From Acidimicrobiia bacterium (GTDB lineage Bacteria; Actinomycetota; Acidimicrobiia; Spongiisociales; ZC4RG35), in assembly GCA_041744795.1 (NCBI GenBank), contig JBGTKD010000192.1, forward strand, positions 13,628 to 77,627: a stretch of DNA of 64,000 nucleotides. The letters run 5' to 3'. The position numbers and the translations under genes are program-made. The notes below the pieces were generated by a model. It was not told the origin of the DNA. It made no database searches and saw only the letters and a list, made by a program, of their open reading frames with translations. How positions within the stretch are numbered: position 1 is the stretch's first letter; every line of letters begins with the position of its first letter. Below are positions 1 through 64,000 of this stretch, piece after piece.

Positions 1-170
1 CGATGCTCATCGGGACGGTCGCCGTCTCGTGCTCCTCACATCCCATAGACCCCCTGAGCGTTCTCCCGCCGCCCGCGTGTTGGCCGAGGTTGTCGGACCT
101 GACAAGCCCGTCTTCGACGTGATCCAACTCCTGGATCCGCAAGACATGGATCGCCTGGCCGCGCACGTCG

Positions 171-521
171 ATGGTTGAAGACAGCCGGCCGACGTCTACC
201 GCTCCCGGCAACGTCGCCGTCGCCGTCGTGCATGAGGATCCACCTCGGATTTTTGTCGCATCCGACGAGGTGTCGCTCGGCAGGCTTCTGGCCACCGAGA
301 TCGTGTGTGAGGCCGATCCTGGTCGCCTGGATGAAGGAGATCTGTCGGTCATCCGCACCGCACTGCTGGGTGAGGACTGGTCGACGGCGGTGGCTACGTG
401 GATCGAAGCGACGGGCGTGCGCGTCGATGTCCATCCCGACGAGCCTGTGACTCACCACCAGGATCTGACATCAGAAGACGCCGCTTTCGACATCCGGCTG
501 AGCAGGTTGTTCGAGAAGTGA
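171..521 (+). CDS. hypothetical small acidic protein (116 aa) immediately upstream of add
   Basis: ATG-initiated ORF bounded upstream by an in-frame TGA at ~126. Third codon positions are moderately GC-rich. It ends 15 nt before the add start. I see no recognisable motifs. Confidence 0.3.
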   Translation: MVEDSRPTSTAPGNVAVAVVHEDPPRIFVASDEVSLGRLLATEIVCEADPGRLDEGDLSVIRTALLGEDWSTAVATWIEATGVRVDVHPDEPVTHHQDLTSEDAAFDIRLSRLFEK

Positions 522-535
522 GCGTGTGGGATTCG

Positions 536-1507
536 ATGCCCAAGGTGGAGCTTCATCTCCACCTGGAAGGGGCGATACCCGCCGATGGGATGTGGACGCT
601 CGTCGAACGTCACGGCGGGGACCCCGACGTGCCTGACCCGGGTGCGCTGGCCGCCCGCTTCGAATTTTCGGATTTCACCCACTTCATCTCGACCTGGGAA
701 TGGAAGCTGAAGTTCCACACGACCCTCGACGACTATCGCTTCCTGGCCGAGGCAGTAGCCCGAGACCTCGCCCGTCAGGGACACACCTATGTAGAGGCTT
801 ACGTTTCGCCGTCCGATTCGGGTCTCGCCACCCAGCCCATGCTGATGGCCGTGCGGGAGGGACTCGAGGCGGTCCAAGGGATTCGCGTCGCTCTGGTCCC
901 AGACCTCGTACGTGACACCGGACACGAAATGGCGATGCGGACGTTGGAGGAGGTGATCGAGGTCGCCGCCGACGCCGGCGTGATCGGCATCACGATCGGC
1001 GGCTCAGAACAACACCACCCGGCGGTCGAGTTTGTCGAGGTGTTCCGTCGGGCGCGCAGCGCGGGACTGGGACTGACCGCCCACGCCGGGGAGGCGGCCG
1101 GCCCCGAAAGTGTTCGCCAGGCGATCGACGACCTCGGAGTTGATCGGATCGGTCACGGAGTTCGGTCGGTTGAAGACCCGGCGCTCTTAGCCGAGATCGT
1201 CGATCGTCAGATACCACTCGAGGTTTGTCCGACCTCGAATGTGCGAACGGGGGTTTCAGCAGACTTTGCCAGCCACCAGGTACGAGAACTTATCGATGCC
1301 GGGGCCTTTGTGACCATCAACACCGACGATCCCGCCATGTTCGGTTGCACTCTGGCCAGCGAGCTTTCGGCGATCGAGTCTCTCGGGTACAACGACGACA
1401 CCATGCGGGTGCTGGCCGAGAACGCCATAGACGCCTCCTGGGCAACAGCGGGCGCCAAGCGAGACATGCATGTCGCGCTGGCCGAGTGGTGGAGCGACCA
1501 CCGGTAG
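536..1507 (+). CDS. add: adenosine deaminase
   Basis: N-terminal PKVELHLHLEG and C-terminal FVTINTDDP metal-binding motifs of the adenosine/AMP deaminase family. The ORF-track start at 398 is an Arg-rich leader; the likely true start is ATG 536 (MPKVELH...). Confidence 0.85.
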   Translation: MPKVELHLHLEGAIPADGMWTLVERHGGDPDVPDPGALAARFEFSDFTHFISTWEWKLKFHTTLDDYRFLAEAVARDLARQGHTYVEAYVSPSDSGLATQPMLMAVREGLEAVQGIRVALVPDLVRDTGHEMAMRTLEEVIEVAADAGVIGITIGGSEQHHPAVEFVEVFRRARSAGLGLTAHAGEAAGPESVRQAIDDLGVDRIGHGVRSVEDPALLAEIVDRQIPLEVCPTSNVRTGVSADFASHQVRELIDAGAFVTINTDDPAMFGCTLASELSAIESLGYNDDTMRVLAENAIDASWATAGAKRDMHVALAEWWSDHR

Positions 1508-1516
1508 CCTGGTCCT

Positions 1517-3154
1517 ATGAAAGTGGCGGGCGCCCAATTGAACCTCACCGTCGGAGACTTGGAGGGCAACGAGACCCGTATCGCTGATGCGATGCGATGG
1601 GCGGAGGACGAAGGCGCAGATGTGCTGCTCGTTCCCGAACTGGCTGTAACCGGCTACCCGCCTGAGGACCTCGTTCACCGCCCCTCGTTCGTGGCCGCCA
1701 ATCGGGAGGTGGTCGTGAGGCTGGCTCGCCTGTCGGGACATACGACCTCGGTCATCGGGTTCGTCGACACGGCGAACGACCGGGTTTCGGGAGATGCAGG
1801 TCCCCCCAGGGTGGCTAACGCCGCCGCGGTCGTCTCCGGCGGGGAAATCCGCGGCGTGTATCACAAGGTTCTCCTGCCCAACTACGGAGTCTTCGATGAG
1901 GACCGCTACTTCGAGGCAGGCTCGAAACCCGCGACGGTCTGGGAGATTGCCGGGGAGTCAGTAGGGATTTCGATCTGTGAGGACATGTGGCTGGCGGAAG
2001 GTCCACCCCATCTCCAGGCCGGGGCAGGAGCCCGGATTCTTCTAAACATCAACGCCTCCCCGTTCCACCGGGGAAAGGCCGCCGAGCGCGAGCGCATGCT
2101 GGCGCAGAGGGCGATAACGGCGAATGTCCCCGTCGTGTACCTGAACCTGATAGGCGGCCAGGATGAGTTGGTCTTCGACGGTGCGTCGGTTGTTCTCGCC
2201 GCCGATGGAACCGTGATCCATCGCTCCCCCCAGTTCACCGAAGACCGTTTTCTCGTCGAGCTGGCACTTGGCGGCGAGCCAGAGGTTCCGTGTTGTGTGG
2301 CAGATCTCCTCGAACCGACCGAAGAGGTTTATCGGGCACTGGTTACCGGTCTCGGTGACTACTGCCGCAAGAACGGCTTCGACAATGTGGTGATTGGCCT
2401 CTCGGGGGGTATCGACTCAGCTTTGACGGCCACGCTGGCAGCTGACGCCCTGGGCGGAGCGAACGTGTGGGGGGTCACAATGCCCTCCCGCTTCAGCTCG
2501 GAAGGGTCCGTGTCGGACTCCAAGGCTCTCGCCGCAAACTTGGGACTGCGGTTCGACGAGATAGCCATGGATGACATCTTTTCGGAGTTTCTGGACGCCC
2601 TGGGTCCGGCGTTCGCAGGTACAGAGTTCGGTGTGGCCGAAGAGAACATCCAGTCCCGGATCAGGGGCGCACTGCTGATGGCCCTATCCAACAAGCACGG
2701 TCCGATGGTTGTCGCAACCGGCAACAAGTCGGAGATGGCAGCCGGGTACGCCACCCTTTATGGGGACATGGCGGGCGGGTTCGCCGTACTGCAGGACGTC
2801 TTCAAGACACTGGTTTTCGAGCTGGCCAGATGGCGCAACCGCCACGGGGAGGTGATTCCCTGGGCCACCATCGAAAAACCTCCGTCTGCCGAACTACGTC
2901 CGAATCAGAAGGACACAGATTCGCTGCCCCCATATGAGGTGCTCGATGCGATCTTGGAGCGATACATCGAAGACGACATGGGTCCGGCTGAGATCATTGC
3001 TGACGGTTTCGAACCGGATTTGGTTAGACGGATAGCGCGCATGGTGGATCGCAACGAGTACAAACGGCGCCAGGCAGCGCCCGGCGTGAAGATCACAACC
3101 AAGGCTTTCGGTCGCGATCGCAGACTGCCAATCACGAATCACTTCCGTCCGTGA
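1517..3154 (+). CDS. nadE: glutamine-dependent NAD+ synthetase (carbon-nitrogen hydrolase domain + NAD synthetase domain)
   Basis: 545 aa. The N-terminal nitrilase/CN-hydrolase domain reads (EL)AVTGYPPEDL. The C-terminal PP-loop GLSGGIDSALTA is the NAD synthetase signature. Confidence 0.9.
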   Translation: MKVAGAQLNLTVGDLEGNETRIADAMRWAEDEGADVLLVPELAVTGYPPEDLVHRPSFVAANREVVVRLARLSGHTTSVIGFVDTANDRVSGDAGPPRVANAAAVVSGGEIRGVYHKVLLPNYGVFDEDRYFEAGSKPATVWEIAGESVGISICEDMWLAEGPPHLQAGAGARILLNINASPFHRGKAAERERMLAQRAITANVPVVYLNLIGGQDELVFDGASVVLAADGTVIHRSPQFTEDRFLVELALGGEPEVPCCVADLLEPTEEVYRALVTGLGDYCRKNGFDNVVIGLSGGIDSALTATLAADALGGANVWGVTMPSRFSSEGSVSDSKALAANLGLRFDEIAMDDIFSEFLDALGPAFAGTEFGVAEENIQSRIRGALLMALSNKHGPMVVATGNKSEMAAGYATLYGDMAGGFAVLQDVFKTLVFELARWRNRHGEVIPWATIEKPPSAELRPNQKDTDSLPPYEVLDAILERYIEDDMGPAEIIADGFEPDLVRRIARMVDRNEYKRRQAAPGVKITTKAFGRDRRLPITNHFRP

Positions 3155-3966
3155 TCGCCCTCGTCGACGGCGTTCGCCAGGAACTGCTTCCGGTCACCGA
3201 CTCGTCAATCATCCGCGGCGATGGCATCTTCGAGGCTGTCCGTAGCTACGGCGGCTCACTATTCGCTCTCGACGAACACCTCGAGCGGCTTGGGTTGAGC
3301 GCCGCCGCTGTTGGAATCCCGCTGCCTGACGATGGGCGGATCGGGTCTTGGGCGCGGTCGCTTGCTGCCGAAGGAGGCGAGGGCATCGTGCGTGTCATCG
3401 TCAGTCGGGGCGATGCCGTGCCGGGGTCATCGAGCAACAGCCGGATTGTCCTGCTTCATCATCAATTGCCGTTCAGCCCAGCGACTGTTCGTCTTCGACT
3501 CTGGCCCGCTCCTTGGCACCCTGCGGGGCGCCCGTGGGAGCTGGCCGGCATAAAGACGTTGTCCTACGCCCCCAATGTGGCGGCGAGTCGCCTCGCTAGC
3601 CGAGATGGGTTCGACGACGCTCTGTTGACAGCCGACGACGGGGCCGTTCTCGAAGGGCCCACTTTCTGTGTTGCATGGGTCACGGACGGCGTTGTGAAGG
3701 CGCCTTCTGTCGACCTGGGGATTCTCGATTCGATCACGAGACGCCATGTGCTCCGTTTGGCGACCGAGGCCGGAATGACGGTCGAGACAGGTCGATTCTC
3801 GAGCACCGAGGTGTCGACGGCCAACGAGGTCTTTGCCATGAGCACCGTCAAGGAAGTGACACCTGTGATCTCCGTTGGCGAAAGGGAGTTTCCGATAGGA
3901 CCGGTGACCACCCGTCTGCGCGAGTTGTTCAGGGCCTTCGTCACCGAGTCCATTCGCGCAACTTGA
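3151..3966 (+). CDS. aminotransferase class IV (branched-chain aa / aminodeoxychorismate lyase family)
   Basis: 271 aa. Its start overlaps the nadE stop (ATGA). The N-terminal IIRGDGIFE motif and overall length match fold-type IV PLP enzymes. Confidence 0.7.
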   Translation: MIALVDGVRQELLPVTDSSIIRGDGIFEAVRSYGGSLFALDEHLERLGLSAAAVGIPLPDDGRIGSWARSLAAEGGEGIVRVIVSRGDAVPGSSSNSRIVLLHHQLPFSPATVRLRLWPAPWHPAGRPWELAGIKTLSYAPNVAASRLASRDGFDDALLTADDGAVLEGPTFCVAWVTDGVVKAPSVDLGILDSITRRHVLRLATEAGMTVETGRFSSTEVSTANEVFAMSTVKEVTPVISVGEREFPIGPVTTRLRELFRAFVTESIRAT

Positions 3967-4011
3967 GGGCGGCTGTACGCTGGCGGTACGGAGAACCGAG
4001 GAGGTCCCACC

Positions 4012-4515
4012 GTGTTGCGCCGCATCTTCGCACTCGCTGTCGTTGTAATACTCATAGCCGCTTGTTCGCCCGAAGAAGCCGAACTGACAACGACGACGAC
4101 AACGACATCTCCGGTCGAGTCGACAGCCACGACACTCGACGAGACGACGACGACCACGGGAAATGGCGACAACACCCAAGGCTCTCCTGCGATTGAGGAC
4201 TACGAGGTCGTTGTCCGGTCGAGCTCGACCGCTGGCGAGACGCTGTGGATACTCATCGACCCAGGCGACTACTCCGACATCGACCTCGAGAACCTGATCC
4301 GCGAGCTCGTAGCCGAGACCGATGTGACGATTTTCGGCGTCCACGTCTTTGACGATCGTGACGCGCTCGATGCCGGAAGAGTTGAAGCTGATGCCAGGAC
4401 CGACGACGAGCAGGCTCTGGTTGATGAGCACTTTCTCGTGAGCCTCATAGACGGTGCCATCATCCGGTTCGAGGGCCCGTACGCCGAGTTCGGAGAGACC
4501 GTCGTCGGTAGCTGA
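4012..4515 (+). CDS. secreted lipoprotein with Thr-rich linker
   Basis: Signal peptide with lipobox (LIAAC), then a TTTTTTTS low-complexity linker and an acidic C-terminal domain. A GAGGAGG RBS lies upstream of the GTG start. Confidence 0.55.
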   Translation: MLRRIFALAVVVILIAACSPEEAELTTTTTTTSPVESTATTLDETTTTTGNGDNTQGSPAIEDYEVVVRSSSTAGETLWILIDPGDYSDIDLENLIRELVAETDVTIFGVHVFDDRDALDAGRVEADARTDDEQALVDEHFLVSLIDGAIIRFEGPYAEFGETVVGS

Positions 4516-4537
4516 GTCGTCTATAACGATCCAGCAG

Positions 4538-5692
4538 ATGGACCTGACCAGCCAGTTTCTGCGGGGAGCGGCTGTTACCCGTCAAACGCTGGCGGATGAC
4601 TTCCACGCCGTTCTCGCTGATCTGAGGTCTCACGAGCCGGTCACCTGGATTCCAGCATTGCACGGCTGGATGGTCACCCGGAGGGACCTGTCGATCGAGG
4701 TGCTGCGTGATGCGGACCGGTTCACGGTGGATGACCCGCGGTTTTCGACGGGACAGGTTCTCGGGCCATCAATGCTCTCACTCGACGGGTTGGAGCATTC
4801 CCGCCACCGGACTCCTTTCGCTGAAGCTCTTCGGATGGGCAGGGTTCGTGACTACTTCTCGCCGATCGTCGAGCGTGAGGCGAGGCGGCTCATCGACGAC
4901 CTGGCCCCGGCGGGTGAGGGGGACCTGCGCCATGACCTGGCCGGTCCGCTGGCGGTGGCGGTCGTTGCGGCGTCCCTCGACATGGCAGATGTCGACCCTG
5001 TAGCAATGCGGGCTTGGTACGACGACATCGTGGCGGCAGTGTCCGCCGCCTCCGACGGTGTAACTGGTGTCCCCGTACCCGTGGCCGTGGGGCTTCTCGA
5101 AAGGCGGGTGCAGCAGGCGATCAAAGACGGATCTGAGCTGCTGACCAATGCCAGACGAACCCTTGACGAGGCCGAGGTGGTGTCGAATACGGCGGTCATG
5201 CTGTTTGGTGGCGTCGAGACGAGCGAAGGAGCCACTGCCAATGCTTTCGCCCATCTCTTGGAACGCCCCGACCAACTCTCCCTGGTTCTCTCCGACGCGG
5301 ACCTCATGACCCGCGCTGTGGACGAGTCTCTTCGTCTAGAGCCATCCGTTGTCCAACTCGACCGGTTTGCGACGACTGACTCACAACTCGGTGGCGTGTC
5401 GATAGCACGAGGCGACTTCGTGATGGTCTCGGTAGCTGCCGCCAATCGCGACCCCGACGTATATCCCGATCCCGACACTTTCGACGTGACCAGGGAGAAC
5501 GCTCGGAGCCACTTGGCGTTCGCCCAGGGCCCCCACCACTGCATCGGACTTCACCTGGCGAGAGTAGAGACCAGGGCGGCGCTGGCAGCCGCCCTAACCC
5601 GGTTGCCGGGCCTTCGTCTGGCGGGTCCGGTGGAACTGGAGGGCACAGTGTTCCGAAAACCGAAGAATGTGCCCGCAGCCTGGATTGCCTGA
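4538..5692 (+). CDS. cytochrome P450
   Basis: Heme-binding loop FAQGPHHCIGLHLA (FxxGxHxCxG) near the C-terminus, an ExxR-like motif, and ~385 aa from ATG 4538 (MDLTSQFL). The ORF-track start at 4454 is an upstream GTG extension. Confidence 0.85.
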   Translation: MDLTSQFLRGAAVTRQTLADDFHAVLADLRSHEPVTWIPALHGWMVTRRDLSIEVLRDADRFTVDDPRFSTGQVLGPSMLSLDGLEHSRHRTPFAEALRMGRVRDYFSPIVEREARRLIDDLAPAGEGDLRHDLAGPLAVAVVAASLDMADVDPVAMRAWYDDIVAAVSAASDGVTGVPVPVAVGLLERRVQQAIKDGSELLTNARRTLDEAEVVSNTAVMLFGGVETSEGATANAFAHLLERPDQLSLVLSDADLMTRAVDESLRLEPSVVQLDRFATTDSQLGGVSIARGDFVMVSVAAANRDPDVYPDPDTFDVTRENARSHLAFAQGPHHCIGLHLARVETRAALAAALTRLPGLRLAGPVELEGTVFRKPKNVPAAWIA

Positions 5693-5809
5693 ACGCTGAC
5701 GGCATTCCAGTACCTATGATCGTGGCTTGCCCGCTGTCGCCGGGCGTTGCCAAACCCGCACAGGACGCTCTCATGCCGCAGTCTCCCTTCGCCCCCTACA
5801 GCCACGGCC

Positions 5810-7252
5810 ATGTCTGATCTAGACCGCAAGGCCCGCGAAGAAGCCTTGGCGATGGCGCGCCGTGTGGCGCGCACACCGAGGGAGCTGGCTCGCTGGCTGC
5901 GACTGCTCGCCCGTCGCCAGCCGCGGGACGCCGAGGAGTACATCCAGGCAAACGCGGCGGAGTGGGCGACGGTCGCCGACACGAGTCCGGGCGATGCGGC
6001 CGACATCCTTGAGGCTCTCGGGGAGGAAGCCGCCGGCGAGCTCTTTGCGGGCCTCGATCCGGTTCAGGCTGCGGAGCTTCTCGAAGAGCTGCGCGATGAC
6101 CTGGCCGCGACTCTTCTGTCTGACCTGCCGCCCGCCGACGCAGTGCTGGTGCTCGAGGAGATGTCTCCCGATGACGCAGCGGACGTCATCGCTCATGTCG
6201 AAGACGAGGCCGCCGAACGGATGCTTGACGCGGCGGCGGATGAGTTCTCCGACGAAGTGCGCAGGCTGCTCGGCCACGACCCCGAGTCTGCCGGTGGTCT
6301 GATGACCACCGATATCGCCGCCCTTCCTTCCGGCTTGACTGTCGGCGAGGCGGTGGAGCGAATCCGCGTTCTTCACGAGGAGTACGAGGACCTGTCCTAT
6401 GTCTACGTCGTCGACGATGCCGACCGGTTGATCGGCGTCGTCTCGTTCCGGGATCTCGTCTTCCGACGCCCGGGAGATGGGATCGACGAGGCGATGGTGC
6501 GCGATCCGGTGGCAGTTCTGGAGTCAACGGACCGGGAAGAGGTCGCCGAGCTCGTTCAGCGATACCACCTCTTTGGCATCCCTGTTGTCGATGAGGAACG
6601 CAGACTTGTTGGCATGGTCACGACCGAGGCCGTCCTCGAGACGGTTCAGGAAGAAGCGCTCGAGGACTTCGCCATGGCGGTCGGTACTACGGCGGAGGAC
6701 TCGGTCTTCGTTCCGGTGCGCCAGTCAATCCGCTACCGCTTGCCGTGGATCGCCTTTGACCTGGTTGTGTCGTCGGTGGTCGTCCTCGCCATTTCCCGCT
6801 TCGACGACATCCTCGCCGCCTTCGTGGTGCTGGCTGCCTTGATGCCGCTCATTGCCCGCATCGGCGGCGATGCCGGTGCCCAGACGCTGGCCGTCGTGAT
6901 ACGCGGTCTCGCCACAGATGGGATAAGTGGATCCGACGTCAAGCGTGTGTTGGGACGCGAGGCTCTGATCGGAGTGGTCAACGGTGTCTTCATCGGCGTG
7001 CTCGCAGGAGTCCTGGGTTACTCACTCCAGGTCTTCCAGGGCGGTCCCAGTCCGTTCCGGATCGCGCTGGCAATGTTCATCGCCTCGTGGGCGAACCTCA
7101 TCCTCGCTGGCTTTGTGGGGGCGGCGGTCCCGCTGACCTTGCGTCGTCTCGGGTTCGACCCGGCCCTCGGCTCGAACCTATTCCTCACGACAGCAACCGA
7201 CCTCGTCGGCTTCGCCGGATTCCTGGCTGTCGCCTCGGCCCTTCTGTTATGA
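5810..7252 (+). CDS. mgtE: magnesium transporter MgtE
   Basis: N-terminal MgtE_N acidic helical domain, tandem CBS region, and a C-terminal TM domain with DAGAQTLAVVIRGLATDGI (Mg2+ pore motif). The likely start is ATG 5810 (MSDLDRK...). Confidence 0.85.
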   Translation: MSDLDRKAREEALAMARRVARTPRELARWLRLLARRQPRDAEEYIQANAAEWATVADTSPGDAADILEALGEEAAGELFAGLDPVQAAELLEELRDDLAATLLSDLPPADAVLVLEEMSPDDAADVIAHVEDEAAERMLDAAADEFSDEVRRLLGHDPESAGGLMTTDIAALPSGLTVGEAVERIRVLHEEYEDLSYVYVVDDADRLIGVVSFRDLVFRRPGDGIDEAMVRDPVAVLESTDREEVAELVQRYHLFGIPVVDEERRLVGMVTTEAVLETVQEEALEDFAMAVGTTAEDSVFVPVRQSIRYRLPWIAFDLVVSSVVVLAISRFDDILAAFVVLAALMPLIARIGGDAGAQTLAVVIRGLATDGISGSDVKRVLGREALIGVVNGVFIGVLAGVLGYSLQVFQGGPSPFRIALAMFIASWANLILAGFVGAAVPLTLRRLGFDPALGSNLFLTTATDLVGFAGFLAVASALLL

Positions 7253-7255
7253 CTC

Positions 7256-7732
7256 TCAGCCGGTGAAGGTTTTGACGTCCTTCACCGTGACCGTGAACTT
7301 CCCACCGGGTGCCTGATAGCTGACCTCGTCGCCGACTCCGGCACCCAGCAACGCCTTTCCCAACGGGCCGTCCGGTGATGCCAGCAGGACCCCTGGTTGC
7401 TTGTTCTCTGGTGAGGCCACAAAAAAGTCGTTCTCGTCGCCATCTGCGTCGACCAGGGTGACGACAGATCCCACGATGACCGTGTCTTTGGCCTCGACTG
7501 TGCGCACTTCGGCCTTGTCAAGGAGCGCCTGGACCTGGCGAATCCTGGCCTCCATCAGGCCCTGGTCGTTCTTGGCCGCGTCGTAGTCGGCGTTCTCGCG
7601 AAGGTCGCCGTGCTCTCGTGCGGTCTGGATGCGCTGTTCGATCTCGGCTCGTCCTGTCGTTAGGAGGTGTTCGAGTTCGTCCTGCAGTTTCTGGTGGGCT
7701 TCAGGTGTCAGGAATGTGGTGTCTTTGGTCAT
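7256..7732 (-). CDS. greA: transcription elongation factor GreA
   Basis: N-terminal coiled coil with acidic tip (LRENADYDAAKNDQG) and a C-terminal FKBP-like domain. Start MTKDTTFLTPEA at 7732. Confidence 0.9.
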   Translation of the reverse strand: MTKDTTFLTPEAHQKLQDELEHLLTTGRAEIEQRIQTAREHGDLRENADYDAAKNDQGLMEARIRQVQALLDKAEVRTVEAKDTVIVGSVVTLVDADGDENDFFVASPENKQPGVLLASPDGPLGKALLGAGVGDEVSYQAPGGKFTVTVKDVKTFTG

Positions 7733-7848
7733 GAGATCTTCGGGTCGGGGAAGCATCAAACGATAGGGACCGGGCGCGTTGGTTGGCGAATGGGCGATGT
7801 CGCCTCGTGATGCCTCGACCGGAGGATCCGCAGGTAGCGTCCCTGCGG

Positions 7849-8889
7849 ATGGAACCAGTACGGCTAACGAGTTTCAGTCACGGCGCCGGTTGAGCCTGCA
7901 AGCTCGGGTCATCCGAGTTGGCGCAGGTTCTGCGTCCGTTGCACGGCCACCAAGCCTCGACACACCCTGACCTGATCGTCGGGACGGAGACGTCAGACGA
8001 TGCCGGGGTGTATCGCATCGCGCCCGGGCAGGCACTGGTCCAAACGGTGGACTTCTTCACACCGGTCGTCGACGACGCCTACGACTGGGGTCGCATCGCC
8101 GCTGCCAACGCTCTCTCTGACATCTATGCCATGGGGGCTACGCCGTTGACTGCCCTGCAACTGCTCGGTTGGCCGCGTGATGTAATCGCCTGGGAGGTGG
8201 CGGGCGAGGTGATCCGGGGCGGTGCCGATGTGATGGCTTCTGCGGGTTGCACGATCGTGGGTGGGCATTCCGTAGATGACGCCGAACCCAAGTACGGGTT
8301 TGCCGTCACGGGCCTCGTCGATCCAGAGCGCGTGATGACCAACGCCAGCGCCCGACCGGGGGAATCGCTCATACTCACCAAGCCGATCGGTACAGGTGTG
8401 GTGACCACCGCCATCAAGCGAGGAGCGTGCCCGGATGACCTGCGGGAGCGGGTGGTGGCCCAGATGGCCGAACTGAACGACCGCGCGGCGAGAGCCGCCA
8501 CTTCGGTGGGGGTGGCTGCGGCGACCGACGTCACGGGTTTTGGACTCCTTGGCCATCTGCATGAAATGTTGCGAGCAGCGGACCTGTCAGCGGTCCTCGA
8601 CGTAGGCGCCGTTCCAGTGCTCGCCGGCGCCGCCCGGTTGTTGGCAGACGGGCACTTTCCCGGCGGTTCCGGCCGCAATCTCGCCGCCGTCGCGCCGTTT
8701 GTGGACGGGGATGCGGCGACGGACGATATCCGGATGCTGTCCGATGCTCAGACCTCTGGGGGTTTGTTGTTTGCAACTTCCCAGGTCGAAGCCCTGCAGG
8801 CAGCTTTGGCTCGCGAGGGGGCCGAAGGCTGGGTCATCGGGCGGCTCACTGCCGACACCGGGACGCGGATGCGGCTCGAATCTCGCTAG
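7849..8889 (+). CDS. selD: selenide, water dikinase (selenophosphate synthetase), selenocysteine-containing form; in-frame UGA (Sec) at 7891-7893
   Basis: Reading upstream of the ORF-track start in the same frame gives ATG 7849, M-E-P-V-R-L-T-S-F-S-H-G-A-G-[TGA]-A-C-K-L-G-S-S-E-L-A-Q-V-L. This matches the SelD N-terminus (E. coli [25 protein letters not shown]) with Sec in place of the catalytic Cys. The rest (LVQTVDFFTPVVDD, GGHS...) is canonical SelD. The ORF track therefore truncated the N-terminus. Confidence 0.85.
7894..7927 (+). promoter_or_regulatory. bacterial SECIS-like stem-loop immediately 3' of the selD UGA
   Basis: CCTGC(7895-7899)/GCAGG(7923-7927) outer stem and CTCGG(7903-7907)/CCGAG(7913-7917) inner stem with apical loop GUCAU (preceded by G-G). 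The hairpin starts 2 nt after the UGA, at the position expected for a bSECIS. Confidence 0.55.
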
Positions 8890-8916
8890 GGCGTCACGGC
8901 CATACACTCACTCTCC

Positions 8917-9345
8917 GTGGAACCACTCAACAGGCTCACGACCATCGCGGAAGCGCTCTCGATCCCCCGGGTACAGCGCCACATTTTTCTGTGCGCAGAT
9001 CAGACGAACCCGAAGTGCGCACCGTACGCCGAGACCAACGAGGTGTGGCGCTACCTCAAAGCCCGCTGCAAGGAACTGGGAATCTCCTCCGCACCGCCCA
9101 GCTGGCACGGAGTGCCGACCGTCCCGGCCGTTGCCACTCCTCCCGGCGACGGTTCCGTTCTGCGTACCAAGGTGGATTGCCTGCGGATATGTGAGATGGG
9201 CCCCATTGCCGTGGTGTATCCGGACGGCGTTTGGTACCACTCAGTGACCGTGCCGGTCATGGAGCGGATCATTACCGAACACCTCGTGGGAGGCGTCCCC
9301 GTCGCTGAGCACACCTTCGCCGTTGGCGCGCTGGACTCGCAATGA
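8917..9345 (+). CDS. thioredoxin-like [2Fe-2S] ferredoxin (NuoE/HoxF-type fold)
   Basis: Four Cys in the pattern [13 protein letters not shown] ... [21 protein letters not shown] typical of Trx-like [2Fe-2S] ferredoxins; 142 aa. Confidence 0.7.
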
Positions 9346-10247
9346 AAAAGCTCCTTGCCGCCCTGATTCTGTTCCGCTTGGTCGCTCCGGTCCTCGCGCC
9401 CCGGTTCCGCGAGCCTCAGGTCCATCCGTGGCCACTCGAAGGTCGGTCAGTGTTCGCTGGTGATCGCGAGTTTGTGATCCACCAGACAGGACCTTCAGAT
9501 GGCGACGACATCGTTCTCCTCCACGGCCTGGGTGGTTCGGCTTTGGCCGAGTGGTACGAGGTCGGTCCTCTACTGGCAGGCCGCTACCGCCTCACCCTGG
9601 TCGAGTATCTCAATCACGGGTTGGCACCGATCTCCACGGGCCGCTACGAGATCTCGGACCTGGCTGACGACGTGGCCGCAGTTCTCGCCGCTGCCGGCGT
9701 GAGCGAAGCCACGGCCGTCGGCTATTCGATGGGAGGAACCGTTGCACAGGAACTCGCCCACCGGCATCCCAAGATCACCAATCGGCTCGTGCTGATCGGT
9801 ACGTTTGCCACCCATCCCGGTGCTTGGCGGTCCGCTCGCCAGGTTGGGACCTACGTCGTTCGAGCCTGGGAGCGGGTGATGGGTGTCGGTACGCCCGACG
9901 TCCGTGCCGGTTACCTCATCCTCACCGGAGCGGTGGCTCCTCAGTACGCCAAGTGGATGTGGGAGGAAACCCACAGGCGCAACATAGAGGGAGGCGCGGC
10001 CGCCTCCCTGGCATTGATGCGTTTCGACGCGACGGAGTGGTTGGGGACCCTCGACGTCCCGGCTCTGGTCATCGTGGCAACCAAGGACCAGCTAGTCCCT
10101 CCCTCGTGGCAGTACGCGCTTGGGGGCCTGATACCGGGGGCGCGGATCATCGATGTCAACGGTGGCCGTCACGAACTTCCGTGGACCCATGCCCATCGGC
10201 TGGCGGCCGAGATCGAGACGTTTCTCAGCGAAAATGCGGCGCAGTGA
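9342..10247 (+). CDS. alpha/beta hydrolase
   Basis: HGLGGS oxyanion-hole region and the nucleophile elbow GYSMGG. Its start overlaps the previous stop. Confidence 0.75.
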
Positions 10248-10309
10248 TCGGGCGATCGAACGGCTAAAAAGCCAGCGCGACAGGGCTGATCGCGACGATC
10301 AGCCAGTTG

Positions 10310-10387
10310 TCAGTCGTTGTCCATTATCTGCTTGACGACGAAGCCGACGAGGCCCGCCACCAGCAGGAACATGAGGAATTTCTTCAT
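10310..10387 (-). CDS. candidate 25-aa hydrophobic small peptide (MKKFLMFLLVAGLVGFVVKQIMDND)
   Basis: Short ATG ORF in the intergenic gap, made of a single predicted TM helix with charged ends. An 8-bp hairpin GCTGATCG-CGA-CGATCAGC (10285-10303) lies just downstream of its stop. It is too short for composition statistics. Confidence 0.2.
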   Translation of the reverse strand: MKKFLMFLLVAGLVGFVVKQIMDND

Positions 10388-10460
10388 AGTGTCCAGTCTA
10401 CGCGGTAGCGAAAGTTCTGACGCTTGGAGAGTTGCGCCGCGGGATATCTACGCTGCCAGC

Positions 10461-10907
10461 ATGCGTTCTCTCATCTCGGTCGTCCTCGTCGCGCTGCTTG
10501 CCGCCTGCAGCGGTGCGGACGTGACGTCGCCGACGACCGCACCCAGCACCTCCACAACTGACACGGCCTCCACAGCCACCACCACACTTCCCACCGGATC
10601 GACTTCTACCACCATCGAGTCGACGACCCTTACCACTGAGCCGGTCGACCCTTATGCCTTCGACATCGTGATCGATGGCTCGACGGTCACCGGGGGCGGC
10701 CGGATCTCGGTTCCATTGGGCGAGACGGTGACCCTTCGCTTCACGTCCGACATCGCAGACGAGATCCACATCCACGGCTATGAACTCATACTCGACCTCG
10801 AGCCGGGCGTGACCGCCGAGATCAGCTTCCTCGCCGACATTCCTGGCATCGTCGAGATAGAAACTCATGGCAACCACCAGATCGTTGCCAACCTCGAGTC
10901 GAGTTGA
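10461..10907 (+). CDS. lipoprotein with Ser/Thr-rich linker and C-terminal beta-sandwich-like domain
   Basis: MRSLISVVLVALLAACSG lipobox signal, an STSTTDTASTATTT linker, and a C-terminal domain containing the EIHIHGYE His cluster. The ORF-track start at 10317 is an upstream extension. Confidence 0.6.
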   Translation: MRSLISVVLVALLAACSGADVTSPTTAPSTSTTDTASTATTTLPTGSTSTTIESTTLTTEPVDPYAFDIVIDGSTVTGGGRISVPLGETVTLRFTSDIADEIHIHGYELILDLEPGVTAEISFLADIPGIVEIETHGNHQIVANLESS

Positions 10908-12292
10908 TGCGTCGTCGTCTGACAGTCATCTCAGCGGCGGCCACCACCGTCGCTGTCATGCCTCTACCCGCCTTGGCCCACGGTATCGGTGGCCGGGCGG
11001 ACCTTCCCGTTCCGTTGGAGTTCTTTGTTATTGCCGCCTCGGTCGTACTGGTGCTCACTTTTGTGGGGCTGGCGGTTCTCTGGCCGGACGTGCGACTGCA
11101 GGACGTGCCGCCCGAACCGCAAGGGCGACCCATCCGCTGGCTGTGGAACCTCTTGGGGGTGGTGGGGGCCTTGATGCTGGTCGTTTCGATCGTCACCGGG
11201 GTCTTTGGCATTGACAACAGCACCCGGAATCCCAACGGGGTAATCGTTTTCGTCGGTCTCTGGTTGGTGGTGCCGTTCGTTGCCGCTCTGCTCGTCGACC
11301 TCTATCCCGCGATCAGCCCTTGGCGGCGCCTACCCGCGTGGCTGGGACTACATCCCGCAGAGCGCCCGGAGATGGTCGACCGCCTCGGATATTGGCCGGC
11401 GACCGGGGTGTTCCTCGCCTTCACGTGGTTCGAGTTGGTTGCTCCGAGCAACGGACCGCGGGCCATCGGGATAGCGGCGGTCATCTTCACCCTCTACATG
11501 CTGGGCATGGCGATATGGCTCGGTCCGGACACCGCCGCCCACACATCCGACGGCTTCGCCGTATACGCCCGCTTTCTGGGGGCGATGGCTCCGTTCACGT
11601 TCCGGGACGGGGTCTGGCGTCGTCAGGGCTGGCTCCGCGGCCTGGTCCAGCTACCCGAGCGCACTGGCATGGCGGCCTTCGTGGTGGCGATGATCGGGAC
11701 AGTCACCTACGACGGTGCCTCCTCGACCCAGTGGTGGGCGGAGTCGCTACGCGAGCCGTTGGTTGTCGGCCTCGAGAGCTGGGGCCTGTCCTTTCGGCCT
11801 GCTGGTGTTGTTGTGGGAACGGTTGGCTGGGCTGTGGTCACACTGCTCGTCGGGCTCGCGTACTACACCGCATCGGGTGCGGCTGCCCGCCTCGGAGGAG
11901 CGGACTTCTCAGCCAGACATGTGGCAACCCGCTTCGCCCACACCCTCGTGCCGATCGGCTTCGCCTACGCCTTCGCCCACTATTTCACACTGGTCATCTT
12001 CGAGGGCCAGTTGTTCCTGTCGACCTTCTCGGATCCTTTCGGATTGGGTTGGGACCTCTTTGGCACGGCCGACCGCCGGATTGACTACTCGCTACTTCAA
12101 CAGTCGAGGGCCTGGGTCTGGTACGTGCAGGTGGGTGTGATCGTCGCCGGGCATATTGGTGGCGTGATCCTCAGCCACGACCGGGCGCTCGCCGACTTCC
12201 CGAAAGCGAAGGCCGTGGCGTCGCAGTACGCAATGCTGGCGCTGATGGTGGTACTCACTGGGATCGCTCTTGTTCTGATGGCAGCGGGATGA
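10904..12292 (+). CDS. polytopic integral membrane protein (signal peptide + ~10 TM)
   Basis: 462 aa. N-terminal signal AVMPLPALAHG, then many hydrophobic segments rich in W/G/F. It is translationally coupled to the upstream lipoprotein (overlap ATGA). I assign no family. Confidence 0.6.
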   Translation: MMRRRLTVISAAATTVAVMPLPALAHGIGGRADLPVPLEFFVIAASVVLVLTFVGLAVLWPDVRLQDVPPEPQGRPIRWLWNLLGVVGALMLVVSIVTGVFGIDNSTRNPNGVIVFVGLWLVVPFVAALLVDLYPAISPWRRLPAWLGLHPAERPEMVDRLGYWPATGVFLAFTWFELVAPSNGPRAIGIAAVIFTLYMLGMAIWLGPDTAAHTSDGFAVYARFLGAMAPFTFRDGVWRRQGWLRGLVQLPERTGMAAFVVAMIGTVTYDGASSTQWWAESLREPLVVGLESWGLSFRPAGVVVGTVGWAVVTLLVGLAYYTASGAAARLGGADFSARHVATRFAHTLVPIGFAYAFAHYFTLVIFEGQLFLSTFSDPFGLGWDLFGTADRRIDYSLLQQSRAWVWYVQVGVIVAGHIGGVILSHDRALADFPKAKAVASQYAMLALMVVLTGIALVLMAAG

Positions 12293-12477
12293 TCACATTC
12301 GCCCACGGGCTCTACCTTGACGAATTCCTCTGGTTCGTCGTGCCTGTGGGCCTGTCGTTGTGGGCTCTGCGCTGGGCAGAGCGCAGGGCGCGGGAGAAGG
12401 CGGAGGCAGCCCACGTCGAGGAAGGGACTGGCCCCGCACAGGAAGAGGCGGCGAACCGACCAGCCGCCGACGGGTAG
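12289..12477 (+). CDS. small membrane protein (62 aa)
   Basis: Its ATG overlaps the previous stop. It has one TM helix (FLWFVVPVGLSLWAL) and a charged tail. Confidence 0.3.
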   Translation: MITFAHGLYLDEFLWFVVPVGLSLWALRWAERRAREKAEAAHVEEGTGPAQEEAANRPAADG

Positions 12478-12496
12478 TGGCTATCCTCGCCCACCG

Positions 12497-13627
12497 ATGA
12501 GTGAGTTCCTCGCTGCCGCTGCCAGCACGATGGACGTACCCGAGGCGCTGGTGAAGCGCTCCGCTGAGGCGCGTTCGAAATCGACTGGCGCATCGATCGA
12601 CGAGATCCTCCAGGCTTGGGCCGGTGGCGGTCCCGCTCCTGTCGGTTCTTCCTCGCCGACTCCGCCGGAACCGCAGACGGCTGTGGCGACGGAACCGTCT
12701 GCTCCAGTGGTCTCAGAGTCTGCCGAGGAGACCGCGCCTGCTGCCCAATCCGTTCCGCCAGTCGCTCCTGTCGCGGTGGCCCTGATGGACGAACCCGCTG
12801 AGGAACCTGTCGATGCCGCCCCGTTGCGCGAGCGTGTCCGCGTCGGGGGTCGTATCGGTATGGGATTCGGAGTGGTCGCTGCGGTGTTCGTGATGGTGTT
12901 CAGCGCCCAGTGGCTGCTTCCGCGAGCCGGCGTTGCGCCGTCGGAGACCGGAGACGTGGTGTTCGCCTTCTCGGTCGCGGCTGGCTCTCTACTGCTCGGA
13001 TCAGGCTTGATCGGAATCGCCTTGGGTGTGGCGGGGGCGGCGTTCATCCGGGCGGTGACCGGGTGGAAGAGCCCTGGCATGCGTCTGGTCTCCTCCACCA
13101 CTTCCTCGCTGGTGGTCGGCGCAGTGGCAGGACTTGTCACCGGAATCGTGGTGGCCTCTGTCGTTGCAGGGTCAGGGGTCGAAGACACATTGGATCCGAC
13201 CGTCACCGTCGTCCCGATGCTGGCCGCCCTTGTTTGGACTCTGTTTGGCTGGGTGGCGGGTGGTTGGATGATCGGGGCCTTGGTTCATGCTCTCGGCGTG
13301 CCCGACGGCCTCGACGAGGCAGAGAAGACCGAGGGCACCGTCGTTCAGCGCCGGTTGAGCGCCGCCTTCGGGTTGCCGGTCGTGGCGGCAGTCTCCATCG
13401 CTTTGATTGTGCTGCCCGCCGCCTGGGTGTTCATTCAGTTCCCTGGATGGGCGCCAGTTATCGCGATCTTCATCTCCGGCGCCATCATCGCCTTTGCTTT
13501 TCTGGCTGCCGCCCGCCCCGGCATGCGCATCACCGCGGGCGAGTTCCTGGTGGCGGCGGCGGGTGTAGGCGTGGTAGTCCTAATTCTCGCAAGCGTCCTC
13601 TTCACTCAAGGCGCCGGCGGCCACTAA
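12497..13627 (+). CDS. membrane protein with cytoplasmic N-terminal domain, Pro/Ala-rich linker and multi-TM C-terminus
   Basis: ATG 12497 (MSEFLAAAAS...). The PAPVGSSSPTPPEPQTAVATEP linker is followed by ~8 hydrophobic helices. Confidence 0.55.
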   Translation: MSEFLAAAASTMDVPEALVKRSAEARSKSTGASIDEILQAWAGGGPAPVGSSSPTPPEPQTAVATEPSAPVVSESAEETAPAAQSVPPVAPVAVALMDEPAEEPVDAAPLRERVRVGGRIGMGFGVVAAVFVMVFSAQWLLPRAGVAPSETGDVVFAFSVAAGSLLLGSGLIGIALGVAGAAFIRAVTGWKSPGMRLVSSTTSSLVVGAVAGLVTGIVVASVVAGSGVEDTLDPTVTVVPMLAALVWTLFGWVAGGWMIGALVHALGVPDGLDEAEKTEGTVVQRRLSAAFGLPVVAAVSIALIVLPAAWVFIQFPGWAPVIAIFISGAIIAFAFLAAARPGMRITAGEFLVAAAGVGVVVLILASVLFTQGAGGH

Positions 13628-13628
13628 A

Positions 13629-13680
13629 CCCGTTTTTGGCGTATCAACGTCGCGAAAATGACCCGTTCTGCGGTAGAGAA
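13629..13680. repeat. copy A of a ~50-nt intergenic repeat family (TTTTTGGCG[T/C]ATCAACGTCGCGAAAATGAC[C/G]CGTTCTGCGGTAGAGAA)
   Basis: Near-identical to 27037-27090 and 27855-27908 (2-5 mismatches over ~50 nt). It sits in the convergent gap between the membrane protein stop and the PNP stop. Confidence 0.8.
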
Positions 13681-13689
13681 GCGGCCTGC

Positions 13690-14514
13690 CTAGAGGCTGG
13701 GCAAGAGTTCGTCGAGTAGTAGGCCGAGACGGTCGGCGGCCTGTGCTGCAGCTTCGATGACCTCGTCGGCCGTAATCGGATTGGGCGAGATCCCGGCTGC
13801 CAGGTTCGTGCAGAGGGAGAGTCCGAGTACCTCGGCGCCCATGTGTCGAGCCGCAGTTGCTTCTGGCACGGTGGACATTCCCACCAGCCCTGCTCCGAGC
13901 ATCTTGGCCATTCGGATTTCGGCGGGCGTTTCGAACATGGGGCCATGCCACCAGAGGTAGACGGCCTCTCGGAGTTCCGAGCCGATACGGGCAGCAGCTG
14001 CATGCGCTTTGGCGCGCAACGCGGGCGTGTATACGTCAGTCATGTCAGGAAACTGTGGTCCCAGCCGCTCGTCGTTGGTCCCCATCAGAGGACTGATGCC
14101 TGCCATGTTGATGTGATCGGTGATGAGCACTAGGTCTCCCGCTTCAATCCCATCCCCGCATCCACCGGCCGCGTTCGTGAGGAGCACCTTCCGCGCGCCA
14201 GCCATAATCGCCGTTCGGACCGGGAACGTGACGGTCTCCATGCTGTGACCCTCATACGCATGCGGCCTTCCCGCCAAGAGCAGAACCTTGTTCTCGCCCA
14301 TCCTGACCGAGTAGGCAGTGCCGGAGTGTCCTACCGCCGTTGGGACGGCGAATCCGGGGAGTTCCGCGTATGGAACGGAAATGGCATCGGCGCGAGTGGA
14401 CGGGTAGGTACCAAGTCCGGTCCCGAATACAGCCACAACGTCATGGGTCGCGACCCCCGTCTTCTCGATAAGAATATCGGCGGTGGCACGGAGCCGGTCA
14501 TACAGGCTCGTCAT
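13690..14514 (-). CDS. punA: purine nucleoside phosphorylase, trimeric PunA/MTAP-type
   Basis: VFGTGLG phosphate loop, HAYEG, and MSTVPEA motifs of family-1 trimeric PNPs; 274 aa. Confidence 0.85.
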   Translation of the reverse strand: MTSLYDRLRATADILIEKTGVATHDVVAVFGTGLGTYPSTRADAISVPYAELPGFAVPTAVGHSGTAYSVRMGENKVLLLAGRPHAYEGHSMETVTFPVRTAIMAGARKVLLTNAAGGCGDGIEAGDLVLITDHINMAGISPLMGTNDERLGPQFPDMTDVYTPALRAKAHAAAARIGSELREAVYLWWHGPMFETPAEIRMAKMLGAGLVGMSTVPEATAARHMGAEVLGLSLCTNLAAGISPNPITADEVIEAAAQAADRLGLLLDELLPSL

Positions 14515-15236
14515 GCGATGAGTGCGTTCAGGGCGACCTCGATCATGACTTCGACCGCATCATGGACTACATCTCGATGTGGGTTGTAAATCTCGGCTGT
14601 CGTTCGGAGAGGGTTTCCGTCGACGGTTAGTAGCGCTCCTACTTCGATCCCTTGTAGTGATCCGATTACGAATAGGGCGGCGCACTCCATCTCGACTGCC
14701 ATTGCCCCGGATCGTGCCCACATTGCGAGTGATGAACCGCGAACGTCATGGGGGTAGAAGACCGCTCCGGTGAGCACGAGGCCTTCGTGAACCCGATGGC
14801 CGACGGCCGCCACGCTGCCACGGAGGGCCATAATCACGTCGGCCGATGCCACCGCGGGAAACTCTGGAGGCACTAGACCTGAGGTGAGGCCGTCGTAGCG
14901 GATCGCGCCTGTCGCGATGACGAGGTCCCCATCGGTCACCTCGGGTTGGAGGCCGCCACATGTACCGGCGCGGATGATCTTTGTGGCCCCGGCTTGGTGC
15001 AGTTCCTCGAAACACAACGCCGCTCCCGGCGCTCCGACGCCGTGTGACGAAATGGTCACCGCCACGCCCTTGTACTTCCCCTTGAAAGTCACGTACTCCC
15101 GGAACCGTCCGAGTTCAGTTACCTCCTCGAGACGTGAAGCCACGAGGGCTGCTCTAGCTGGGTCGCCAACCACAAGTGCTCGCTGCGGGATCTCACCAGG
15201 CATGATTCTCAGTATCGGGGTTGGCTCGGACATCAC
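14511..15236 (-). CDS. nucleoside phosphorylase, hexameric DeoD/Udp-type
   Basis: PNP_UDP_1 fold: SSHGVGAPGAALCFEEL...KIIRAGTCGGL and MEMECAALF. The stop overlaps the punA start. Confidence 0.8.
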   Translation of the reverse strand: MMSEPTPILRIMPGEIPQRALVVGDPARAALVASRLEEVTELGRFREYVTFKGKYKGVAVTISSHGVGAPGAALCFEELHQAGATKIIRAGTCGGLQPEVTDGDLVIATGAIRYDGLTSGLVPPEFPAVASADVIMALRGSVAAVGHRVHEGLVLTGAVFYPHDVRGSSLAMWARSGAMAVEMECAALFVIGSLQGIEVGALLTVDGNPLRTTAEIYNPHRDVVHDAVEVMIEVALNALIA

Positions 15237-17203
15237 ACCACCCTCTCGTTTCCGCCGTCGATTGGGATCTGTGCCCCGGTAGTGGCAGCGAATGTATCGC
15301 TACACAGGGCCGCGACAACTTGTCCGACAACTCTGGATGTGACTTCGGTCGAGAGCAGATTGCGCGTTTTGTATTCGTCGACTGTCATCGCGTACTTGGC
15401 CGCTCGTTCAGCCAGCAGCTCGTCGGTCCACAGCCCAGTGTCGAACACCCCATCGGGATGGACGACATTGACACGGATACCGTCATCGGCCCACTCGAGC
15501 GCCGCAACCCGGGCGAGTTGTGTCACCGCTGCCTTTGAGGCCGAATAGGCGGCCGCACCTTTCCCGGGTGCTGGCACGTTCTTCGACCCGACAATCACTA
15601 CACGCCCGCCGACAGGTGAAAGTGCCAGCAGCGGATGCACCGTTGCGAGGAGCATCGCAACGGCGTCGGTGTTCACGGTCTGGACCCTATCCCAGTTCTC
15701 CATGGACAGGCCAGCAACAGGGGTTGTCCGACCGAATATGCCGGCAGCGGAGATCACGAGATCAATTCCTCCGAACCGCTCGACAACCGCGGCGAGCGCC
15801 TTGGATTGGGCGTCGGGATCTGTGACGTCGACCTTCAGACCGAGCCAGGAGGGGCCAGAGAAGGCGGTGATGACCTCCTCGGCAAGGTCGAGGCCCGCGA
15901 CGGCACACCCCCTGGTCATCAGTTCGGCGGCGCATGCCCTGCCGATGCCTGAGGCTGCTCCGGTTACGACAGCCGCCATTCCATTGAACTCGGGCGGGGG
16001 GCCGGACCGACGAAGCTTGGCCTGTTCGAGATCCCAATATTCGCAGTCGAATAGATCGCTGGCGGGAAGGGCTTGGTAGCCCCCAAGGTGGTCTTCGGAT
16101 CGCTCCAACACAGGGATGGTGTGTCGGTAGATGTCGGCTGCAATATCGGCGGCTTTGGCGTTCTCGCCGACTGTGAGTACTCCGAGTTCCGGATTCACGA
16201 CTATCCGCGGAGCGGGATCGAGCATGGTGAGTTGGGTGCGACCGCGGTGTTGGTGGTCGGCAAAATATTGCCGGTAGTCCTCGACAAACTCCTCGACTTC
16301 TTCGCCCACCATTGGCTGGCGCTTGGTTCGGATCACGTGGTCCGGTGTCAGGGGTCCTCGGGTGGCCAAGTCGGCCAGATCCGGTCGATTGACGAAGCGT
16401 CTGACAAGGGCATCGGACATCCGACTCATGACCATCGGCCGCCCCGCTGCTTCGGAGATCTTTCTGCGGAGCCCTGCCAGGCGGGCGGGGTCGACCCGCG
16501 CCAGGGCTTCGCCGCTAGGCGAGGAGGATGGTGCGTGCTGGTCCAGCCATCGCTCTGCCTGCTCGATGAGCTCGACATGACGTTCGTAGGCAGCTCTGGT
16601 CGTGTCACCGAAGGTGAACAGGCCGTGGTTCATCAGCACCATGCCGATCGTGTGGTCGCCTGCCAGGTCCTTCCACATCGTTGACACCGTCTTGGCCAGG
16701 TCGAATCCGGGCATGATGTAGGGGATAACGACCACTGTGTTTCCGTAGACGGTCCGCACCTGATCCATCCCATCGGCAACGTTGGTCAGAGTGACAACCA
16801 CGTCTGCGTGTGAGTGCTGCACGGCAGGATGTGGCAGGAACGCATGCAGCAGGCTTTCCACCGACGGGGCGGGCGCATCCGGGTCGAGCTTGGCGCCAGC
16901 CAACTCGCGCATCATGTCGGGATCCGACAGGGTCTCGAGTTGCAGCAGCTGCTGAAGGCGCGAAAGCCGCAGTGGCGGGAAGCCGGGAGCCTCGATCGAG
17001 CCCAGATCCCAGCCTGATCCCTTCACGTACAGAGCGTCCACTGTGGCGCCGGTGATGTCTTCGAACGGCGCTTTAACGGATGTGTTGCCGCCCCCGTGCA
17101 GTACGAGCGAAGGGTCCGACCCGATCAGCCGAGATCCGTACACGCATTCCCCAAGAGCGCCCGGGAAGCCAGCAGCGTCGGCTTCGTTCCAGCGGCTTTC
17201 CAT
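15233..17203 (-). CDS. bifunctional class II aldolase (rhamnulose-1-P aldolase-like) / short-chain dehydrogenase fusion
   Basis: 656 aa. N-terminal class II aldolase/adducin domain (SVESLLHAFLPHPAVQHSHADVVVTL) and C-terminal SDR domain (AVVTGAASGIGRA Rossmann; YSASKAA catalytic Y-x3-K). Architecture as in YuxG/RhaEW-type fusions. Confidence 0.85.
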   Translation of the reverse strand: MESRWNEADAAGFPGALGECVYGSRLIGSDPSLVLHGGGNTSVKAPFEDITGATVDALYVKGSGWDLGSIEAPGFPPLRLSRLQQLLQLETLSDPDMMRELAGAKLDPDAPAPSVESLLHAFLPHPAVQHSHADVVVTLTNVADGMDQVRTVYGNTVVVIPYIMPGFDLAKTVSTMWKDLAGDHTIGMVLMNHGLFTFGDTTRAAYERHVELIEQAERWLDQHAPSSSPSGEALARVDPARLAGLRRKISEAAGRPMVMSRMSDALVRRFVNRPDLADLATRGPLTPDHVIRTKRQPMVGEEVEEFVEDYRQYFADHQHRGRTQLTMLDPAPRIVVNPELGVLTVGENAKAADIAADIYRHTIPVLERSEDHLGGYQALPASDLFDCEYWDLEQAKLRRSGPPPEFNGMAAVVTGAASGIGRACAAELMTRGCAVAGLDLAEEVITAFSGPSWLGLKVDVTDPDAQSKALAAVVERFGGIDLVISAAGIFGRTTPVAGLSMENWDRVQTVNTDAVAMLLATVHPLLALSPVGGRVVIVGSKNVPAPGKGAAAYSASKAAVTQLARVAALEWADDGIRVNVVHPDGVFDTGLWTDELLAERAAKYAMTVDEYKTRNLLSTEVTSRVVGQVVAALCSDTFAATTGAQIPIDGGNERVV

Positions 17204-17220
17204 CGATCGGTCTCCTTGAT

Positions 17221-18006
17221 TCAGTAGGGGGTGTCGCCGCCATCGACGTTGATTGCCTGACCGCGAATGACGACGGCGGCATCCGAGAGAAGAAACGCAA
17301 CGACCCGGCCCACTTCGATCGGCTGGACCTTGCGGCCGAGTTGGGCGGGACCCATTCCGGCTAAGAGTTCTTCAGAGGGGACGTTCAATCTCGGGGCCAG
17401 CCAATCGGCCACTCCGGCGAGCATCGGCGTATCGACCCCTCCTGGGCAAACGGCGTTGACGTTGATCCAGTCAGCGGCCCACTCCAGAGCGAGCGTACGC
17501 GTGAGGTTGATCACGGCAGCCTTGGAGGCGTTGTAAGCCGCCATGTTCTTGTAGCCGACCTTGCCGCAGTTCGAGGCCACGTTGACGATTGCTCCACCTC
17601 CGGATTCGCGCAGGTGGCGTCCCACTGCCTGGGCCATGACGAAGCTTCCTGTCACGTTGACCGCCAGCTCCCGGTCAAAGGCGTCGGCGGAGGAGTCCCA
17701 CGCCGCGTCAAGGGTCACAATTCCGGCGTTGTTCACGATCCCGTCCAGTCGGCCGAAGTGATCTATTGCCGCCCGGACGCAGGATTCAGCATCGTCGACG
17801 GACACGACGTTGCCTTCGACCGGCAGCGTCCTGTCTCCGTTCGGGTCGGTGCGCTCAGCCACAGCCTGGGCTGGCTTGAGGCGCAAATCGAAGAGGACGA
17901 CCCGCCCGCCCTGTTCGAGAATCGCCGCGGTCACTCCCTCGCCGATTCCCCCGCCAGCACCTGTCACGATGTAGGAACGGTCTTGCAGGTCCATCCGGGT
18001 TACCAC
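17221..18006 (-). CDS. SDR family oxidoreductase
   Basis: TGAGGGIGEG Rossmann motif, NNAG, and YNASKAA catalytic triad region. Confidence 0.8.
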   Translation of the reverse strand: MVTRMDLQDRSYIVTGAGGGIGEGVTAAILEQGGRVVLFDLRLKPAQAVAERTDPNGDRTLPVEGNVVSVDDAESCVRAAIDHFGRLDGIVNNAGIVTLDAAWDSSADAFDRELAVNVTGSFVMAQAVGRHLRESGGGAIVNVASNCGKVGYKNMAAYNASKAAVINLTRTLALEWAADWINVNAVCPGGVDTPMLAGVADWLAPRLNVPSEELLAGMGPAQLGRKVQPIEVGRVVAFLLSDAAVVIRGQAINVDGGDTPY

Positions 18007-18752
18007 GTAGTGCTCGTGAGGACGCCGCCGTCGACCACCAGGTCAATGCCTGTAATCCAACGCGAGAGCTCCGAACAAAGGAACACGCAGGCATCGCCGA
18101 CATCTTCGGGGGTACCCAAGCGGCTAAGTGGAGCTGCGGCCCGCCACCGTCCAATGCCTTCGGGCCATTGTTCTTCGATTCCGGGCCGGGCGATCAGACC
18201 AGGCGAGACCGAATTCACCCTGACCCCATGCGGTCCCCAGGCCAACGCTGCTGCCCTGGCGTGCATGACGAGCCCTGCCTTAGACACCGCATAGTGGCCG
18301 TGGACCGGTGTGGGATGGCGCGCCTCGATCGAAGCGATGTGCACGATCGAACCCCCGCCCGACTCCTTCATGGCGCGTGCAGCAGCCTGCGTGAGTAGAT
18401 GGGTGGCGGTGAGGTTTACATCGATCATTTCGGTCCACTCCTCCTCGGTGAGATCGACGAAAGGTACGACCGGTTGGATACCAGCATTGTTGACGAGCGC
18501 GTCGATCCGTCCGTGTGCTGCGACGGTGGCGCCAATCACTGCTTGGGCGCTCCCCGGATTGGCGAGGTCGGTTGACAGCACTGTTACCCCAGGTTCGTCG
18601 ACCGACGAGGTGCGAGTGACTGCGACCACCGTGGCTCCTGTGGCCGCCATACGCTGCACGATTCCAGCGCCGATACCCCCGCCTGCGCCGGTGACCACGG
18701 CCACCTTGCCGGTCAGATCCAGCATCTCGGCGGGCGTGACGATGTCGGTCAT
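18000..18752 (-). CDS. SDR family oxidoreductase
   Basis: Start ATG 18752 (MTDIVTPAEMLDLTGKVAVVTGAGGGIGAG) with an AGGAAG RBS, NNAG, and YAVSKAG. The ORF-track start at 18914 is an Arg-rich extension. Confidence 0.8.
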   Translation of the reverse strand: MTDIVTPAEMLDLTGKVAVVTGAGGGIGAGIVQRMAATGATVVAVTRTSSVDEPGVTVLSTDLANPGSAQAVIGATVAAHGRIDALVNNAGIQPVVPFVDLTEEEWTEMIDVNLTATHLLTQAAARAMKESGGGSIVHIASIEARHPTPVHGHYAVSKAGLVMHARAAALAWGPHGVRVNSVSPGLIARPGIEEQWPEGIGRWRAAAPLSRLGTPEDVGDACVFLCSELSRWITGIDLVVDGGVLTSTTW

Positions 18753-19204
18753 GGATCTTCCTTTCGGATGAATCGGGCAATGTCGGCTGCGGCGTCCGGG
18801 TGGGACATAGTCAATTGTGAAGCGACGCCTAGTTCGAATCCGTCCGGGTCGAATGGCGGGGCCATCGTTGTACCGACGAGCGACCAGTCGCCCGTCGTTG
18901 CTGCTCCCATCCACACTCCGGCTTCGACACCGACAAACGGGCGTTGACCGGAGGCGAGGTCGTCACCGAGTAGAGGACGCCGTGTTTCGCCGCTTGGATC
19001 CAAGAGGAGCATTTCCACCGGAGCCCCGGCGTAGTGGTGCCAGAGCTCGGCGATATTCAGCCTATGCATCGCGGAGAAGTCGCCCGGTCGGAGTAGGAAG
19101 TAGATGCCGGACCCGTGATCGTCACGCCAGGTCTGGCGCCACTTGCCTCCTTCCACGGGCATGGTGCCCAGTCCCAGCAACGAGATGACGTCCTCTGATG
19201 TCAT
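18749..19204 (-). CDS. cupin-fold protein (DUF985-like)
   Basis: 151 aa. GIYFLL...HRL..AELWHHYAGAP pattern typical of DUF985 cupins. Translationally coupled to neighbours. Confidence 0.55.
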   Translation of the reverse strand: MTSEDVISLLGLGTMPVEGGKWRQTWRDDHGSGIYFLLRPGDFSAMHRLNIAELWHHYAGAPVEMLLLDPSGETRRPLLGDDLASGQRPFVGVEAGVWMGAATTGDWSLVGTTMAPPFDPDGFELGVASQLTMSHPDAAADIARFIRKEDP

Positions 19205-20502
19205 GGGATAAGTCGCGCAGCCCGCTGATCGAGCTCTCGGATGGCCTCGTCGGTGTCGATCGTCGTCACTTTGGCGTCGTCGACGACCTGTCGTCCCGCC
19301 ACCCAGACCGAGCGGACTGCGCTCGGCGAACCTGACCAGACCACCCTCGACACCGGATCATCTTCGTCCTGGATCACCGGATGGAAGCTCCCCACATCGG
19401 CCAGCGCCACCATGTCTGCCTGCGCCCCCGCCGTCAGTCGCCCGAGGTCGGGACGACCGATGGCTTCGCCGGCTCCGCCGGTAGTCATCCACAGAGCTCG
19501 CGAAGTTGGAAAACATTGGGCGTCCTGATGACGCAGGCGCGCCAGGCGAATGGCGGTGCGCATCTCCTCGAACAAATCGAGGCGATGATGGGAGGCAGGT
19601 CCGTCTGTTGCGATCCCGATCTTGATCCCCGCCGCTCTCATCTCTTCGACCCGGGCGATCCCGGAGGCATGCTTGGAATTCGAGCATGGACAGTGGGCCA
19701 CAGACACTCGATTCTGGCCGAAGACGGCAATGTCATCATCCGTCAGCCACACGCCGTGGGCAGCCAGAGCTCGGCCCTCGAGCAAGCCGAGGGACTCGAG
19801 GTATGCGGGAGCAGACATTCCTGTCTTCTCCCGGACAGCAGCGTCCTCCCATTCCTGTTCGGCGACATGGATATGAACGAGCATGTCCGCCTCATTGGCG
19901 ACCTCGGCCAGCCTGCTCAGGCATTTGTCGCTGACCGACCAGGCAGCGTGAGGACCCAAACCGATTTCTACGAGGGCGTTCGAAGACCAGCGCTCGCGCA
20001 TGGCCAGCATTTCTTCGACTTGCTCCTGCCAGTGCCCGAAGGCAGAGAGCGCGGGGTCTTCGATGATCGGTGCGGTGACGACGGTGCGTAGCCCTGTTTC
20101 CGAAGCACCCTCGGCGACGGCTTGGCCGTGAAAGTACATTTCGACGGTTGTCGTGATGCCATTGCCCAGGAGCTCGATTGCTCCGGCTCGCATGCCAGCT
20201 CGTACATCGTCAGGGGTGAGTTTTGCTTCGCGAGGCCACATGACTTCGTGCAACCAGCGATCAACAGGTAGGCCTTCGCCCGCGCCTCGTAACAGAACCA
20301 TCGGTGTGTGGCAGTGGATGTTGACCATGCCGGGCATCAGCAACCCGTCGATATGGTGGACGGTTGCTCGGGTGTCCGGCGCGTCGCTCAGTGGTCCGGA
20401 CCATACGACGGTGCCCTCATCGACGTCGACGGCTCCTTGAAAGATTGGCTCGGCATCCTCGTCGGCCATCGTGAGAAGGACATCGGCGACGAAGCGATCC
20501 AC
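19201..20502 (-). CDS. amidohydrolase, MTA/SAH (or nucleobase) deaminase-like
   Basis: 433 aa. Metal-binding HxH (NIHCHTPM), with downstream H and D (TDGPASHH...D) as in the ATZ/TRZ–MtaD–guanine deaminase family. Specificity is not determinable from sequence. Confidence 0.75.
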   Translation of the reverse strand: MDRFVADVLLTMADEDAEPIFQGAVDVDEGTVVWSGPLSDAPDTRATVHHIDGLLMPGMVNIHCHTPMVLLRGAGEGLPVDRWLHEVMWPREAKLTPDDVRAGMRAGAIELLGNGITTTVEMYFHGQAVAEGASETGLRTVVTAPIIEDPALSAFGHWQEQVEEMLAMRERWSSNALVEIGLGPHAAWSVSDKCLSRLAEVANEADMLVHIHVAEQEWEDAAVREKTGMSAPAYLESLGLLEGRALAAHGVWLTDDDIAVFGQNRVSVAHCPCSNSKHASGIARVEEMRAAGIKIGIATDGPASHHRLDLFEEMRTAIRLARLRHQDAQCFPTSRALWMTTGGAGEAIGRPDLGRLTAGAQADMVALADVGSFHPVIQDEDDPVSRVVWSGSPSAVRSVWVAGRQVVDDAKVTTIDTDEAIRELDQRAARLIP

Positions 20503-20566
20503 TTGCGAACCTCCGGGTTGTCAGACAAGCTACTGGTAGCATGATTGGGCTGTCAATCGAGGACAC

Positions 20567-21295
20567 ATGACTGTCGAGTCACTGGGATCTGGCCCCACGT
20601 TGTCGGCCAGGATCGCCGCCGACCTTCGGCTTCGAATTGAATCCGGGGAGTGGACGCCTGGTGAGAAGATGCCGGGCGAACACGACCTGTCCGCTTTCTA
20701 TCAGGTTTCGAGGGCGACCGTCAGAACGGCCCTGCAGGATCTCGAGAGCCGAGGGCTCACAGTGACGAGGCATGGACTCGGCACCCTCGTTACCGCCCAG
20801 GGAGGATCGCGACAGGCGGACCTGCGACGTCTCGAGTCGATGACGGACACGATCGCCCGACAGGGCCGCTTGCCGGGAATGGTCTACCGGTCGATCGCGC
20901 TGCGTGCTGCAACCGAGGTCGAGATTTCCAAGCTGGCAGTAGGCCCCGGCGCGGAAGTACTAGCGACGGAGAGGTCCCTCACAGCAGATAGCGAGACAGT
21001 GGCATTCTCTTACGATGTCATTCCCCGGGCAGTCTTTCCTGCCGAGTTCGACCCAAGCGAGGTCTCGGGCTCGTTGTTTGCCCTGCTCGAACGCCACGGG
21101 GTGCGAGCCGTCGTGGCGCTCACCGAGATCCATGCCACGCACGGAGAGCACATCGGATGGGGCGACCGGCCAGCCAACGCCTCTTATCTTCTCCTGGACC
21201 AGGTCCACTCGGACTCTCGCGGGGTCCCGGTCGCCTTGGCCAGTACCTACTTCATTGAAGGTCGGTTTCCGTTTGGATTGGTGCGGCACCGCTGA
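20567..21295 (+). CDS. GntR/HutC-family transcriptional regulator (wHTH + UTRA effector domain)
   Basis: N-terminal GEKMPGEHDLSAFYQVSRATVRTALQDLESRGL HTH and a C-terminal UTRA-like domain. It is divergent from the amidohydrolase. Confidence 0.85.
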   Translation: MTVESLGSGPTLSARIAADLRLRIESGEWTPGEKMPGEHDLSAFYQVSRATVRTALQDLESRGLTVTRHGLGTLVTAQGGSRQADLRRLESMTDTIARQGRLPGMVYRSIALRAATEVEISKLAVGPGAEVLATERSLTADSETVAFSYDVIPRAVFPAEFDPSEVSGSLFALLERHGVRAVVALTEIHATHGEHIGWGDRPANASYLLLDQVHSDSRGVPVALASTYFIEGRFPFGLVRHR

Positions 21296-21383
21296 CCGGT
21301 TGCGTATGGATTCTGTTGACGACATACCGCTCCCTCACCTAGCCTCGGATCCGAGCTTGTCTGACAACCCGGAAGGCCTGGAA

Positions 21384-22445
21384 ATGGATCGACTCGGCGA
21401 CCGATCGCTCGACTGGATCGATGATGCCGTTGTGCTGGTCGATCAGACTCGGTTGCCGGGAACCTTCGAGACGCTTCGCATCGAGGACGTACCTTCAATG
21501 GTCGCCGCGATCCGCAGGCTGTCGGTGCGGGGTGCTCCCGCGATCGGGGTGGCGGGCGCTTTCGGTGTCGCTCTCGCCTTTCGTCAGTATGGCGATACCG
21601 GTGACGAGTTCGAAACGGCAGTGGCTTCCTTGCGCGACGCTCGACCGACTGCCGTCAACTTGGCTCGGATGGTTGACCGTTGCGCCGCAGTCGCCCCTGA
21701 AGGATTTGACCGAGTCCTCGCGGAGGCATGCGCGATACGAGACGAGGAGCTGGCGGCGTCCATCGCGATGGGCGAATTGGGTGCCGATCTCGTGGAAGAG
21801 ATGTCGGACGAGATCCCGACCACGGTGATGACGATCTGTAACACAGGTGGGCTCGCCACCGTCGAGCGCGGCACAGCCCTGGCCGTAATCCAGACACTTC
21901 ATGAGCGCGGCGAGCTGCGGGAGGCACTTGCCCTGGAGACGCGCCCGTTGCTTCAGGGGGCTCGCCTTACGACCTGGGAGCTCGCCAGGATGGGCGCACC
22001 GCACCGCTTGGTGGTCGATTCGGCAGGGCCCTTCCTCCTCGCCCGGGGAGCGGCCCAAGTCGTTCTCACGGGAGCGGACCGCATTGCTGCAAACGGCGAC
22101 ACCGCAAACAAGATCGGCACCTACGCCTTAGCTCTGGGCGCGGCCCGCGCCGGAGTGCCGTTCATAGTCGTAGCTCCTGAGACCACGGTCGACATGGCGA
22201 CCAGCCACGGGAGTGACATCGAAATCGAAGATCGGGGTGCGTCTGAGGTCGTCTCGATCGCCGGAGTCGCAATCGCGCCTTCGGGCACATCTGCTGTGAA
22301 CCCGGCTTTCGATGTGACACCCGCCGACTTGATCACGGCCATCGTGACCGACCGGCGCGTTATCAGGCTTGACAAGGGAGATACCCCCGAGACGGTGCCA
22401 CTCGGTTCGCTGGCAGGAATGTATAGGAAAGAGAGGAAGAGCTGA
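21384..22445 (+). CDS. mtnA: S-methyl-5-thioribose-1-phosphate isomerase (eIF2B-like sugar-phosphate isomerase)
   Basis: LVDQTRLP N-terminus, GAPAIGVAGAFG, CNTGGLAT, and GADRIAANGDTANKIGTY motifs. GGAAGG RBS before ATG 21384. 353 aa. Confidence 0.85.
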   Translation: MDRLGDRSLDWIDDAVVLVDQTRLPGTFETLRIEDVPSMVAAIRRLSVRGAPAIGVAGAFGVALAFRQYGDTGDEFETAVASLRDARPTAVNLARMVDRCAAVAPEGFDRVLAEACAIRDEELAASIAMGELGADLVEEMSDEIPTTVMTICNTGGLATVERGTALAVIQTLHERGELREALALETRPLLQGARLTTWELARMGAPHRLVVDSAGPFLLARGAAQVVLTGADRIAANGDTANKIGTYALALGAARAGVPFIVVAPETTVDMATSHGSDIEIEDRGASEVVSIAGVAIAPSGTSAVNPAFDVTPADLITAIVTDRRVIRLDKGDTPETVPLGSLAGMYRKERKS

Positions 22446-23470
22446 TGAAACGAAATCTTCGATGGAGCGTGCCACTGCTGGCGCTGGCGATGGTCCTGGC
22501 GGCCTGCGGAGGTTCGGATGACGTAGTCGACGAGCCCGATGGGCCTACCTTTATTTACGTCACGCCTAACCCGATCGGTGTGAACAAGTTTCTCGAACTT
22601 GGCCAGGTCGGCACTCAGCGTGCTGCGGAGAAGCTCGGTGGTACCTGGAGGACTTTCGAGTCGACCGATGACTCCAGCCGACGGGCGAACATCGAAGCAG
22701 CCGTCGACGCCGCCCCCGACGTGATTGTCCTCACAACCTTCACTCTGGTCGAGCTGGCCGACGAGTTCTCGAAAGCCAACCCCGACCAGGAGTTCATCCT
22801 GATCGACACTTGCCCGGAGGCGCCCGCCCCCAACTTGCACTGTGGAGTGTTCAGGGAGCAGGAAGGTGCGTATCTGCTGGGGATCATGGCCGGGCATCTG
22901 AGCGAGTCGAAGCAGGTTGGTTCGGTAGGCGCTCTCGACATCCCGTTCCTGCATCGTTACACGGATAGCTTTGCTCTCGGTGCCCAGTCGGTGGATCCTT
23001 CGATCACCGACACCCAAGTGTGGATCGGTGGTGACAATCCGTTCTCCGATCCGGCGCGGGCAAAGGAACAGGCTCTGGCTGTCGCGGCTCAGGGTTCGGA
23101 TCACATATTCGCGGTCGGAGCCGGATCGAACGGCGGGATCTTCGAGGCCGCTGTCCAACAGGGATTCTTCAGCTACGGCGTAGACGTGAATCAGTGCCCG
23201 GATGCACCCGGCAGCATTGTCGATAGCAACATGAAGCTGGTGGATGTGCTCGTCGAACAGCTCATCGACCAGATCCTGGCGGGAACGGCCGGATCTGTGG
23301 TCTCCTTCGGCTTGGCCGAGGGTGGAACCGGGGTCATGGCACTGTCCGACGATCTGGCTGGCAGCCAGTGTGTGATCGCCGAGCATCCTGACGTGGTGGA
23401 GGCGGTTAAGGCAGCAGCCCAGGGAATTATCGATGGGTCCATCGTTGTTCCTGACCCACTGTTCGGCTGA
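22445..23470 (+). CDS. BMP-family (PnrA/Med-like) ABC substrate-binding lipoprotein, probable nucleoside binder
   Basis: Signal plus lipobox (LAACGG) and a periplasmic-binding fold typical of basic membrane protein family nucleoside receptors. Confidence 0.8.
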   Translation: MKRNLRWSVPLLALAMVLAACGGSDDVVDEPDGPTFIYVTPNPIGVNKFLELGQVGTQRAAEKLGGTWRTFESTDDSSRRANIEAAVDAAPDVIVLTTFTLVELADEFSKANPDQEFILIDTCPEAPAPNLHCGVFREQEGAYLLGIMAGHLSESKQVGSVGALDIPFLHRYTDSFALGAQSVDPSITDTQVWIGGDNPFSDPARAKEQALAVAAQGSDHIFAVGAGSNGGIFEAAVQQGFFSYGVDVNQCPDAPGSIVDSNMKLVDVLVEQLIDQILAGTAGSVVSFGLAEGGTGVMALSDDLAGSQCVIAEHPDVVEAVKAAAQGIIDGSIVVPDPLFG

Positions 23471-23479
23471 ACACACCGG

Positions 23480-25003
23480 ATGACAATCGAGCTGGAACTC
23501 CGCGGCGTCACCAAGCGGTTCCCCGGCGTCGTCGCCAACGACGCCGTAGACCTCACGGTGCGCGCCGGGGAGGTCCACGCCGTCGTTGGCGAGAACGGGG
23601 CAGGCAAGACCACACTGATGTCGATCCTTTACGGGTTGTTTCCCCCGGATGAGGGCGCGATCCTCATCCGGGGCGAACCCGTTAACTTCTCGTCTGCGCT
23701 CGATGCGATCAATGCCGGGCTAGGCATGGTCCACCAGGCGTTCAAGCTCTTCCCCACCCTCACAGTCGCAGAGAATGTGGTGTTCCGCTCCGAGCCGACC
23801 CGGAGAGGGATGATCGACAGGGCGGCCAGTGTGGCCCGAGTGCGGGAGTTGGCCGAGAGGTATGGACTGGCTGTGGACCCCATAGCCACAGTCGAGAGCC
23901 TCCCTGTCGGAGTGCTACAGCGGGTCGAGATCCTCAAAGCGCTCTACCGCGACGCCCAGATCTTGATCCTCGACGAACCGACCGCGGTCCTCACCCCTCA
24001 AGAGCGGGACATGCTCTTCGACATCATCCACCGACTCAAGGATTCGGGCCGCACGATCCTATTCATCACCCACAAGCTGGGTGAGGTGATGGCTGTCTCG
24101 GACCGAGTCACCGTCTTGCGTAACGGCCGGTCTGTCGCCGAGCTCGTTACCGACCAGACGACACCTGCGGAGATCACGCGTCACATGGTCGGTCGGGACC
24201 TCGACCTGACAAAGAGAGCGTTGCCTCATTCCGCTGGAGCTGTCGTTCTATCCGTTGAGGAGTTGGCCGCGATCGGTGAACACGATCGGGTGGTGGTCGA
24301 GGATGTGACCTTTGTCGTGCGTTCCGGCGAGATAGTCGGAGTGGCCGGTGTGGCGGGCAACGGTCAATCGGAGATGATCGAGGCTGTGACGGGTTTGCGG
24401 CCGGTTGAGAGTGGCTCTATCCATCTCGACGGTGTCGACATCACAGAGGCAGATGTGGCTTCGCGGCGGCGCCGGGGGCTGGCGTACATCCCCGAGGACC
24501 GTCATGGCGTGGGGACGACCCACCATGGGACAGTGTCAGAGAACCTTCTGCTCGGTCATCATCGCGAGGAAGGCATCGAGCGCCGAGGTTGGTTTGCTCT
24601 GGACGAAATCCAGCGCCGAGCCGAGAGCCTTATCGAACGTTTCGGGATAAAGACCCCCTCGGTGTCTACCCGGGTGTCGACGCTCTCCGGAGGAAACCTC
24701 CAGAAGCTCGTTGTCGCGAGGGAACTCGCCTACGACGCCCCGCTGTTGATCGCGGAACAGCCAACCCGCGGGGTCGACATCGGGGCGATCCAGTTCATCC
24801 ATCGCCAACTGCTCGACTACCGGGACGCGGGAGGGGCCGTTTTGATGGTTTCTGCCGAACTCTCCGAGATCCTGGCGCTCAGCACACGAATACTGGTCAT
24901 GTTCGAGGGCCGGATTGTCGCCGAACTCGACCCTGCTGCGGTCGACGAACCACAGATCGGCCGTTACATGACAGGATCGCACTTGGACGCCGCCCGTGCG
25001 TGA
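23480..25003 (+). CDS. ABC transporter ATP-binding protein with two nucleotide-binding domains
   Basis: Two Walker A motifs (GENGAGKTT; GVAGNGQSE) and two LSGG signatures; 507 aa. Confidence 0.9.
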   Translation: MTIELELRGVTKRFPGVVANDAVDLTVRAGEVHAVVGENGAGKTTLMSILYGLFPPDEGAILIRGEPVNFSSALDAINAGLGMVHQAFKLFPTLTVAENVVFRSEPTRRGMIDRAASVARVRELAERYGLAVDPIATVESLPVGVLQRVEILKALYRDAQILILDEPTAVLTPQERDMLFDIIHRLKDSGRTILFITHKLGEVMAVSDRVTVLRNGRSVAELVTDQTTPAEITRHMVGRDLDLTKRALPHSAGAVVLSVEELAAIGEHDRVVVEDVTFVVRSGEIVGVAGVAGNGQSEMIEAVTGLRPVESGSIHLDGVDITEADVASRRRRGLAYIPEDRHGVGTTHHGTVSENLLLGHHREEGIERRGWFALDEIQRRAESLIERFGIKTPSVSTRVSTLSGGNLQKLVVARELAYDAPLLIAEQPTRGVDIGAIQFIHRQLLDYRDAGGAVLMVSAELSEILALSTRILVMFEGRIVAELDPAAVDEPQIGRYMTGSHLDAARA

Positions 25004-26102
25004 GTTGGTCGACCGCCGGCGCCTCGGCGGTTGGGCGCGCAGGGTGGCCGTCAGCCCTGTGACTTTCTCGATTGTGCTCGCGTTCGGGGTGGGGGCCGCC
25101 ATCGTCGCTCTCACCGGCCAGGACCCGTTCGTCGCGTATCGGGAGATGTTCGTTGGGGCGGTCAGCGGGTCAGGGTTGCGCAACACTCTCGCCCGGTCGA
25201 TCCCCATCATCGGAATGGCACTGGCGGTCTCGGTCGCCTTCCGTGCCGGAGTCATCAACCTGGGTGGCGAGGGTCAGATGGTTGTGGGCGGTTTGGCCGG
25301 GACGGTGGTGGCGATATACACCCCGGGTCCCGGCGCGTTTGTCATTCCGCTTGCGCTCTTGGCTGGAGCGGCGGCGGGTGCGGCTTGGGCGCTCTTGCCC
25401 GCCTTCGGACAGACCAAGCTCGCCCTTCCGATTCTGATCACGAGCCTGCTCCTGAACTACGTGGGTAGGGCGATCACCGGATACATGGTGCGGTTCCCGC
25501 TGGCAGACGTTTCGGTGACTCTGGCCACGACGAGGCAGGTTCCCGAGACGGCCAGGATGCCGAAGATGCCCGTTTTCGGGGGTGTGAGCCTGTCGCTTGT
25601 TCTCGTCGTGGTCCTTGTCGTGGCCCTGGGTGTCGTGTATTCGCGAAGTGTCGTCGGATACGAGACTCGGATGGCCGGTTACAGCGGTCGTTTCGCCCGC
25701 TACGGCGGCGTGGCGGTTGAGCGCCAGACGCTCGGCGTGATGGCGGTCGCCGGAGCGATCGGCGGTGTGATCGGCACCCATCTCATAATCGGTGACGCGT
25801 TGCGGTTCATCGAAGGTGAACTCGTCCTCAGTGGCTTGGCCTGGACTGGTCTTCTCGTTTCGCTTCTGGCGGCGAATCGGCCCGTCTTCATCCTCTTGGC
25901 CGGCCTCTTGTTCTCGGGGCTGCAGATCGGTGGCCTCGCCATGCAGAGGAATGCTGACATTTCCTGGAGGCTCGCCCAGGTGCTCCAGGCTCTCGTCATC
26001 ATTGCGGTTGCCAGTCGCCTCAGCCTTCGCAGGCGCGCCAAACGCAAGGATGTTGCGGTGGAAGAGGTGACGGCCGAACCGGCTCGGGTGGGTGAGATCT
26101 GA
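24996..26102 (+). CDS. ABC transporter permease (BPD inner-membrane component)
   Basis: Polytopic hydrophobic protein. It overlaps the ATPase stop. Type matches the BMP/sugar systems. Confidence 0.8.
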   Translation: MRELVDRRRLGGWARRVAVSPVTFSIVLAFGVGAAIVALTGQDPFVAYREMFVGAVSGSGLRNTLARSIPIIGMALAVSVAFRAGVINLGGEGQMVVGGLAGTVVAIYTPGPGAFVIPLALLAGAAAGAAWALLPAFGQTKLALPILITSLLLNYVGRAITGYMVRFPLADVSVTLATTRQVPETARMPKMPVFGGVSLSLVLVVVLVVALGVVYSRSVVGYETRMAGYSGRFARYGGVAVERQTLGVMAVAGAIGGVIGTHLIIGDALRFIEGELVLSGLAWTGLLVSLLAANRPVFILLAGLLFSGLQIGGLAMQRNADISWRLAQVLQALVIIAVASRLSLRRRAKRKDVAVEEVTAEPARVGEI

Positions 26103-27022
26103 TGTTTGAACAGCTTTTCGACTCCGCCCTGCTCGACTCGGCGGTCCGCGCCATGATCCCGATCCTTCTCGCCGCACTGGGTGGGATGATCTGTGAGAGG
26201 GCGGGCGTGTTCCAGATCTCGCTCGAGGGAATGATGGTGGCTGGGGCATTTGCCGCCGTCGCCGGGTCCTACTTTGCGCAGAGTTCCTCTATGGGAATCG
26301 TTTTCGCGATCGGCGCGGGTGTGGCGGTGTCGCTGATCCTTGCCTACGGCGCGGTTACGCGAAGAGGCGATCCGATCGTTCTCGGCATTGCCATCAACCT
26401 TTTCGCGTTCGGGATCACCGGGTTTCTCCTGCCTCAGATCTTTGGCGTCCGCGGGGTGTTTCAACATCCCCGCATCGACGGTCTTGATCGCATTCCCATC
26501 CCGTTCCTCTCCGACATTCCGGTCGTGGGACCGGTGTTGTTCTCGAACACCGCCACCGCCTACCTCGCTTTTCTCCTCGTGCCGGGACTGTGGTTCTTCC
26601 TCTTTCGGACTCCGATTGGCTTGCGGCTGCGCGGGGTGGGCGAACGTCCGGCGGCGGCCGAGACACTCGGTGTCTCCGCCACCCAGTACAAGTACATGGC
26701 AGTGATCGCCTCCGGGGTTCTCTCGGGTCTCGCCGGCGCTCAACTGGCGCTGGGCAATGTCGTCCAGTTCGCCGAGAATATGTCCAGTGGCCGTGGCTGG
26801 GTTGCGGTTGTGGCCGTCATGTTGGGTCGGGCTCACCCGGTCGGTGTACTGGGAGCGAGTCTGCTGTTTGCCTTCGCTGAAGCACTCGGTTTCCGGTTCC
26901 AGGGCAACGGCCTACCTGTTCAGATCACCGACGCTCTGCCGTTCGTAGTGACGCTGCTTGCGCTGGTCATCGCGCGCAAGAGGTTCTCGCGCCTCCTCGA
27001 CCTCACCACCGCCTCCACCTAG
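26102..27022 (+). CDS. ABC transporter permease (second subunit)
   Basis: Polytopic protein. Translationally coupled (ATGA overlap). Confidence 0.8.
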   Translation: MFEQLFDSALLDSAVRAMIPILLAALGGMICERAGVFQISLEGMMVAGAFAAVAGSYFAQSSSMGIVFAIGAGVAVSLILAYGAVTRRGDPIVLGIAINLFAFGITGFLLPQIFGVRGVFQHPRIDGLDRIPIPFLSDIPVVGPVLFSNTATAYLAFLLVPGLWFFLFRTPIGLRLRGVGERPAAAETLGVSATQYKYMAVIASGVLSGLAGAQLALGNVVQFAENMSSGRGWVAVVAVMLGRAHPVGVLGASLLFAFAEALGFRFQGNGLPVQITDALPFVVTLLALVIARKRFSRLLDLTTAST

Positions 27023-27036
27023 CCAGCCACAGCCAT

Positions 27037-27090
27037 CCCCGTTTTTTGGCGCATCAACGTCGCGAAAATGACGCGTTCTGCGGTAGAGAA
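27037..27090. repeat. copy B of the ~50-nt intergenic repeat family
   Basis: Best match to copy A. It lies in the convergent gap between the permease stop (27022) and the DDAH-like stop (27097). Confidence 0.8.
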
Positions 27091-27096
27091 CGCGTG

Positions 27097-27852
27097 TCAG
27101 GACCGGATTCGGACCGACAGACAGGTGACGCACCCTTCCAGTTTCTGGAACTCAGAGACGTCGACGGTTGCCACGTCGTACCCGCGGGCTTCGATCAGTG
27201 CCACCGACCCTGGACAGTCGTCGGCCATCAGTACTCGCCCGTCGCCAAGGTCTACGACAGCCGAACCAGACTCCTCGGGAACGCCGAGAAAGTTCTCGAA
27301 CATCGTTGGATTGTCGACGAGCGGCTCGTGTCCGATAACGGTGCCGTCCGGCAGGGCGGTAACCGCCGACTTCAAATGGAGGACCTTGGTCACCGGAACG
27401 GCCACCACGTTGCGGTCAGGGAGAAGGGCGGCGAGTTGATCGATCCCAGCCTGGTTGGTGCGATCTGACAAACCCACGTAGACGGTGGAACCGACTTTGA
27501 GCACGTCGCCTCCATCAAGTGTGGCTGGCGCGGCGATGTGGGCGACGCGACTGACGTGGCCGGCGATCGCCCGCTCTGCACCGTCGGTCTCGGGTCTGCG
27601 TTGCTCGGCTCCTGGCCGGGTGATGACCGCCAAGTCACCAAAGACGACAACGGCATCTTCGATGAAGACCGCATCAGGCCAGTCGTCGGAGGTCTCGACC
27701 TCCTCGACCCGCCACCCGGTGGTTCTGAGCACCTCGACATAACCGAGCCACTGCTCCACAGCCAGCGGGTAGTCGACCGCGCTTCGTTCGATATGAGTCA
27801 CCAACCCTTGAGTAAGCAACGGCCCCGGCCGTCGCACTAGCGCGATTGTCAT
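27097..27852 (-). CDS. dimethylarginine dimethylaminohydrolase / amidinotransferase-superfamily hydrolase
   Basis: 251 aa. The C-terminal catalytic Cys context LEGCVTCLSVR and the overall pentein-fold pattern indicate the DDAH family. Confidence 0.7.
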   Translation of the reverse strand: MTIALVRRPGPLLTQGLVTHIERSAVDYPLAVEQWLGYVEVLRTTGWRVEEVETSDDWPDAVFIEDAVVVFGDLAVITRPGAEQRRPETDGAERAIAGHVSRVAHIAAPATLDGGDVLKVGSTVYVGLSDRTNQAGIDQLAALLPDRNVVAVPVTKVLHLKSAVTALPDGTVIGHEPLVDNPTMFENFLGVPEESGSAVVDLGDGRVLMADDCPGSVALIEARGYDVATVDVSEFQKLEGCVTCLSVRIRS

Positions 27853-27854
27853 GA

Positions 27855-27908
27855 CCGCTTTTTAGCGCATCAACGTCGCAAGAATGACGCGTTCTGCGGT
27901 AGAGAAGT
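27855..27908. repeat. copy C of the ~50-nt intergenic repeat family
   Basis: The most divergent copy (TTTTTAGCGCATCAACGTCGCAAGAATGACGCGTTCTGCGGTAGAGAA). It abuts the DDAH-like start codon and precedes the BrnT-like gene. Confidence 0.75.
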
Positions 27909-27959
27909 GATCCGGGGCGCGACGGAACCCGCAGGGCGTCACCTCTGCAATCGTCAACA

Positions 27960-28230
27960 AGTGTTGACGATTGCCCACTTCTTGGCGTATCGTTGGAATG
28001 TGGACATCGAGGCGAGTGCGCGCAAACACGGTGTCCCGGACGAAGACATGGTGCATGCGTTGCGACATCATTGGCGAGCATTCGAGACCGGCGACCCGGC
28101 GGTGGTGATGTTCATTGGTCCGTCGTCCACCGGCGAACCTTTGGAGATCGGTGTCGTCACGGATGCGGATGGAACGGCGATCATCCACGCCATGAAGGCC
28201 CGAGATAAGTTCCTGAGAGGTTGGAAGTGA
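27960..28230 (+). CDS. BrnT-like (DUF497) putative toxin
   Basis: YRWNVDIEASARKHGVPDEDMVHAL resembles the BrnT N-terminal WDxxKxxxNxxKHGVxFEEA motif, and AIIHAMKARDKF resembles RIISARKA. I recalled these motifs from memory and did not run a profile search. Possible GTG/TTG starts at 27960-27981. Confidence 0.45.
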
Positions 28231-28490
28231 ACGAAACACGAGCCGAACGAGCGACCGTCCTGGAAGACTGGGCTGACCGAGTTCTCATTGAGGACTTGGT
28301 GGCCGTCGACACCGACGTCTTGCGGATGATCGCCGAACTGGTTGATCAGCGGAACGAGGTCGACGGGGAACTCACGCAAGCCGTCCGTTCAGCCCGCGAA
28401 GCTCATCGCAGCTGGTCAGAAATCGGAGCGATGCTTGGCGTGTCGAAGCAGGCCGCCCAGCGAAAGTACTCGGCAAAGACGTCCGCCTAA
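28227..28490 (+). CDS. putative HTH antitoxin partner
   Basis: GTG start overlaps the upstream stop (GTGA). The C-terminal WSEIGAMLGVSKQAAQRKY is a helix-turn-helix. Length ~87 aa. Confidence 0.4.
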   Translation: MNETRAERATVLEDWADRVLIEDLVAVDTDVLRMIAELVDQRNEVDGELTQAVRSAREAHRSWSEIGAMLGVSKQAAQRKYSAKTSA

Positions 28491-28536
28491 GAGCCGTGTC
28501 GTAACTCCACCCGCCACTAGCCCAGTGGCTGGGCCG

Positions 28537-29343
28537 CTATTTGACGAGTTCGCGTTCCAGGACGTCGAGGCGGCGTTCCTCTGCGATCCACTTGAACCAG
28601 ATCCGGGCGATGATCCCCAGCAGGTAAAACGCGCCGCCAATCTTCATGAGGATTCCGGCGATCGTCTGGTCCTCCACTGGAGTAATACCCCATGTGAGCG
28701 GGGCGTCGCCGTACACCGGGTAAAGCTGATAGTCGCTGAAAGTCAATAACGACGCAGGAACGATCGGAACGATCGTGTTCAAAAAGATGTAGCCGATTCG
28801 AGCTGGTGCAGACAGCCGGGGGATTTCCGGTGTCGGGCTGAATCCCGGGAGCCACAGCAGCATTGCGGTGGCGAAGAATCCGAGATGGACCAGAAAGTGT
28901 CCCCCCTCGGTCTGGTTCTGCCACGCCACCGCGGTGGGCCAGTGGATGGCGACGATCGCAGCATTGAAAGTGATGAGACCCACAACCGGGGTTGCGACCT
29001 TGCGCAGGATCGGCGCGACCCTGGGGTGTCCCAGAGTGCGATCTGCCATCCAGCGCGGCATGCCTACCAACAGCAGCGGAGGCACGACGTAGCCGATGAG
29101 CATGTGCTCGAGCATGTGGAACGTGAACAGCGTCTGCTCGGCGAGGTCGTGTATCGGCCAGCCGGCAGCAACGAGCAGCACACCCACCCCGGCGTACCAG
29201 GCTCGCCATTGGACCCGGGTGGCCGGTGCTGCCTTGGGTGCTACCAGCGGACGTAGCCGCCGTTCGGCCCACCACCAGCCGATGGCCAGGATGGCGATCA
29301 GCGCCAGAACGTCCAAGTGGAGGTGGAAGTCGGGGAGAGGCAT
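28537..29343 (-). CDS. ctaG: caa3-type cytochrome c oxidase assembly factor CtaG-like membrane protein
   Basis: 268 aa, ~7 TM helices with conserved His (HLHLDV, HMLEHM). It is the last gene of the ctaCDEF operon, as in Bacillus ctaG. Confidence 0.55.
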   Translation of the reverse strand: MPLPDFHLHLDVLALIAILAIGWWWAERRLRPLVAPKAAPATRVQWRAWYAGVGVLLVAAGWPIHDLAEQTLFTFHMLEHMLIGYVVPPLLLVGMPRWMADRTLGHPRVAPILRKVATPVVGLITFNAAIVAIHWPTAVAWQNQTEGGHFLVHLGFFATAMLLWLPGFSPTPEIPRLSAPARIGYIFLNTIVPIVPASLLTFSDYQLYPVYGDAPLTWGITPVEDQTIAGILMKIGGAFYLLGIIARIWFKWIAEERRLDVLERELVK

Positions 29344-29349
29344 GTCGCC

Positions 29350-29664
29350 CTAGCGGGTAATCAGCCCCAGAAGGAAAGAACCGATCACGATGCCGTAGAG
29401 GGCGAGGGCCAGGATGAACCCTCCTGCGAAAAAGCGGGTCAGCACCGGCTTTTCGAAACGCAGGTGCATGAACCAGCCGATGACCACGACGAACTTGAAG
29501 AACGACAGGATGATCAGAAGGGGTCCGTCCCATCCCTGCATGTCGACGGCTTCGTCGATATAGAACAGCGCAACCTCGACGGCGGTGACGATCCCCAAGA
29601 GGATGGCGATCTTGACGTACTGACCGGTGGTCGGATGAGCGACGTCGTGGGTGCCTTCAGACAT
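29350..29664 (-). CDS. ctaF: cytochrome c oxidase subunit IV (prokaryotic CtaF)
   Basis: ~104 aa, three TM helices. Start ATG 29664 overlaps the ctaE stop. Confidence 0.7.
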   Translation of the reverse strand: MSEGTHDVAHPTTGQYVKIAILLGIVTAVEVALFYIDEAVDMQGWDGPLLIILSFFKFVVVIGWFMHLRFEKPVLTRFFAGGFILALALYGIVIGSFLLGLITR

Positions 29665-30299
29665 CAGACTGCTCCGAGCAGGTAGACGATGGTGAAGATG
29701 ACGATCCAAATGATGTCGACGAAGTGCCAGTACAGCCCAACCAATTCCAGGTTCATGCCGTGCTTCTCCGACAGCCCGCCCTGGCGCTTGGACATCCCGA
29801 AGAGCGACAACAGCATGACCACGCCGATCGCTACGTGGGCGCCGTGGAAGCCAGTCAACATGAAGAAGGCAGACGACGCAGGGTTGGTCGTGAGCGTCAT
29901 GCCGTAGACCTGGATGAACTCATAGAACTCGAAGACCTGTCCGCCTAGGAAGAGTGATCCGAGCATGGCGGTGGCCAACAGCCACGTTCGTGTCCCGTTC
30001 TGGTCCCCCTGCGCCAGTGAGTGATGGGCGAGCACCATCGTCAGCGAGCTCATGAGAAGCACGAACGAAGATACCGAGGTGAACGGGATGTCGTAGATCT
30101 CCCGAGGCACGACGGTCGCGCCGAAGGTGTCGTTGCCGTAGACGAGATAGTTTGTGATGAGCGCGCCGAAGAACAGGAACTCGGAGCTGAGGAACAGCCA
30201 CATCCCCAGCTTTCGGTTATCGATTCCGAACGACTCGTGCTCTCCGTGACCCCCGTGATCTTCGGCGTGGTCCGCGTTGGCTTGCATCGTGTCAGCCAT
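29664..30299 (-). CDS. ctaE: cytochrome c oxidase subunit III
   Basis: 211 aa. HESFGIDNRKLGMWLFLSSEFLFFGALI matches subunit III. Confidence 0.9.
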   Translation of the reverse strand: MADTMQANADHAEDHGGHGEHESFGIDNRKLGMWLFLSSEFLFFGALITNYLVYGNDTFGATVVPREIYDIPFTSVSSFVLLMSSLTMVLAHHSLAQGDQNGTRTWLLATAMLGSLFLGGQVFEFYEFIQVYGMTLTTNPASSAFFMLTGFHGAHVAIGVVMLLSLFGMSKRQGGLSEKHGMNLELVGLYWHFVDIIWIVIFTIVYLLGAV

Positions 30300-32302
30300 C
30301 AGTACGCCTCGGCCATTTCCGACTCGGGATGTTCGTCATGCGGCTCTTCCAGCGGCTCCATGCCCCATCCGAGCAGGGCGCCGAGGGCGACGATTACTCC
30401 TATAGCGATGAGCAGCTTCCCGGCGAGGCCCTCGTGGAAGATGATCCCGTATGCGATCAACGGCAGACCGGAGGCCATGATGATCGGGTAGTAGGACGGG
30501 TTGGGCAGGTGGATAGGCGACTTTGGGTTCCGCCCGTCGTGGTCCATCCGGTCTACCAACTCGTCAGCGTCGTCCTTGCGAACCGCTCTGCCTTCTTCAT
30601 CCTCGCCGTACTTCATGTGCCAGAAGTGGTCGAGGCTGGTGACGACAGGATTCTCGGCGAAGTTGTACTCCGGGGTCGGGTTGGGGATGCTCCACTCGAT
30701 TGTCCGGGCGTCCCAAGGATCCAGTCCGGAGGCCGGACCTTTCCGCTTCGACCAGGTCCAGTTGAACATGAATACGAGGATCGAGAGGGCGATGGTGAAC
30801 GCTCCGATGGTCACTGCCAGGTTCCAAGGCCCGAAGTTCGTCTCGGGGGCATAGCGCCAGGTGCGTCGGACCATGCCTTGCAGCCCAAGCCAGTGCATGG
30901 GGGCGAAAGTCAGGTTGAAACCTATGAACTGGATCCAGAAGTGCGTCTTTCCGAGCGCTTCGTTCATCATCCGGCCGGTCAGCTTGGGGAACCAGTAGTA
31001 CAGGCCGGCGAAGATCCCAAAGATCGCTCCGCCGAAGAGCACGTAGTGGAAGTGAGCGACGATGTAGTACGTGTCGGTCTGCTGCCAGTCAGACGGGACC
31101 ACGGAGTGGGTCACGCCGGACAGTCCGCCGATCACGAACATCGCCACAAAGCCAATGGCGAACAACATCGGGGTGGTCAAACGTATTCGCCCGCCCCACA
31201 TCGTCCCCAGCCAGTTGAAGATTTTGATGCCCGTCGGGATAGCGATGGTCATTGTCGATAGACCGAACGCCGCCTGGGCGACCGGGGTGAGTGCCGAGGA
31301 GAACATGTGGTGGGCCCACACGCCGAAACCCAGGAAGGCGATGGCGCCGCCGGCGAAGACGATGGCTGCGTATCCGAACAGCGGCTTGCGGGAGAAGACG
31401 GGCAGAACTTCTGAGACGATGCCCATCGCGGGGAGGATGAGGATGTAGACCTCGGGGTGGCCAAACAGCCAGAACAGGTGCTGCCAAAGAATTGGATCGC
31501 CTCCGCCCGCCGCCTGGAAGAACAAGGTTCCGAAAGACCGGTCAAAGGTCCCCATGAACAAGGCGACGGCAATGATCGGCAGCGAGAACAGCAGCAGGAA
31601 GGCGACCACCATCGTCATCCAGATGAACACCGGCATCCGGAGCAGCCGCATGCCCTTGGCCCGCATGTTGAACACCGTGACGAGAAAATTCACCGACGAA
31701 ATCAGCGACGCGATACCCAGGATCTGCAATCCGAGCAGGGCGAAGTCGACGGCCGCGCCCGGCGAGAAGTCGGGACCGGCGTTCGGTTGATAAAGGAACC
31801 ATCCGCCGTCTGGCAGACCGCCCAAGAGCGTCTGGTCGGTCGGGTCGATGTTCCCGGGGACTCCTTCCACGCCGAGTGGCGGGGTCACTTGGCCGAAGAA
31901 GATCACCGAATAGAGGAATATCGCCCCCGCCAGGAAAATCCACCACGACAGGGCGTTCATCCGCGGGAAGGCCACGTCCCTGGCGCCGATCATGAGTGGC
32001 AGCAGGTAGTTCATGAAGGCGGCGGAAACCGGCATCACGAACAGGAAGATCATCGTGAGACCGTGAGTGGAGAACAGGGCGTTGTACTCCGCGGCGGTTA
32101 GGAAGTCGCCGTTAGGGCCGGCCAGCTGGAGACGGAGCAGCAGGGCTTCGATTCCTCCGATGATGAAGAACGTGAAGGCGGCGTAGCCATACATGATGCC
32201 GATTTTCTTGTGATCGACAGTCGTGATCCATGACCAGAAGCCCGTGGTGGACTCGGGACGGCGGAAGATCGTCGACGACGGGCGTTGGGTCGTGGCGGTC
32301 AC
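30299..32302 (-). CDS. ctaD: cytochrome c oxidase subunit I (with C-terminal 2-TM extension)
   Basis: KKIGIMY, GHPEVYILILP and WAHHMF heme-copper oxidase motifs. 667 aa including a C-terminal extra helical hairpin. Confidence 0.95.
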   Translation of the reverse strand: MTATTQRPSSTIFRRPESTTGFWSWITTVDHKKIGIMYGYAAFTFFIIGGIEALLLRLQLAGPNGDFLTAAEYNALFSTHGLTMIFLFVMPVSAAFMNYLLPLMIGARDVAFPRMNALSWWIFLAGAIFLYSVIFFGQVTPPLGVEGVPGNIDPTDQTLLGGLPDGGWFLYQPNAGPDFSPGAAVDFALLGLQILGIASLISSVNFLVTVFNMRAKGMRLLRMPVFIWMTMVVAFLLLFSLPIIAVALFMGTFDRSFGTLFFQAAGGGDPILWQHLFWLFGHPEVYILILPAMGIVSEVLPVFSRKPLFGYAAIVFAGGAIAFLGFGVWAHHMFSSALTPVAQAAFGLSTMTIAIPTGIKIFNWLGTMWGGRIRLTTPMLFAIGFVAMFVIGGLSGVTHSVVPSDWQQTDTYYIVAHFHYVLFGGAIFGIFAGLYYWFPKLTGRMMNEALGKTHFWIQFIGFNLTFAPMHWLGLQGMVRRTWRYAPETNFGPWNLAVTIGAFTIALSILVFMFNWTWSKRKGPASGLDPWDARTIEWSIPNPTPEYNFAENPVVTSLDHFWHMKYGEDEEGRAVRKDDADELVDRMDHDGRNPKSPIHLPNPSYYPIIMASGLPLIAYGIIFHEGLAGKLLIAIGVIVALGALLGWGMEPLEEPHDEHPESEMAEAY

Positions 32303-33453
32303 GAAAGTGTCTCCATCCAGGCGATCAGGTCATCTATCTCTTGCTGTGTCAATCCGAGGTCTGGCATGAACGAACCGGGCTTCACCTTCGGCGGGTTGGC
32401 CAGCCACTCGGTTAGAGCCTGGCGGTAGGGGAGGCCCTCATAGGGAAGGTATGCCCCGGCGAACACGTCCCGACTGGCGAAGTGGGTGAGGTTGGGTCCG
32501 TTGAAACCGGGAGGAAGGATGTTGTCGGCGATGCCTTGGTCGTTGTCTTCGAAGTCGACCGTGTGGCATTGGGTGCAGCCCTTGTTCATGAACACCTGCA
32601 GCCCGTCCCAGGCCTGGGTCCCTTCGGCAGGAATCCGCGCTTCTCCCTGCTGGGCGATCACCCAGGCATCAAAGTCTGCCCGGCTGAGAACCTCCGCTTG
32701 GGTGCGCATGAGCGAATGCGAGAGCCCGCAGAACTCCGCGCAGTGACCCCAGAACACTCCCGGCTCATAGGCGTGCAGGCGCAGAAGTGTCTCCTGGCCT
32801 GGAACTAGGTAGCGCTTCCCGTTGAGGGCGGGAATCCAAAAGTTGTGAATCACGTCTTGTGAAGTCATCACCGCACAGATCTCCTCGCCTGCGGGCATGA
32901 CCAACACGTTGGCCGTTTCGATCCCGTGATCCGGGTATTGGAACTCAAACCACCACTGGTGGCCGATGACCTCGATGACCATGGAGTCGCTGTCGCATCC
33001 GGTCAGCTCGAAGACTCCCTGCACGGTTGGAATGGCGATCCCGGCGAGAATCAAGGCGGGGATGACGGTCCAGGCGACTTCCAGCTTCGCATTGCCGTGG
33101 GTCTGTTTTGGCTCTTTGCGGTTCGGTCGGTCACGGAAAGCGATGACAGCGAAGACGAGCGCCCCCTGGACGACCACAAATACAGCAGTGGCGATCCAGA
33201 ACACCGGCCAGAAGAGTCCGTCGATGTGGTCGGCGATCGGGCCGGCGGGTTCGAATGTGGTCAGCGGCGAGTCGATCTCTATGAAGGAACACGAGGACAG
33301 CACCAGGCCCAACAGGGCGACACCAATAAAGCGAAAACGGGACGCTGACCTGGACGAGCGGCGCCACCGAGGGTGCTGAACCATGGGGCGAGTGTAAGTG
33401 CCGGAATAGGTCGCGGCCAAGCCAAGCGGCAAAGGCCCATTTTGCCGCTTCAA
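32299..33453 (-). CDS. ctaC: cytochrome c oxidase subunit II, caa3-type with C-terminal cytochrome c domain
   Basis: CuA ligands HNFWIP...HCAEFCGLSHSLM and a C-terminal CTQCH heme-c site. TTG start with GGAAGA RBS. Lipobox-like LSSCSF. Confidence 0.9.
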   Translation of the reverse strand: MKRQNGPLPLGLAATYSGTYTRPMVQHPRWRRSSRSASRFRFIGVALLGLVLSSCSFIEIDSPLTTFEPAGPIADHIDGLFWPVFWIATAVFVVVQGALVFAVIAFRDRPNRKEPKQTHGNAKLEVAWTVIPALILAGIAIPTVQGVFELTGCDSDSMVIEVIGHQWWFEFQYPDHGIETANVLVMPAGEEICAVMTSQDVIHNFWIPALNGKRYLVPGQETLLRLHAYEPGVFWGHCAEFCGLSHSLMRTQAEVLSRADFDAWVIAQQGEARIPAEGTQAWDGLQVFMNKGCTQCHTVDFEDNDQGIADNILPPGFNGPNLTHFASRDVFAGAYLPYEGLPYRQALTEWLANPPKVKPGSFMPDLGLTQQEIDDLIAWMETLS

Positions 33454-34265
33454 CCGAGGTCTTCCAGGGCTCGTCGCAACTCATCTATCCCTATCGCGCC
33501 TTCGAACCGAGCGGTCACGATCCCGCCGTCGTCGACCACGAAGACCCACGGCTCGGAGGGCAGACCCCACGCTTCCACAGCGGCCACCGTTCGGAGGTCT
33601 CCCCCGGCGGCGGCCGTCAGGTCTTCGAAGATTTCGACGTGGATGAAATCGACTGCCGGGTAGTCGGCCTTCACAGCTTTGACGATATCGAGCGTCGGTC
33701 CGCAGGTGGCGGTCATGCAGAAGGCTGGGGTGGCGAAAGCGATCACGGTCGGTCGCCCGTTGGTGATGGCGTCCGCGATGGACAGTTCGTGCAGCGTCGG
33801 ATCCGGGTTGTTGTCAGACGAGATCTCTCCCAGCGCGAACTCGGGATGGGTGCGGGTGGCGACCACCACGGCGGGATCACCGACAGCCGGCACCGGAGAG
33901 ACGGTCTGAACGGCGAACGGAGTCGGGGGAGTGGGCTTACCGCCTTCGGGCTGAAGGACCACTTCCCAGCGTCCTGCGACATCCAGGTCGACGTTGGCCA
34001 CCAGAAACCCGCGCACGTTGGGGATCGCCCACACCCATTCGGTGGCGACGGTGGCTACCTCGACACCGTCGAGCGAGAAGCGGGCGGTCGTCGGAACGTC
34101 GGGTTCGGAGAGGAAGGCGCCATCCTCCGACGAGACGATCGCCATCAGCAACCGGTTCGGCCCGGGGGTGAGGGTCTGTTGGGTGTTGGCGACGATCGCC
34201 ACCCCGTCGGTTCCTCCGCCGCAAGCGGCGAGGACGAGAACCAGGGCAGCGGTCGTTCGTTTCAT
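33450..34265 (-). CDS. thioredoxin-fold lipoprotein (redoxin/SCO-like), possible CuA-site maturation factor
   Basis: MKRTTAALVLVLAACGG lipobox. The Cys pair FATPAFCMTATCGP sits in a TlpA/SCO-like context. It lies immediately upstream of ctaC in the same operon. Confidence 0.5.
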   Translation of the reverse strand: MKRTTAALVLVLAACGGGTDGVAIVANTQQTLTPGPNRLLMAIVSSEDGAFLSEPDVPTTARFSLDGVEVATVATEWVWAIPNVRGFLVANVDLDVAGRWEVVLQPEGGKPTPPTPFAVQTVSPVPAVGDPAVVVATRTHPEFALGEISSDNNPDPTLHELSIADAITNGRPTVIAFATPAFCMTATCGPTLDIVKAVKADYPAVDFIHVEIFEDLTAAAGGDLRTVAAVEAWGLPSEPWVFVVDDGGIVTARFEGAIGIDELRRALEDLG

Positions 34266-35134
34266 GCCGACCTGAAATGGTCGACGAGGCGGTGCGTGAG
34301 ATCGTCGTACAAGGCTGGTGGGAGATCGTGGCCCATTCCGGGCACGATCCACAGTTCGGCATTGGGGATTGCCTCGGCGCTAGCGATCCCCCCGGAAACG
34401 TCGATCAGGGGATCCTTTTCCCCATGGATCACGAGGGACGCTGCCGTGATCTTCGCAAGCTCGCCGGTGCGGTCGCCGTAAGCGAGGATCGCGGCTAGCT
34501 GGCGTCCAGTTCCCTGCGGGTAGACCACGCGGTCCAGGTTGCGGGCGGCGGTTTCACGAGCTCGGGCTTCGTCGAAGTAGTCGCCCCAGGCCAAGGTGGC
34601 GTAGTCGACAGTTGACTGGATGGCCGCCGAGCGCTCGGTGGGGGGAGCGGTGTACAGCGCCTCGGTCATCTCCGGTGTCGCTTGCCCGACCTCGCGGTTG
34701 CCGGTAGTCGACATGATCGAGGCCAACGTCTTGACGCGTTCAGGGTGACGTATCGCAGTGACCTGGGCTATGTAGCCCCCCATCGACACGCCGAGGATGT
34801 GGGCCTTGTCTATTCCGAGAGCGTCGAGCACACCGACGGAGTCGTCCGCCATATCTGCCAGCGAGTACGGGATCTCCGGGGTGCCACCTGCCTCCAGGGT
34901 CTCGACTACTCGCATCACGCTGACCCGGGCGTTGTCGAAGTGTTGGGAGTATCCGGAGTCACGGTTCTCAAAGAGCACCACCTGGAACCCGGCATCGACG
35001 ATCGGGTCGATAAAGCCTGGACGCCAATAAGTGATCTGGCTTCCCAACCCGGATATGAAGAGCACGGCTGGGTCGTCTTCTGATCCGAACCGCTCGTAGT
35101 AGATCTTGATTCCGTTGGCGGTGAGCTCGGGCAT
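34262..35134 (-). CDS. alpha/beta hydrolase
   Basis: FISGLGS oxyanion region and the GVSMGG nucleophile elbow; 290 aa. Confidence 0.75.
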   Translation of the reverse strand: MPELTANGIKIYYERFGSEDDPAVLFISGLGSQITYWRPGFIDPIVDAGFQVVLFENRDSGYSQHFDNARVSVMRVVETLEAGGTPEIPYSLADMADDSVGVLDALGIDKAHILGVSMGGYIAQVTAIRHPERVKTLASIMSTTGNREVGQATPEMTEALYTAPPTERSAAIQSTVDYATLAWGDYFDEARARETAARNLDRVVYPQGTGRQLAAILAYGDRTGELAKITAASLVIHGEKDPLIDVSGGIASAEAIPNAELWIVPGMGHDLPPALYDDLTHRLVDHFRSA

Positions 35135-35193
35135 CGGGCGAGACTATCCGCTCTGCAAAGTGGGCTCACCTCGCCCGGTAGGCTGACCGGGCA

Positions 35194-36087
35194 ATGGGAG
35201 CAGCTGTCACTACCCCCGCGCCAGCCAAGGGTTTGCGCCATCTGATCGGGCCATACGTCGCTCTGACGAAGCCGCGCATCATCGAATTGCTGCTCATCAC
35301 AACTGTTCCGGCGATGGTGCTCGCCGCACGTGGGTGGCCCGGTACCTGGCTGGTGGTCGCCACGCTCTTCGGTGGCACGCTGTCGGCTGGCGGAGCCAAC
35401 GCCCTAAACAACTACTACGACCGCGATATCGACGAAGTTATGAAGCGAACCTCAAAGCGCCCCCTCCCGAACCACCGGATCGAACCGGTACACGCCCGCA
35501 ACTTCGGCTGGGTCCTGGGAGTCGCAGGTTTCGTCGTGCTGTGGGTTACTTCCAACTTCTTGGCTGCGGCGTTGTCCACGGGTGCGCTGTTGTTCTATGT
35601 CTACGTCTACACGCTGCGTCTCAAGCGGACCACATCCCAGAACATCGTGATCGGCGGAGCCGCGGGGGCGGCCCCCGTGCTGGTCGGATGGGCAGCGGTG
35701 ACGGGCGATCTCTCCACGCCTGCCTGGGCGATGTTTGCCGTCGTGTTCGCCTGGACGCCACCACACTTCTGGGCGCTGGCCGTGAGATATCGAGACGACT
35801 ACGCCGCCGCCGGCGTGCCCATGCTCCCCGTGGTCACCTCCATCGAGTCCACCACCCGCCAGATGGCCCTCTACGGCGGAGTCACCGTCCTGTTCTCCCT
35901 GGCCCTCGTTCCCCTGGCGAACCTCGGCTGGCTCTACCTGATCACTGCTGTTGTCTGCGGGGCCGTGTTCATGATCGAGTCGATTCGAGTCATGTTCCAA
36001 CCAGCCAGGGCGATGAAACTATTCACTTACTCAACGGTCTATCTCAGCGTGTTGTTCGGCGCCCTCTTGGTGGATGCCCTGATCTGA
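35194..36087 (+). CDS. ctaB: protoheme IX farnesyltransferase (heme O synthase)
   Basis: UbiA-family motif NNYYDRDIDEVMKRTSKRPLP with ~8 TM helices. Confidence 0.9.
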   Translation: MGAAVTTPAPAKGLRHLIGPYVALTKPRIIELLLITTVPAMVLAARGWPGTWLVVATLFGGTLSAGGANALNNYYDRDIDEVMKRTSKRPLPNHRIEPVHARNFGWVLGVAGFVVLWVTSNFLAAALSTGALLFYVYVYTLRLKRTTSQNIVIGGAAGAAPVLVGWAAVTGDLSTPAWAMFAVVFAWTPPHFWALAVRYRDDYAAAGVPMLPVVTSIESTTRQMALYGGVTVLFSLALVPLANLGWLYLITAVVCGAVFMIESIRVMFQPARAMKLFTYSTVYLSVLFGALLVDALI

Positions 36088-36117
36088 CTGCCTGGGTGGG
36101 GGCGCTTCCGCTTACCG

Positions 36118-37437
36118 CTACCTGACCTCGCGCAGGCCCTCGATCATTTCGAGGAGGTGATCGAGTCCCAGGTGGGACCACATCTGGTACTCGCGGCCGT
36201 CTGACACAACAACCCTGGCCCGGTACCCGGCGGGAACGAGGATCCCGGTCTGTCGATCTGCGAACTGATATCGGTCGGCAGGGAGCAGATCGTCGCCCAC
36301 GTAATACCCGATCTCCGCGTACGACCCATCGTTGTAACCGATCCGCAGCGGTAGTCCAACCGGTCCGGTTCGCGCCTCATTGGGGCCGAACTCTGCGAAT
36401 CCGACCACACCCCGCCCGCAGACTTCACACGGGACGTTCAAAGTGTCATGACCAGGCTGGCCGGGGACATCCCAGGCCACGCCCCATGCGCCGACGGTGG
36501 CGGATCGAATGGTGGCGGAGTCGAACTCGATAGTTGTCGGTAGTAGCAGCGGGCCTTCGATCCCTGCCTCCGGACGTCCTATGGGCAGGAACGGCACATC
36601 ATCGGTCGGTGGCGAGGCGACCCACGGCGCAACTCCCCCGACCCGCACTTCGACTTCCGTGACCAATTCGACCGGCTCGGCCTGGAGTCCTTCGACGAAT
36701 CGCAGAGAGTTGACGACCTCCATGAGATGCTCGTTGCCCAACTCCGACCACACCTGGTAAATGCAACCCTGTCCGAAGACGACGAGTTCTCCCAACCGCC
36801 GAGGGTTGGACTCGTCCAGCCCTTCGCCCCCGTAACCCAAGACGGAGCCCTCGGCGTAGTACTCGACGTTTGGCCAACGTCTTACCAACTCAATCTGAGA
36901 CACGAGACTTGTTCCGGCAACACCGAATGCAGACCGAAGATCCGGCGCGTCGTAGACCAGGCCCCACCCTCCCTCGAAGTTGGCCGTGCGCGCCTTGTAC
37001 GCCTCCACGAGCCGAGGGTTGTCGATCGTGAGCGCCGAACACCACATCCGGTTTTCGGCGATCGACCACTCATCGGCGAGTTCGGGCGGAACTGAGTCGA
37101 GGGGGACTGGCAGCACCGTCCAAGGGGCGTCGGGCCCCTGCGGGTTGGTCGTAGCAACCGTCGTTTCTGTTGCAGCGGTCGTCGCGACATCGCCAGACAG
37201 GGGCTGGCTAACGCTGTCGAACAAGCCTTCCTTTTCTCCGCCCAGCAGAACACTCACACCGATGAGAGCGATGACCGCGACCACCGCGGCCACCGGTGCC
37301 AGGACCCAGCCAACTCTTCGATGTGGCTCGTCGGCCAAGGGAAGTTCTCGAACTTCGGTCCCAAGCTCGGCGGCTACGTCGTCCCAGAAGCTTTCCCGAT
37401 GTTCGGGCACGGGCAGGTCACGCAAGTCACGCTTCAC
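36118..37437 (-). CDS. putative anti-sigma factor / membrane-anchored protein with repeated extracytoplasmic domains
   Basis: Cytoplasmic N-terminus, a single TM (VGWVLAPVAAVVAVIALIGV), and an ectodomain with an internally repeated motif (YQVWSELGNEHLMEVVNSLR / YQMWSHLGLDHLLEMIEGLR). It overlaps the ECF sigma stop. Confidence 0.5.
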   Translation of the reverse strand: MKRDLRDLPVPEHRESFWDDVAAELGTEVRELPLADEPHRRVGWVLAPVAAVVAVIALIGVSVLLGGEKEGLFDSVSQPLSGDVATTAATETTVATTNPQGPDAPWTVLPVPLDSVPPELADEWSIAENRMWCSALTIDNPRLVEAYKARTANFEGGWGLVYDAPDLRSAFGVAGTSLVSQIELVRRWPNVEYYAEGSVLGYGGEGLDESNPRRLGELVVFGQGCIYQVWSELGNEHLMEVVNSLRFVEGLQAEPVELVTEVEVRVGGVAPWVASPPTDDVPFLPIGRPEAGIEGPLLLPTTIEFDSATIRSATVGAWGVAWDVPGQPGHDTLNVPCEVCGRGVVGFAEFGPNEARTGPVGLPLRIGYNDGSYAEIGYYVGDDLLPADRYQFADRQTGILVPAGYRARVVVSDGREYQMWSHLGLDHLLEMIEGLREVR

Positions 37438-37970
37438 GACCCACTACCTCCTTCCAACAGTTGCTGCATTGATCGGCGCGCTCGGGAGAGGCGGGATCGG
37501 ACAGTCCCGACGGGAACGCCGAGGATCTCCGCGGCCGCCGAGTAGTCAAAGCCGTGTAGGTCGACGAGCAGCAGCACCGCCCTGTGGGTGACCGGGATTG
37601 CGTCGAGCGCATCGACGAGGTCGAGTCGCAAATCGGCGAGGTCGTCGAACCGATCGCCCGGAATTTCGTCCACCTCGTCGAGTTCTCTCCGTCTGCGGAT
37701 GATGTCTATGCAGGCGTTGTGTGCGATCCGAAAGATCCAAGTCCGGAAGGATGAATCGCCCCGAAAGCGGGGCAGGGAGCGGAACGCGGCGAGGTAGGCG
37801 TCCTGGAGGGCGTCGTCCATCAGGTGGCGGTCAGCCAATATGCGATAGGCGAGCGCGCGAAGGGCTCGGTCGTGCGGCCGGATGAGTTGGAGGAAGGCAT
37901 CCGCGTCGCCTCCCGCCGCCTGAGCAATGAGACGTCGTTCGGTCACGGTCTGGGGCATTGTGGCGATCAC
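37434..37970 (-). CDS. ECF-family RNA polymerase sigma-70 factor
   Basis: Region 2 (DALQDAYLAAFR...FRTWIFRIAHN) and region 4 HTH (DYSAAAEILGVPVGTVRSRLSRAR). Confidence 0.85.
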   Translation of the reverse strand: MIATMPQTVTERRLIAQAAGGDADAFLQLIRPHDRALRALAYRILADRHLMDDALQDAYLAAFRSLPRFRGDSSFRTWIFRIAHNACIDIIRRRRELDEVDEIPGDRFDDLADLRLDLVDALDAIPVTHRAVLLLVDLHGFDYSAAAEILGVPVGTVRSRLSRARRSMQQLLEGGSGS

Positions 37971-38059
37971 ACAGACTTCTGACGGATCACTCGCCTGGAT
38001 CGTTCCATCGGATACACGTTGGGGTGGATTGGCCTGGCACGAAATTACGTGATCTACGG

Positions 38060-38300
38060 GCCAATTCCGCTCACCGGCCCCCCTCGCCCGGTTCCGTCGG
38101 GCGGTTCAGGAGGAACGAAAAGGATCAGGCCGGCCGAAGGCCGGGCCGAATGATCTAATCGACGAGGTCGCTTCGCTTACCGCCCCCCTCGCCCGGCTAC
38201 GCCGGGCGGTCCCCCCAACTTCGCTTCGCTCCTGGGTGGACAAATTCTTGCCGCCCGCCCCGCTCGGTCAGCCTTCGGCTGTGCTCGGTCGAGGGGGGAC
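38060..38300. repeat. GC-rich hairpin-dense intergenic region with direct repeats of CCCCCCTCGCCCGG
   Basis: Two copies of CCGCCCCCCTCGCCCGG (38083-38099 and 38182-38198), each followed by a perfect hairpin (e.g. GCCCGGC-TAC-GCCGGGC), plus GGCCGG-CCGAA-GGCCGG and CAGCC-TTCGG-CTG hairpins. Could be a regulatory element or ncRNA. Confidence 0.4.
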
Positions 38301-38302
38301 AG

Positions 38303-39196
38303 ATGAGTCCTACTGTTGTTGCTGTGATCGCTGTTATTTCTTATCCGCCGATTCCGCTTTTTGAGGTTGGGCCGCTGACGATGTCCCTCCATGGGGTCTT
38401 CGCCGCTCTTGGGTTCGTGGCGGGAGCGTTCTACACGACGAAGCTCCTGAACGAGCGCGGGTTCTCCGGGGAGGCCTTCCAGTCGGTGCTTTCCTGGGCC
38501 CTGGTCGGCTCTCTGCTGGGGGCCCGCTACTTCACCGCCCCCGCCGCTCTCCTTGATGGCGTTCCATTCTTGACCGCCCTCAACCCGGTTAGCGGGAACT
38601 TCTCGATCATGGGCGGGTTCGCCGGTGGGATCCTTGTTGGCTGGTGGCGGATGCGGAAGATCGGGCTCGACCGTCTTCCGACGTTCGATTCAGCCTCCTA
38701 CGGGCTGGCGATAGGCACCATCGTCGGACGTATCGGTGATTTGGCGATCGTCGAGCATTTGGGAAGCGCCACGACCATGCCGTGGGGGTACGGGATCCGC
38801 CCCGGTTATGACGTGGCACCGATGCACGATGGTCTCGAGTGCGCGGCAGTGCCTCTCGGTCAGCAATTCTGTGGCGTCTTCCACCACGCGGCGATGTACG
38901 ACATGATCGGGGCGATCATTCTCTTCTTCGTCCTGATGCAGGTCCAGGGCCGGTTCCGGCTGCATTACGGGCAGCTCTTTTCGTTCTGGATCATCTGGTA
39001 CGGCCTGCAGCGGTTCGTGCTCGACTTTCTCCGCTTCGGCTCAGGCGACGCGACAATCGGCGTCTTCACCTGGAACCAGGTGAGCGGGCTCGCCGCGGCT
39101 CTCCTTGGTGTTGTCCTGTTCCTTAAATTCGGCGCGTCCGAGCCGAAGGTGTCGGACGAAAACGACGAACCCAGACAGATGTTGGCTCCTGTCTGA
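38303..39196 (+). CDS. lgt: prolipoprotein diacylglyceryl transferase
   Basis: N-terminal IPLFEVGPLTMSLHGVFAALGF and the GTIVGRIGDLAIVEHLG (Lgt signature G-x-x-x-GR-x-G) region; 297 aa. Confidence 0.85.
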   Translation: MSPTVVAVIAVISYPPIPLFEVGPLTMSLHGVFAALGFVAGAFYTTKLLNERGFSGEAFQSVLSWALVGSLLGARYFTAPAALLDGVPFLTALNPVSGNFSIMGGFAGGILVGWWRMRKIGLDRLPTFDSASYGLAIGTIVGRIGDLAIVEHLGSATTMPWGYGIRPGYDVAPMHDGLECAAVPLGQQFCGVFHHAAMYDMIGAIILFFVLMQVQGRFRLHYGQLFSFWIIWYGLQRFVLDFLRFGSGDATIGVFTWNQVSGLAAALLGVVLFLKFGASEPKVSDENDEPRQMLAPV

Positions 39197-39228
39197 TCGG
39201 GTCTGAGCAGGGAATCTCCGCGTAGGCC

Positions 39229-39972
39229 TTAGCGGTACTCGGGGTTGGAAAAGTCGTAGCGGCAGCCAGCATCCCATCCAGCCCGCTGGTTGCCGTGCGC
39301 GGGTATCCCGCCAGCGTCTTTGAGCATGCGGGCAAGGTGGAGCAGGTTCCAGGTCATGAAAGTCGTGTTGCGGTTCGTGAAGTCATTCTCCGGCCCCCCG
39401 GAACCTTCATCCAGATAGCTCGGCCCGGGTCCGGCCTCTCCGATCCAGCCGGAGTCGGCCTGGGGCGGGATCACATATCCGAGATGTTGGAGGGAATAGA
39501 GCACGTTCATGGCGATGTGCTTGATTCCGTCTTCGTTTCCTGTCACGAGACAACCGCCGACCTTGCCGTAATAGGCGTACTGACCAGCGTCGTTGAGGAT
39601 CGAAGAACACGCATAGAGGCGTTCGATCACTCTGGTCGCCACCGACGACTTCTCACCCAGCCAGATCGGGGTACCGATGACGAGGATGTGGGCGGCCGCC
39701 ACTTGCTGGTGCAGCGCCGGCCAGGCATCGGTCGCGGCACCGTGTTCGGTCATATCGGGCCATACGCCGGGAGCGATGTCGTGGTCGACAGCTCGGACAA
39801 CTTCGACGCTGACCCCGTTGCGCCGCATGATCTCCATCGAGATGTCCATCAGCCCCTCGGTGTGGGACTGCTCCGGTGATGGTTTGAGCGTGCAATTGAT
39901 GTACAGCGCCCTCAGGTTCGAGAAATCCCATTGCGATTCGGTGTCGTACTTTTCTTCGCTTGTCTCGGCCAT
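39229..39972 (-). CDS. flavodoxin-like fold NAD(P)H-dependent FMN reductase family protein
   Basis: 247 aa; YINCTLKPSP ... ILVIGTPIWLG pattern of NADPH-dependent FMN reductase/flavodoxin-like proteins. Confidence 0.65.
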   Translation of the reverse strand: MAETSEEKYDTESQWDFSNLRALYINCTLKPSPEQSHTEGLMDISMEIMRRNGVSVEVVRAVDHDIAPGVWPDMTEHGAATDAWPALHQQVAAAHILVIGTPIWLGEKSSVATRVIERLYACSSILNDAGQYAYYGKVGGCLVTGNEDGIKHIAMNVLYSLQHLGYVIPPQADSGWIGEAGPGPSYLDEGSGGPENDFTNRNTTFMTWNLLHLARMLKDAGGIPAHGNQRAGWDAGCRYDFSNPEYR

Positions 39973-39993
39973 GTCTTCCTTCCTGGGTGGGTC

Positions 39994-40413
39994 CTAACCC
40001 TCCAACCGAATTGATCCGTCGGCGCTCAATGGCCAGTAGGGGTTGTGGGCGACCTCCCACGGGTGGCCGTCCGGGTCGACGAAAGCTCCGGAGTATCCGC
40101 CCCAGAAGGTCTCTGCCGGTTCCCTGCTGATCTTCGCTCCGGCCAACCGGGCCTCTTCGATGACCCGATCGACTTCCTCGGTCGAACCCACGTTGTGGGC
40201 GAGCGTCACGCCTCCCCATCCGCCGTTGTCGGTGACGCCGCTGTCGGCCGCCAGCTCTTCCCGCGGCCATAAGCCGAAGATCATGCCGCCTGTCTGAAAG
40301 AACACGATCTCTTCGGTGGGTCCGGTCGGGGTCCATCCGAGAGACTCGTAGAACTCCCGTGCCCGGTTGAGATCCGCCACTCCCAAAGTCACAAGACTCA
40401 AACGCTGTTCCAT
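39994..40413 (-). CDS. VOC (glyoxalase/bleomycin-resistance) family protein
   Basis: ATG 40413 with a perfect AGGAGG RBS. LSLVTLGVADLNRAREFY βαβββ module; 139 aa. The ORF-track start at 40614 is an Arg-rich extension. Confidence 0.75.
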   Translation of the reverse strand: MEQRLSLVTLGVADLNRAREFYESLGWTPTGPTEEIVFFQTGGMIFGLWPREELAADSGVTDNGGWGGVTLAHNVGSTEEVDRVIEEARLAGAKISREPAETFWGGYSGAFVDPDGHPWEVAHNPYWPLSADGSIRLEG

Positions 40414-40460
40414 GTTGAACCTCCTGGATGGATTATGCCTGGAGCGAGTGACATACCCTC

Positions 40461-42884
40461 GTGGCCGTGAATCTCGCCGACACCGGTCTTCCTGTAGAAG
40501 CCTCTGTGCTCGCAGTGCGCGCTGCATTGACTGACCCTGGCGCAGCGGTCCTCGTTGCTCCTCCAGGGTCGGGCAAGACGACCGTAGTTCCGTTGCGCCT
40601 GGTGGACGAGGCATGGCGGGAGGACCGCAAGATCGTCGTGTTGGAACCCCGGCGCCTGGCCACTCGGGCGGCGGCGCGGCGGATGGCGTGGCTATTGGGT
40701 GAAGACGTCGGCGAGACCGTCGGCTACGTAACCCGCACCGACCGCCAGACAGGCCCGGGGGTGGCGATCGAAGTGGTCACGGAGGGTGTCTTGACGCGCA
40801 GATTGCAGACCGACCCCGGGCTGATGGACACGTCGGCTGTGATCTTCGATGAGATCCACGAACGCAACCTGCAGACCGACCTAGGACTGGCCCTGGCACT
40901 CCACTCTCGCGGTCTGTTCCGGCCCGACCTCCGACTGCTCGCCATGTCCGCCACCGTCGACGCCGACCGGATCGCCCAGGTGATCGGTGGCCCGGTCATC
41001 ACTTCTGATGCTCGTACGTTCCCGGTCGATGTCCGATGGAAGCCCGCCCCTCGCAAGACTTGGATCGAGGATCACGCCGCCGCCGTCATTCGTCAGGCCC
41101 TGCGGACCGACCAAGGCGACGTCCTCTGCTTCCTCCCTGGCATGGCCCAGATCGACCGCGTGGCCCGCAACCTCGATGGGATAGACGCCGACGTCCACCG
41201 ACTGCACGGGAGCTTGCCGGTCGACGATCAGGACCGGGCTATTGCGCCAGGACCGAACCGGAAAGTGGTGCTGTCCACTGACATCGCAGAGTCGAGCCTC
41301 ACCGTCGAAGGGGTGGCGATAGTCATCGACTCAGGTCTGGCCAGATCGCCCCGATTCGATGCTCGCACCGGCATGACGCGACTCACCACAGTCGGCATCT
41401 CGAAGGCCTCGGCTGACCAGCGTGCGGGCAGGGCAGGACGCCTCGGACCCGGGGTCGCCTACCGGCTCTGGTCGAAGGTGGAACACGCCGCACGTCGCCC
41501 TGACATCGAACCGGAGATCCTGTCGGTGGAACTGGCAGGGTTCATGCTCGACCTGATCCATTTCGGAGCCGACGACCCCTCGGCACTGGTATGGCTCGAC
41601 CCGCCCCCCGAACGGGCAGTGGCCGAGGCCGTGGACCTACTGGTATCGCTGGGAGCGATCGACTCGGAGCGTCGTTTGAGTGCCACAGGCAAGGCGATGG
41701 CTCGCCTGCCCCTTCATCCGCGGCTGGCACGGATGGTGGCCGATGCCGGGGTTGACGCTTGGACGGCGTGTTTGGTGGCGGCGCTAGTCGACGACCGGGA
41801 TGTATTTGGGGGACCGCTGGATGACCGACCGGTTGATCTGGCGTTGCGGGTGCGAGCGGTGATTGATGGTGACCGGAGAGCGGACCGACGGGGAACCGAT
41901 CGGGTTCTACGCACCGCCCGGGACCTGGCAAGCCGAGTGAGGATCTCAGAGGACCGAGTTCGCGCCGATCGGGTCGGGCCTCTATTGGCGTTGGCCTTTC
42001 CCGACAGGCTGGCGATCCGCCGAGGCAGCCCCGGCCGCTTCCAACTGCGGCTGGGTGCGACCGCCTGGGTGCCGAACACCGACCCCCTGGCTCCTGAGCC
42101 GTTCCTGGTGGCGGCTGACCTGGATGGCAAGCGCAAGGACGCCCGCATCCGCCTGGCTGCGGCTATCGACCCTGAAGAGGTGGTTTTTGCTTTCGCCAAC
42201 GACATCGACGAGCGAACCGAACTCGTATGGGACGGCGACCGCATCGTGGAGCGGAGCGAACGAAAACTGGGTGGCATCGTCCTGGAATCCTTCGAGCGTC
42301 GTGCCCGACCCGACGACCGAACACGGGCAATGGTTCTCGACCGGATCCGGTCCGACCCGAGAGTGCTCGCCTGGTCAGGTGCTGCAGGCTCGTTCATCGA
42401 CCGGGTGGCGTTCCTGCACCTCTCCGAGCCTGACCGCTGGCCCGCCTGGAGCAGCGAAGGATTGGCAGTCGGTGTCGACGAGTGGATGGCGGTGTGGATC
42501 ACGGGCGCAGTGAGCCTTGACGAGGTTCGTTCGGTGGACTTGCTGGCGGCGTTGCGGGCCCACCTTGGTCACGACCTAGCTTCCCGGATGGACCGGGAGG
42601 CACCGACGAAGGTAACGCTTCCTTCGGGCCGACAGGCGAAGGTCGACTACTCGGGGGACCGGCCATCGGTCGCTGCCCGGGTTCAGGACTTCTACGGCTC
42701 GACCGTCACCCCGCAGGTGGGTGGACAACCTCTCGTGTTGGAACTGCTCTCACCCGCCAACCGCCCCGTCCAGATCACCGATGACCTTGCCGGGTTTTGG
42801 AAGGGGAGCTGGTCAGAGGTGAGGAAAGACATGGCCGGTCGATATCCTAAGCACGACTGGCCGGAAGACCCCGGATCTATTTGA
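40461..42884 (+). CDS. hrpB: ATP-dependent RNA helicase HrpB (DEAH-box)
   Basis: GSGKTT Walker A, DEIHER DEAH box, helicase C domain, and a C-terminal HrpB-specific domain ending RYPKHDWPEDPGSI; 807 aa. Confidence 0.9.
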   Translation: MAVNLADTGLPVEASVLAVRAALTDPGAAVLVAPPGSGKTTVVPLRLVDEAWREDRKIVVLEPRRLATRAAARRMAWLLGEDVGETVGYVTRTDRQTGPGVAIEVVTEGVLTRRLQTDPGLMDTSAVIFDEIHERNLQTDLGLALALHSRGLFRPDLRLLAMSATVDADRIAQVIGGPVITSDARTFPVDVRWKPAPRKTWIEDHAAAVIRQALRTDQGDVLCFLPGMAQIDRVARNLDGIDADVHRLHGSLPVDDQDRAIAPGPNRKVVLSTDIAESSLTVEGVAIVIDSGLARSPRFDARTGMTRLTTVGISKASADQRAGRAGRLGPGVAYRLWSKVEHAARRPDIEPEILSVELAGFMLDLIHFGADDPSALVWLDPPPERAVAEAVDLLVSLGAIDSERRLSATGKAMARLPLHPRLARMVADAGVDAWTACLVAALVDDRDVFGGPLDDRPVDLALRVRAVIDGDRRADRRGTDRVLRTARDLASRVRISEDRVRADRVGPLLALAFPDRLAIRRGSPGRFQLRLGATAWVPNTDPLAPEPFLVAADLDGKRKDARIRLAAAIDPEEVVFAFANDIDERTELVWDGDRIVERSERKLGGIVLESFERRARPDDRTRAMVLDRIRSDPRVLAWSGAAGSFIDRVAFLHLSEPDRWPAWSSEGLAVGVDEWMAVWITGAVSLDEVRSVDLLAALRAHLGHDLASRMDREAPTKVTLPSGRQAKVDYSGDRPSVAARVQDFYGSTVTPQVGGQPLVLELLSPANRPVQITDDLAGFWKGSWSEVRKDMAGRYPKHDWPEDPGSI

Positions 42885-42929
42885 GCGCTTCGAGGGCCGG
42901 TACGAGCCGTTCTGTCGATTCAAGGCTCC

Positions 42930-43283
42930 TCAAGCCGCCTCCGGTGGAGTCTTGCGGATCGGAAAGGATGCAGCGATGACGGCCAGAACTCCGACTCCGA
43001 TGATCAGGCCCGGGATTACGAGACTCGTCCCCTCGGTCCGCCTCTGCTCGATATACGCAGTAGCTTCTTCTTCGGTCCCTTCGAACGCGACAGTGAGTCG
43101 ATCCTCCGGGTTGGGGGCTTGCTCGTCGACCTCGAAGACCCGGTGGACCGTGCCGTCGCTCTCCACTGAAAAGTTCAAACCCGACCCATATTCCGACTCC
43201 AAACTCCAGGCTCCCAGACCCACCAACACCGCTAGGCCGCCTAACACGCCAACCGCGATGCGGCTCGCCCTCGACAACTTCAC
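42930..43283 (-). CDS. small two-TM membrane protein (117 aa)
   Basis: N- and C-terminal hydrophobic helices flank an acidic soluble segment. It sits between hrpB and a duplicated hrpB 3' fragment. Confidence 0.35.
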   Translation of the reverse strand: MKLSRASRIAVGVLGGLAVLVGLGAWSLESEYGSGLNFSVESDGTVHRVFEVDEQAPNPEDRLTVAFEGTEEEATAYIEQRRTEGTSLVIPGLIIGVGVLAVIAASFPIRKTPPEAA

Positions 43284-43441
43284 ATAGCTCCTTCGTCTAG
43301 TGATGAAACACTACGACTCAGCGCCGGCACTTGAACTCCACACGGTCTCCCAGCTCGACTGGTCGGAGGGTTTCAACTCGATGCGTCGATCTCACGATGG
43401 GCGCTGAGCGTGAGGCGGATTGCTCGGGGCTTGCTGTCCTC

Positions 43442-43495
43442 ATGGCCGCCCGGTACCCGAAACATGACTGGCCGGAAGACCCGGGTGCTATTTGA
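43442..43495 (+). pseudogene. relic/duplicate of the hrpB 3' end (encodes MAARYPKHDWPEDPGAI*)
   Basis: An 18-codon stretch 558 bp downstream of the hrpB stop repeats the last 17 hrpB codons with only synonymous/conservative changes (cgatatcctaagcac vs cggtacccgaaacat), then TGA. Confidence 0.5.
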
Positions 43496-43577
43496 GCTCG
43501 CCCCTCTACTTAGAAACAACCGTCTGTCACCCACCGTGCTTAGCCGTTCGTCTTCTAAGTAACTATCAGGAGCTTGG

Positions 43578-44129
43578 ATGTTGCAGCAATTGTGGAAGCT
43601 TGCAGATTGGCAATGGGTGGCTGGGCGGTTTCTCGTGGCCGGAGGTGCCTTGTATGCCTTTTTTTGGGGCTCGTTTCTGGTCGGCAACTTCGGGGATGAC
43701 CTTTGGTTAATCGGGCTGGCGGTTCATGGAGTGCTGATCTTTCTGATCATCGCTGGCCTGGTTGCGGCGCGGTCGCGGTTACGACTGGAAGGCTGGGCAT
43801 CGTGGGTGTGGAACACGTCAATCGCATTCGCCTTCTTGGGCCAAACCGTCGGCCACCCGATGTGGTCGCTCGCTCTATTTGGCTTGGCCGGCGTGGGGTT
43901 CACCAAGTTGGGGTCAGCCGTGGCTGCATCGTTGGCCGCTGGTGGGTTGGGTTGGCTCGCTCTGTTTTGGAGCGGGGTCCGAGTAGGAGACCAAGACGGC
44001 CCCACCCCGACGGACGGTCAGGTGGTGCTCGGCCTGATCGCGCTAATGCTCACGGCACTTGGACTCATAGGTCTCGGTGTCAGGCTTCGGCGGGCGGTTA
44101 CCTCGGCTGACTTGATGCTCCAGCCTTAG
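43578..44129 (+). CDS. hypothetical polytopic membrane protein
   Basis: 183 aa, ~5 TM helices, AGGAG RBS. It is preceded by an unusually AT-rich 80-nt stretch. Confidence 0.5.
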   Translation: MLQQLWKLADWQWVAGRFLVAGGALYAFFWGSFLVGNFGDDLWLIGLAVHGVLIFLIIAGLVAARSRLRLEGWASWVWNTSIAFAFLGQTVGHPMWSLALFGLAGVGFTKLGSAVAASLAAGGLGWLALFWSGVRVGDQDGPTPTDGQVVLGLIALMLTALGLIGLGVRLRRAVTSADLMLQP

Positions 44130-44228
44130 AAGGGGGGCTCGGATTCATGGATGCCGGCATCTCCCAACGGTTCCGGGACCTCGGCGGGTAGAACGGGCCG
44201 GGAGCGAGGGTCACGTATCGTGCAGGCG

Positions 44229-45026
44229 ATGGCCGAGGCGTACTTCACAACCGACGACGGGGTGTGGTTTCACGGAACCGGTTACACCAGGGGCCCATGG
44301 GATCTGAACTCCTGTCATGCCGGCCCGCCCACCGGGCTGATGGTTCGAGCTTTGGAGCGACTGGTCTCGGACAAGGCACTGACCCGGATGTCGATCGAGA
44401 TCTCCCGGCCAATTCCGATGGGCGGCTTTCGGATCGAAACTGAACTGCGTAAGCAGGGCAGGGCGGTGACGCTCAGCACCGCTCGCATCGTCGATGACGA
44501 GCGGACCTATGCGGAGTGTTCGGCGATGCATCTGCGGGAAATCGACCTTCCCGCCAAGAGCGCACCGTTCGAGCTTCCTGACTTCGAGGCGTCGGTCCCC
44601 GGACCGCACCCAATCACCGAGACTCTGCACGGCGACCAGGCGTTTCCCTCTTCGATAGAAGTGCGATACGACCCGTCAGCGTCGATCGGCGTCGGCGGGT
44701 ACACGGTCATCTGGATGCGAAATCTGGTTCCCCTTCTCGAATCCGAAGAACCGTCGGGTCTCCAGCGCATCTGTCCGCTGGCAGATAGCGGGAATGGCAA
44801 CTCCTACAACGAGTACCTGGACAGGGTGCTATTCGTGAACCCCGATTTACTCTTGTCGATCCACCGCCAACCGGAGGGTGAGTGGTTCGGCGCCAAGACC
44901 GTTTCGCACTGGGGGGACAACGGCATTGGCTGCTCAGATGCAGAGTTGTTCGACTCGAAGGGTCCGGTTGGCCGAGCGACACAGAACCTGTTGCTCGACC
45001 CTGCACCGGATCGCATCGACCCTTAG
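44229..45026 (+). CDS. thioesterase-like (double hotdog, TesB-like) family protein
   Basis: ATG 44229 (MAEAYFTTDDGVWFHGTGYTRGPWD...), ~265 aa. The pattern resembles acyl-CoA thioesterase-like superfamily members. Low-specificity call. Confidence 0.45.
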   Translation: MAEAYFTTDDGVWFHGTGYTRGPWDLNSCHAGPPTGLMVRALERLVSDKALTRMSIEISRPIPMGGFRIETELRKQGRAVTLSTARIVDDERTYAECSAMHLREIDLPAKSAPFELPDFEASVPGPHPITETLHGDQAFPSSIEVRYDPSASIGVGGYTVIWMRNLVPLLESEEPSGLQRICPLADSGNGNSYNEYLDRVLFVNPDLLLSIHRQPEGEWFGAKTVSHWGDNGIGCSDAELFDSKGPVGRATQNLLLDPAPDRIDP

Positions 45027-45029
45027 CTG

Positions 45030-48000
45030 TTGGATCGAAGCGGGACCGTTTGTGTGATCGCCTCCCCGCGCTCGCCGGGTGAGGAGTACATTTCGTCGGG
45101 ACTGGAGGGTTCTCTGTTGGAGTGTCCGAATTGTGGTCATGGGAACACCCGTGATGCCAAGTTCTGTGCGCAATGCGGGACGGGGTTGACAGTCGCGTGC
45201 GGTGTCTGTTCGGCCGTTGGCGATCCGGGGGCGGCTTTCTGTACGAACTGCGGGGCGGCTTTCGGCGCCCCTGCCAGCGGTGAGAATGAGCTCGCCCGGT
45301 ATCTGCCGCAGGAACTGCTGACCAAGCTCGAATCCGCTAGAGCGGGCAGGGCGATGCAGGGGGAGCGGCGCACTGTCACGATGCTGTTCGCCGACATCAA
45401 GGGTTCGACCGCCGCCGCCGAAAAGCTCGATCCAGAAGATTGGGCCGAGATAGTCAACGGTGCTTTCGAACACCTGATCGCGCCGGTTTATCACTACGAG
45501 GGCACCCTCGCCCGCCTCCAGGGCGACGCAGTCCTGGCCTTTTTCGGTGCGCCCATCGCCCACGAGGACGACCCTGTGCGGGCGCTGCGCGCCGGGCTTG
45601 AGATCATCGAGGCGATCGGCGACTACCGCCACCAGATCGAGAGCCGTTGGGGAGTATCGATCGAAGCTCGAGTGGGGATCCACACCGGTCTCGTGGTCGT
45701 CGGTGAAGTGGGCTCCGACCTACGGGTCGAATACACCGCTCTGGGGGACGCGATCAACGTCGCAGCCCGGATGGAGCAAGCCGCCGAACCAGGAACGGTT
45801 TTCGTGACCGACCACACACGGTCCCTCACTGGCGGGGCATTCGAGTTCGAATCGTTAGGCCCGGTCGAAGTGAAAGGAAAGGCCGAGCCGGTCATTGCCC
45901 ACCGGGTGCTCCGGTTTATCGGCGATCACGACACCGCCTCTCCGACGGCTCTCATCGGGAGATCGAACGAGATGGAACGCCTCGAAGCTCTGCGTGCCCA
46001 GCTCGTAGCTGGCTCCGGATGGGTCGCATCGATCACCGCAGATGCGGGCGTGGGCAAGTCCCGTCTGCTGCGCGAGTTCCGAGACTCGACCGAAGCCGCC
46101 GCGATACTCTCGGTGCGCTACGACCAGCCCGGCGAAGTGGCATGGATGACCGGCGCCGGCCGCTCGTACGAGACAGCCACGCCGTTCGCTGCCGTCAGCG
46201 ACCTTCTGAACCGGTGGTGGGGCCTTGTCGATGCAGATGAGCCTTTCGAACGTGTCGAGTCTGCGATCGCTTCGATCGAATGTACCTATCCCGACGGCGC
46301 CGCCCTGCTCTCCCACATCGGCGGCGTCGCCCTCTCAGGCGATGCGGCGGCTTTCGTGGCTGCGCTCGAGGCTCCGGTCCTTCACAGCAAGGCCGCAGTG
46401 GCTTTTACGTCGTACCTTGAGGCCTCTGCCCGGAGACGCCCCGTGCTGATCGTGCTCGAAGATGTCCACTGGGCCGACGACCTGTCCCTGGCCCTCTTCG
46501 AGTCGATTATGGAGTTAACCGAACGCCTCCCCATCGGTCTCATCGTGGCGATGCGGCCATACAGGGAAGACACCTCGTGGCACATTCACCAGGTGGCCGA
46601 ACGCGACCACCCCCACAGGTATCACCAGTTGGCGCTGTCCCCACTGACCACCGACGATGGTGGCGCACTCCTCGATTCGCTGCTCGCTGAAACCGAGATA
46701 CCGGCCGAGACGAGGCAACGGATTCTCGACCGTTCCGCTGGCAACCCCCTGTTCCTCGAAGAGATGGTGAGGACGCTCAGCGAATCCGGATCGGCTACGG
46801 TGCCGACCTCGCTCGCCACCATCCTCACGGCCCGTCTCGACCGCCTCGACGAGTCCACCCGTTACGTCGTGCAGATGGCCTCGGTGATTGGATCCGAATT
46901 CGATCGGGCCACACTGGCTGCCCTGCTCGATCGGGACACGCCCGACCGGGAGATCATCGACCTGCAGCGCCGGGGCATTGTCGTGGACGCCGGACGGGGA
47001 ATGCTTGCGTTCCGGCACGTTCTGATGCAGGAGGCGGCTTACGAGACGATCCTCCGTCGGACTCGGAGAGAACTGCACCGAATGATCGCCGATCACTACG
47101 TGACGGAACGGCCGGAAGAGGTGCAGGGCATCTCCCGCCATCTCACCGAGGCGGGTGACATCGAAGCGGCGTTCCCATACCTTGTCGAGGCGGGCGTCAG
47201 AGCAACCCGGGCGATGGCCCTTGGAGATGCGATCCGACTTCTCACCGAAGCGATAGACAACACGCCAATTGGAGCAGACCCGGCGGTCATCGTGCGTGCC
47301 CACGACACGCTGGGGGCCGCGCATTCCCTAGTGCCGGATCTGTCCAAGGCGGCGGCGGTGTATCAAAGCTTGTACGACTACGGCGAAAGGACGTCCGAAC
47401 CTGCGGCTCGGGTAGCGGCGCTCAACCGGCTGGCCTTCGCCACTGCGTCGCTCAGCGGCAACTTCCAAGACGCGACCGACTACCTCGCTCAGGCCCGGGA
47501 ACTGGCAGAGGAGTCGGGGGACGACGTCGGCCTTGCCGAATATCACATGAACTCGTGTTTCGTGGCCGCCATGAGCGGTGACCTTCGCGGGGCCGTGAGG
47601 CATGACGAAAGCACTGTCGAGGCAGGCGAACGTGCTGGTGCGCCAGGGATCCGCCTCGAGGGGATGATGCGCCGTGCCGTTAACTACGCCGCCCTGCTCG
47701 AACTCGAACAGGCCGAAGCGGCCATCGAATCGGCGCTCGATGCGGCCAAGGACGCAGGGGCTCAAGAAGAGCAGGCCATCATCGAGTCCTTCGCATTGGG
47801 TGTCGTCCGGTATTGGCGGGGGGACCTGCGGGCGGCACTCGACCTGATCGAACGAAACCATGACTCACTCAGTCGCTACGGCTCGTTCTACGAGTCGATC
47901 AATCGGGTGAGGGCAGGGGAGGTCTTCTTCGATCTTGGCGAACCGGAAACCGCCTTGAGTCGTTTTGCCGGTGCACGGCGCGTGGGAGAACAAAACGGGC

Positions 48001-48686
48001 AGGCCTTCGTCATTGCGGCCGGTTCAGCCGGCATGGCGTTCGTGTATGCCTCGGCCGGAATCCACGAATCCCTCCCCCGGTTGCGAGAGGAGGCTCTCGC
48101 TGCGCAAGGACAGCCAATGGGTGAGTTCCTCGCCAACACCGTATGGACCGACTTGGGATGGGCGAATTTGGCATCCGGAGAATTCTCGGTGGCCGAGGCT
48201 GACTTCGCGGAAGGGCTGGCGACGTCGTCGGTGACGCAGTTCACCCACAGGGCCCGTCAGCTCCTGGGCCTGGCTCTGGCGTTGATCGCGTTAGGAAGGC
48301 TGGGTGAGGCAGCCGCCCCGCTCGCCGAGGCTCGGGATTTCATACTGGGTCGGGGGTTGGTGGTTGCAGAACCCCTGCTGTTCTGGGTGGAGAGCGAATA
48401 TCACGTCGCACACGGACGCTTAGAGGGAGCCAACGGGTCACTGGTTGCGGCCCACGAGACCGCCTTGAGTTTGGGCAGACGCTGTCTGCTCCTGCCGATT
48501 CTCGGCACTCGCGCTCGGCTGGCTCGCGCCACCGGCGACATGGCGGCCAGCACCCAACATCGGACTGCTGCCCTCGAACTCATAGACACGATCGTCGCGC
48601 CGATTGTCGATGAGGCATTGGCAGCGGGCCTTCGTTCACGCTGGACACGTGAACTCGATCGTGCCGAGGTCGGTTTCACCGTCTGA
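45030..48686 (+). CDS. multidomain signalling protein: double zinc ribbon + class III adenylate/guanylate cyclase + AAA/NB-ARC-like ATPase + TPR-like helical C-terminus
   Basis: 1218 aa. N-terminal CPNCG...CAQCG...CGVC...CTNCG (two Zn ribbons). Cyclase core RRTVTMLFADIKGSTAAAE...LQGDAVLAFFGAP...GIHTGLVVVGEVGS. Walker A SITADAGVGKSRL. Long helical repeat region. No LuxR-type HTH at the C-terminus. Confidence 0.85.
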   Translation: MDRSGTVCVIASPRSPGEEYISSGLEGSLLECPNCGHGNTRDAKFCAQCGTGLTVACGVCSAVGDPGAAFCTNCGAAFGAPASGENELARYLPQELLTKLESARAGRAMQGERRTVTMLFADIKGSTAAAEKLDPEDWAEIVNGAFEHLIAPVYHYEGTLARLQGDAVLAFFGAPIAHEDDPVRALRAGLEIIEAIGDYRHQIESRWGVSIEARVGIHTGLVVVGEVGSDLRVEYTALGDAINVAARMEQAAEPGTVFVTDHTRSLTGGAFEFESLGPVEVKGKAEPVIAHRVLRFIGDHDTASPTALIGRSNEMERLEALRAQLVAGSGWVASITADAGVGKSRLLREFRDSTEAAAILSVRYDQPGEVAWMTGAGRSYETATPFAAVSDLLNRWWGLVDADEPFERVESAIASIECTYPDGAALLSHIGGVALSGDAAAFVAALEAPVLHSKAAVAFTSYLEASARRRPVLIVLEDVHWADDLSLALFESIMELTERLPIGLIVAMRPYREDTSWHIHQVAERDHPHRYHQLALSPLTTDDGGALLDSLLAETEIPAETRQRILDRSAGNPLFLEEMVRTLSESGSATVPTSLATILTARLDRLDESTRYVVQMASVIGSEFDRATLAALLDRDTPDREIIDLQRRGIVVDAGRGMLAFRHVLMQEAAYETILRRTRRELHRMIADHYVTERPEEVQGISRHLTEAGDIEAAFPYLVEAGVRATRAMALGDAIRLLTEAIDNTPIGADPAVIVRAHDTLGAAHSLVPDLSKAAAVYQSLYDYGERTSEPAARVAALNRLAFATASLSGNFQDATDYLAQARELAEESGDDVGLAEYHMNSCFVAAMSGDLRGAVRHDESTVEAGERAGAPGIRLEGMMRRAVNYAALLELEQAEAAIESALDAAKDAGAQEEQAIIESFALGVVRYWRGDLRAALDLIERNHDSLSRYGSFYESINRVRAGEVFFDLGEPETALSRFAGARRVGEQNGQAFVIAAGSAGMAFVYASAGIHESLPRLREEALAAQGQPMGEFLANTVWTDLGWANLASGEFSVAEADFAEGLATSSVTQFTHRARQLLGLALALIALGRLGEAAAPLAEARDFILGRGLVVAEPLLFWVESEYHVAHGRLEGANGSLVAAHETALSLGRRCLLLPILGTRARLARATGDMAASTQHRTAALELIDTIVAPIVDEALAAGLRSRWTRELDRAEVGFTV

Positions 48687-48881
48687 ACCGGACCCTCAGC
48701 CCTGGCTGTCGATCACCTGTGCGTGGCTGATGGTGCCGATCGGACCGGTCCGGTCATAGACCGTGGTTGTCACCACGCCGTAGCGACTCGAACTACAGCA
48801 CTCGACGCTACCGGACGGGTCTCGGTGAGGCTCCACGACTCCCATTCGGCAGATGGACGGTCCGGTCTGTACATTCGCCGG

Positions 48882-50531
48882 ATGTCTCAAGCTCTCTCGA
48901 TCGCCGATGAGTATTTCCGACTGGCCAAGGCCAACGATCATCTCACCGGGATGTGGAAAGGCGATGTCGAGTACCTCGAAAGCTGGCAGGACCTCAGCGA
49001 GGAGGGTCTGGCTGCCTACCGGTCGGCGCTGACCGACATCGCTGAACGGGCGGACGCTGCTCGCGAGGGGGCAGACGCTGCTGACTCGATCACCCTCTCC
49101 ACCGTCGCCTGGCACGCACGCAACGCCGCCTACGACACCGAGGCCCTTGGCACGCTCGCCGTTCACAATCCGGTCGTCGGGGTCTATTCGCTGCTGGCCG
49201 CCTTTCTACCCCGATACTCGCTCGTGACCCGGGACCACGGTCGCCGCTATCTGGAAAAGCTGTCCGGTTTGCCGGTGATGATCGACCAAATGATCGATGG
49301 CCTAACCGTCGGCCGAGAGACAGGCTGGCTCCCCAACGACCTGCATATTCAGATGATGATCGATGTGCTCGACAGGGTTCTCGCTACTGAACCGGCCGAT
49401 GATCCGCTCGCAGGTCAGCCCGCACCCAAGGAGTGGTCAGAATCCGGATGGGATGATCTCGTCGTCGCCGCTATTCGGGACCATGTCAAGCCCGCCCTGC
49501 GCCGCTACCGCGCTGCGCTCGAGACGGTCGCTCTTGCCTTCTCCCGCTCGGTCGACACTCCCGGACTTTGTCATCTAGATGGGGGCGTCGAGTTGTATCG
49601 AAGGCTCATAACCGGCTTCACCACCACCAACATCACTCCCGAGGAGGTCCATGAGCGGGGTATCGAACAGGTCGCCCGCCTCGACGAGGAGTATCGAGAG
49701 CTGGGTGGGGCGGCGTTCGGACTGACCGAACTGTCGGAGATCTACAGCCGGCTGCGGGACGACGAATCTCTCCACTATCACGATGTCGACACCCTCATCG
49801 CCGATGCGACCGAGATGTTCCACCGGGCCCAGGCCGAGGCTCCCAAGTGGTTCCGTCGAGTGCCCGAAGCGGATTGCGAGATACGGCCTATCACCGCCGG
49901 AGCCATGGCCTTCTATTCGGAACCCAACCCCCAGACAGGTAAGCGCGCCGCCTTTTACTTCAACGTAGAGGACCCTTCACTGTGGGGTCCGCAACTCGCC
50001 AGCACCACATTCCACGAGGGTATCCCCGGTCATCACTTCGACCTGGCGCGTTCGGTCGAGAACCCTGACCTCCACGACGTTCACAGAGAGTTCTACATCG
50101 CGGCTTTTAACGAGGGCTGGGCGCTCTACTCGGAGCGTCTATCAGACGAGATGGGGCTATTCCGCAACGACATCGAACGGCTGGGGATGCTGGCCGCGGA
50201 TTCGCTGCGGGCCTGCCGGCTGGTGGTCGACACTGGGATGCATTTGCACGGATGGTCAAGGGACCGGGCCATCACCTACATGCTCGAGAACAGTCCTCTC
50301 CCGAAGGGTGAGATCGAAGCGGAAATCGACCGTTATATCGGCAACCCCGGCCAGGCCGTCGCATACATGATCGGCCGGTTGGAGATCCAAGAAGCTCGGC
50401 GTGACGCCGAAGAACGCCTCGGGGAACGTTTCGAGATCGCCGACTTCCATGAAGCCGTTCTGGCTCACGGAACCGTGCCGCTCGAGATGATGCGGGCTTC
50501 GGTGGAGGCATGGGTGGCCTCGGTCGAGTGA
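48882..50531 (+). CDS. DUF885-family protein (putative metallopeptidase-like)
   Basis: ATG 48882 (MSQALSIADEYFRLAKA...). The C-terminal HEGIPGHHFDLARS motif is characteristic of DUF885. ~549 aa. Confidence 0.7.
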   Translation: MSQALSIADEYFRLAKANDHLTGMWKGDVEYLESWQDLSEEGLAAYRSALTDIAERADAAREGADAADSITLSTVAWHARNAAYDTEALGTLAVHNPVVGVYSLLAAFLPRYSLVTRDHGRRYLEKLSGLPVMIDQMIDGLTVGRETGWLPNDLHIQMMIDVLDRVLATEPADDPLAGQPAPKEWSESGWDDLVVAAIRDHVKPALRRYRAALETVALAFSRSVDTPGLCHLDGGVELYRRLITGFTTTNITPEEVHERGIEQVARLDEEYRELGGAAFGLTELSEIYSRLRDDESLHYHDVDTLIADATEMFHRAQAEAPKWFRRVPEADCEIRPITAGAMAFYSEPNPQTGKRAAFYFNVEDPSLWGPQLASTTFHEGIPGHHFDLARSVENPDLHDVHREFYIAAFNEGWALYSERLSDEMGLFRNDIERLGMLAADSLRACRLVVDTGMHLHGWSRDRAITYMLENSPLPKGEIEAEIDRYIGNPGQAVAYMIGRLEIQEARRDAEERLGERFEIADFHEAVLAHGTVPLEMMRASVEAWVASVE

Positions 50532-51754
50532 GCACCGAAACTCGGCTGAGAGGGATACGGCTCGGCTCGACAGAGTTCACATGGTTCCTCGCCGCCACCA
50601 TGTCGATGGCCGCTCTCGGCGTCGATGTGATGTTGCCTGCCTTTGGAGCGATCCGCGAGGGATTCGGACTTGCGCCGGACTCGACAGAAGTTGCGCGACT
50701 CGTCACCGCTTACTTCATGGGCTTGGCGGTGGGTCAGGTCTTCTACGGTCCTATCGCGGACTATTTCGGACGGAAACGGACGCTCGCTTTGGCAGGGGTC
50801 CTATACGGAATCGGTGCCGTGGCTTCGGCGCTGTCGCCGACCATCGGGGTCCTCTTGGCGGCTCGCTTTTTCTGGGGTTTGGGCGCGGCAGGTTCTCGGG
50901 TCATCGTCGGGGCGATCGTGCGGGACGTCTACGAAGGCGACCAGATGGCCAAAGCCCTGTCGTTGGTCTTCTCGATCTTCATTCTCGTGCCTGTCATAGC
51001 GCCGGCTCTTGGCGCTCTCATATTGAGAGTCACCTCATGGCAAATGATCTTCGGGTTCTGTGCTTTCTGGGCGGTGGGCGTACTCGCCTGGTCCCGTCGC
51101 CTGCCAGAGACGTTGGCACCCGAGAAGCGGCTGGCCGACCTGACGTTCGCCCGTCTCAAAGTGGCTGCCCGTTTCGTAGTCACGAACAGGATCACGTTTG
51201 GCTACACCGCTGCGCTGGCGGTTCTCTTCGGGGCGTTTACCTCGTACCTGGCCAGCTCGGAGATCATGTTCAGTGAGATCTTCGGGGTCGTCGAGGCGTT
51301 CCCCTACTTCTTTGGCGGGTTGGCGGCGGTGATGGGTGTGGCAATGTTCGTCAACGGGCGCATCGTTGTCAGGGTCGGGATGGTCAGACTGACGCGGCTG
51401 ACGATGAGGGCTTACATCGCTGCGTCGGCGGTCTTCATGGTGTGGATCTTGATGGAGGATGGACGTCCGCCACTGTGGGGATTCGTCGGGGGCATGGCAG
51501 TGATCTTGGCCATTCATGCGCTGCTCATCCCGAACTTGAACAGCCGGGCGCTGGAGCCGATGGGCTCTGTGGCGGGAATGGCTGCGGCAATAGTCGGTAC
51601 GGTTTCGACGCTGATCGGCGCACTGTTGGGAGCGGTGCTCGACGCCCGCTTCGACGGCACTCTGCGACCCTTCGCAATTGCCCTGTTCGCGGCAGCCGTG
51701 ATCGCTTCGTTCATCGTCCACCAGGCCGAAGCCGGCGCTCGAAACCAGGTGTAG
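50510..51754 (+). CDS. MFS transporter, Bcr/CflA-type drug efflux
   Basis: 12 TM. Loop 2-3 GPIADYFGRKRTL (MFS motif A) and loop GLAVGQVFYGPIADYFGRK, as in Bcr/CflA. Confidence 0.8.
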   Translation: MGGLGRVSTETRLRGIRLGSTEFTWFLAATMSMAALGVDVMLPAFGAIREGFGLAPDSTEVARLVTAYFMGLAVGQVFYGPIADYFGRKRTLALAGVLYGIGAVASALSPTIGVLLAARFFWGLGAAGSRVIVGAIVRDVYEGDQMAKALSLVFSIFILVPVIAPALGALILRVTSWQMIFGFCAFWAVGVLAWSRRLPETLAPEKRLADLTFARLKVAARFVVTNRITFGYTAALAVLFGAFTSYLASSEIMFSEIFGVVEAFPYFFGGLAAVMGVAMFVNGRIVVRVGMVRLTRLTMRAYIAASAVFMVWILMEDGRPPLWGFVGGMAVILAIHALLIPNLNSRALEPMGSVAGMAAAIVGTVSTLIGALLGAVLDARFDGTLRPFAIALFAAAVIASFIVHQAEAGARNQV

Positions 51755-51762
51755 GGCCCGCC

Positions 51763-52686
51763 TCAGGCCGAGTGCACCAGACCAACTACGTCGGACATCG
51801 CTTCGGTGGCAGCCGCCAGCTTGGAGGGGTGGTCTGCCAGGACCTCGATGCGGACCGCTTCAATGTCGAGGTCAGCGAGTTGGAGGATCGGCTCGGCCAT
51901 CTCTTCAGCCGATCCGCTCCGGACGTACTCTGGACGGTCGTTCATTCCGAGCGGGTCGAATGAGTACAAGTCGATGGACCGCTCGATACTCGACGGGTCC
52001 CTGCCTGCTTCCTCACACGCTCGGTTCAGCTGTTCGAGGATCGGCGGCAGGTGGTCTGGGGTCCCGCCGGTATCGGCCCACCAGTTCCAGCCGTCGGCCA
52101 GTCGAGCGGTCAGGGCGACCATCTTCGTCCCGCCTGCCGCCACGACGATCGGTGGACCTTGTGGGCGAGGACCGCGGGGACTCCACCAGTCGGCATGGGC
52201 ATGTTCGAACTGTCCGTCGAAGTCCACAGTTCCGGTCCGGAGGAGAGCCGTTATCACCTCGAGACCTTCCGCGAAGCGGGAGAAGCGGGGATCGGCATCC
52301 ATATCGAACATCCGGTAGTCGTCTGGGGTGTTGCCCGCTCCGATGCCGAGGGTGTAGCGCCCGCCGCTGATCTCGTCGAGGGTGTCGGCGGCGCGGGCTA
52401 CTACCGCAGGCTCGCGGTAGGGGGCGTTGACCACGGAGTGGGCGATGCCGATGGTGGTGGTCGAGGCGGCCAGCGCCCCGGCGAGGGTCATGGCCTCCCA
52501 GTATCCCCGACCGTGGTCTGTCACAGCGTCGGCGAGAGTCACGAGGTCGAAGCCCGTTCGCTCTGCCGCGAGTGTCTGGGCCCGCATGTGCTCCCAACTG
52601 GGGATGATGCCGCGACTCCCGCTCTCTTCGATCATCCTCAACGCCAGCCCGATCCGCATCCGATCTCCTTCCGACGGCGCCTTCAA
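51763..52686 (-). CDS. LLM-class (luciferase-like) flavin/F420-dependent oxidoreductase
   Basis: TIM-barrel LLM pattern (MRIGLAL... GRYTLGIGAGN); 307 aa. Confidence 0.8.
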   Translation of the reverse strand: MKAPSEGDRMRIGLALRMIEESGSRGIIPSWEHMRAQTLAAERTGFDLVTLADAVTDHGRGYWEAMTLAGALAASTTTIGIAHSVVNAPYREPAVVARAADTLDEISGGRYTLGIGAGNTPDDYRMFDMDADPRFSRFAEGLEVITALLRTGTVDFDGQFEHAHADWWSPRGPRPQGPPIVVAAGGTKMVALTARLADGWNWWADTGGTPDHLPPILEQLNRACEEAGRDPSSIERSIDLYSFDPLGMNDRPEYVRSGSAEEMAEPILQLADLDIEAVRIEVLADHPSKLAAATEAMSDVVGLVHSA

Positions 52687-52722
52687 CCTAGACGTCGACC
52701 AGGTTTCTTGTCAGGGATGCCG

Positions 52723-53757
52723 TCAGCTCGCAAACGTGGCCTTTATGAGGCCGTGGTGGCGGGCGGCGAAGGCTCGATAGAGGCCGGGCCCATCGGTGAA
52801 TGGCCGTCCGGGGTGGGTCACGATGGTGTCAGTCGGGACTTCTAGCTCACCGCTCACGATCCGATTGAGGATCAGGGCGAGGACGCTTCTGACCGGTGCC
52901 CGACCGGCGCGGATTGTCAGGTTCTTGTCGTAGGCCGTGATCGGGTCGATCCCGAAGTGTTCTGCGGTCTGCACGGCGATGATCGAGATTGTTGCTCCAG
53001 GGGCGGCGATCTCTGCTGCGAGACGCTGGGCTGAGGCCGGCCCCGCCGCCTCGACCACGGCAGTCACACCACCGGCGGCTTGTTTGGGGGAGACCGCTGT
53101 GACCTTCGGACTGATGGACGCCGCGGCCTCTCGTCGTTCCTCCACCGGGTCTATCGCAAGGACGGCCTCCGCTCCGGTGGCTACGGAAATGGACACCGCG
53201 CACAGCCCGACGGCGCCGAGGCCGATGACAGCCATCGGCCCGTCGGTCCAATCGGTTTGGGCTACCGCATGCCAGGCGGTCGGATAGTTGTCGGTCAGAA
53301 GCAGGGCTGTCGTGTCGTCGATCGTCTGCGGGATCGGGACGAGTGTTCCGTTCGCCAGGGGAACCCGGATCTTGGCGGCCTGGCCACCGTGCAATGGAGG
53401 AGAGTCGCTGGACGGGTCGGCCCAGCCGAAGAGGGCGCTGGAGTCGCATCGAGAAGACAGTCCCCGTAGGCAGTTGCCGCAGTGACCGCAGGACACGCTG
53501 AACGGAACGATCACCCGGTCGCCCGGCCGCACCGACGAAACGTCGGAGCCGATGTCGGAGACCACGCCCACCGCCTCGTGGCCGGGAATCACACCCGTCC
53601 GACAAGCCTCCCTGCCCTCGTAGGTGTGCAGGTCGGAACCGCACAGCCCGGCGGCCGTCACGTCCACGATGGCGTCGGAAGCGAAGAGAATCTTGGGTGC
53701 AGGCAGGTCCTCGGTGAACCGGATATCGCCGGGACCGTCGAAGACCAGGCCCCTCAT
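52723..53757 (-). CDS. zinc-dependent alcohol dehydrogenase (MDR family)
   Basis: Catalytic Zn motif GHEAVGVV, structural Zn Cys cluster CGHCGNCLRGLSSRC, and Rossmann GLGAVGL. Confidence 0.85.
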   Translation of the reverse strand: MRGLVFDGPGDIRFTEDLPAPKILFASDAIVDVTAAGLCGSDLHTYEGREACRTGVIPGHEAVGVVSDIGSDVSSVRPGDRVIVPFSVSCGHCGNCLRGLSSRCDSSALFGWADPSSDSPPLHGGQAAKIRVPLANGTLVPIPQTIDDTTALLLTDNYPTAWHAVAQTDWTDGPMAVIGLGAVGLCAVSISVATGAEAVLAIDPVEERREAAASISPKVTAVSPKQAAGGVTAVVEAAGPASAQRLAAEIAAPGATISIIAVQTAEHFGIDPITAYDKNLTIRAGRAPVRSVLALILNRIVSGELEVPTDTIVTHPGRPFTDGPGLYRAFAARHHGLIKATFAS

Positions 53758-53759
53758 TG

Positions 53760-54173
53760 TCAGTTCCAGCTGCCGTTCCCGCCGATTCGCTCTACCGAGA
53801 TACGGATGACGAACCCGTCGGGAGCTTTGGCGGGGACGAAGTCGACCTCCGGCCCGAGGTATACGGCGGCCAGTTGGCGGAGAAGATCCGCTCCGCCGCC
53901 TTCGGTGACGCGGGCTCTTCCGTGGATGACCAGGTAAGGCTCCATTCCGGTCGGCCCAGGGCGACCGGTTCCGATCGAAAGAGCAACGCGAGGATCTCGT
54001 CGAATGTTGACGAGCTTTCGCTGTTTAGAGCTGAGGTGGGCCGAGACGATCTCGTTGTCCTCGACGCCAACCCAGATTCCTGTCACCTGGGGACTGCCAT
54101 CCGGCTCGAGCGTCACCAGGTGGGCGAGGCGGCCGTCCTTGATGAGCGACTCGACCGCTGCGGGAATGTTCAT
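53760..54173 (-). CDS. PPOX-class F420/FMN-binding split-barrel protein
   Basis: 137 aa. The pyridoxamine-5'-phosphate-oxidase-like split β-barrel pattern (AHLVTLEPDGSPQVTGIWV) is typical of F420-dependent PPOX-class enzymes. Confidence 0.65.
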   Translation of the reverse strand: MNIPAAVESLIKDGRLAHLVTLEPDGSPQVTGIWVGVEDNEIVSAHLSSKQRKLVNIRRDPRVALSIGTGRPGPTGMEPYLVIHGRARVTEGGGADLLRQLAAVYLGPEVDFVPAKAPDGFVIRISVERIGGNGSWN

Positions 54174-54204
54174 TTGATGCTCCTGGATCCGGCTCTCCCC
54201 GAAC

Positions 54205-56001
54205 CTACACGTGGGTCTCGGACGTGCCGCGCTGCCAGGACTCGTGGAGCTTGGCGTAGACGCTTCCGTTCCTGACCAGTGTGGCGTGATTGCCGTCTTC
54301 GATGAGCCGGCCCTCGTCGAAGACGAGGATCCTGTCGGCGGCTTCAGCGGTGGACAAGCGATGGGCGATCGTGACGACGGTCCGCCCGGAGGTCAGCTGA
54401 TTTAGCGCACGGCTGATCCGCACCTCCGTGGCCGGGTCAACCGCCGAGGTTGCCTCGTCCAAGACCAGCAACTCGGGGTCGGCGATCGCCGCCCGCACCA
54501 GAGTCACCAACTGGCGTTCCCCGACAGACAGCGACCCACCTCGCTCACCGACCTGGGTAGCGAGACCCTTGTCCATCTCCGCCAGCCAGTCGTCCAACCC
54601 GAGACGACGGAACGCCGAGAGGATCTCGTCTTCGCTCGCCTCCGGCCGCCCCATTCTCACGTTGTCCGCGATCGTTCCCCGGAAGAGCATCCCGTCCTGG
54701 GGCACCATCACCACCCGGTCCCGGAGCGACCGGAACCTGACGAGGCGCAGATCGATACCGCCCACCAGGACACGGCCGTCGGACGGATCCATCAGCCGGG
54801 TCAACAACTTGGCAAAGGTTGTCTTTCCCGAACCCGTCTCGCCCACGATTGCTACCCGGGTGTTGGCCGCGATGGAGGTGGTCACGTCGAGGAGAGCGGT
54901 GGTGCCAGTGGCGTCGGCTGCCACCTCTCCCGATCTCGGGTATCGAAAGTTCACTTGATAGAAGTCGACGTCGAGCGGCCGGTTAGGAAGGTCGACACCG
55001 GTCTCACCGGGGTCCGCCACGTCGGGAGCGATCTCGAGCACGTCCAGCACTCGTCGCCAACCGGCGACTGCGGTCTGGGCCTCGTTGACCGCCTCGCCCA
55101 GCATCTGCACCGGCTGAACGAAGAGCTGGATGAGGAACAAGAAAGCCACAACCGTGCCGATCGAGACCGTCCCAGCCACCGCCATGATCACGCCAACGAC
55201 CAGTGTGGCGGCCAGCACGATGGCCGACAGCAGCTCGCCTGTTCCCGAGAACGCCGACGACAGCACCCCCGCTTTGATCGCCGATGCCCGGTGGTCTTCG
55301 ATGACAACCTCGAGACGTTGACGGGTGTGGTCCTCGATTCCGTAAGCCCTGATCACGGGTGCGCCCACGACGACTTCGGCCAGGGTCCCGAGCAGGCGGG
55401 CCACTTTGTCCCGGACTATCAAATACGCCGTGTCGAGCCGGGTCTGGAACCAACGCATCGTGTAGGCGATGAGCGGAATAACCAGCGCGACGACCAGTCC
55501 AAGTTGCCACGAGTAGATCAGCATGGCCGTGAGCGCCAATATCGCCTGGAAGGTGTTGATCATCAGCATCAGGCCGGCGAACTGCATGAAACGGCTGATC
55601 TGGTCCACGTCCGAGGTCACCCGGGACACCAGGGAGCCCCGGTGCTCCGATGCCTGGTGCAGCATCGACAGATCATGGATGTGACGAAAGGCCTGGATGC
55701 GGAGACCCGAGAGGGCCGTCTCGCTGACCTCTGCCAGACGGATGTGCATGAGTGCCGTGCACCCGGCTGTTATTGCAACTGCCACCAGGGCCACAACCGT
55801 CATCTGGACCACGAACGTCAGGTCGGTTCCTCCCGCGGTCAAGCCCCGATCGAGCACCTGTTGGATGGCTACGGGGACGATGATCCGTCCGGCCGTGGCC
55901 ACGAAACCCAGCAGGAGGGTGACGGGGAGGCCGATCCTCAGGACAGGGGAAAGTTCGATCCCGCGCTTGACCGTCTGGAGAGCACCCCGCCGCTCTGTCA
56001 C
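54205..56001 (-). CDS. ABC transporter ATP-binding/permease fusion (exporter half-transporter)
   Basis: N-terminal 6-TM domain plus C-terminal NBD (GETGSGKTT, LSVGERQ, LVLDEATSAVD). Confidence 0.9.
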   Translation of the reverse strand: MTERRGALQTVKRGIELSPVLRIGLPVTLLLGFVATAGRIIVPVAIQQVLDRGLTAGGTDLTFVVQMTVVALVAVAITAGCTALMHIRLAEVSETALSGLRIQAFRHIHDLSMLHQASEHRGSLVSRVTSDVDQISRFMQFAGLMLMINTFQAILALTAMLIYSWQLGLVVALVIPLIAYTMRWFQTRLDTAYLIVRDKVARLLGTLAEVVVGAPVIRAYGIEDHTRQRLEVVIEDHRASAIKAGVLSSAFSGTGELLSAIVLAATLVVGVIMAVAGTVSIGTVVAFLFLIQLFVQPVQMLGEAVNEAQTAVAGWRRVLDVLEIAPDVADPGETGVDLPNRPLDVDFYQVNFRYPRSGEVAADATGTTALLDVTTSIAANTRVAIVGETGSGKTTFAKLLTRLMDPSDGRVLVGGIDLRLVRFRSLRDRVVMVPQDGMLFRGTIADNVRMGRPEASEDEILSAFRRLGLDDWLAEMDKGLATQVGERGGSLSVGERQLVTLVRAAIADPELLVLDEATSAVDPATEVRISRALNQLTSGRTVVTIAHRLSTAEAADRILVFDEGRLIEDGNHATLVRNGSVYAKLHESWQRGTSETHV

Positions 56002-57863
56002 GCCTTGTCTTCCTGGTTGTAGGCGTCGATCAGCTCGGCGTAGGCGGGCAGGGCGGCGTACAACTCCCGGTGCCTGCCACGGCCGATGACCCTGCCGTCC
56101 TGAACGAATAGGACGATGTCGGCCAGCAGGATTGAAGATCGGCGGTAGGCAACGATCACGGTGGTCGTGTCCAGATCCGCCAGCCCGGCGAGAATTGCTC
56201 CCTCGACAGCCGGGTCCACGGCCGAAGTTGCGTCGTCGAGCACCAGTAGCCGAGGCTTGCGAATGATTGCTCTAGCGAGTGCGATCCGCTGTCGTTGTCC
56301 GCCAGACAGCGATGCTCCTCGTTCGCCGACCACGGTGTCGACACCCTCGGGCAATTCTCGGACAAATCCTGCGCCCTGAGCCATTTCCAGGGCGGCCCAT
56401 ACTTCGTCCTCGCTGGCATTCGTGTCGAGGGCCACGTTCGCTCTAACGGTGTCGTCAAACAGGAATGCCTCCTGGAAAACGAGCGCGGTGGTCTCGGACA
56501 GGTCGGACCGGCGTAGTTCGCTCACACTCATGCCGTCCAGGCGGATGACCCCCTCATCCGGGTCGAAGAGGCGGACCATGAGGTGGGCGATGGTCGTCTT
56601 GCCTGACCCAGTCGGCCCAACGATCGCCACTGTCGTTCCCGGCTCGACTCCCAGGGTGACAGACCTGATCCCGCGGCCCTCACCATCGGCCACTGTCGCC
56701 GCTGTCTGGTCGATGTCGCCAAGATCGGAGTGCGAGTCGTCCGGGTAGACATAGGTCACCTCATCCGCGTTGGCTCCCGCCCCTCCCAACCGTTCGAGGG
56801 CGCCGCTGCCGTAGGTGATTGTCTCGTCTGCTGCCATCACTGCTTCGATCCGGTCCCATCCGACGACTGCCCGGGGCATTTCGGCCAAGAGCCAGGTGAA
56901 GACGCGCAATGGCATGGCCACCAGGCGGAACAGGTAAGCGAACGTCACGAGGGTTCCTGCGGTTATCAGGCCCTCGTCCACTCTCCAGGCGCCGACAGCG
57001 AGCACGGCGAGGACACCAATGTTTGGGAGCGCCTCCATCATCGGGTCGAATACGGCTCGCAGTCGTCCCAACTCGACCATCGAGTCCCGTAGGTCATCCG
57101 AACGTGCCCCGAATCGCCCAACCTCCTGATCCTCACGTCCGAGGGTCTTGACGACGAGGGCCGCATCGAAGGACTCGTGGGCGATCTCGGCCACCTCTGC
57201 CCGCAGCTTCTGGGCGCTGGCCGCAACGACCCGCATTCGGCGCTGAAAGAGGATGTTGCTGAGAATGATTAGCGGCAGGACAGCGAAACCGACGATGGCC
57301 AGGAAGACGTCGGTGATGACAAGAAGCACCGCGGTGATGATCAGCATCAAGAAAACGCCGAACGCCATCGGCAGGGGAGCGGCGATGAAAGACGCGGACT
57401 CGACGTCGGCGTTGACGTTCGACAGCAGTTGGCCGGTGGGATGCCTGCGGTGCCACTCGATTGGGAGCCGCAGGTACTTGTCGGTGACCTCGCGTCGGTC
57501 CCGGGCCTGCAGGCCGTATTGGGCGGCATAGGCGCCGAGGCGGCGGAGGGTTATGCCCAGTCCCCGTATGAGAGAGACGGCGAGGACGGCTCCTGCGGCC
57601 GTGACGAGGGCAGCTGTCGCCACGTTGCCGGCCTCCACGGCCGGGAGTAGGACTTCGTCTGTGACCCAGCCGAGGACGTAGGACGACCCGACCGTGGCAA
57701 CCGCGAATAGGGTTGTTCCCACGCCGCCGAGAGCGAACTCTTTAGGGGCGCGACGGAGCATTCGGAGGATGAGCTGGAAGCCCCGGCCGATCACCTCACG
57801 GTCTGGCCTGCGGGCATGTTCGATCGTCTGGGTATCGGCCACGACCCGCCAGCGTACGCCCAC
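55998..57863 (-). CDS. ABC transporter ATP-binding/permease fusion (partner half-transporter)
   Basis: 6 TM plus NBD (GPTGSGKTT, LSGGQRQR, LVLDDATSAVD). Its stop overlaps the downstream partner start, giving a heterodimeric exporter. Confidence 0.9.
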   Translation of the reverse strand: MGVRWRVVADTQTIEHARRPDREVIGRGFQLILRMLRRAPKEFALGGVGTTLFAVATVGSSYVLGWVTDEVLLPAVEAGNVATAALVTAAGAVLAVSLIRGLGITLRRLGAYAAQYGLQARDRREVTDKYLRLPIEWHRRHPTGQLLSNVNADVESASFIAAPLPMAFGVFLMLIITAVLLVITDVFLAIVGFAVLPLIILSNILFQRRMRVVAASAQKLRAEVAEIAHESFDAALVVKTLGREDQEVGRFGARSDDLRDSMVELGRLRAVFDPMMEALPNIGVLAVLAVGAWRVDEGLITAGTLVTFAYLFRLVAMPLRVFTWLLAEMPRAVVGWDRIEAVMAADETITYGSGALERLGGAGANADEVTYVYPDDSHSDLGDIDQTAATVADGEGRGIRSVTLGVEPGTTVAIVGPTGSGKTTIAHLMVRLFDPDEGVIRLDGMSVSELRRSDLSETTALVFQEAFLFDDTVRANVALDTNASEDEVWAALEMAQGAGFVRELPEGVDTVVGERGASLSGGQRQRIALARAIIRKPRLLVLDDATSAVDPAVEGAILAGLADLDTTTVIVAYRRSSILLADIVLFVQDGRVIGRGRHRELYAALPAYAELIDAYNQEDKA

Positions 57864-58019
57864 CCACCCCCGTCAACGAACCGGCCGGACGCGTACCCAG
57901 GGTTCCATCCCGCGTATGCGCGGGATCTGGCGTCCAGAAAGAGAAGTGGTGCCTCTGCAGGGGGTGAGCGGGGTGCCCGAGCCCCGGTGTAGGAGCCGCT
58001 CCGAAGCTAGCCAGAGCCC

Positions 58020-59156
58020 TCAGGTATCTCGCAGGGTGTCGGCGATGAGTTCGTCGACGACGGCTTTGAGGGCGTCGCTGTCGGAAGCACCGCTGGCGAC
58101 GGCGGCTTCGTAAGCCTGTAACTGGCGACGAGCCGAAGTGCCTTCGTGAGCGATGACACTGGCCCGCTCGACTTCGGCGACGCAGCCCAACTCCTCGGCG
58201 TCCGGTCGAACGAGGTCGACAAGCTCGTCGATCAAATCAGGGAACGGCACAAGAGTCCCGACGCCGTAGTCCATTAGCTCGCCCGCAGCCCCGTACCGCT
58301 GCGCCCGCCAGATGTTCTCTGCCACGAGCATGTTGGCGTATCGCCTCCACTTCTGGTTCGTCCGCCTGAGGCGGAAGAGCATGTGCAGCAGCGATTGATA
58401 AAGGGCAGCGATGGTTACGGCGTCCTGCCATCTCGTGCAGATGTCGGTGACACGCAGCTCGAGAGTCGGGTACTTGACCGATGGGCGGATGTCCCACCAG
58501 ATCTTCGAGCCGTCCTCTATCAGCCCGCCCTCGACGAGAACTTGCACATGGCGCTGGAATTCGGCCCAGCTGGCGAACTCCTCGGGAAGTCCTGTTCGCG
58601 GCATCGTGCGAAAGACGTTCATCCGGTAGCTCTTCAGTCCGGTGTCATGACCGCCCCAGAACGGCGAGGAGGTCGAAAGAGCCAGGAGGTGGGGCAGGAA
58701 GTAGGTCACCTGGTTCATCAGGTCGATCCGTAACTCGGGGTCCTCGATCCCAGCGTGGACGTGCATCCCGCATATGACCATGCGCTGTCCGACGACTCCG
58801 AGGTCCGCTGCTAGATCTTGGTATCGGTCACCTTCGCTGTGAACCTGTTCCCACCACAGAGCGAACGGATGGGTCGAGGCGGCGATGATCGCCGCACCGT
58901 GTTCTGCGCTGAGGGCTCCGAGAGTGCGACGCAACTCGCGCAGGTCGTCTGCTACATCCGAGATATACCGGTGTGGCCTGGTTCCGACTTCTATCTGGGC
59001 GCGGAGCAACTCGCGGCTGACCCGGCCTTCGATGCGGTCGTAGGCACCTGCCCACAGCTCTGAGGGTGGATCGGCGAGAAGATTGCGGGTTTCGAGGTCT
59101 ACAAGGAGGTACTCCTCCTCGATTCCGATCGTGAGTTGCGGCGATGGAGGAGTCAT
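58020..59156 (-). CDS. carboxylate-amine ligase, glutamate-cysteine ligase family 2 (YbdK-like)
   Basis: N-terminal TIGIEEEYLLVD motif diagnostic for GCS2; 378 aa. Confidence 0.85.
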   Translation of the reverse strand: MTPPSPQLTIGIEEEYLLVDLETRNLLADPPSELWAGAYDRIEGRVSRELLRAQIEVGTRPHRYISDVADDLRELRRTLGALSAEHGAAIIAASTHPFALWWEQVHSEGDRYQDLAADLGVVGQRMVICGMHVHAGIEDPELRIDLMNQVTYFLPHLLALSTSSPFWGGHDTGLKSYRMNVFRTMPRTGLPEEFASWAEFQRHVQVLVEGGLIEDGSKIWWDIRPSVKYPTLELRVTDICTRWQDAVTIAALYQSLLHMLFRLRRTNQKWRRYANMLVAENIWRAQRYGAAGELMDYGVGTLVPFPDLIDELVDLVRPDAEELGCVAEVERASVIAHEGTSARRQLQAYEAAVASGASDSDALKAVVDELIADTLRDT

Positions 59157-59184
59157 CTCGCGGCGAGGCTACCGCCTGCGGTGC

Positions 59185-59793
59185 TCAGACGATGGACGAG
59201 GCCGCTTCGGACCGCGCACGCTCTGCGGAGTCTCTGGCGTCACAGCCAAGGAGGTGGTCATTTACGAGACCCATTGCCTGCATAAAGGCATAGACCGTGG
59301 TCGGCCCGACAAAGGTCCAGCCGCGCTTCTTCAGATCCTTGGCTAGAGCGACTGAGGCCTCGGTTGTGGCCGGGATGTCGGAGGGTGCTGTGGTGTCGAG
59401 TTCGGCGTGGCGCCAGAAGTAGGAGGCCAGCGAGCCCGCCTCGGCTGTGAGTTCGAGGGCGCGGGCGGCGTTGTTGATCGTCGAGCGGATCTTGCCTTGG
59501 TGACGGACGATCGAGGCGTCGGCCAGGAGACGGGCCACATCATCTTCTCCGAAGCGGGCCACGGCGCGAGGGTCGAATCCGGCGAAGGCGGTCCGGAAGC
59601 CTTCACGCTTGCGGAGGATGGTCAACCAAGAGAGCCCGGACTGGAATCCTTCTAGGCAGAGCTTTTCAAAGAGTCGGTGATCGTCGGTGACCCCAAAACC
59701 CCATTCGGTGTCGTGGTAGTCACGGTAGATCTCAGGTTCGGTGCCCCACCAGCACCGCCTGACCCCATCGTCTCCAACGACAACTTCCATCGG
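59185..59793 (-). CDS. tag: DNA-3-methyladenine glycosylase I
   Basis: RCWWG...YHDTEWG (zinc-snap motif) and the helix-hairpin-helix fold sequence. Start MEVVVGDDG at 59793. Confidence 0.85.
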   Translation of the reverse strand, partial: PMEVVVGDDGVRRCWWGTEPEIYRDYHDTEWGFGVTDDHRLFEKLCLEGFQSGLSWLTILRKREGFRTAFAGFDPRAVARFGEDDVARLLADASIVRHQGKIRSTINNAARALELTAEAGSLASYFWRHAELDTTAPSDIPATTEASVALAKDLKKRGWTFVGPTTVYAFMQAMGLVNDHLLGCDARDSAERARSEAASSIV

Positions 59794-59900
59794 GAGCCAG
59801 ATTAGGTGGGACTCGTCCCGGGCGTCTCCGGCCCGCAACTGCGAAACGGAGAAGAAACTGTGGGCTGTTGGGCTAGAGGTACTCGGCGGGCCGTCGTAGG

Positions 59901-61475
59901 TTGACTGATATGGCTGTCGACCATCTAGAGGCTCCGCCGTTCGTGGAGCGCCGGAGTTGGCCGCTCGGCATTGCCGGGGCGGTGGCGGGCGGGGTGGCGC
60001 TCGCGACGAGCGAGTTAGCTGCCGGGCTACTCGCCGGGATTCCCTCGCTCGTGTCAGGGGTGGCCACTTTTGTGATCGACAAGGTGCCGCCCGCCGTGAA
60101 AGACCTGGCCATCGATTTCTTCGGTACCCGCGACAAGCTTGCTTTGGCCGTTGGCATCGTCGCCACGACGCTCGCTATCGGGTACCTCGCCGGGCTGGTG
60201 TCCCGCCGGTGGCCACCGATCGTGACGGCAGCCTTCGTCACGTTCGGAGTTCTCGGCGCGCTGGCCGCCGCCCGCACGCCGCTTGCCGATCTGTCGTCTG
60301 CGTTGGTCAACGGCGCTCTCGCCGCAGGAGCCGGAGTTCTCACATTCCGGTTCTTGGCCTTGCCCGTCGTTCGCGCAGTTCGCGACGACGCTGATCTTGA
60401 CCGCAGGCTTTTCCTGGGTCGGGCTGGTGCGGTGGTGGCGCTGGCCATCATTGGGGCAGGAGCCGGTCGAGCCTTTTTCGAAAGGACCCGACGGGTAATC
60501 GCCGGTCGGAACCAGGTAGTTCTCCCCCTCGCATCAGACCTAGCCCCTCCCGTACCGGCTGGCGCCACTCTCGGGCTTTCGGGAATAGCACCCGTGATCA
60601 CTCCCAACGCCGAGTTCTATCGCATAGATACAGCTCCGCTTTCGCCGCCGATTGTCGATCTTGAGACCTGGACGATGTCGCTCACGGGGCTCGTTGACCG
60701 CCCGCTAACCCTCGACTTCACAGACCTTTCGGACCTTCCCATGGTCGAGCGGGTCATCACGATTGCCTGTGTCTCCAACCAGATCGGCGGTGAACTGGTC
60801 GGCACGGCCAAGTGGCTAGGCACCCCGCTGCGAGACCTATTGCGAAGGGCAGGGGTGCGGTCGGAGGCAAGTCAGGTGGTCGGGCGTTCCGTCGATGGGT
60901 TCACCGTCGGATTTCCCGTCGATGCGGTGTTCGACGGTCGCGAGTCCCTGGTTGCTATCGGGATGAACGACGAACCGCTTCCGATCGAACATGGCTTCCC
61001 CGCCCGGTTGATTGTCGCTGGGCTGTACGGCTACGTCTCGGCGACCAAATGGCTATCGGAAATCGAACTGACGACGTGGGATGCCTTCGACGCCTACTGG
61101 GTGCCACGAGGCTGGTCTAAGGAAGGACCGATCAAGACCCAGTCGCGGATCGACACGCCACGGCGAACGACCCGCCTAGAGCCTGGACCCGTCGGAATTG
61201 GCGGGGTGGCATGGGCACCGACAAGGGGCATAGAGCGGGTCGAGGTGCGCATCGACGGCGGGCCGTGGAGAGAGGCAGACCTCGGCGATCCTGTCGGTGA
61301 CAACGTGTGGCGACAGTGGAGCACCGTATGGGATGCAACACCCGGAACCCATCAGGTCCAGGTGCGTGCCACCGACGGCACCGGTGAGACCCAGGCAGAG
61401 GAGATCACGTCGGTCGCGCCAAACGGGGCGACCGGCTATCACACGATTCCCTACCTGGTGACCGAAGAAGTTTGA
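59901..61475 (+). CDS. membrane-anchored molybdopterin-dependent oxidoreductase (sulfite-oxidase family, MsrP/YedY-like catalytic domain)
   Basis: N-terminal multi-TM region, Mo-domain ITIACVSNQIGGELVG (Mo-ligand Cys), and a C-terminal Ig-like dimerisation-type domain; 524 aa. Confidence 0.8.
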   Translation: MTDMAVDHLEAPPFVERRSWPLGIAGAVAGGVALATSELAAGLLAGIPSLVSGVATFVIDKVPPAVKDLAIDFFGTRDKLALAVGIVATTLAIGYLAGLVSRRWPPIVTAAFVTFGVLGALAAARTPLADLSSALVNGALAAGAGVLTFRFLALPVVRAVRDDADLDRRLFLGRAGAVVALAIIGAGAGRAFFERTRRVIAGRNQVVLPLASDLAPPVPAGATLGLSGIAPVITPNAEFYRIDTAPLSPPIVDLETWTMSLTGLVDRPLTLDFTDLSDLPMVERVITIACVSNQIGGELVGTAKWLGTPLRDLLRRAGVRSEASQVVGRSVDGFTVGFPVDAVFDGRESLVAIGMNDEPLPIEHGFPARLIVAGLYGYVSATKWLSEIELTTWDAFDAYWVPRGWSKEGPIKTQSRIDTPRRTTRLEPGPVGIGGVAWAPTRGIERVEVRIDGGPWREADLGDPVGDNVWRQWSTVWDATPGTHQVQVRATDGTGETQAEEITSVAPNGATGYHTIPYLVTEEV

Positions 61476-61478
61476 CCT

Positions 61479-62468
61479 CTAGCCCGTGTCCGGCCCCTCG
61501 GTTCGGGCATCTGCGGCCGAAAACGCCCAGCCCAGCCCGTCGATAGGGTCGTGAACAGCGATTTGGAGACGCCATCCGCTGGCGGCCCCGTCGCTCCACA
61601 GCCACCACTCCAGGGACGATCCGGCGCTGCGAAGTTCGTCCGGCTCGACGGGCCAGTCCAGCCCGGTCAGAGCAGCCACTGCCGACCAAGCGTGGAACCG
61701 ACCGGCCGCCATGCCCCTTCGACGGCCATGGGCTCCGCCGGACCCAGCAGCCCAAGCCATCCACGCCAGAGCGGTGGGCAAATCAACCTGTGATCCAGTC
61801 GCGGTCGGGACTCCGAGCGCGGCGATCGCTCCCGCTGCCGTGCCCTCGACAATCGCCAGGTCTGTCACGCCGTTCGACATTGAGGTCCACGGCGTCACCA
61901 AAGCCAGCAGCGCCTCTTCGGTGGGTTCGTCCTCGATCCGGGCAGGGTCAGGCGGCAGGGCAATCGGTCCGCCTTCGACCGTATCAGGAGTTGGGAAGTC
62001 GGCTTTGTCCGCCTGGTAGGTCGCAACCGGATACTCCGGCTCCCAGGCGGCGACGAGAGGGATGTCGAAGAGTTGGGCATCGAATTGGGCATCGATCGAC
62101 TCGCCTCGTATCGCCCTTTCGTGAGCGACGACCGTTCGATCCATGGGACTCGACAGGTGGCGGTCGAGCTCTTCGAACGTGTTCACCTGGGCGACCACTT
62201 CGGTGAGGGGCCCGAGGGTGAATCGCGCCGGGCCTTCTTGGATTGCTGGCACCGAGACCTCAGGAGGAGCCTCCAGCGCAAGTCGGTATCGGACGTGCTC
62301 GTCGACACCCCACAACTGGCGCCCTCGTTCGACGGCCGCGCTGAGATGGGTGCGCAAGGTCGTCATCTCTTCCCAGGCGCGTCGACTTGCCATCCCGTCG
62401 ACGATCCGGAGCAGGCCGTCCGTGTCGGCTAGTTCTATGGCGGTGAGAGTCGTTTCGTCGAGGTTCAT
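61479..62468 (-). CDS. hypothetical protein (329 aa, Trp/Ala-rich C-terminus)
   Basis: Clean ORF with good codon usage, translationally coupled to the downstream rhodanese (stop/start overlap). I recognise no family. Confidence 0.45.
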   Translation of the reverse strand: MNLDETTLTAIELADTDGLLRIVDGMASRRAWEEMTTLRTHLSAAVERGRQLWGVDEHVRYRLALEAPPEVSVPAIQEGPARFTLGPLTEVVAQVNTFEELDRHLSSPMDRTVVAHERAIRGESIDAQFDAQLFDIPLVAAWEPEYPVATYQADKADFPTPDTVEGGPIALPPDPARIEDEPTEEALLALVTPWTSMSNGVTDLAIVEGTAAGAIAALGVPTATGSQVDLPTALAWMAWAAGSGGAHGRRRGMAAGRFHAWSAVAALTGLDWPVEPDELRSAGSSLEWWLWSDGAASGWRLQIAVHDPIDGLGWAFSAADARTEGPDTG

Positions 62469-63274
62469 TCGTCGCCGGTCGCCACCGGGGCGTGCTGCTG
62501 GCGGGACCAGTCACTCCAAGAACCCTCGTACAGCAGAGCGTCGTCGATTCCGGCCAGGTGCATAGCCAGGATTCCGTGACAGGCGCTGATGCCGGATCCG
62601 CAGTAAACGATCGCCTCGGGTCCGACGTTTCCGTACAACGATGCCAGCTCCGAAGGCTCCAGGAAGGTGCCGTCCGGGCCCAGGTTCCGCTGATAGTGCA
62701 GGTTGATTGCTCCCGGGATGTGACCCGCTACTTGATCGATCGGTTCGTGCTCACCCGTGTATCGCTCCGGGGCCCTGACATCGATCAACCTCGACGAAGT
62801 CGACTCGACTGTCGCTCGATCCACGACCCCTCGCCACTCTCTGACCGTCGGGAAGTCGCCCGGCACGGGACGGGGGATAGCCCTGGTGATTGGGCGGCGC
62901 TCGACCTCCCATTTGGGAAATCCCCCGTCGAGCACACTGACCTCGGAGTGTCCGAGCGAGCGGAGCATCCACCAGATACGCGATGCCCAGGCCCCACCGT
63001 TGTCGTCGTAGGCCACGACCATGTCGCCGGGGTTGACTCCCCACCGGCGGACAACCGCTGAGAACTCCTCCGGTCGGGGGAGAGGGTGTCTACCGGGGCC
63101 GCTTCTTCCCGTCAGGTCCGTCTCCAAGTCGACGAACACCGCCCCGGGCAGGTGACCCGCTTCATAACGGCGACGACCTTCGGCCGGGTCAGCCAGGTCG
63201 GCCCGCACATCGAGCACCACGAGGGATGCACTGGCGATGCGTGAACCGAGTTCGCTGGTAGAGATCAAGCCCAT
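62465..63274 (-). CDS. sseA: thiosulfate/3-mercaptopyruvate sulfurtransferase (tandem rhodanese)
   Basis: Two rhodanese domains. Active-site loop CGSGISA (Cys in a CG(S/T)G loop, mercaptopyruvate-type). Start ATG 63274. Confidence 0.8.
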   Translation of the reverse strand: MGLISTSELGSRIASASLVVLDVRADLADPAEGRRRYEAGHLPGAVFVDLETDLTGRSGPGRHPLPRPEEFSAVVRRWGVNPGDMVVAYDDNGGAWASRIWWMLRSLGHSEVSVLDGGFPKWEVERRPITRAIPRPVPGDFPTVREWRGVVDRATVESTSSRLIDVRAPERYTGEHEPIDQVAGHIPGAINLHYQRNLGPDGTFLEPSELASLYGNVGPEAIVYCGSGISACHGILAMHLAGIDDALLYEGSWSDWSRQQHAPVATGDE

Positions 63275-63296
63275 GGACGCCGAATGTACCTCTTCG

Positions 63297-63515
63297 TCAG
63301 CTGCGGAAGAGGCGGCCGAGCACATTCAGGAGAATCGTCGCAATCACCGACACCACGATCATCGACGTGACCGGGATGAAAATCGTCGTGGACTCGCCGT
63401 CGGATCGGAAATCACCTGGTAGCCGGCCAAACCAGGAGAACCACCCGACGCGAACCATTAATCCGAGCGCGATGAGGGCGACGCCTCCAAAGATGAGCAG
63501 GTTTCCTGATCGCAT
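63297..63515 (-). CDS. DUF2905-like small membrane protein
   Basis: 72 aa from ATG 63515; two TM helices (LLIFGGVALIALGLMV / IVVSVIATILLNVLG). Confidence 0.45.
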   Translation of the reverse strand: MRSGNLLIFGGVALIALGLMVRVGWFSWFGRLPGDFRSDGESTTIFIPVTSMIVVSVIATILLNVLGRLFRS

Positions 63516-63516
63516 A

Positions 63517-63864
63517 TCAGTCCTCGTCCGGGGTCGTGGCCTCCTGCTCTCTGGCACTTCGCAGTTCGTCCCCGAGTTGGGAGAAGGTCTGACCAAGAGC
63601 GGTCACGAATGTCGCAGTTGCGTCTTTCACCTGCTCTCGGACGCCAGGGTCCTTCATGGCGTTGCCGACGGAGTCAGCTACCGCCCTGGCCGCCTCGCCG
63701 AGGGTCTCCAGCGCGGAGCGCACTTCGTCTTCGCTTGGGCCGCCGTCGCCTGAGACTTCCTTGTAGTGATCGCGAAGTTTCTCGCCGATGGAAGACCACC
63801 GCTTCCCGGCTTCGGACCATGGATCTACGGGGTCGTGCGTAGGATCGTTGTCGTGCTGCTCCAC
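63517..63864 (-). CDS. hypothetical acidic protein (115 aa)
   Basis: Clean ORF upstream of the DUF2905 gene. Helical and acidic. No motif recognised. Confidence 0.4.
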   Translation of the reverse strand: MEQHDNDPTHDPVDPWSEAGKRWSSIGEKLRDHYKEVSGDGGPSEDEVRSALETLGEAARAVADSVGNAMKDPGVREQVKDATATFVTALGQTFSQLGDELRSAREQEATTPDED

Positions 63865-64000
63865 GTGCTCGATGGTACATATGAGCTGTTCCGCTCCTAT
63901 TTCGGGGTGCCCCCTCGATCTGCGCCGGATGGTCGCGAGGTGGGAGCGGTGCGAGGAATCATCGACTCGACTTTGGCCCTTCTCGTAGACGGTGGCGTGA

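Follow-up and report, generated by a model that had tools for sequence, protein, structure and literature searches.

A second copy of the hrpB 3' end beside a small inserted gene in an uncultured Acidimicrobiia bacterium is best read as a recombination scar

How does the end of a housekeeping helicase gene come to be encoded twice, on both sides of a small inserted gene? In the 64-kb stretch of DNA from an uncultured Acidimicrobiia bacterium that we analyzed (the window), 554 bp of DNA with one small membrane-protein gene lie at the 3' extremity of hrpB. The original prediction stated that the last 17 codons of hrpB are re-encoded downstream with mainly synonymous differences. It ascribed this pattern to an integrative element that had inserted into the gene, supplied a replacement 3' end and decayed, or to an ancient junction of two hrpB paralogues. 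The repeat was recovered as described. We consider the locus to be best read as a known kind of recombination scar that lies in a variable gap separating the core genes hrpB and an acyl-CoA thioesterase gene, and not as a new system. The features are listed below; L167 is the closest syntenic relative found.

hrpB, 40461..42884, plus strand: full-length DEAH-box helicase gene (807 aa), the last 17 codons of which belong to copy 1
Copy 1 of the repeat, 42830..42886, plus strand: functional hrpB terminus, MAGRYPKHDWPEDPGSI*; left side collinear with L167 1-806
Short flank after the hrpB stop codon, 42887..42910, no strand: resembles an ancestral-type hrpB 3' flank; outside the conserved orf117 module
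orf117 module, 42911..43366, minus strand: gene at 42930-43283 (GTG start), approximately 80 nt of conserved upstream sequence including GAAGGAG, and approximately 18 nt past the stop codon
Junction DNA, 43367..43440, no strand: 74 nt between the orf117 module and copy 2
Copy 2 of the repeat, 43441..43497, plus strand: displaced orphan hrpB terminus, MAARYPKHDWPEDPGAI*; right side collinear with L167 750-2339
Native spacer and orf183 5' region, 43498..43577, plus strand: AGGAG 6 nt before the ATG; contains an AT-rich patch and an 8-bp inverted repeat
orf183, 43578..44129, plus strand: lineage-restricted multi-TM ORF; in the L167-type arrangement, the gene that originally followed hrpB
Acyl-CoA thioesterase gene, 44229..45026, plus strand: Pfam 4HBT_3 and 4HBT_3C; conserved right border of the variable gap

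HrpB matched the Pfam families DEAD, Helicase_C, HA2_N and HrpB_C, and was 88, 83 and 79% identical to the proteins of L167, L001 and L002, respectively. It ends in MAGRYPKHDWPEDPGSI, and positions 43442-43495 code for MAARYPKHDWPEDPGAI. Together, the two termini form an imperfect direct repeat of 57 nt (42830-42886 and 43441-43497, 82% identical), with the orf117-bearing insert between them. A 17-bp core, GACTGGCCGGAAGACCC, is identical in both copies and its flanking arms have diverged. The repeat was one of only three repeat families in a self-comparison of the 64 kb (E=7e-9), and reached E=3.8e-12 when the comparison was limited to the two 1.5-kb flanks. The claim that a replacement 3' end was supplied agrees with the protein: with copy 1, residues 675-804 cover positions 1-133 of the 133 in the HrpB_C profile. 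The GC3 of copy 1 was 0.53 versus 0.74 for the whole gene, a value as low as in only 4.5% of 17-codon hrpB windows.

A blastx comparison of 42885-43577 with three HrpB proteins yielded no hrpB sequence beyond the 17 codons of copy 2, and a longer conserved gene around copy 2 was, by this result, not seen. Copy 1 is the end of the full-length HrpB and copy 2 an orphan 17-codon tail. Matches of 13 nt to hrpB loci at 43350-43368 were a single chance match to a conserved motif and were rejected as an hrpB remnant. A third copy of the hrpB end 3' of orf183, as in tandem accretion at an att site, was absent from the window, L167, L001, L002 and L081. Of 160 hrpB loci retrieved on the basis of similarity among genome and metagenome contigs, 159 had no second terminus copy; the exception is L050. 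Exact-sequence look-ups with the HrpB and orf117 of the window (including P0001) gave no match. A word-indexed search with the C-terminal part of HrpB had a best match of 78% and failed to return the closest relatives.

Comparison of the junction in relatives bore out the predicted insertion polymorphism at the hrpB 3' end. L167 is an empty site: it has one 57-nt copy and no orf117, and its hrpB leads straight to orf183 and the thioesterase gene. L167 1-806 corresponds to window 42081-42886 and L167 750-2339 to window 43441-45027. We rejected L167 as the deletion product of recombination between copies 1 and 2, because no simple chimera is seen at its terminus and because orf117 and copy 2 are missing from L001, L002 and L081 as well. 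The thioesterase gene lies downstream of hrpB in L001, L002, L081, L083 and L167, and the intervening content differs in each: approximately 250 bp with no gene in L002, a methyltransferase in L081, three genes in 3.6 kb in L001, 3 kb in L083, and orf183 only in L167. Synonymous divergence (pS) from L167 also changes across the locus, being 0.39 in hrpB, 0.54 in copy 2, 0.125 in orf183 (far below the flanking genes) and 0.31 in the thioesterase gene, and this mosaic indicates repeated recombination. The arrival of copy 2 together with the low-divergence orf183 block was rejected on the same values (P=0.001). Mosaicism along hrpB relative to L001, L002 and L081 was of no use as a test because synonymous sites are saturated (dS 1.1-1.3). 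Close relatives are thinly sampled, with dS below 1 for L167 only.

The AT-rich patch and 8-bp inverted repeat that the original prediction attached to the event do exist. The GC content of 43496-43577 is 52%, in the lowest 1.4% of 82-nt windows, and the inverted repeat ACTTAGAA/TTCTAAGT lies at 43508-43515 and 43553-43560. However, they had no part in the insertion, since the region is also present in the empty site, with 3 mismatches across 43517-43577. Inverted repeats of at least 8 bp arose in 2% of shuffled sequences and were present in 5.5% of the real 82-nt tiles; the one here is not kept in L167. The patch and inverted repeat lie in the native upstream region of orf183 and not in the insert. 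A search of 42700-43800 for RNA families (Rfam), promoters and terminators gave nothing meaningful. Only 3 homologues of orf183 were found among 5.8 billion proteins, and Pfam, NCBIfam, PHROGs and PADLOC contained no match to it.

The DNA of the two copies has diverged with the amino acids conserved, mostly under coding constraint. There are 10 differences across 54 coding nt, 8 of which are in third codon positions (P=0.0034 versus a uniform spread). By the Nei-Gojobori method, 8 of the 11 synonymous sites differ, as against 2 of the 40 non-synonymous sites (Fisher 1e-5); all repeat tests rest on these 17 codons and 10 differences. This almost purely synonymous difference suggests that two hrpB termini diverged in separate genomes, each as a working hrpB end in its own lineage, and were later joined. 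Each copy has 8 differences from the L167 terminus (for copy 2, 6 synonymous and 2 non-synonymous). Neither is clearly nearer to L167, and donor and recipient are thus not assignable. The ending PG[AS][IT]* followed by GC is common to copy 1, copy 2 and L167 and is absent from L001, L002 and L081, which indicates that the partner lineage is a close relative. The proposed junction of two hrpB versions comes nearer to the reading that we favour. In our reading, these versions are diverged alleles or orthologues of related lineages with the shared ending, and not paralogues.

The 557-nt interval between the hrpB stop codon and the copy 2 codons carries, as predicted, a 117-aa two-TM ORF on the opposite strand (42930-43283). 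The AlphaFold model of its product consists of a TM helix, three strands, a helix and a second TM helix (pLDDT 82). We found 27 protein homologues of 53-100% identity and dN/dS values of 0.25-0.5. The suggested blastn comparison revealed similarity to 9 other loci, of 78-87% and limited to the module. The module is mobile: at least 8 further, unrelated contexts contain it, with hrpB beside none and flanking repeats in none, and its dS relative to L168, where the context is different, is 0.20, compared with 0.39-0.56 for core genes relative to the closest syntenic relative. Blastn and tblastx of the flanks of the 9 other loci showed no repeats below E=0.02, and these loci share no sharp common module ends. 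No consistent terminal inverted repeats were found in the window and 4 other orf117 loci. A shared synteny among the orf117 contexts was considered and rejected; the neighbouring cyclases are merely 31% identical to that of the window and are thus not orthologous. A phage origin was also rejected, as IMG/VR viral contigs contained no relative. Searches of Pfam, NCBIfam, PHROGs and PADLOC with the protein gave no match, and there was no fold match in PDB. In sum, orf117 forms a conserved, itinerant single-gene module of approximately 450 bp that stands alone. The junction DNA at 43367..43440 had no BLAST similarity to the fetched loci or the rest of the window, and no hrpB by blastx.

Remnants of an integrase or recombinase, for which the original prediction suggested a search nearby, were not found. 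Pfam detected no integrase, recombinase or transposase gene in the insert or within approximately 15 kb (22 genes across 28-58 kb). Decay of a larger integrative element is likewise not visible, the insert being the small gene module described above. The features of a transposon with target-site duplication were also absent: there is no transposase, and the repeat, at 57 nt and with 18% divergence, is not a short identical one.

We infer that two haplotypes were joined by one-sided homologous and illegitimate recombination, and give this account an even chance of being correct. Haplotype A would have carried hrpB with the copy 1 terminus, a short ancestral-type flank and the convergent orf117 module. 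Haplotype B would have carried hrpB with the copy 2 terminus, orf183 and the thioesterase gene, the arrangement that persists in L167. The join would have combined a crossover in homologous DNA on one side (either hrpB or the thioesterase side) with an illegitimate joint at 43440/43441, 17 codons before the hrpB end of haplotype B. The product would be an intact hrpB ending in copy 1, a gained orf117, and a pushed-back copy 2 still joined to its old neighbour orf183. Such a mechanism is known as homology-facilitated illegitimate recombination, and its outcome, in Rhs, CDI and T6SS loci, as "C-terminal displacement".

Several observations speak for joined haplotypes: the empty site, the variable gap, the coding constraint, a chromosomal-looking flank, the mosaic divergence, the lack of element features, and precedent. 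The stretch from copy 2 through the spacer to orf183 is collinear with the one in L167 that runs from the hrpB end through the spacer to orf183, as expected of a displaced 3' fragment, and the synonymous bias is that of gene ends from different lineages. The flank evidence is a 9-mer, GAGGGCCGG, within 42887..42910 that L002 and L085 also carry in their hrpB 3' flanks, 8-14 nt past the stop codon in each; this sharing was equalled by only 0.4% of shuffled or random 30-mers (P about 0.004). Since the 24-30 nt past copy 1 resemble these flanks, a chromosomal haplotype A fits better than element-borne DNA. Against joined haplotypes, the parental arrangement, in which orf117 follows hrpB and the orphan tail is missing, was not found in the examined orf117 contexts, none of which has hrpB nearby, or in the 160 hrpB loci, among which close relatives are thinly sampled. 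The junction is known from one assembly only. Furthermore, relative to L167, the locus shows a clean insertion and a duplication without any loss, and has an identical core mid-repeat; these two features are equally expected from att-type or Campbell-type integration.

Such an integration is the serious rival, which we regard as possible and clearly short of an even chance. A small circle with orf117 and a 57-bp attP-like fragment of the hrpB terminus would have entered the hrpB 3' end, with the help of a recombinase supplied in trans or of RecA working on the short homology, so that copy 1 is attL, restoring hrpB, and copy 2 attR. The unit might be a non-autonomous cassette similar to CIMEs, which in Streptococcus thermophilus are integrase-less derivatives of integrative elements, or the last remnant of a larger element. 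As in those systems, the insert lies between direct repeats of the target 3' end, of which the proximal one exactly rebuilds the conserved HrpB_C terminus, the empty site has one copy, and an identical core lies between diverged arms. Coding-constrained divergence is what an attP-borne gene fragment should show, and the mobility of orf117, with a dS below that of the core genes, also fits. Integrative elements typically restore the coding sequence of their target with a gene fragment carried by attP, and hrpB has been reported as such a target in other bacteria (PMC7192596). However, the insert has only one small gene in its 554 bp and lacks an integrase, the 15-kb surroundings supplied no recombinase, and a cognate autonomous element was not found. 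The orf117 module occurs at its 9 other loci with different neighbours, without att-like direct repeats, terminal inverted repeats or sharp ends, and never at hrpB; viral contigs did not contain it. The DNA to the right of copy 1 resembles a native hrpB flank. Moreover, the arms do not show the chimeric pattern (left native, right foreign) relative to L167, which agrees with copy 1 at 4 diagnostic sites, with copy 2 at 4 and with neither at 2. A bolder version, in which orf117 is the cargo of a minimal integrase-less cassette that is mobilised in trans and enters the 3' ends of conserved genes via an att-like site re-encoding their last codons, with copies 1 and 2 as live attL and attR and the gap as a dedicated landing pad, seems improbable to us.

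We similarly doubt that the duplication arose in place, through the capture of orf117 DNA either at a staggered break or during template switching in replication, with 57 bp of target duplicated and copy 2 then decaying as non-coding DNA. This would account for a locus that differs from L167 only by the insert and a direct target duplication, and mobility genes are not required. However, copy 2 has no non-synonymous excess (2 of 10 differences versus approximately 6.5 expected under neutral drift, P=0.005). Private changes, polarised by hand against L167 and outgroups, are about equal in both copies, whereas a neutral copy 2 should have approximately 4 times more (roughly P=0.03, hand binomial). 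In addition, pS between the copies is 0.73 and exceeds the hrpB-wide 0.39 between the window and L167 (P=0.026), yet the duplication must be younger than that split.

An assembly chimera, in which the metagenome assembler fused the strain haplotypes hrpB-orf117 and hrpB-orf183 in one contig, is very improbable. The source is indeed a metagenome-assembled Acidimicrobiia genome, and the exact orf117 and orf183 proteins each occur on a single 83-kb contig only, which leaves the junction without an independent assembly. However, the copies share no identical run longer than 17 bp, which is below usual assembly k-mers, and a join through this run would give no duplication; there is no misleading repeat at the joint 43440/43441, and both flanks are collinear with L167. 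Lastly, it is scarcely credible that copy 2 is functional, whether as a translated mini-protein that imitates the HrpB tail or as a landing pad maintained for recombination: its reading frame and stop codon are intact despite substantial synonymous divergence, but no ribosome-binding site was seen by eye before either possible start of the in-frame ORF (32 or 54 aa), which had already been predicted to be no plausible gene, the scan showed no promoter-like site, the upstream part of the ORF matches nothing, including hrpB by blastx, and the single other doubled terminus, in L050, is an unrelated REP/RAYT duplication.

The closest precedent for the joining of two haplotypes comes from Rhs, CDI and T6SS effector-immunity loci. 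Homology-facilitated illegitimate recombination is given there as the cause of displaced 3' fragments in which part of the conserved region survives (PMC5361080; de Vries & Wackernagel 2002 and Prudhomme et al. 2002, as cited therein). In these loci, as here, the incoming DNA matches a gene in its conserved upstream part and carries a 3' end of its own together with an adjacent gene, the old 3' end with a short conserved coding piece is moved downstream alongside its old neighbour, there is no recombinase gene, and the locus varies between strains. In contrast, hrpB is a housekeeping helicase with a conserved tail and not a polymorphic toxin with a variable tail, and the gained orf117 is convergent, with no apparent functional link to hrpB. 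Only 17 codons were displaced, in one event without an array, and the parental haplotype was not found.

The setting recalls the chromosomal hotspots of horizontal transfer that Oliveira et al. reportedly described in 2017, with gene flux between conserved core genes. The hrpB and thioesterase borders are conserved, accessory content differs in every relative and divergence is mosaic; however, an ordinary double homologous crossover leaves no duplicated gene end, and the scar here would record an extra illegitimate joint. L050, an Acetobacteraceae MAG (OZ240665.1), also has a second HrpB terminus copy, approximately 0.8 kb downstream of hrpB, flanking a single inserted gene. Its repeat is approximately 240 nt with 89-98% identity and REP-like palindromes around a Y1 (RAYT-like) transposase gene, and its second copy has mostly non-synonymous changes, unlike copy 2 of the window. 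REP palindromes and a RAYT (Y1 transposase) gene are absent from window 42887-43440.

The locus reveals no new mechanism. It provides a clean, datable case of accessory genes building up between core genes in uncultured Acidimicrobiia, with no visible mobile-element machinery. The orphan 17-codon tail would be the record of two diverged haplotypes spliced together, with hrpB kept intact by selection. For studies on gene flux in this clade, the gap between hrpB and the thioesterase gene is a variable hotspot, and orf117 is a gene that changes its genomic context faster than core genes diverge.

In the window (63% GC), hrpB is followed by a second version of its own terminus. The hrpB loci nearest to it were all from Acidimicrobiia MAGs. 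The features of the region are as follows:

40461-42884, plus strand: hrpB, encoding an 807-aa DEAH helicase with the Pfam domain HrpB_C
42930-43283, minus strand: orf117, a 117-aa ORF in the interval between the two copies of the terminus
43442-43495, plus strand: coding stretch of copy 2, encoding MAARYPKHDWPEDPGAI and a stop codon

HrpB covers the full length of the HrpB_C profile, and the match extends to residue 804; therefore, the terminal 17 codons of hrpB (MAGRYPKHDWPEDPGSI and a stop codon) are within the conserved domain. The DNA repeat comprises 57 nt (copy 1, 42830-42886; copy 2, 43441-43497), is 82% identical, includes an identical 17-bp core, GACTGGCCGGAAGACCC, and represents one of three repeat families in the 64-kb self-comparison (E=7e-9). 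As the original prediction stated, the copies differ mainly at synonymous positions: 8 of the 10 coding differences are at third codon positions, and Nei-Gojobori counting gave differences at 8/11 synonymous and 2/40 non-synonymous sites. No HrpB-like sequence beyond the codons of copy 2 was detected within 42885-43577, and a functional copy 2 is unlikely. Since no third hrpB end was found downstream of orf183, an ORF at 43578-44129, there is no indication of att-site tandem accretion.

A homologue of orf183 (87% identity) is encoded on L167, a 3.3-kb contig carrying the closest syntenic locus (SRR22508344). L167 1-806 aligns to window 42081-42886 (the hrpB end), and L167 750-2339 to window 43441-45027 (copy 2, the spacer, orf183, and the thioesterase gene). 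The 57 nt, of which L167 has a single copy, align with both copies in the window. Compared with this empty site, an additional 554 bp (42887-43440) and a second 57-nt copy are present in the window. The predicted insertion at the hrpB end with a re-encoded tail is real, and the 42887-43440 segment, which is absent from L167, is polymorphic. Chimeric assembly is an unlikely explanation for this arrangement. The hrpB-thioesterase gap is variable among relatives:

Contents of the hrpB-thioesterase gap in related loci
L002: approximately 250 bp, without a gene
L081: one methyltransferase
L001: 3.6 kb, three genes
L083: approximately 3 kb
L167: orf183 alone

L167 also carries an extra minus-strand Polyketide_cyc2 (SRPBCC) gene (2339-2860) between the thioesterase and cyclase/AAA-ATPase genes. 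This gene is absent from window 45027-45048, a further indel polymorphism adjoining the hotspot.

An AT-rich patch and an inverted repeat were previously regarded as part of the same event. Segment 43496-43577 has a GC content of 52%, among the lowest 1.4% of windows. However, it is also present in the empty-site relative L167, with high conservation over 43517-43577, and contains AGGAG six nt upstream of the orf183 start. The inverted repeat of 8 bp (43508-43515 and 43553-43560) is not conserved in L167 and is of a kind found in approximately 2-5% of comparable segments. We concluded that the patch and inverted repeat are part of the upstream region of orf183 and are unconnected with the insertion.

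The inserted orf117 is a genuine gene, with 27 homologues (53-100% identity), a dN/dS of 0.25-0.5, GAAGGAG in a conserved upstream region, and a confident structure model (two TM helices, with three strands and then a helix between them). No family or fold was matched in Pfam, NCBIfam, PHROGs, PADLOC, or PDB folds. In the other loci examined, its neighbours are wholly different, and the only DNA in common is a module of approximately 340-510 bp, equivalent to window 42911-43366. Beyond the window, the module was observed in at least eight unrelated contexts among loci L161-L173, its copies differing by dS of 0.16-0.76; some of them (L168, L169, and L173) are located close to a TrwC fragment or to transposases of the IS3 or IS110 type. 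The dS of orf117 between the window and L168 is 0.20, lower than the values for core genes against the nearest syntenic relative (hrpB, 0.56; thioesterase gene, 0.39), indicating that the module is mobile between contexts or genomes. None of its loci revealed a recognisable mobility signature of its own: the other copies lack flanking direct repeats, terminal inverted repeats, sharp common ends, and a nearby hrpB, and none is on a viral contig.

The two termini were also compared with those of hrpB relatives. Eight positions separate each copy from the L167 terminus. The ending PG[AS][IT], stop codon, and then GC is common to copy 1, copy 2, and L167, and is absent from L001, L002, and L081. 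On the simplest reading, each copy is the end of a different hrpB allele, the two alleles having come from closely related lineages; both were functional while diverging and were united later. GAGGGCCGG is found within the 24-30 nt past copy 1 and also 3' of hrpB in L002 and L085, at 8-14 nt past the stop codon in each case (P ~0.004). Therefore, copy 1 and its flank resemble an ordinary chromosomal hrpB context with orf117 just beyond. Synonymous divergence (pS) from L167 is a mosaic (hrpB, 0.39; copy 2, 0.54; orf183, 0.125; thioesterase gene, 0.31), a sign that recombination occurred repeatedly in the gap. The value for orf183 is significantly below both flanks, and copy 2 is outside the low-divergence block; orf183 appears to have been exchanged between the window and L167 lineages more recently than the core-gene split. 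With only three homologues in 5.8 billion proteins, orf183 is lineage-restricted, and its dN/dS is 0.5 (window 43578-44129 vs L167 891-1442).

We favour the explanation that the scar is a junction of two haplotypes of the variable hrpB locus. Haplotype A would have carried hrpB, its flank, and orf117, and haplotype B hrpB, orf183, and the thioesterase gene. On one side the join may have been a homologous crossover, and on the other an illegitimate joint at 43440/43441, located 17 codons short of the hrpB end of haplotype B. The same mechanism has been put forward to explain C-terminal displacement at Rhs, CDI, and T6SS loci, in which orphan 3' fragments retain part of the conserved coding sequence (PMC5361080). 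Without requiring a recombinase, a haplotype junction accounts for the persisting link of copy 2 to orf183 and for the resemblance of both copies to functional gene ends. However, a parental hrpB-orf117 haplotype was not found among the orf117 contexts examined and 160 hrpB loci, which counts against this model.

The chief alternative is an att-type (Campbell) insertion, in which a small circle would have brought in orf117 together with a fragment of the hrpB terminus. Integrative elements commonly restore target genes by a carried fragment, with hrpB among the targets known elsewhere (PMC7192596); the clean geometry of insertion plus duplication and the identical core also fit. However, integrase, recombinase, and transposase genes are absent across 28-58 kb of the window, the orf117 module has no att-like features at other locations, and native-looking DNA adjoins copy 1. 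Duplication in place is unlikely. Non-coding drift of copy 2 would make approximately two-thirds of differences non-synonymous, whereas 2/10 were observed (P=0.005), and synonymous divergence between the copies (8/11) exceeds the hrpB-wide window-L167 value (0.39, P=0.026), although such a duplication must postdate that split; these tests span only 17 codons and are mutually consistent and suggestive, not overwhelming.

An independent duplicated hrpB end was noted in L050, an Acetobacteraceae MAG locus (OZ240665.1, 6754-7824). Its direct repeat (approximately 240 nt, 89-98% identity) consists of the final 27 codons of hrpB and REP-like palindromes, including 30-nt perfect inverted repeats, and flanks a gene for a 177-aa RAYT-like Y1 transposase (6996-7529; Y1_Tnp Pfam match E=6e-4, below the gathering cutoff). 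In contrast to the mainly synonymous changes in the window, those in the second L050 copy are mostly non-synonymous. Elsewhere in the window, a motif of approximately 52 nt, CCGTTTTTGGCGYATCAACGTCGCGAAAATGACSCGTTCTGCGGTAGAGAA, occurs in three copies (13629-13681, 27038-27090, and 27855-27907; 90-94% identical), two of which flank a minus-strand ORF (27097-27852). It matched no Rfam family and could be a repeated regulatory element or small RNA. Self-BLAST also revealed a 61-nt imperfect palindrome (23532-23592, 84% self-complementary). ARAGORN called a tRNA-Ser (CGA) at 17785-17860; an Rfam scan of the whole window at gathering thresholds gave zero matches, the tRNA family included.

There is little support for an integrase-less cassette system with live att sites. 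The locus represents a known type of recombination scar in a hotspot of gene flux, and it carries an itinerant small membrane-protein gene, orf117.
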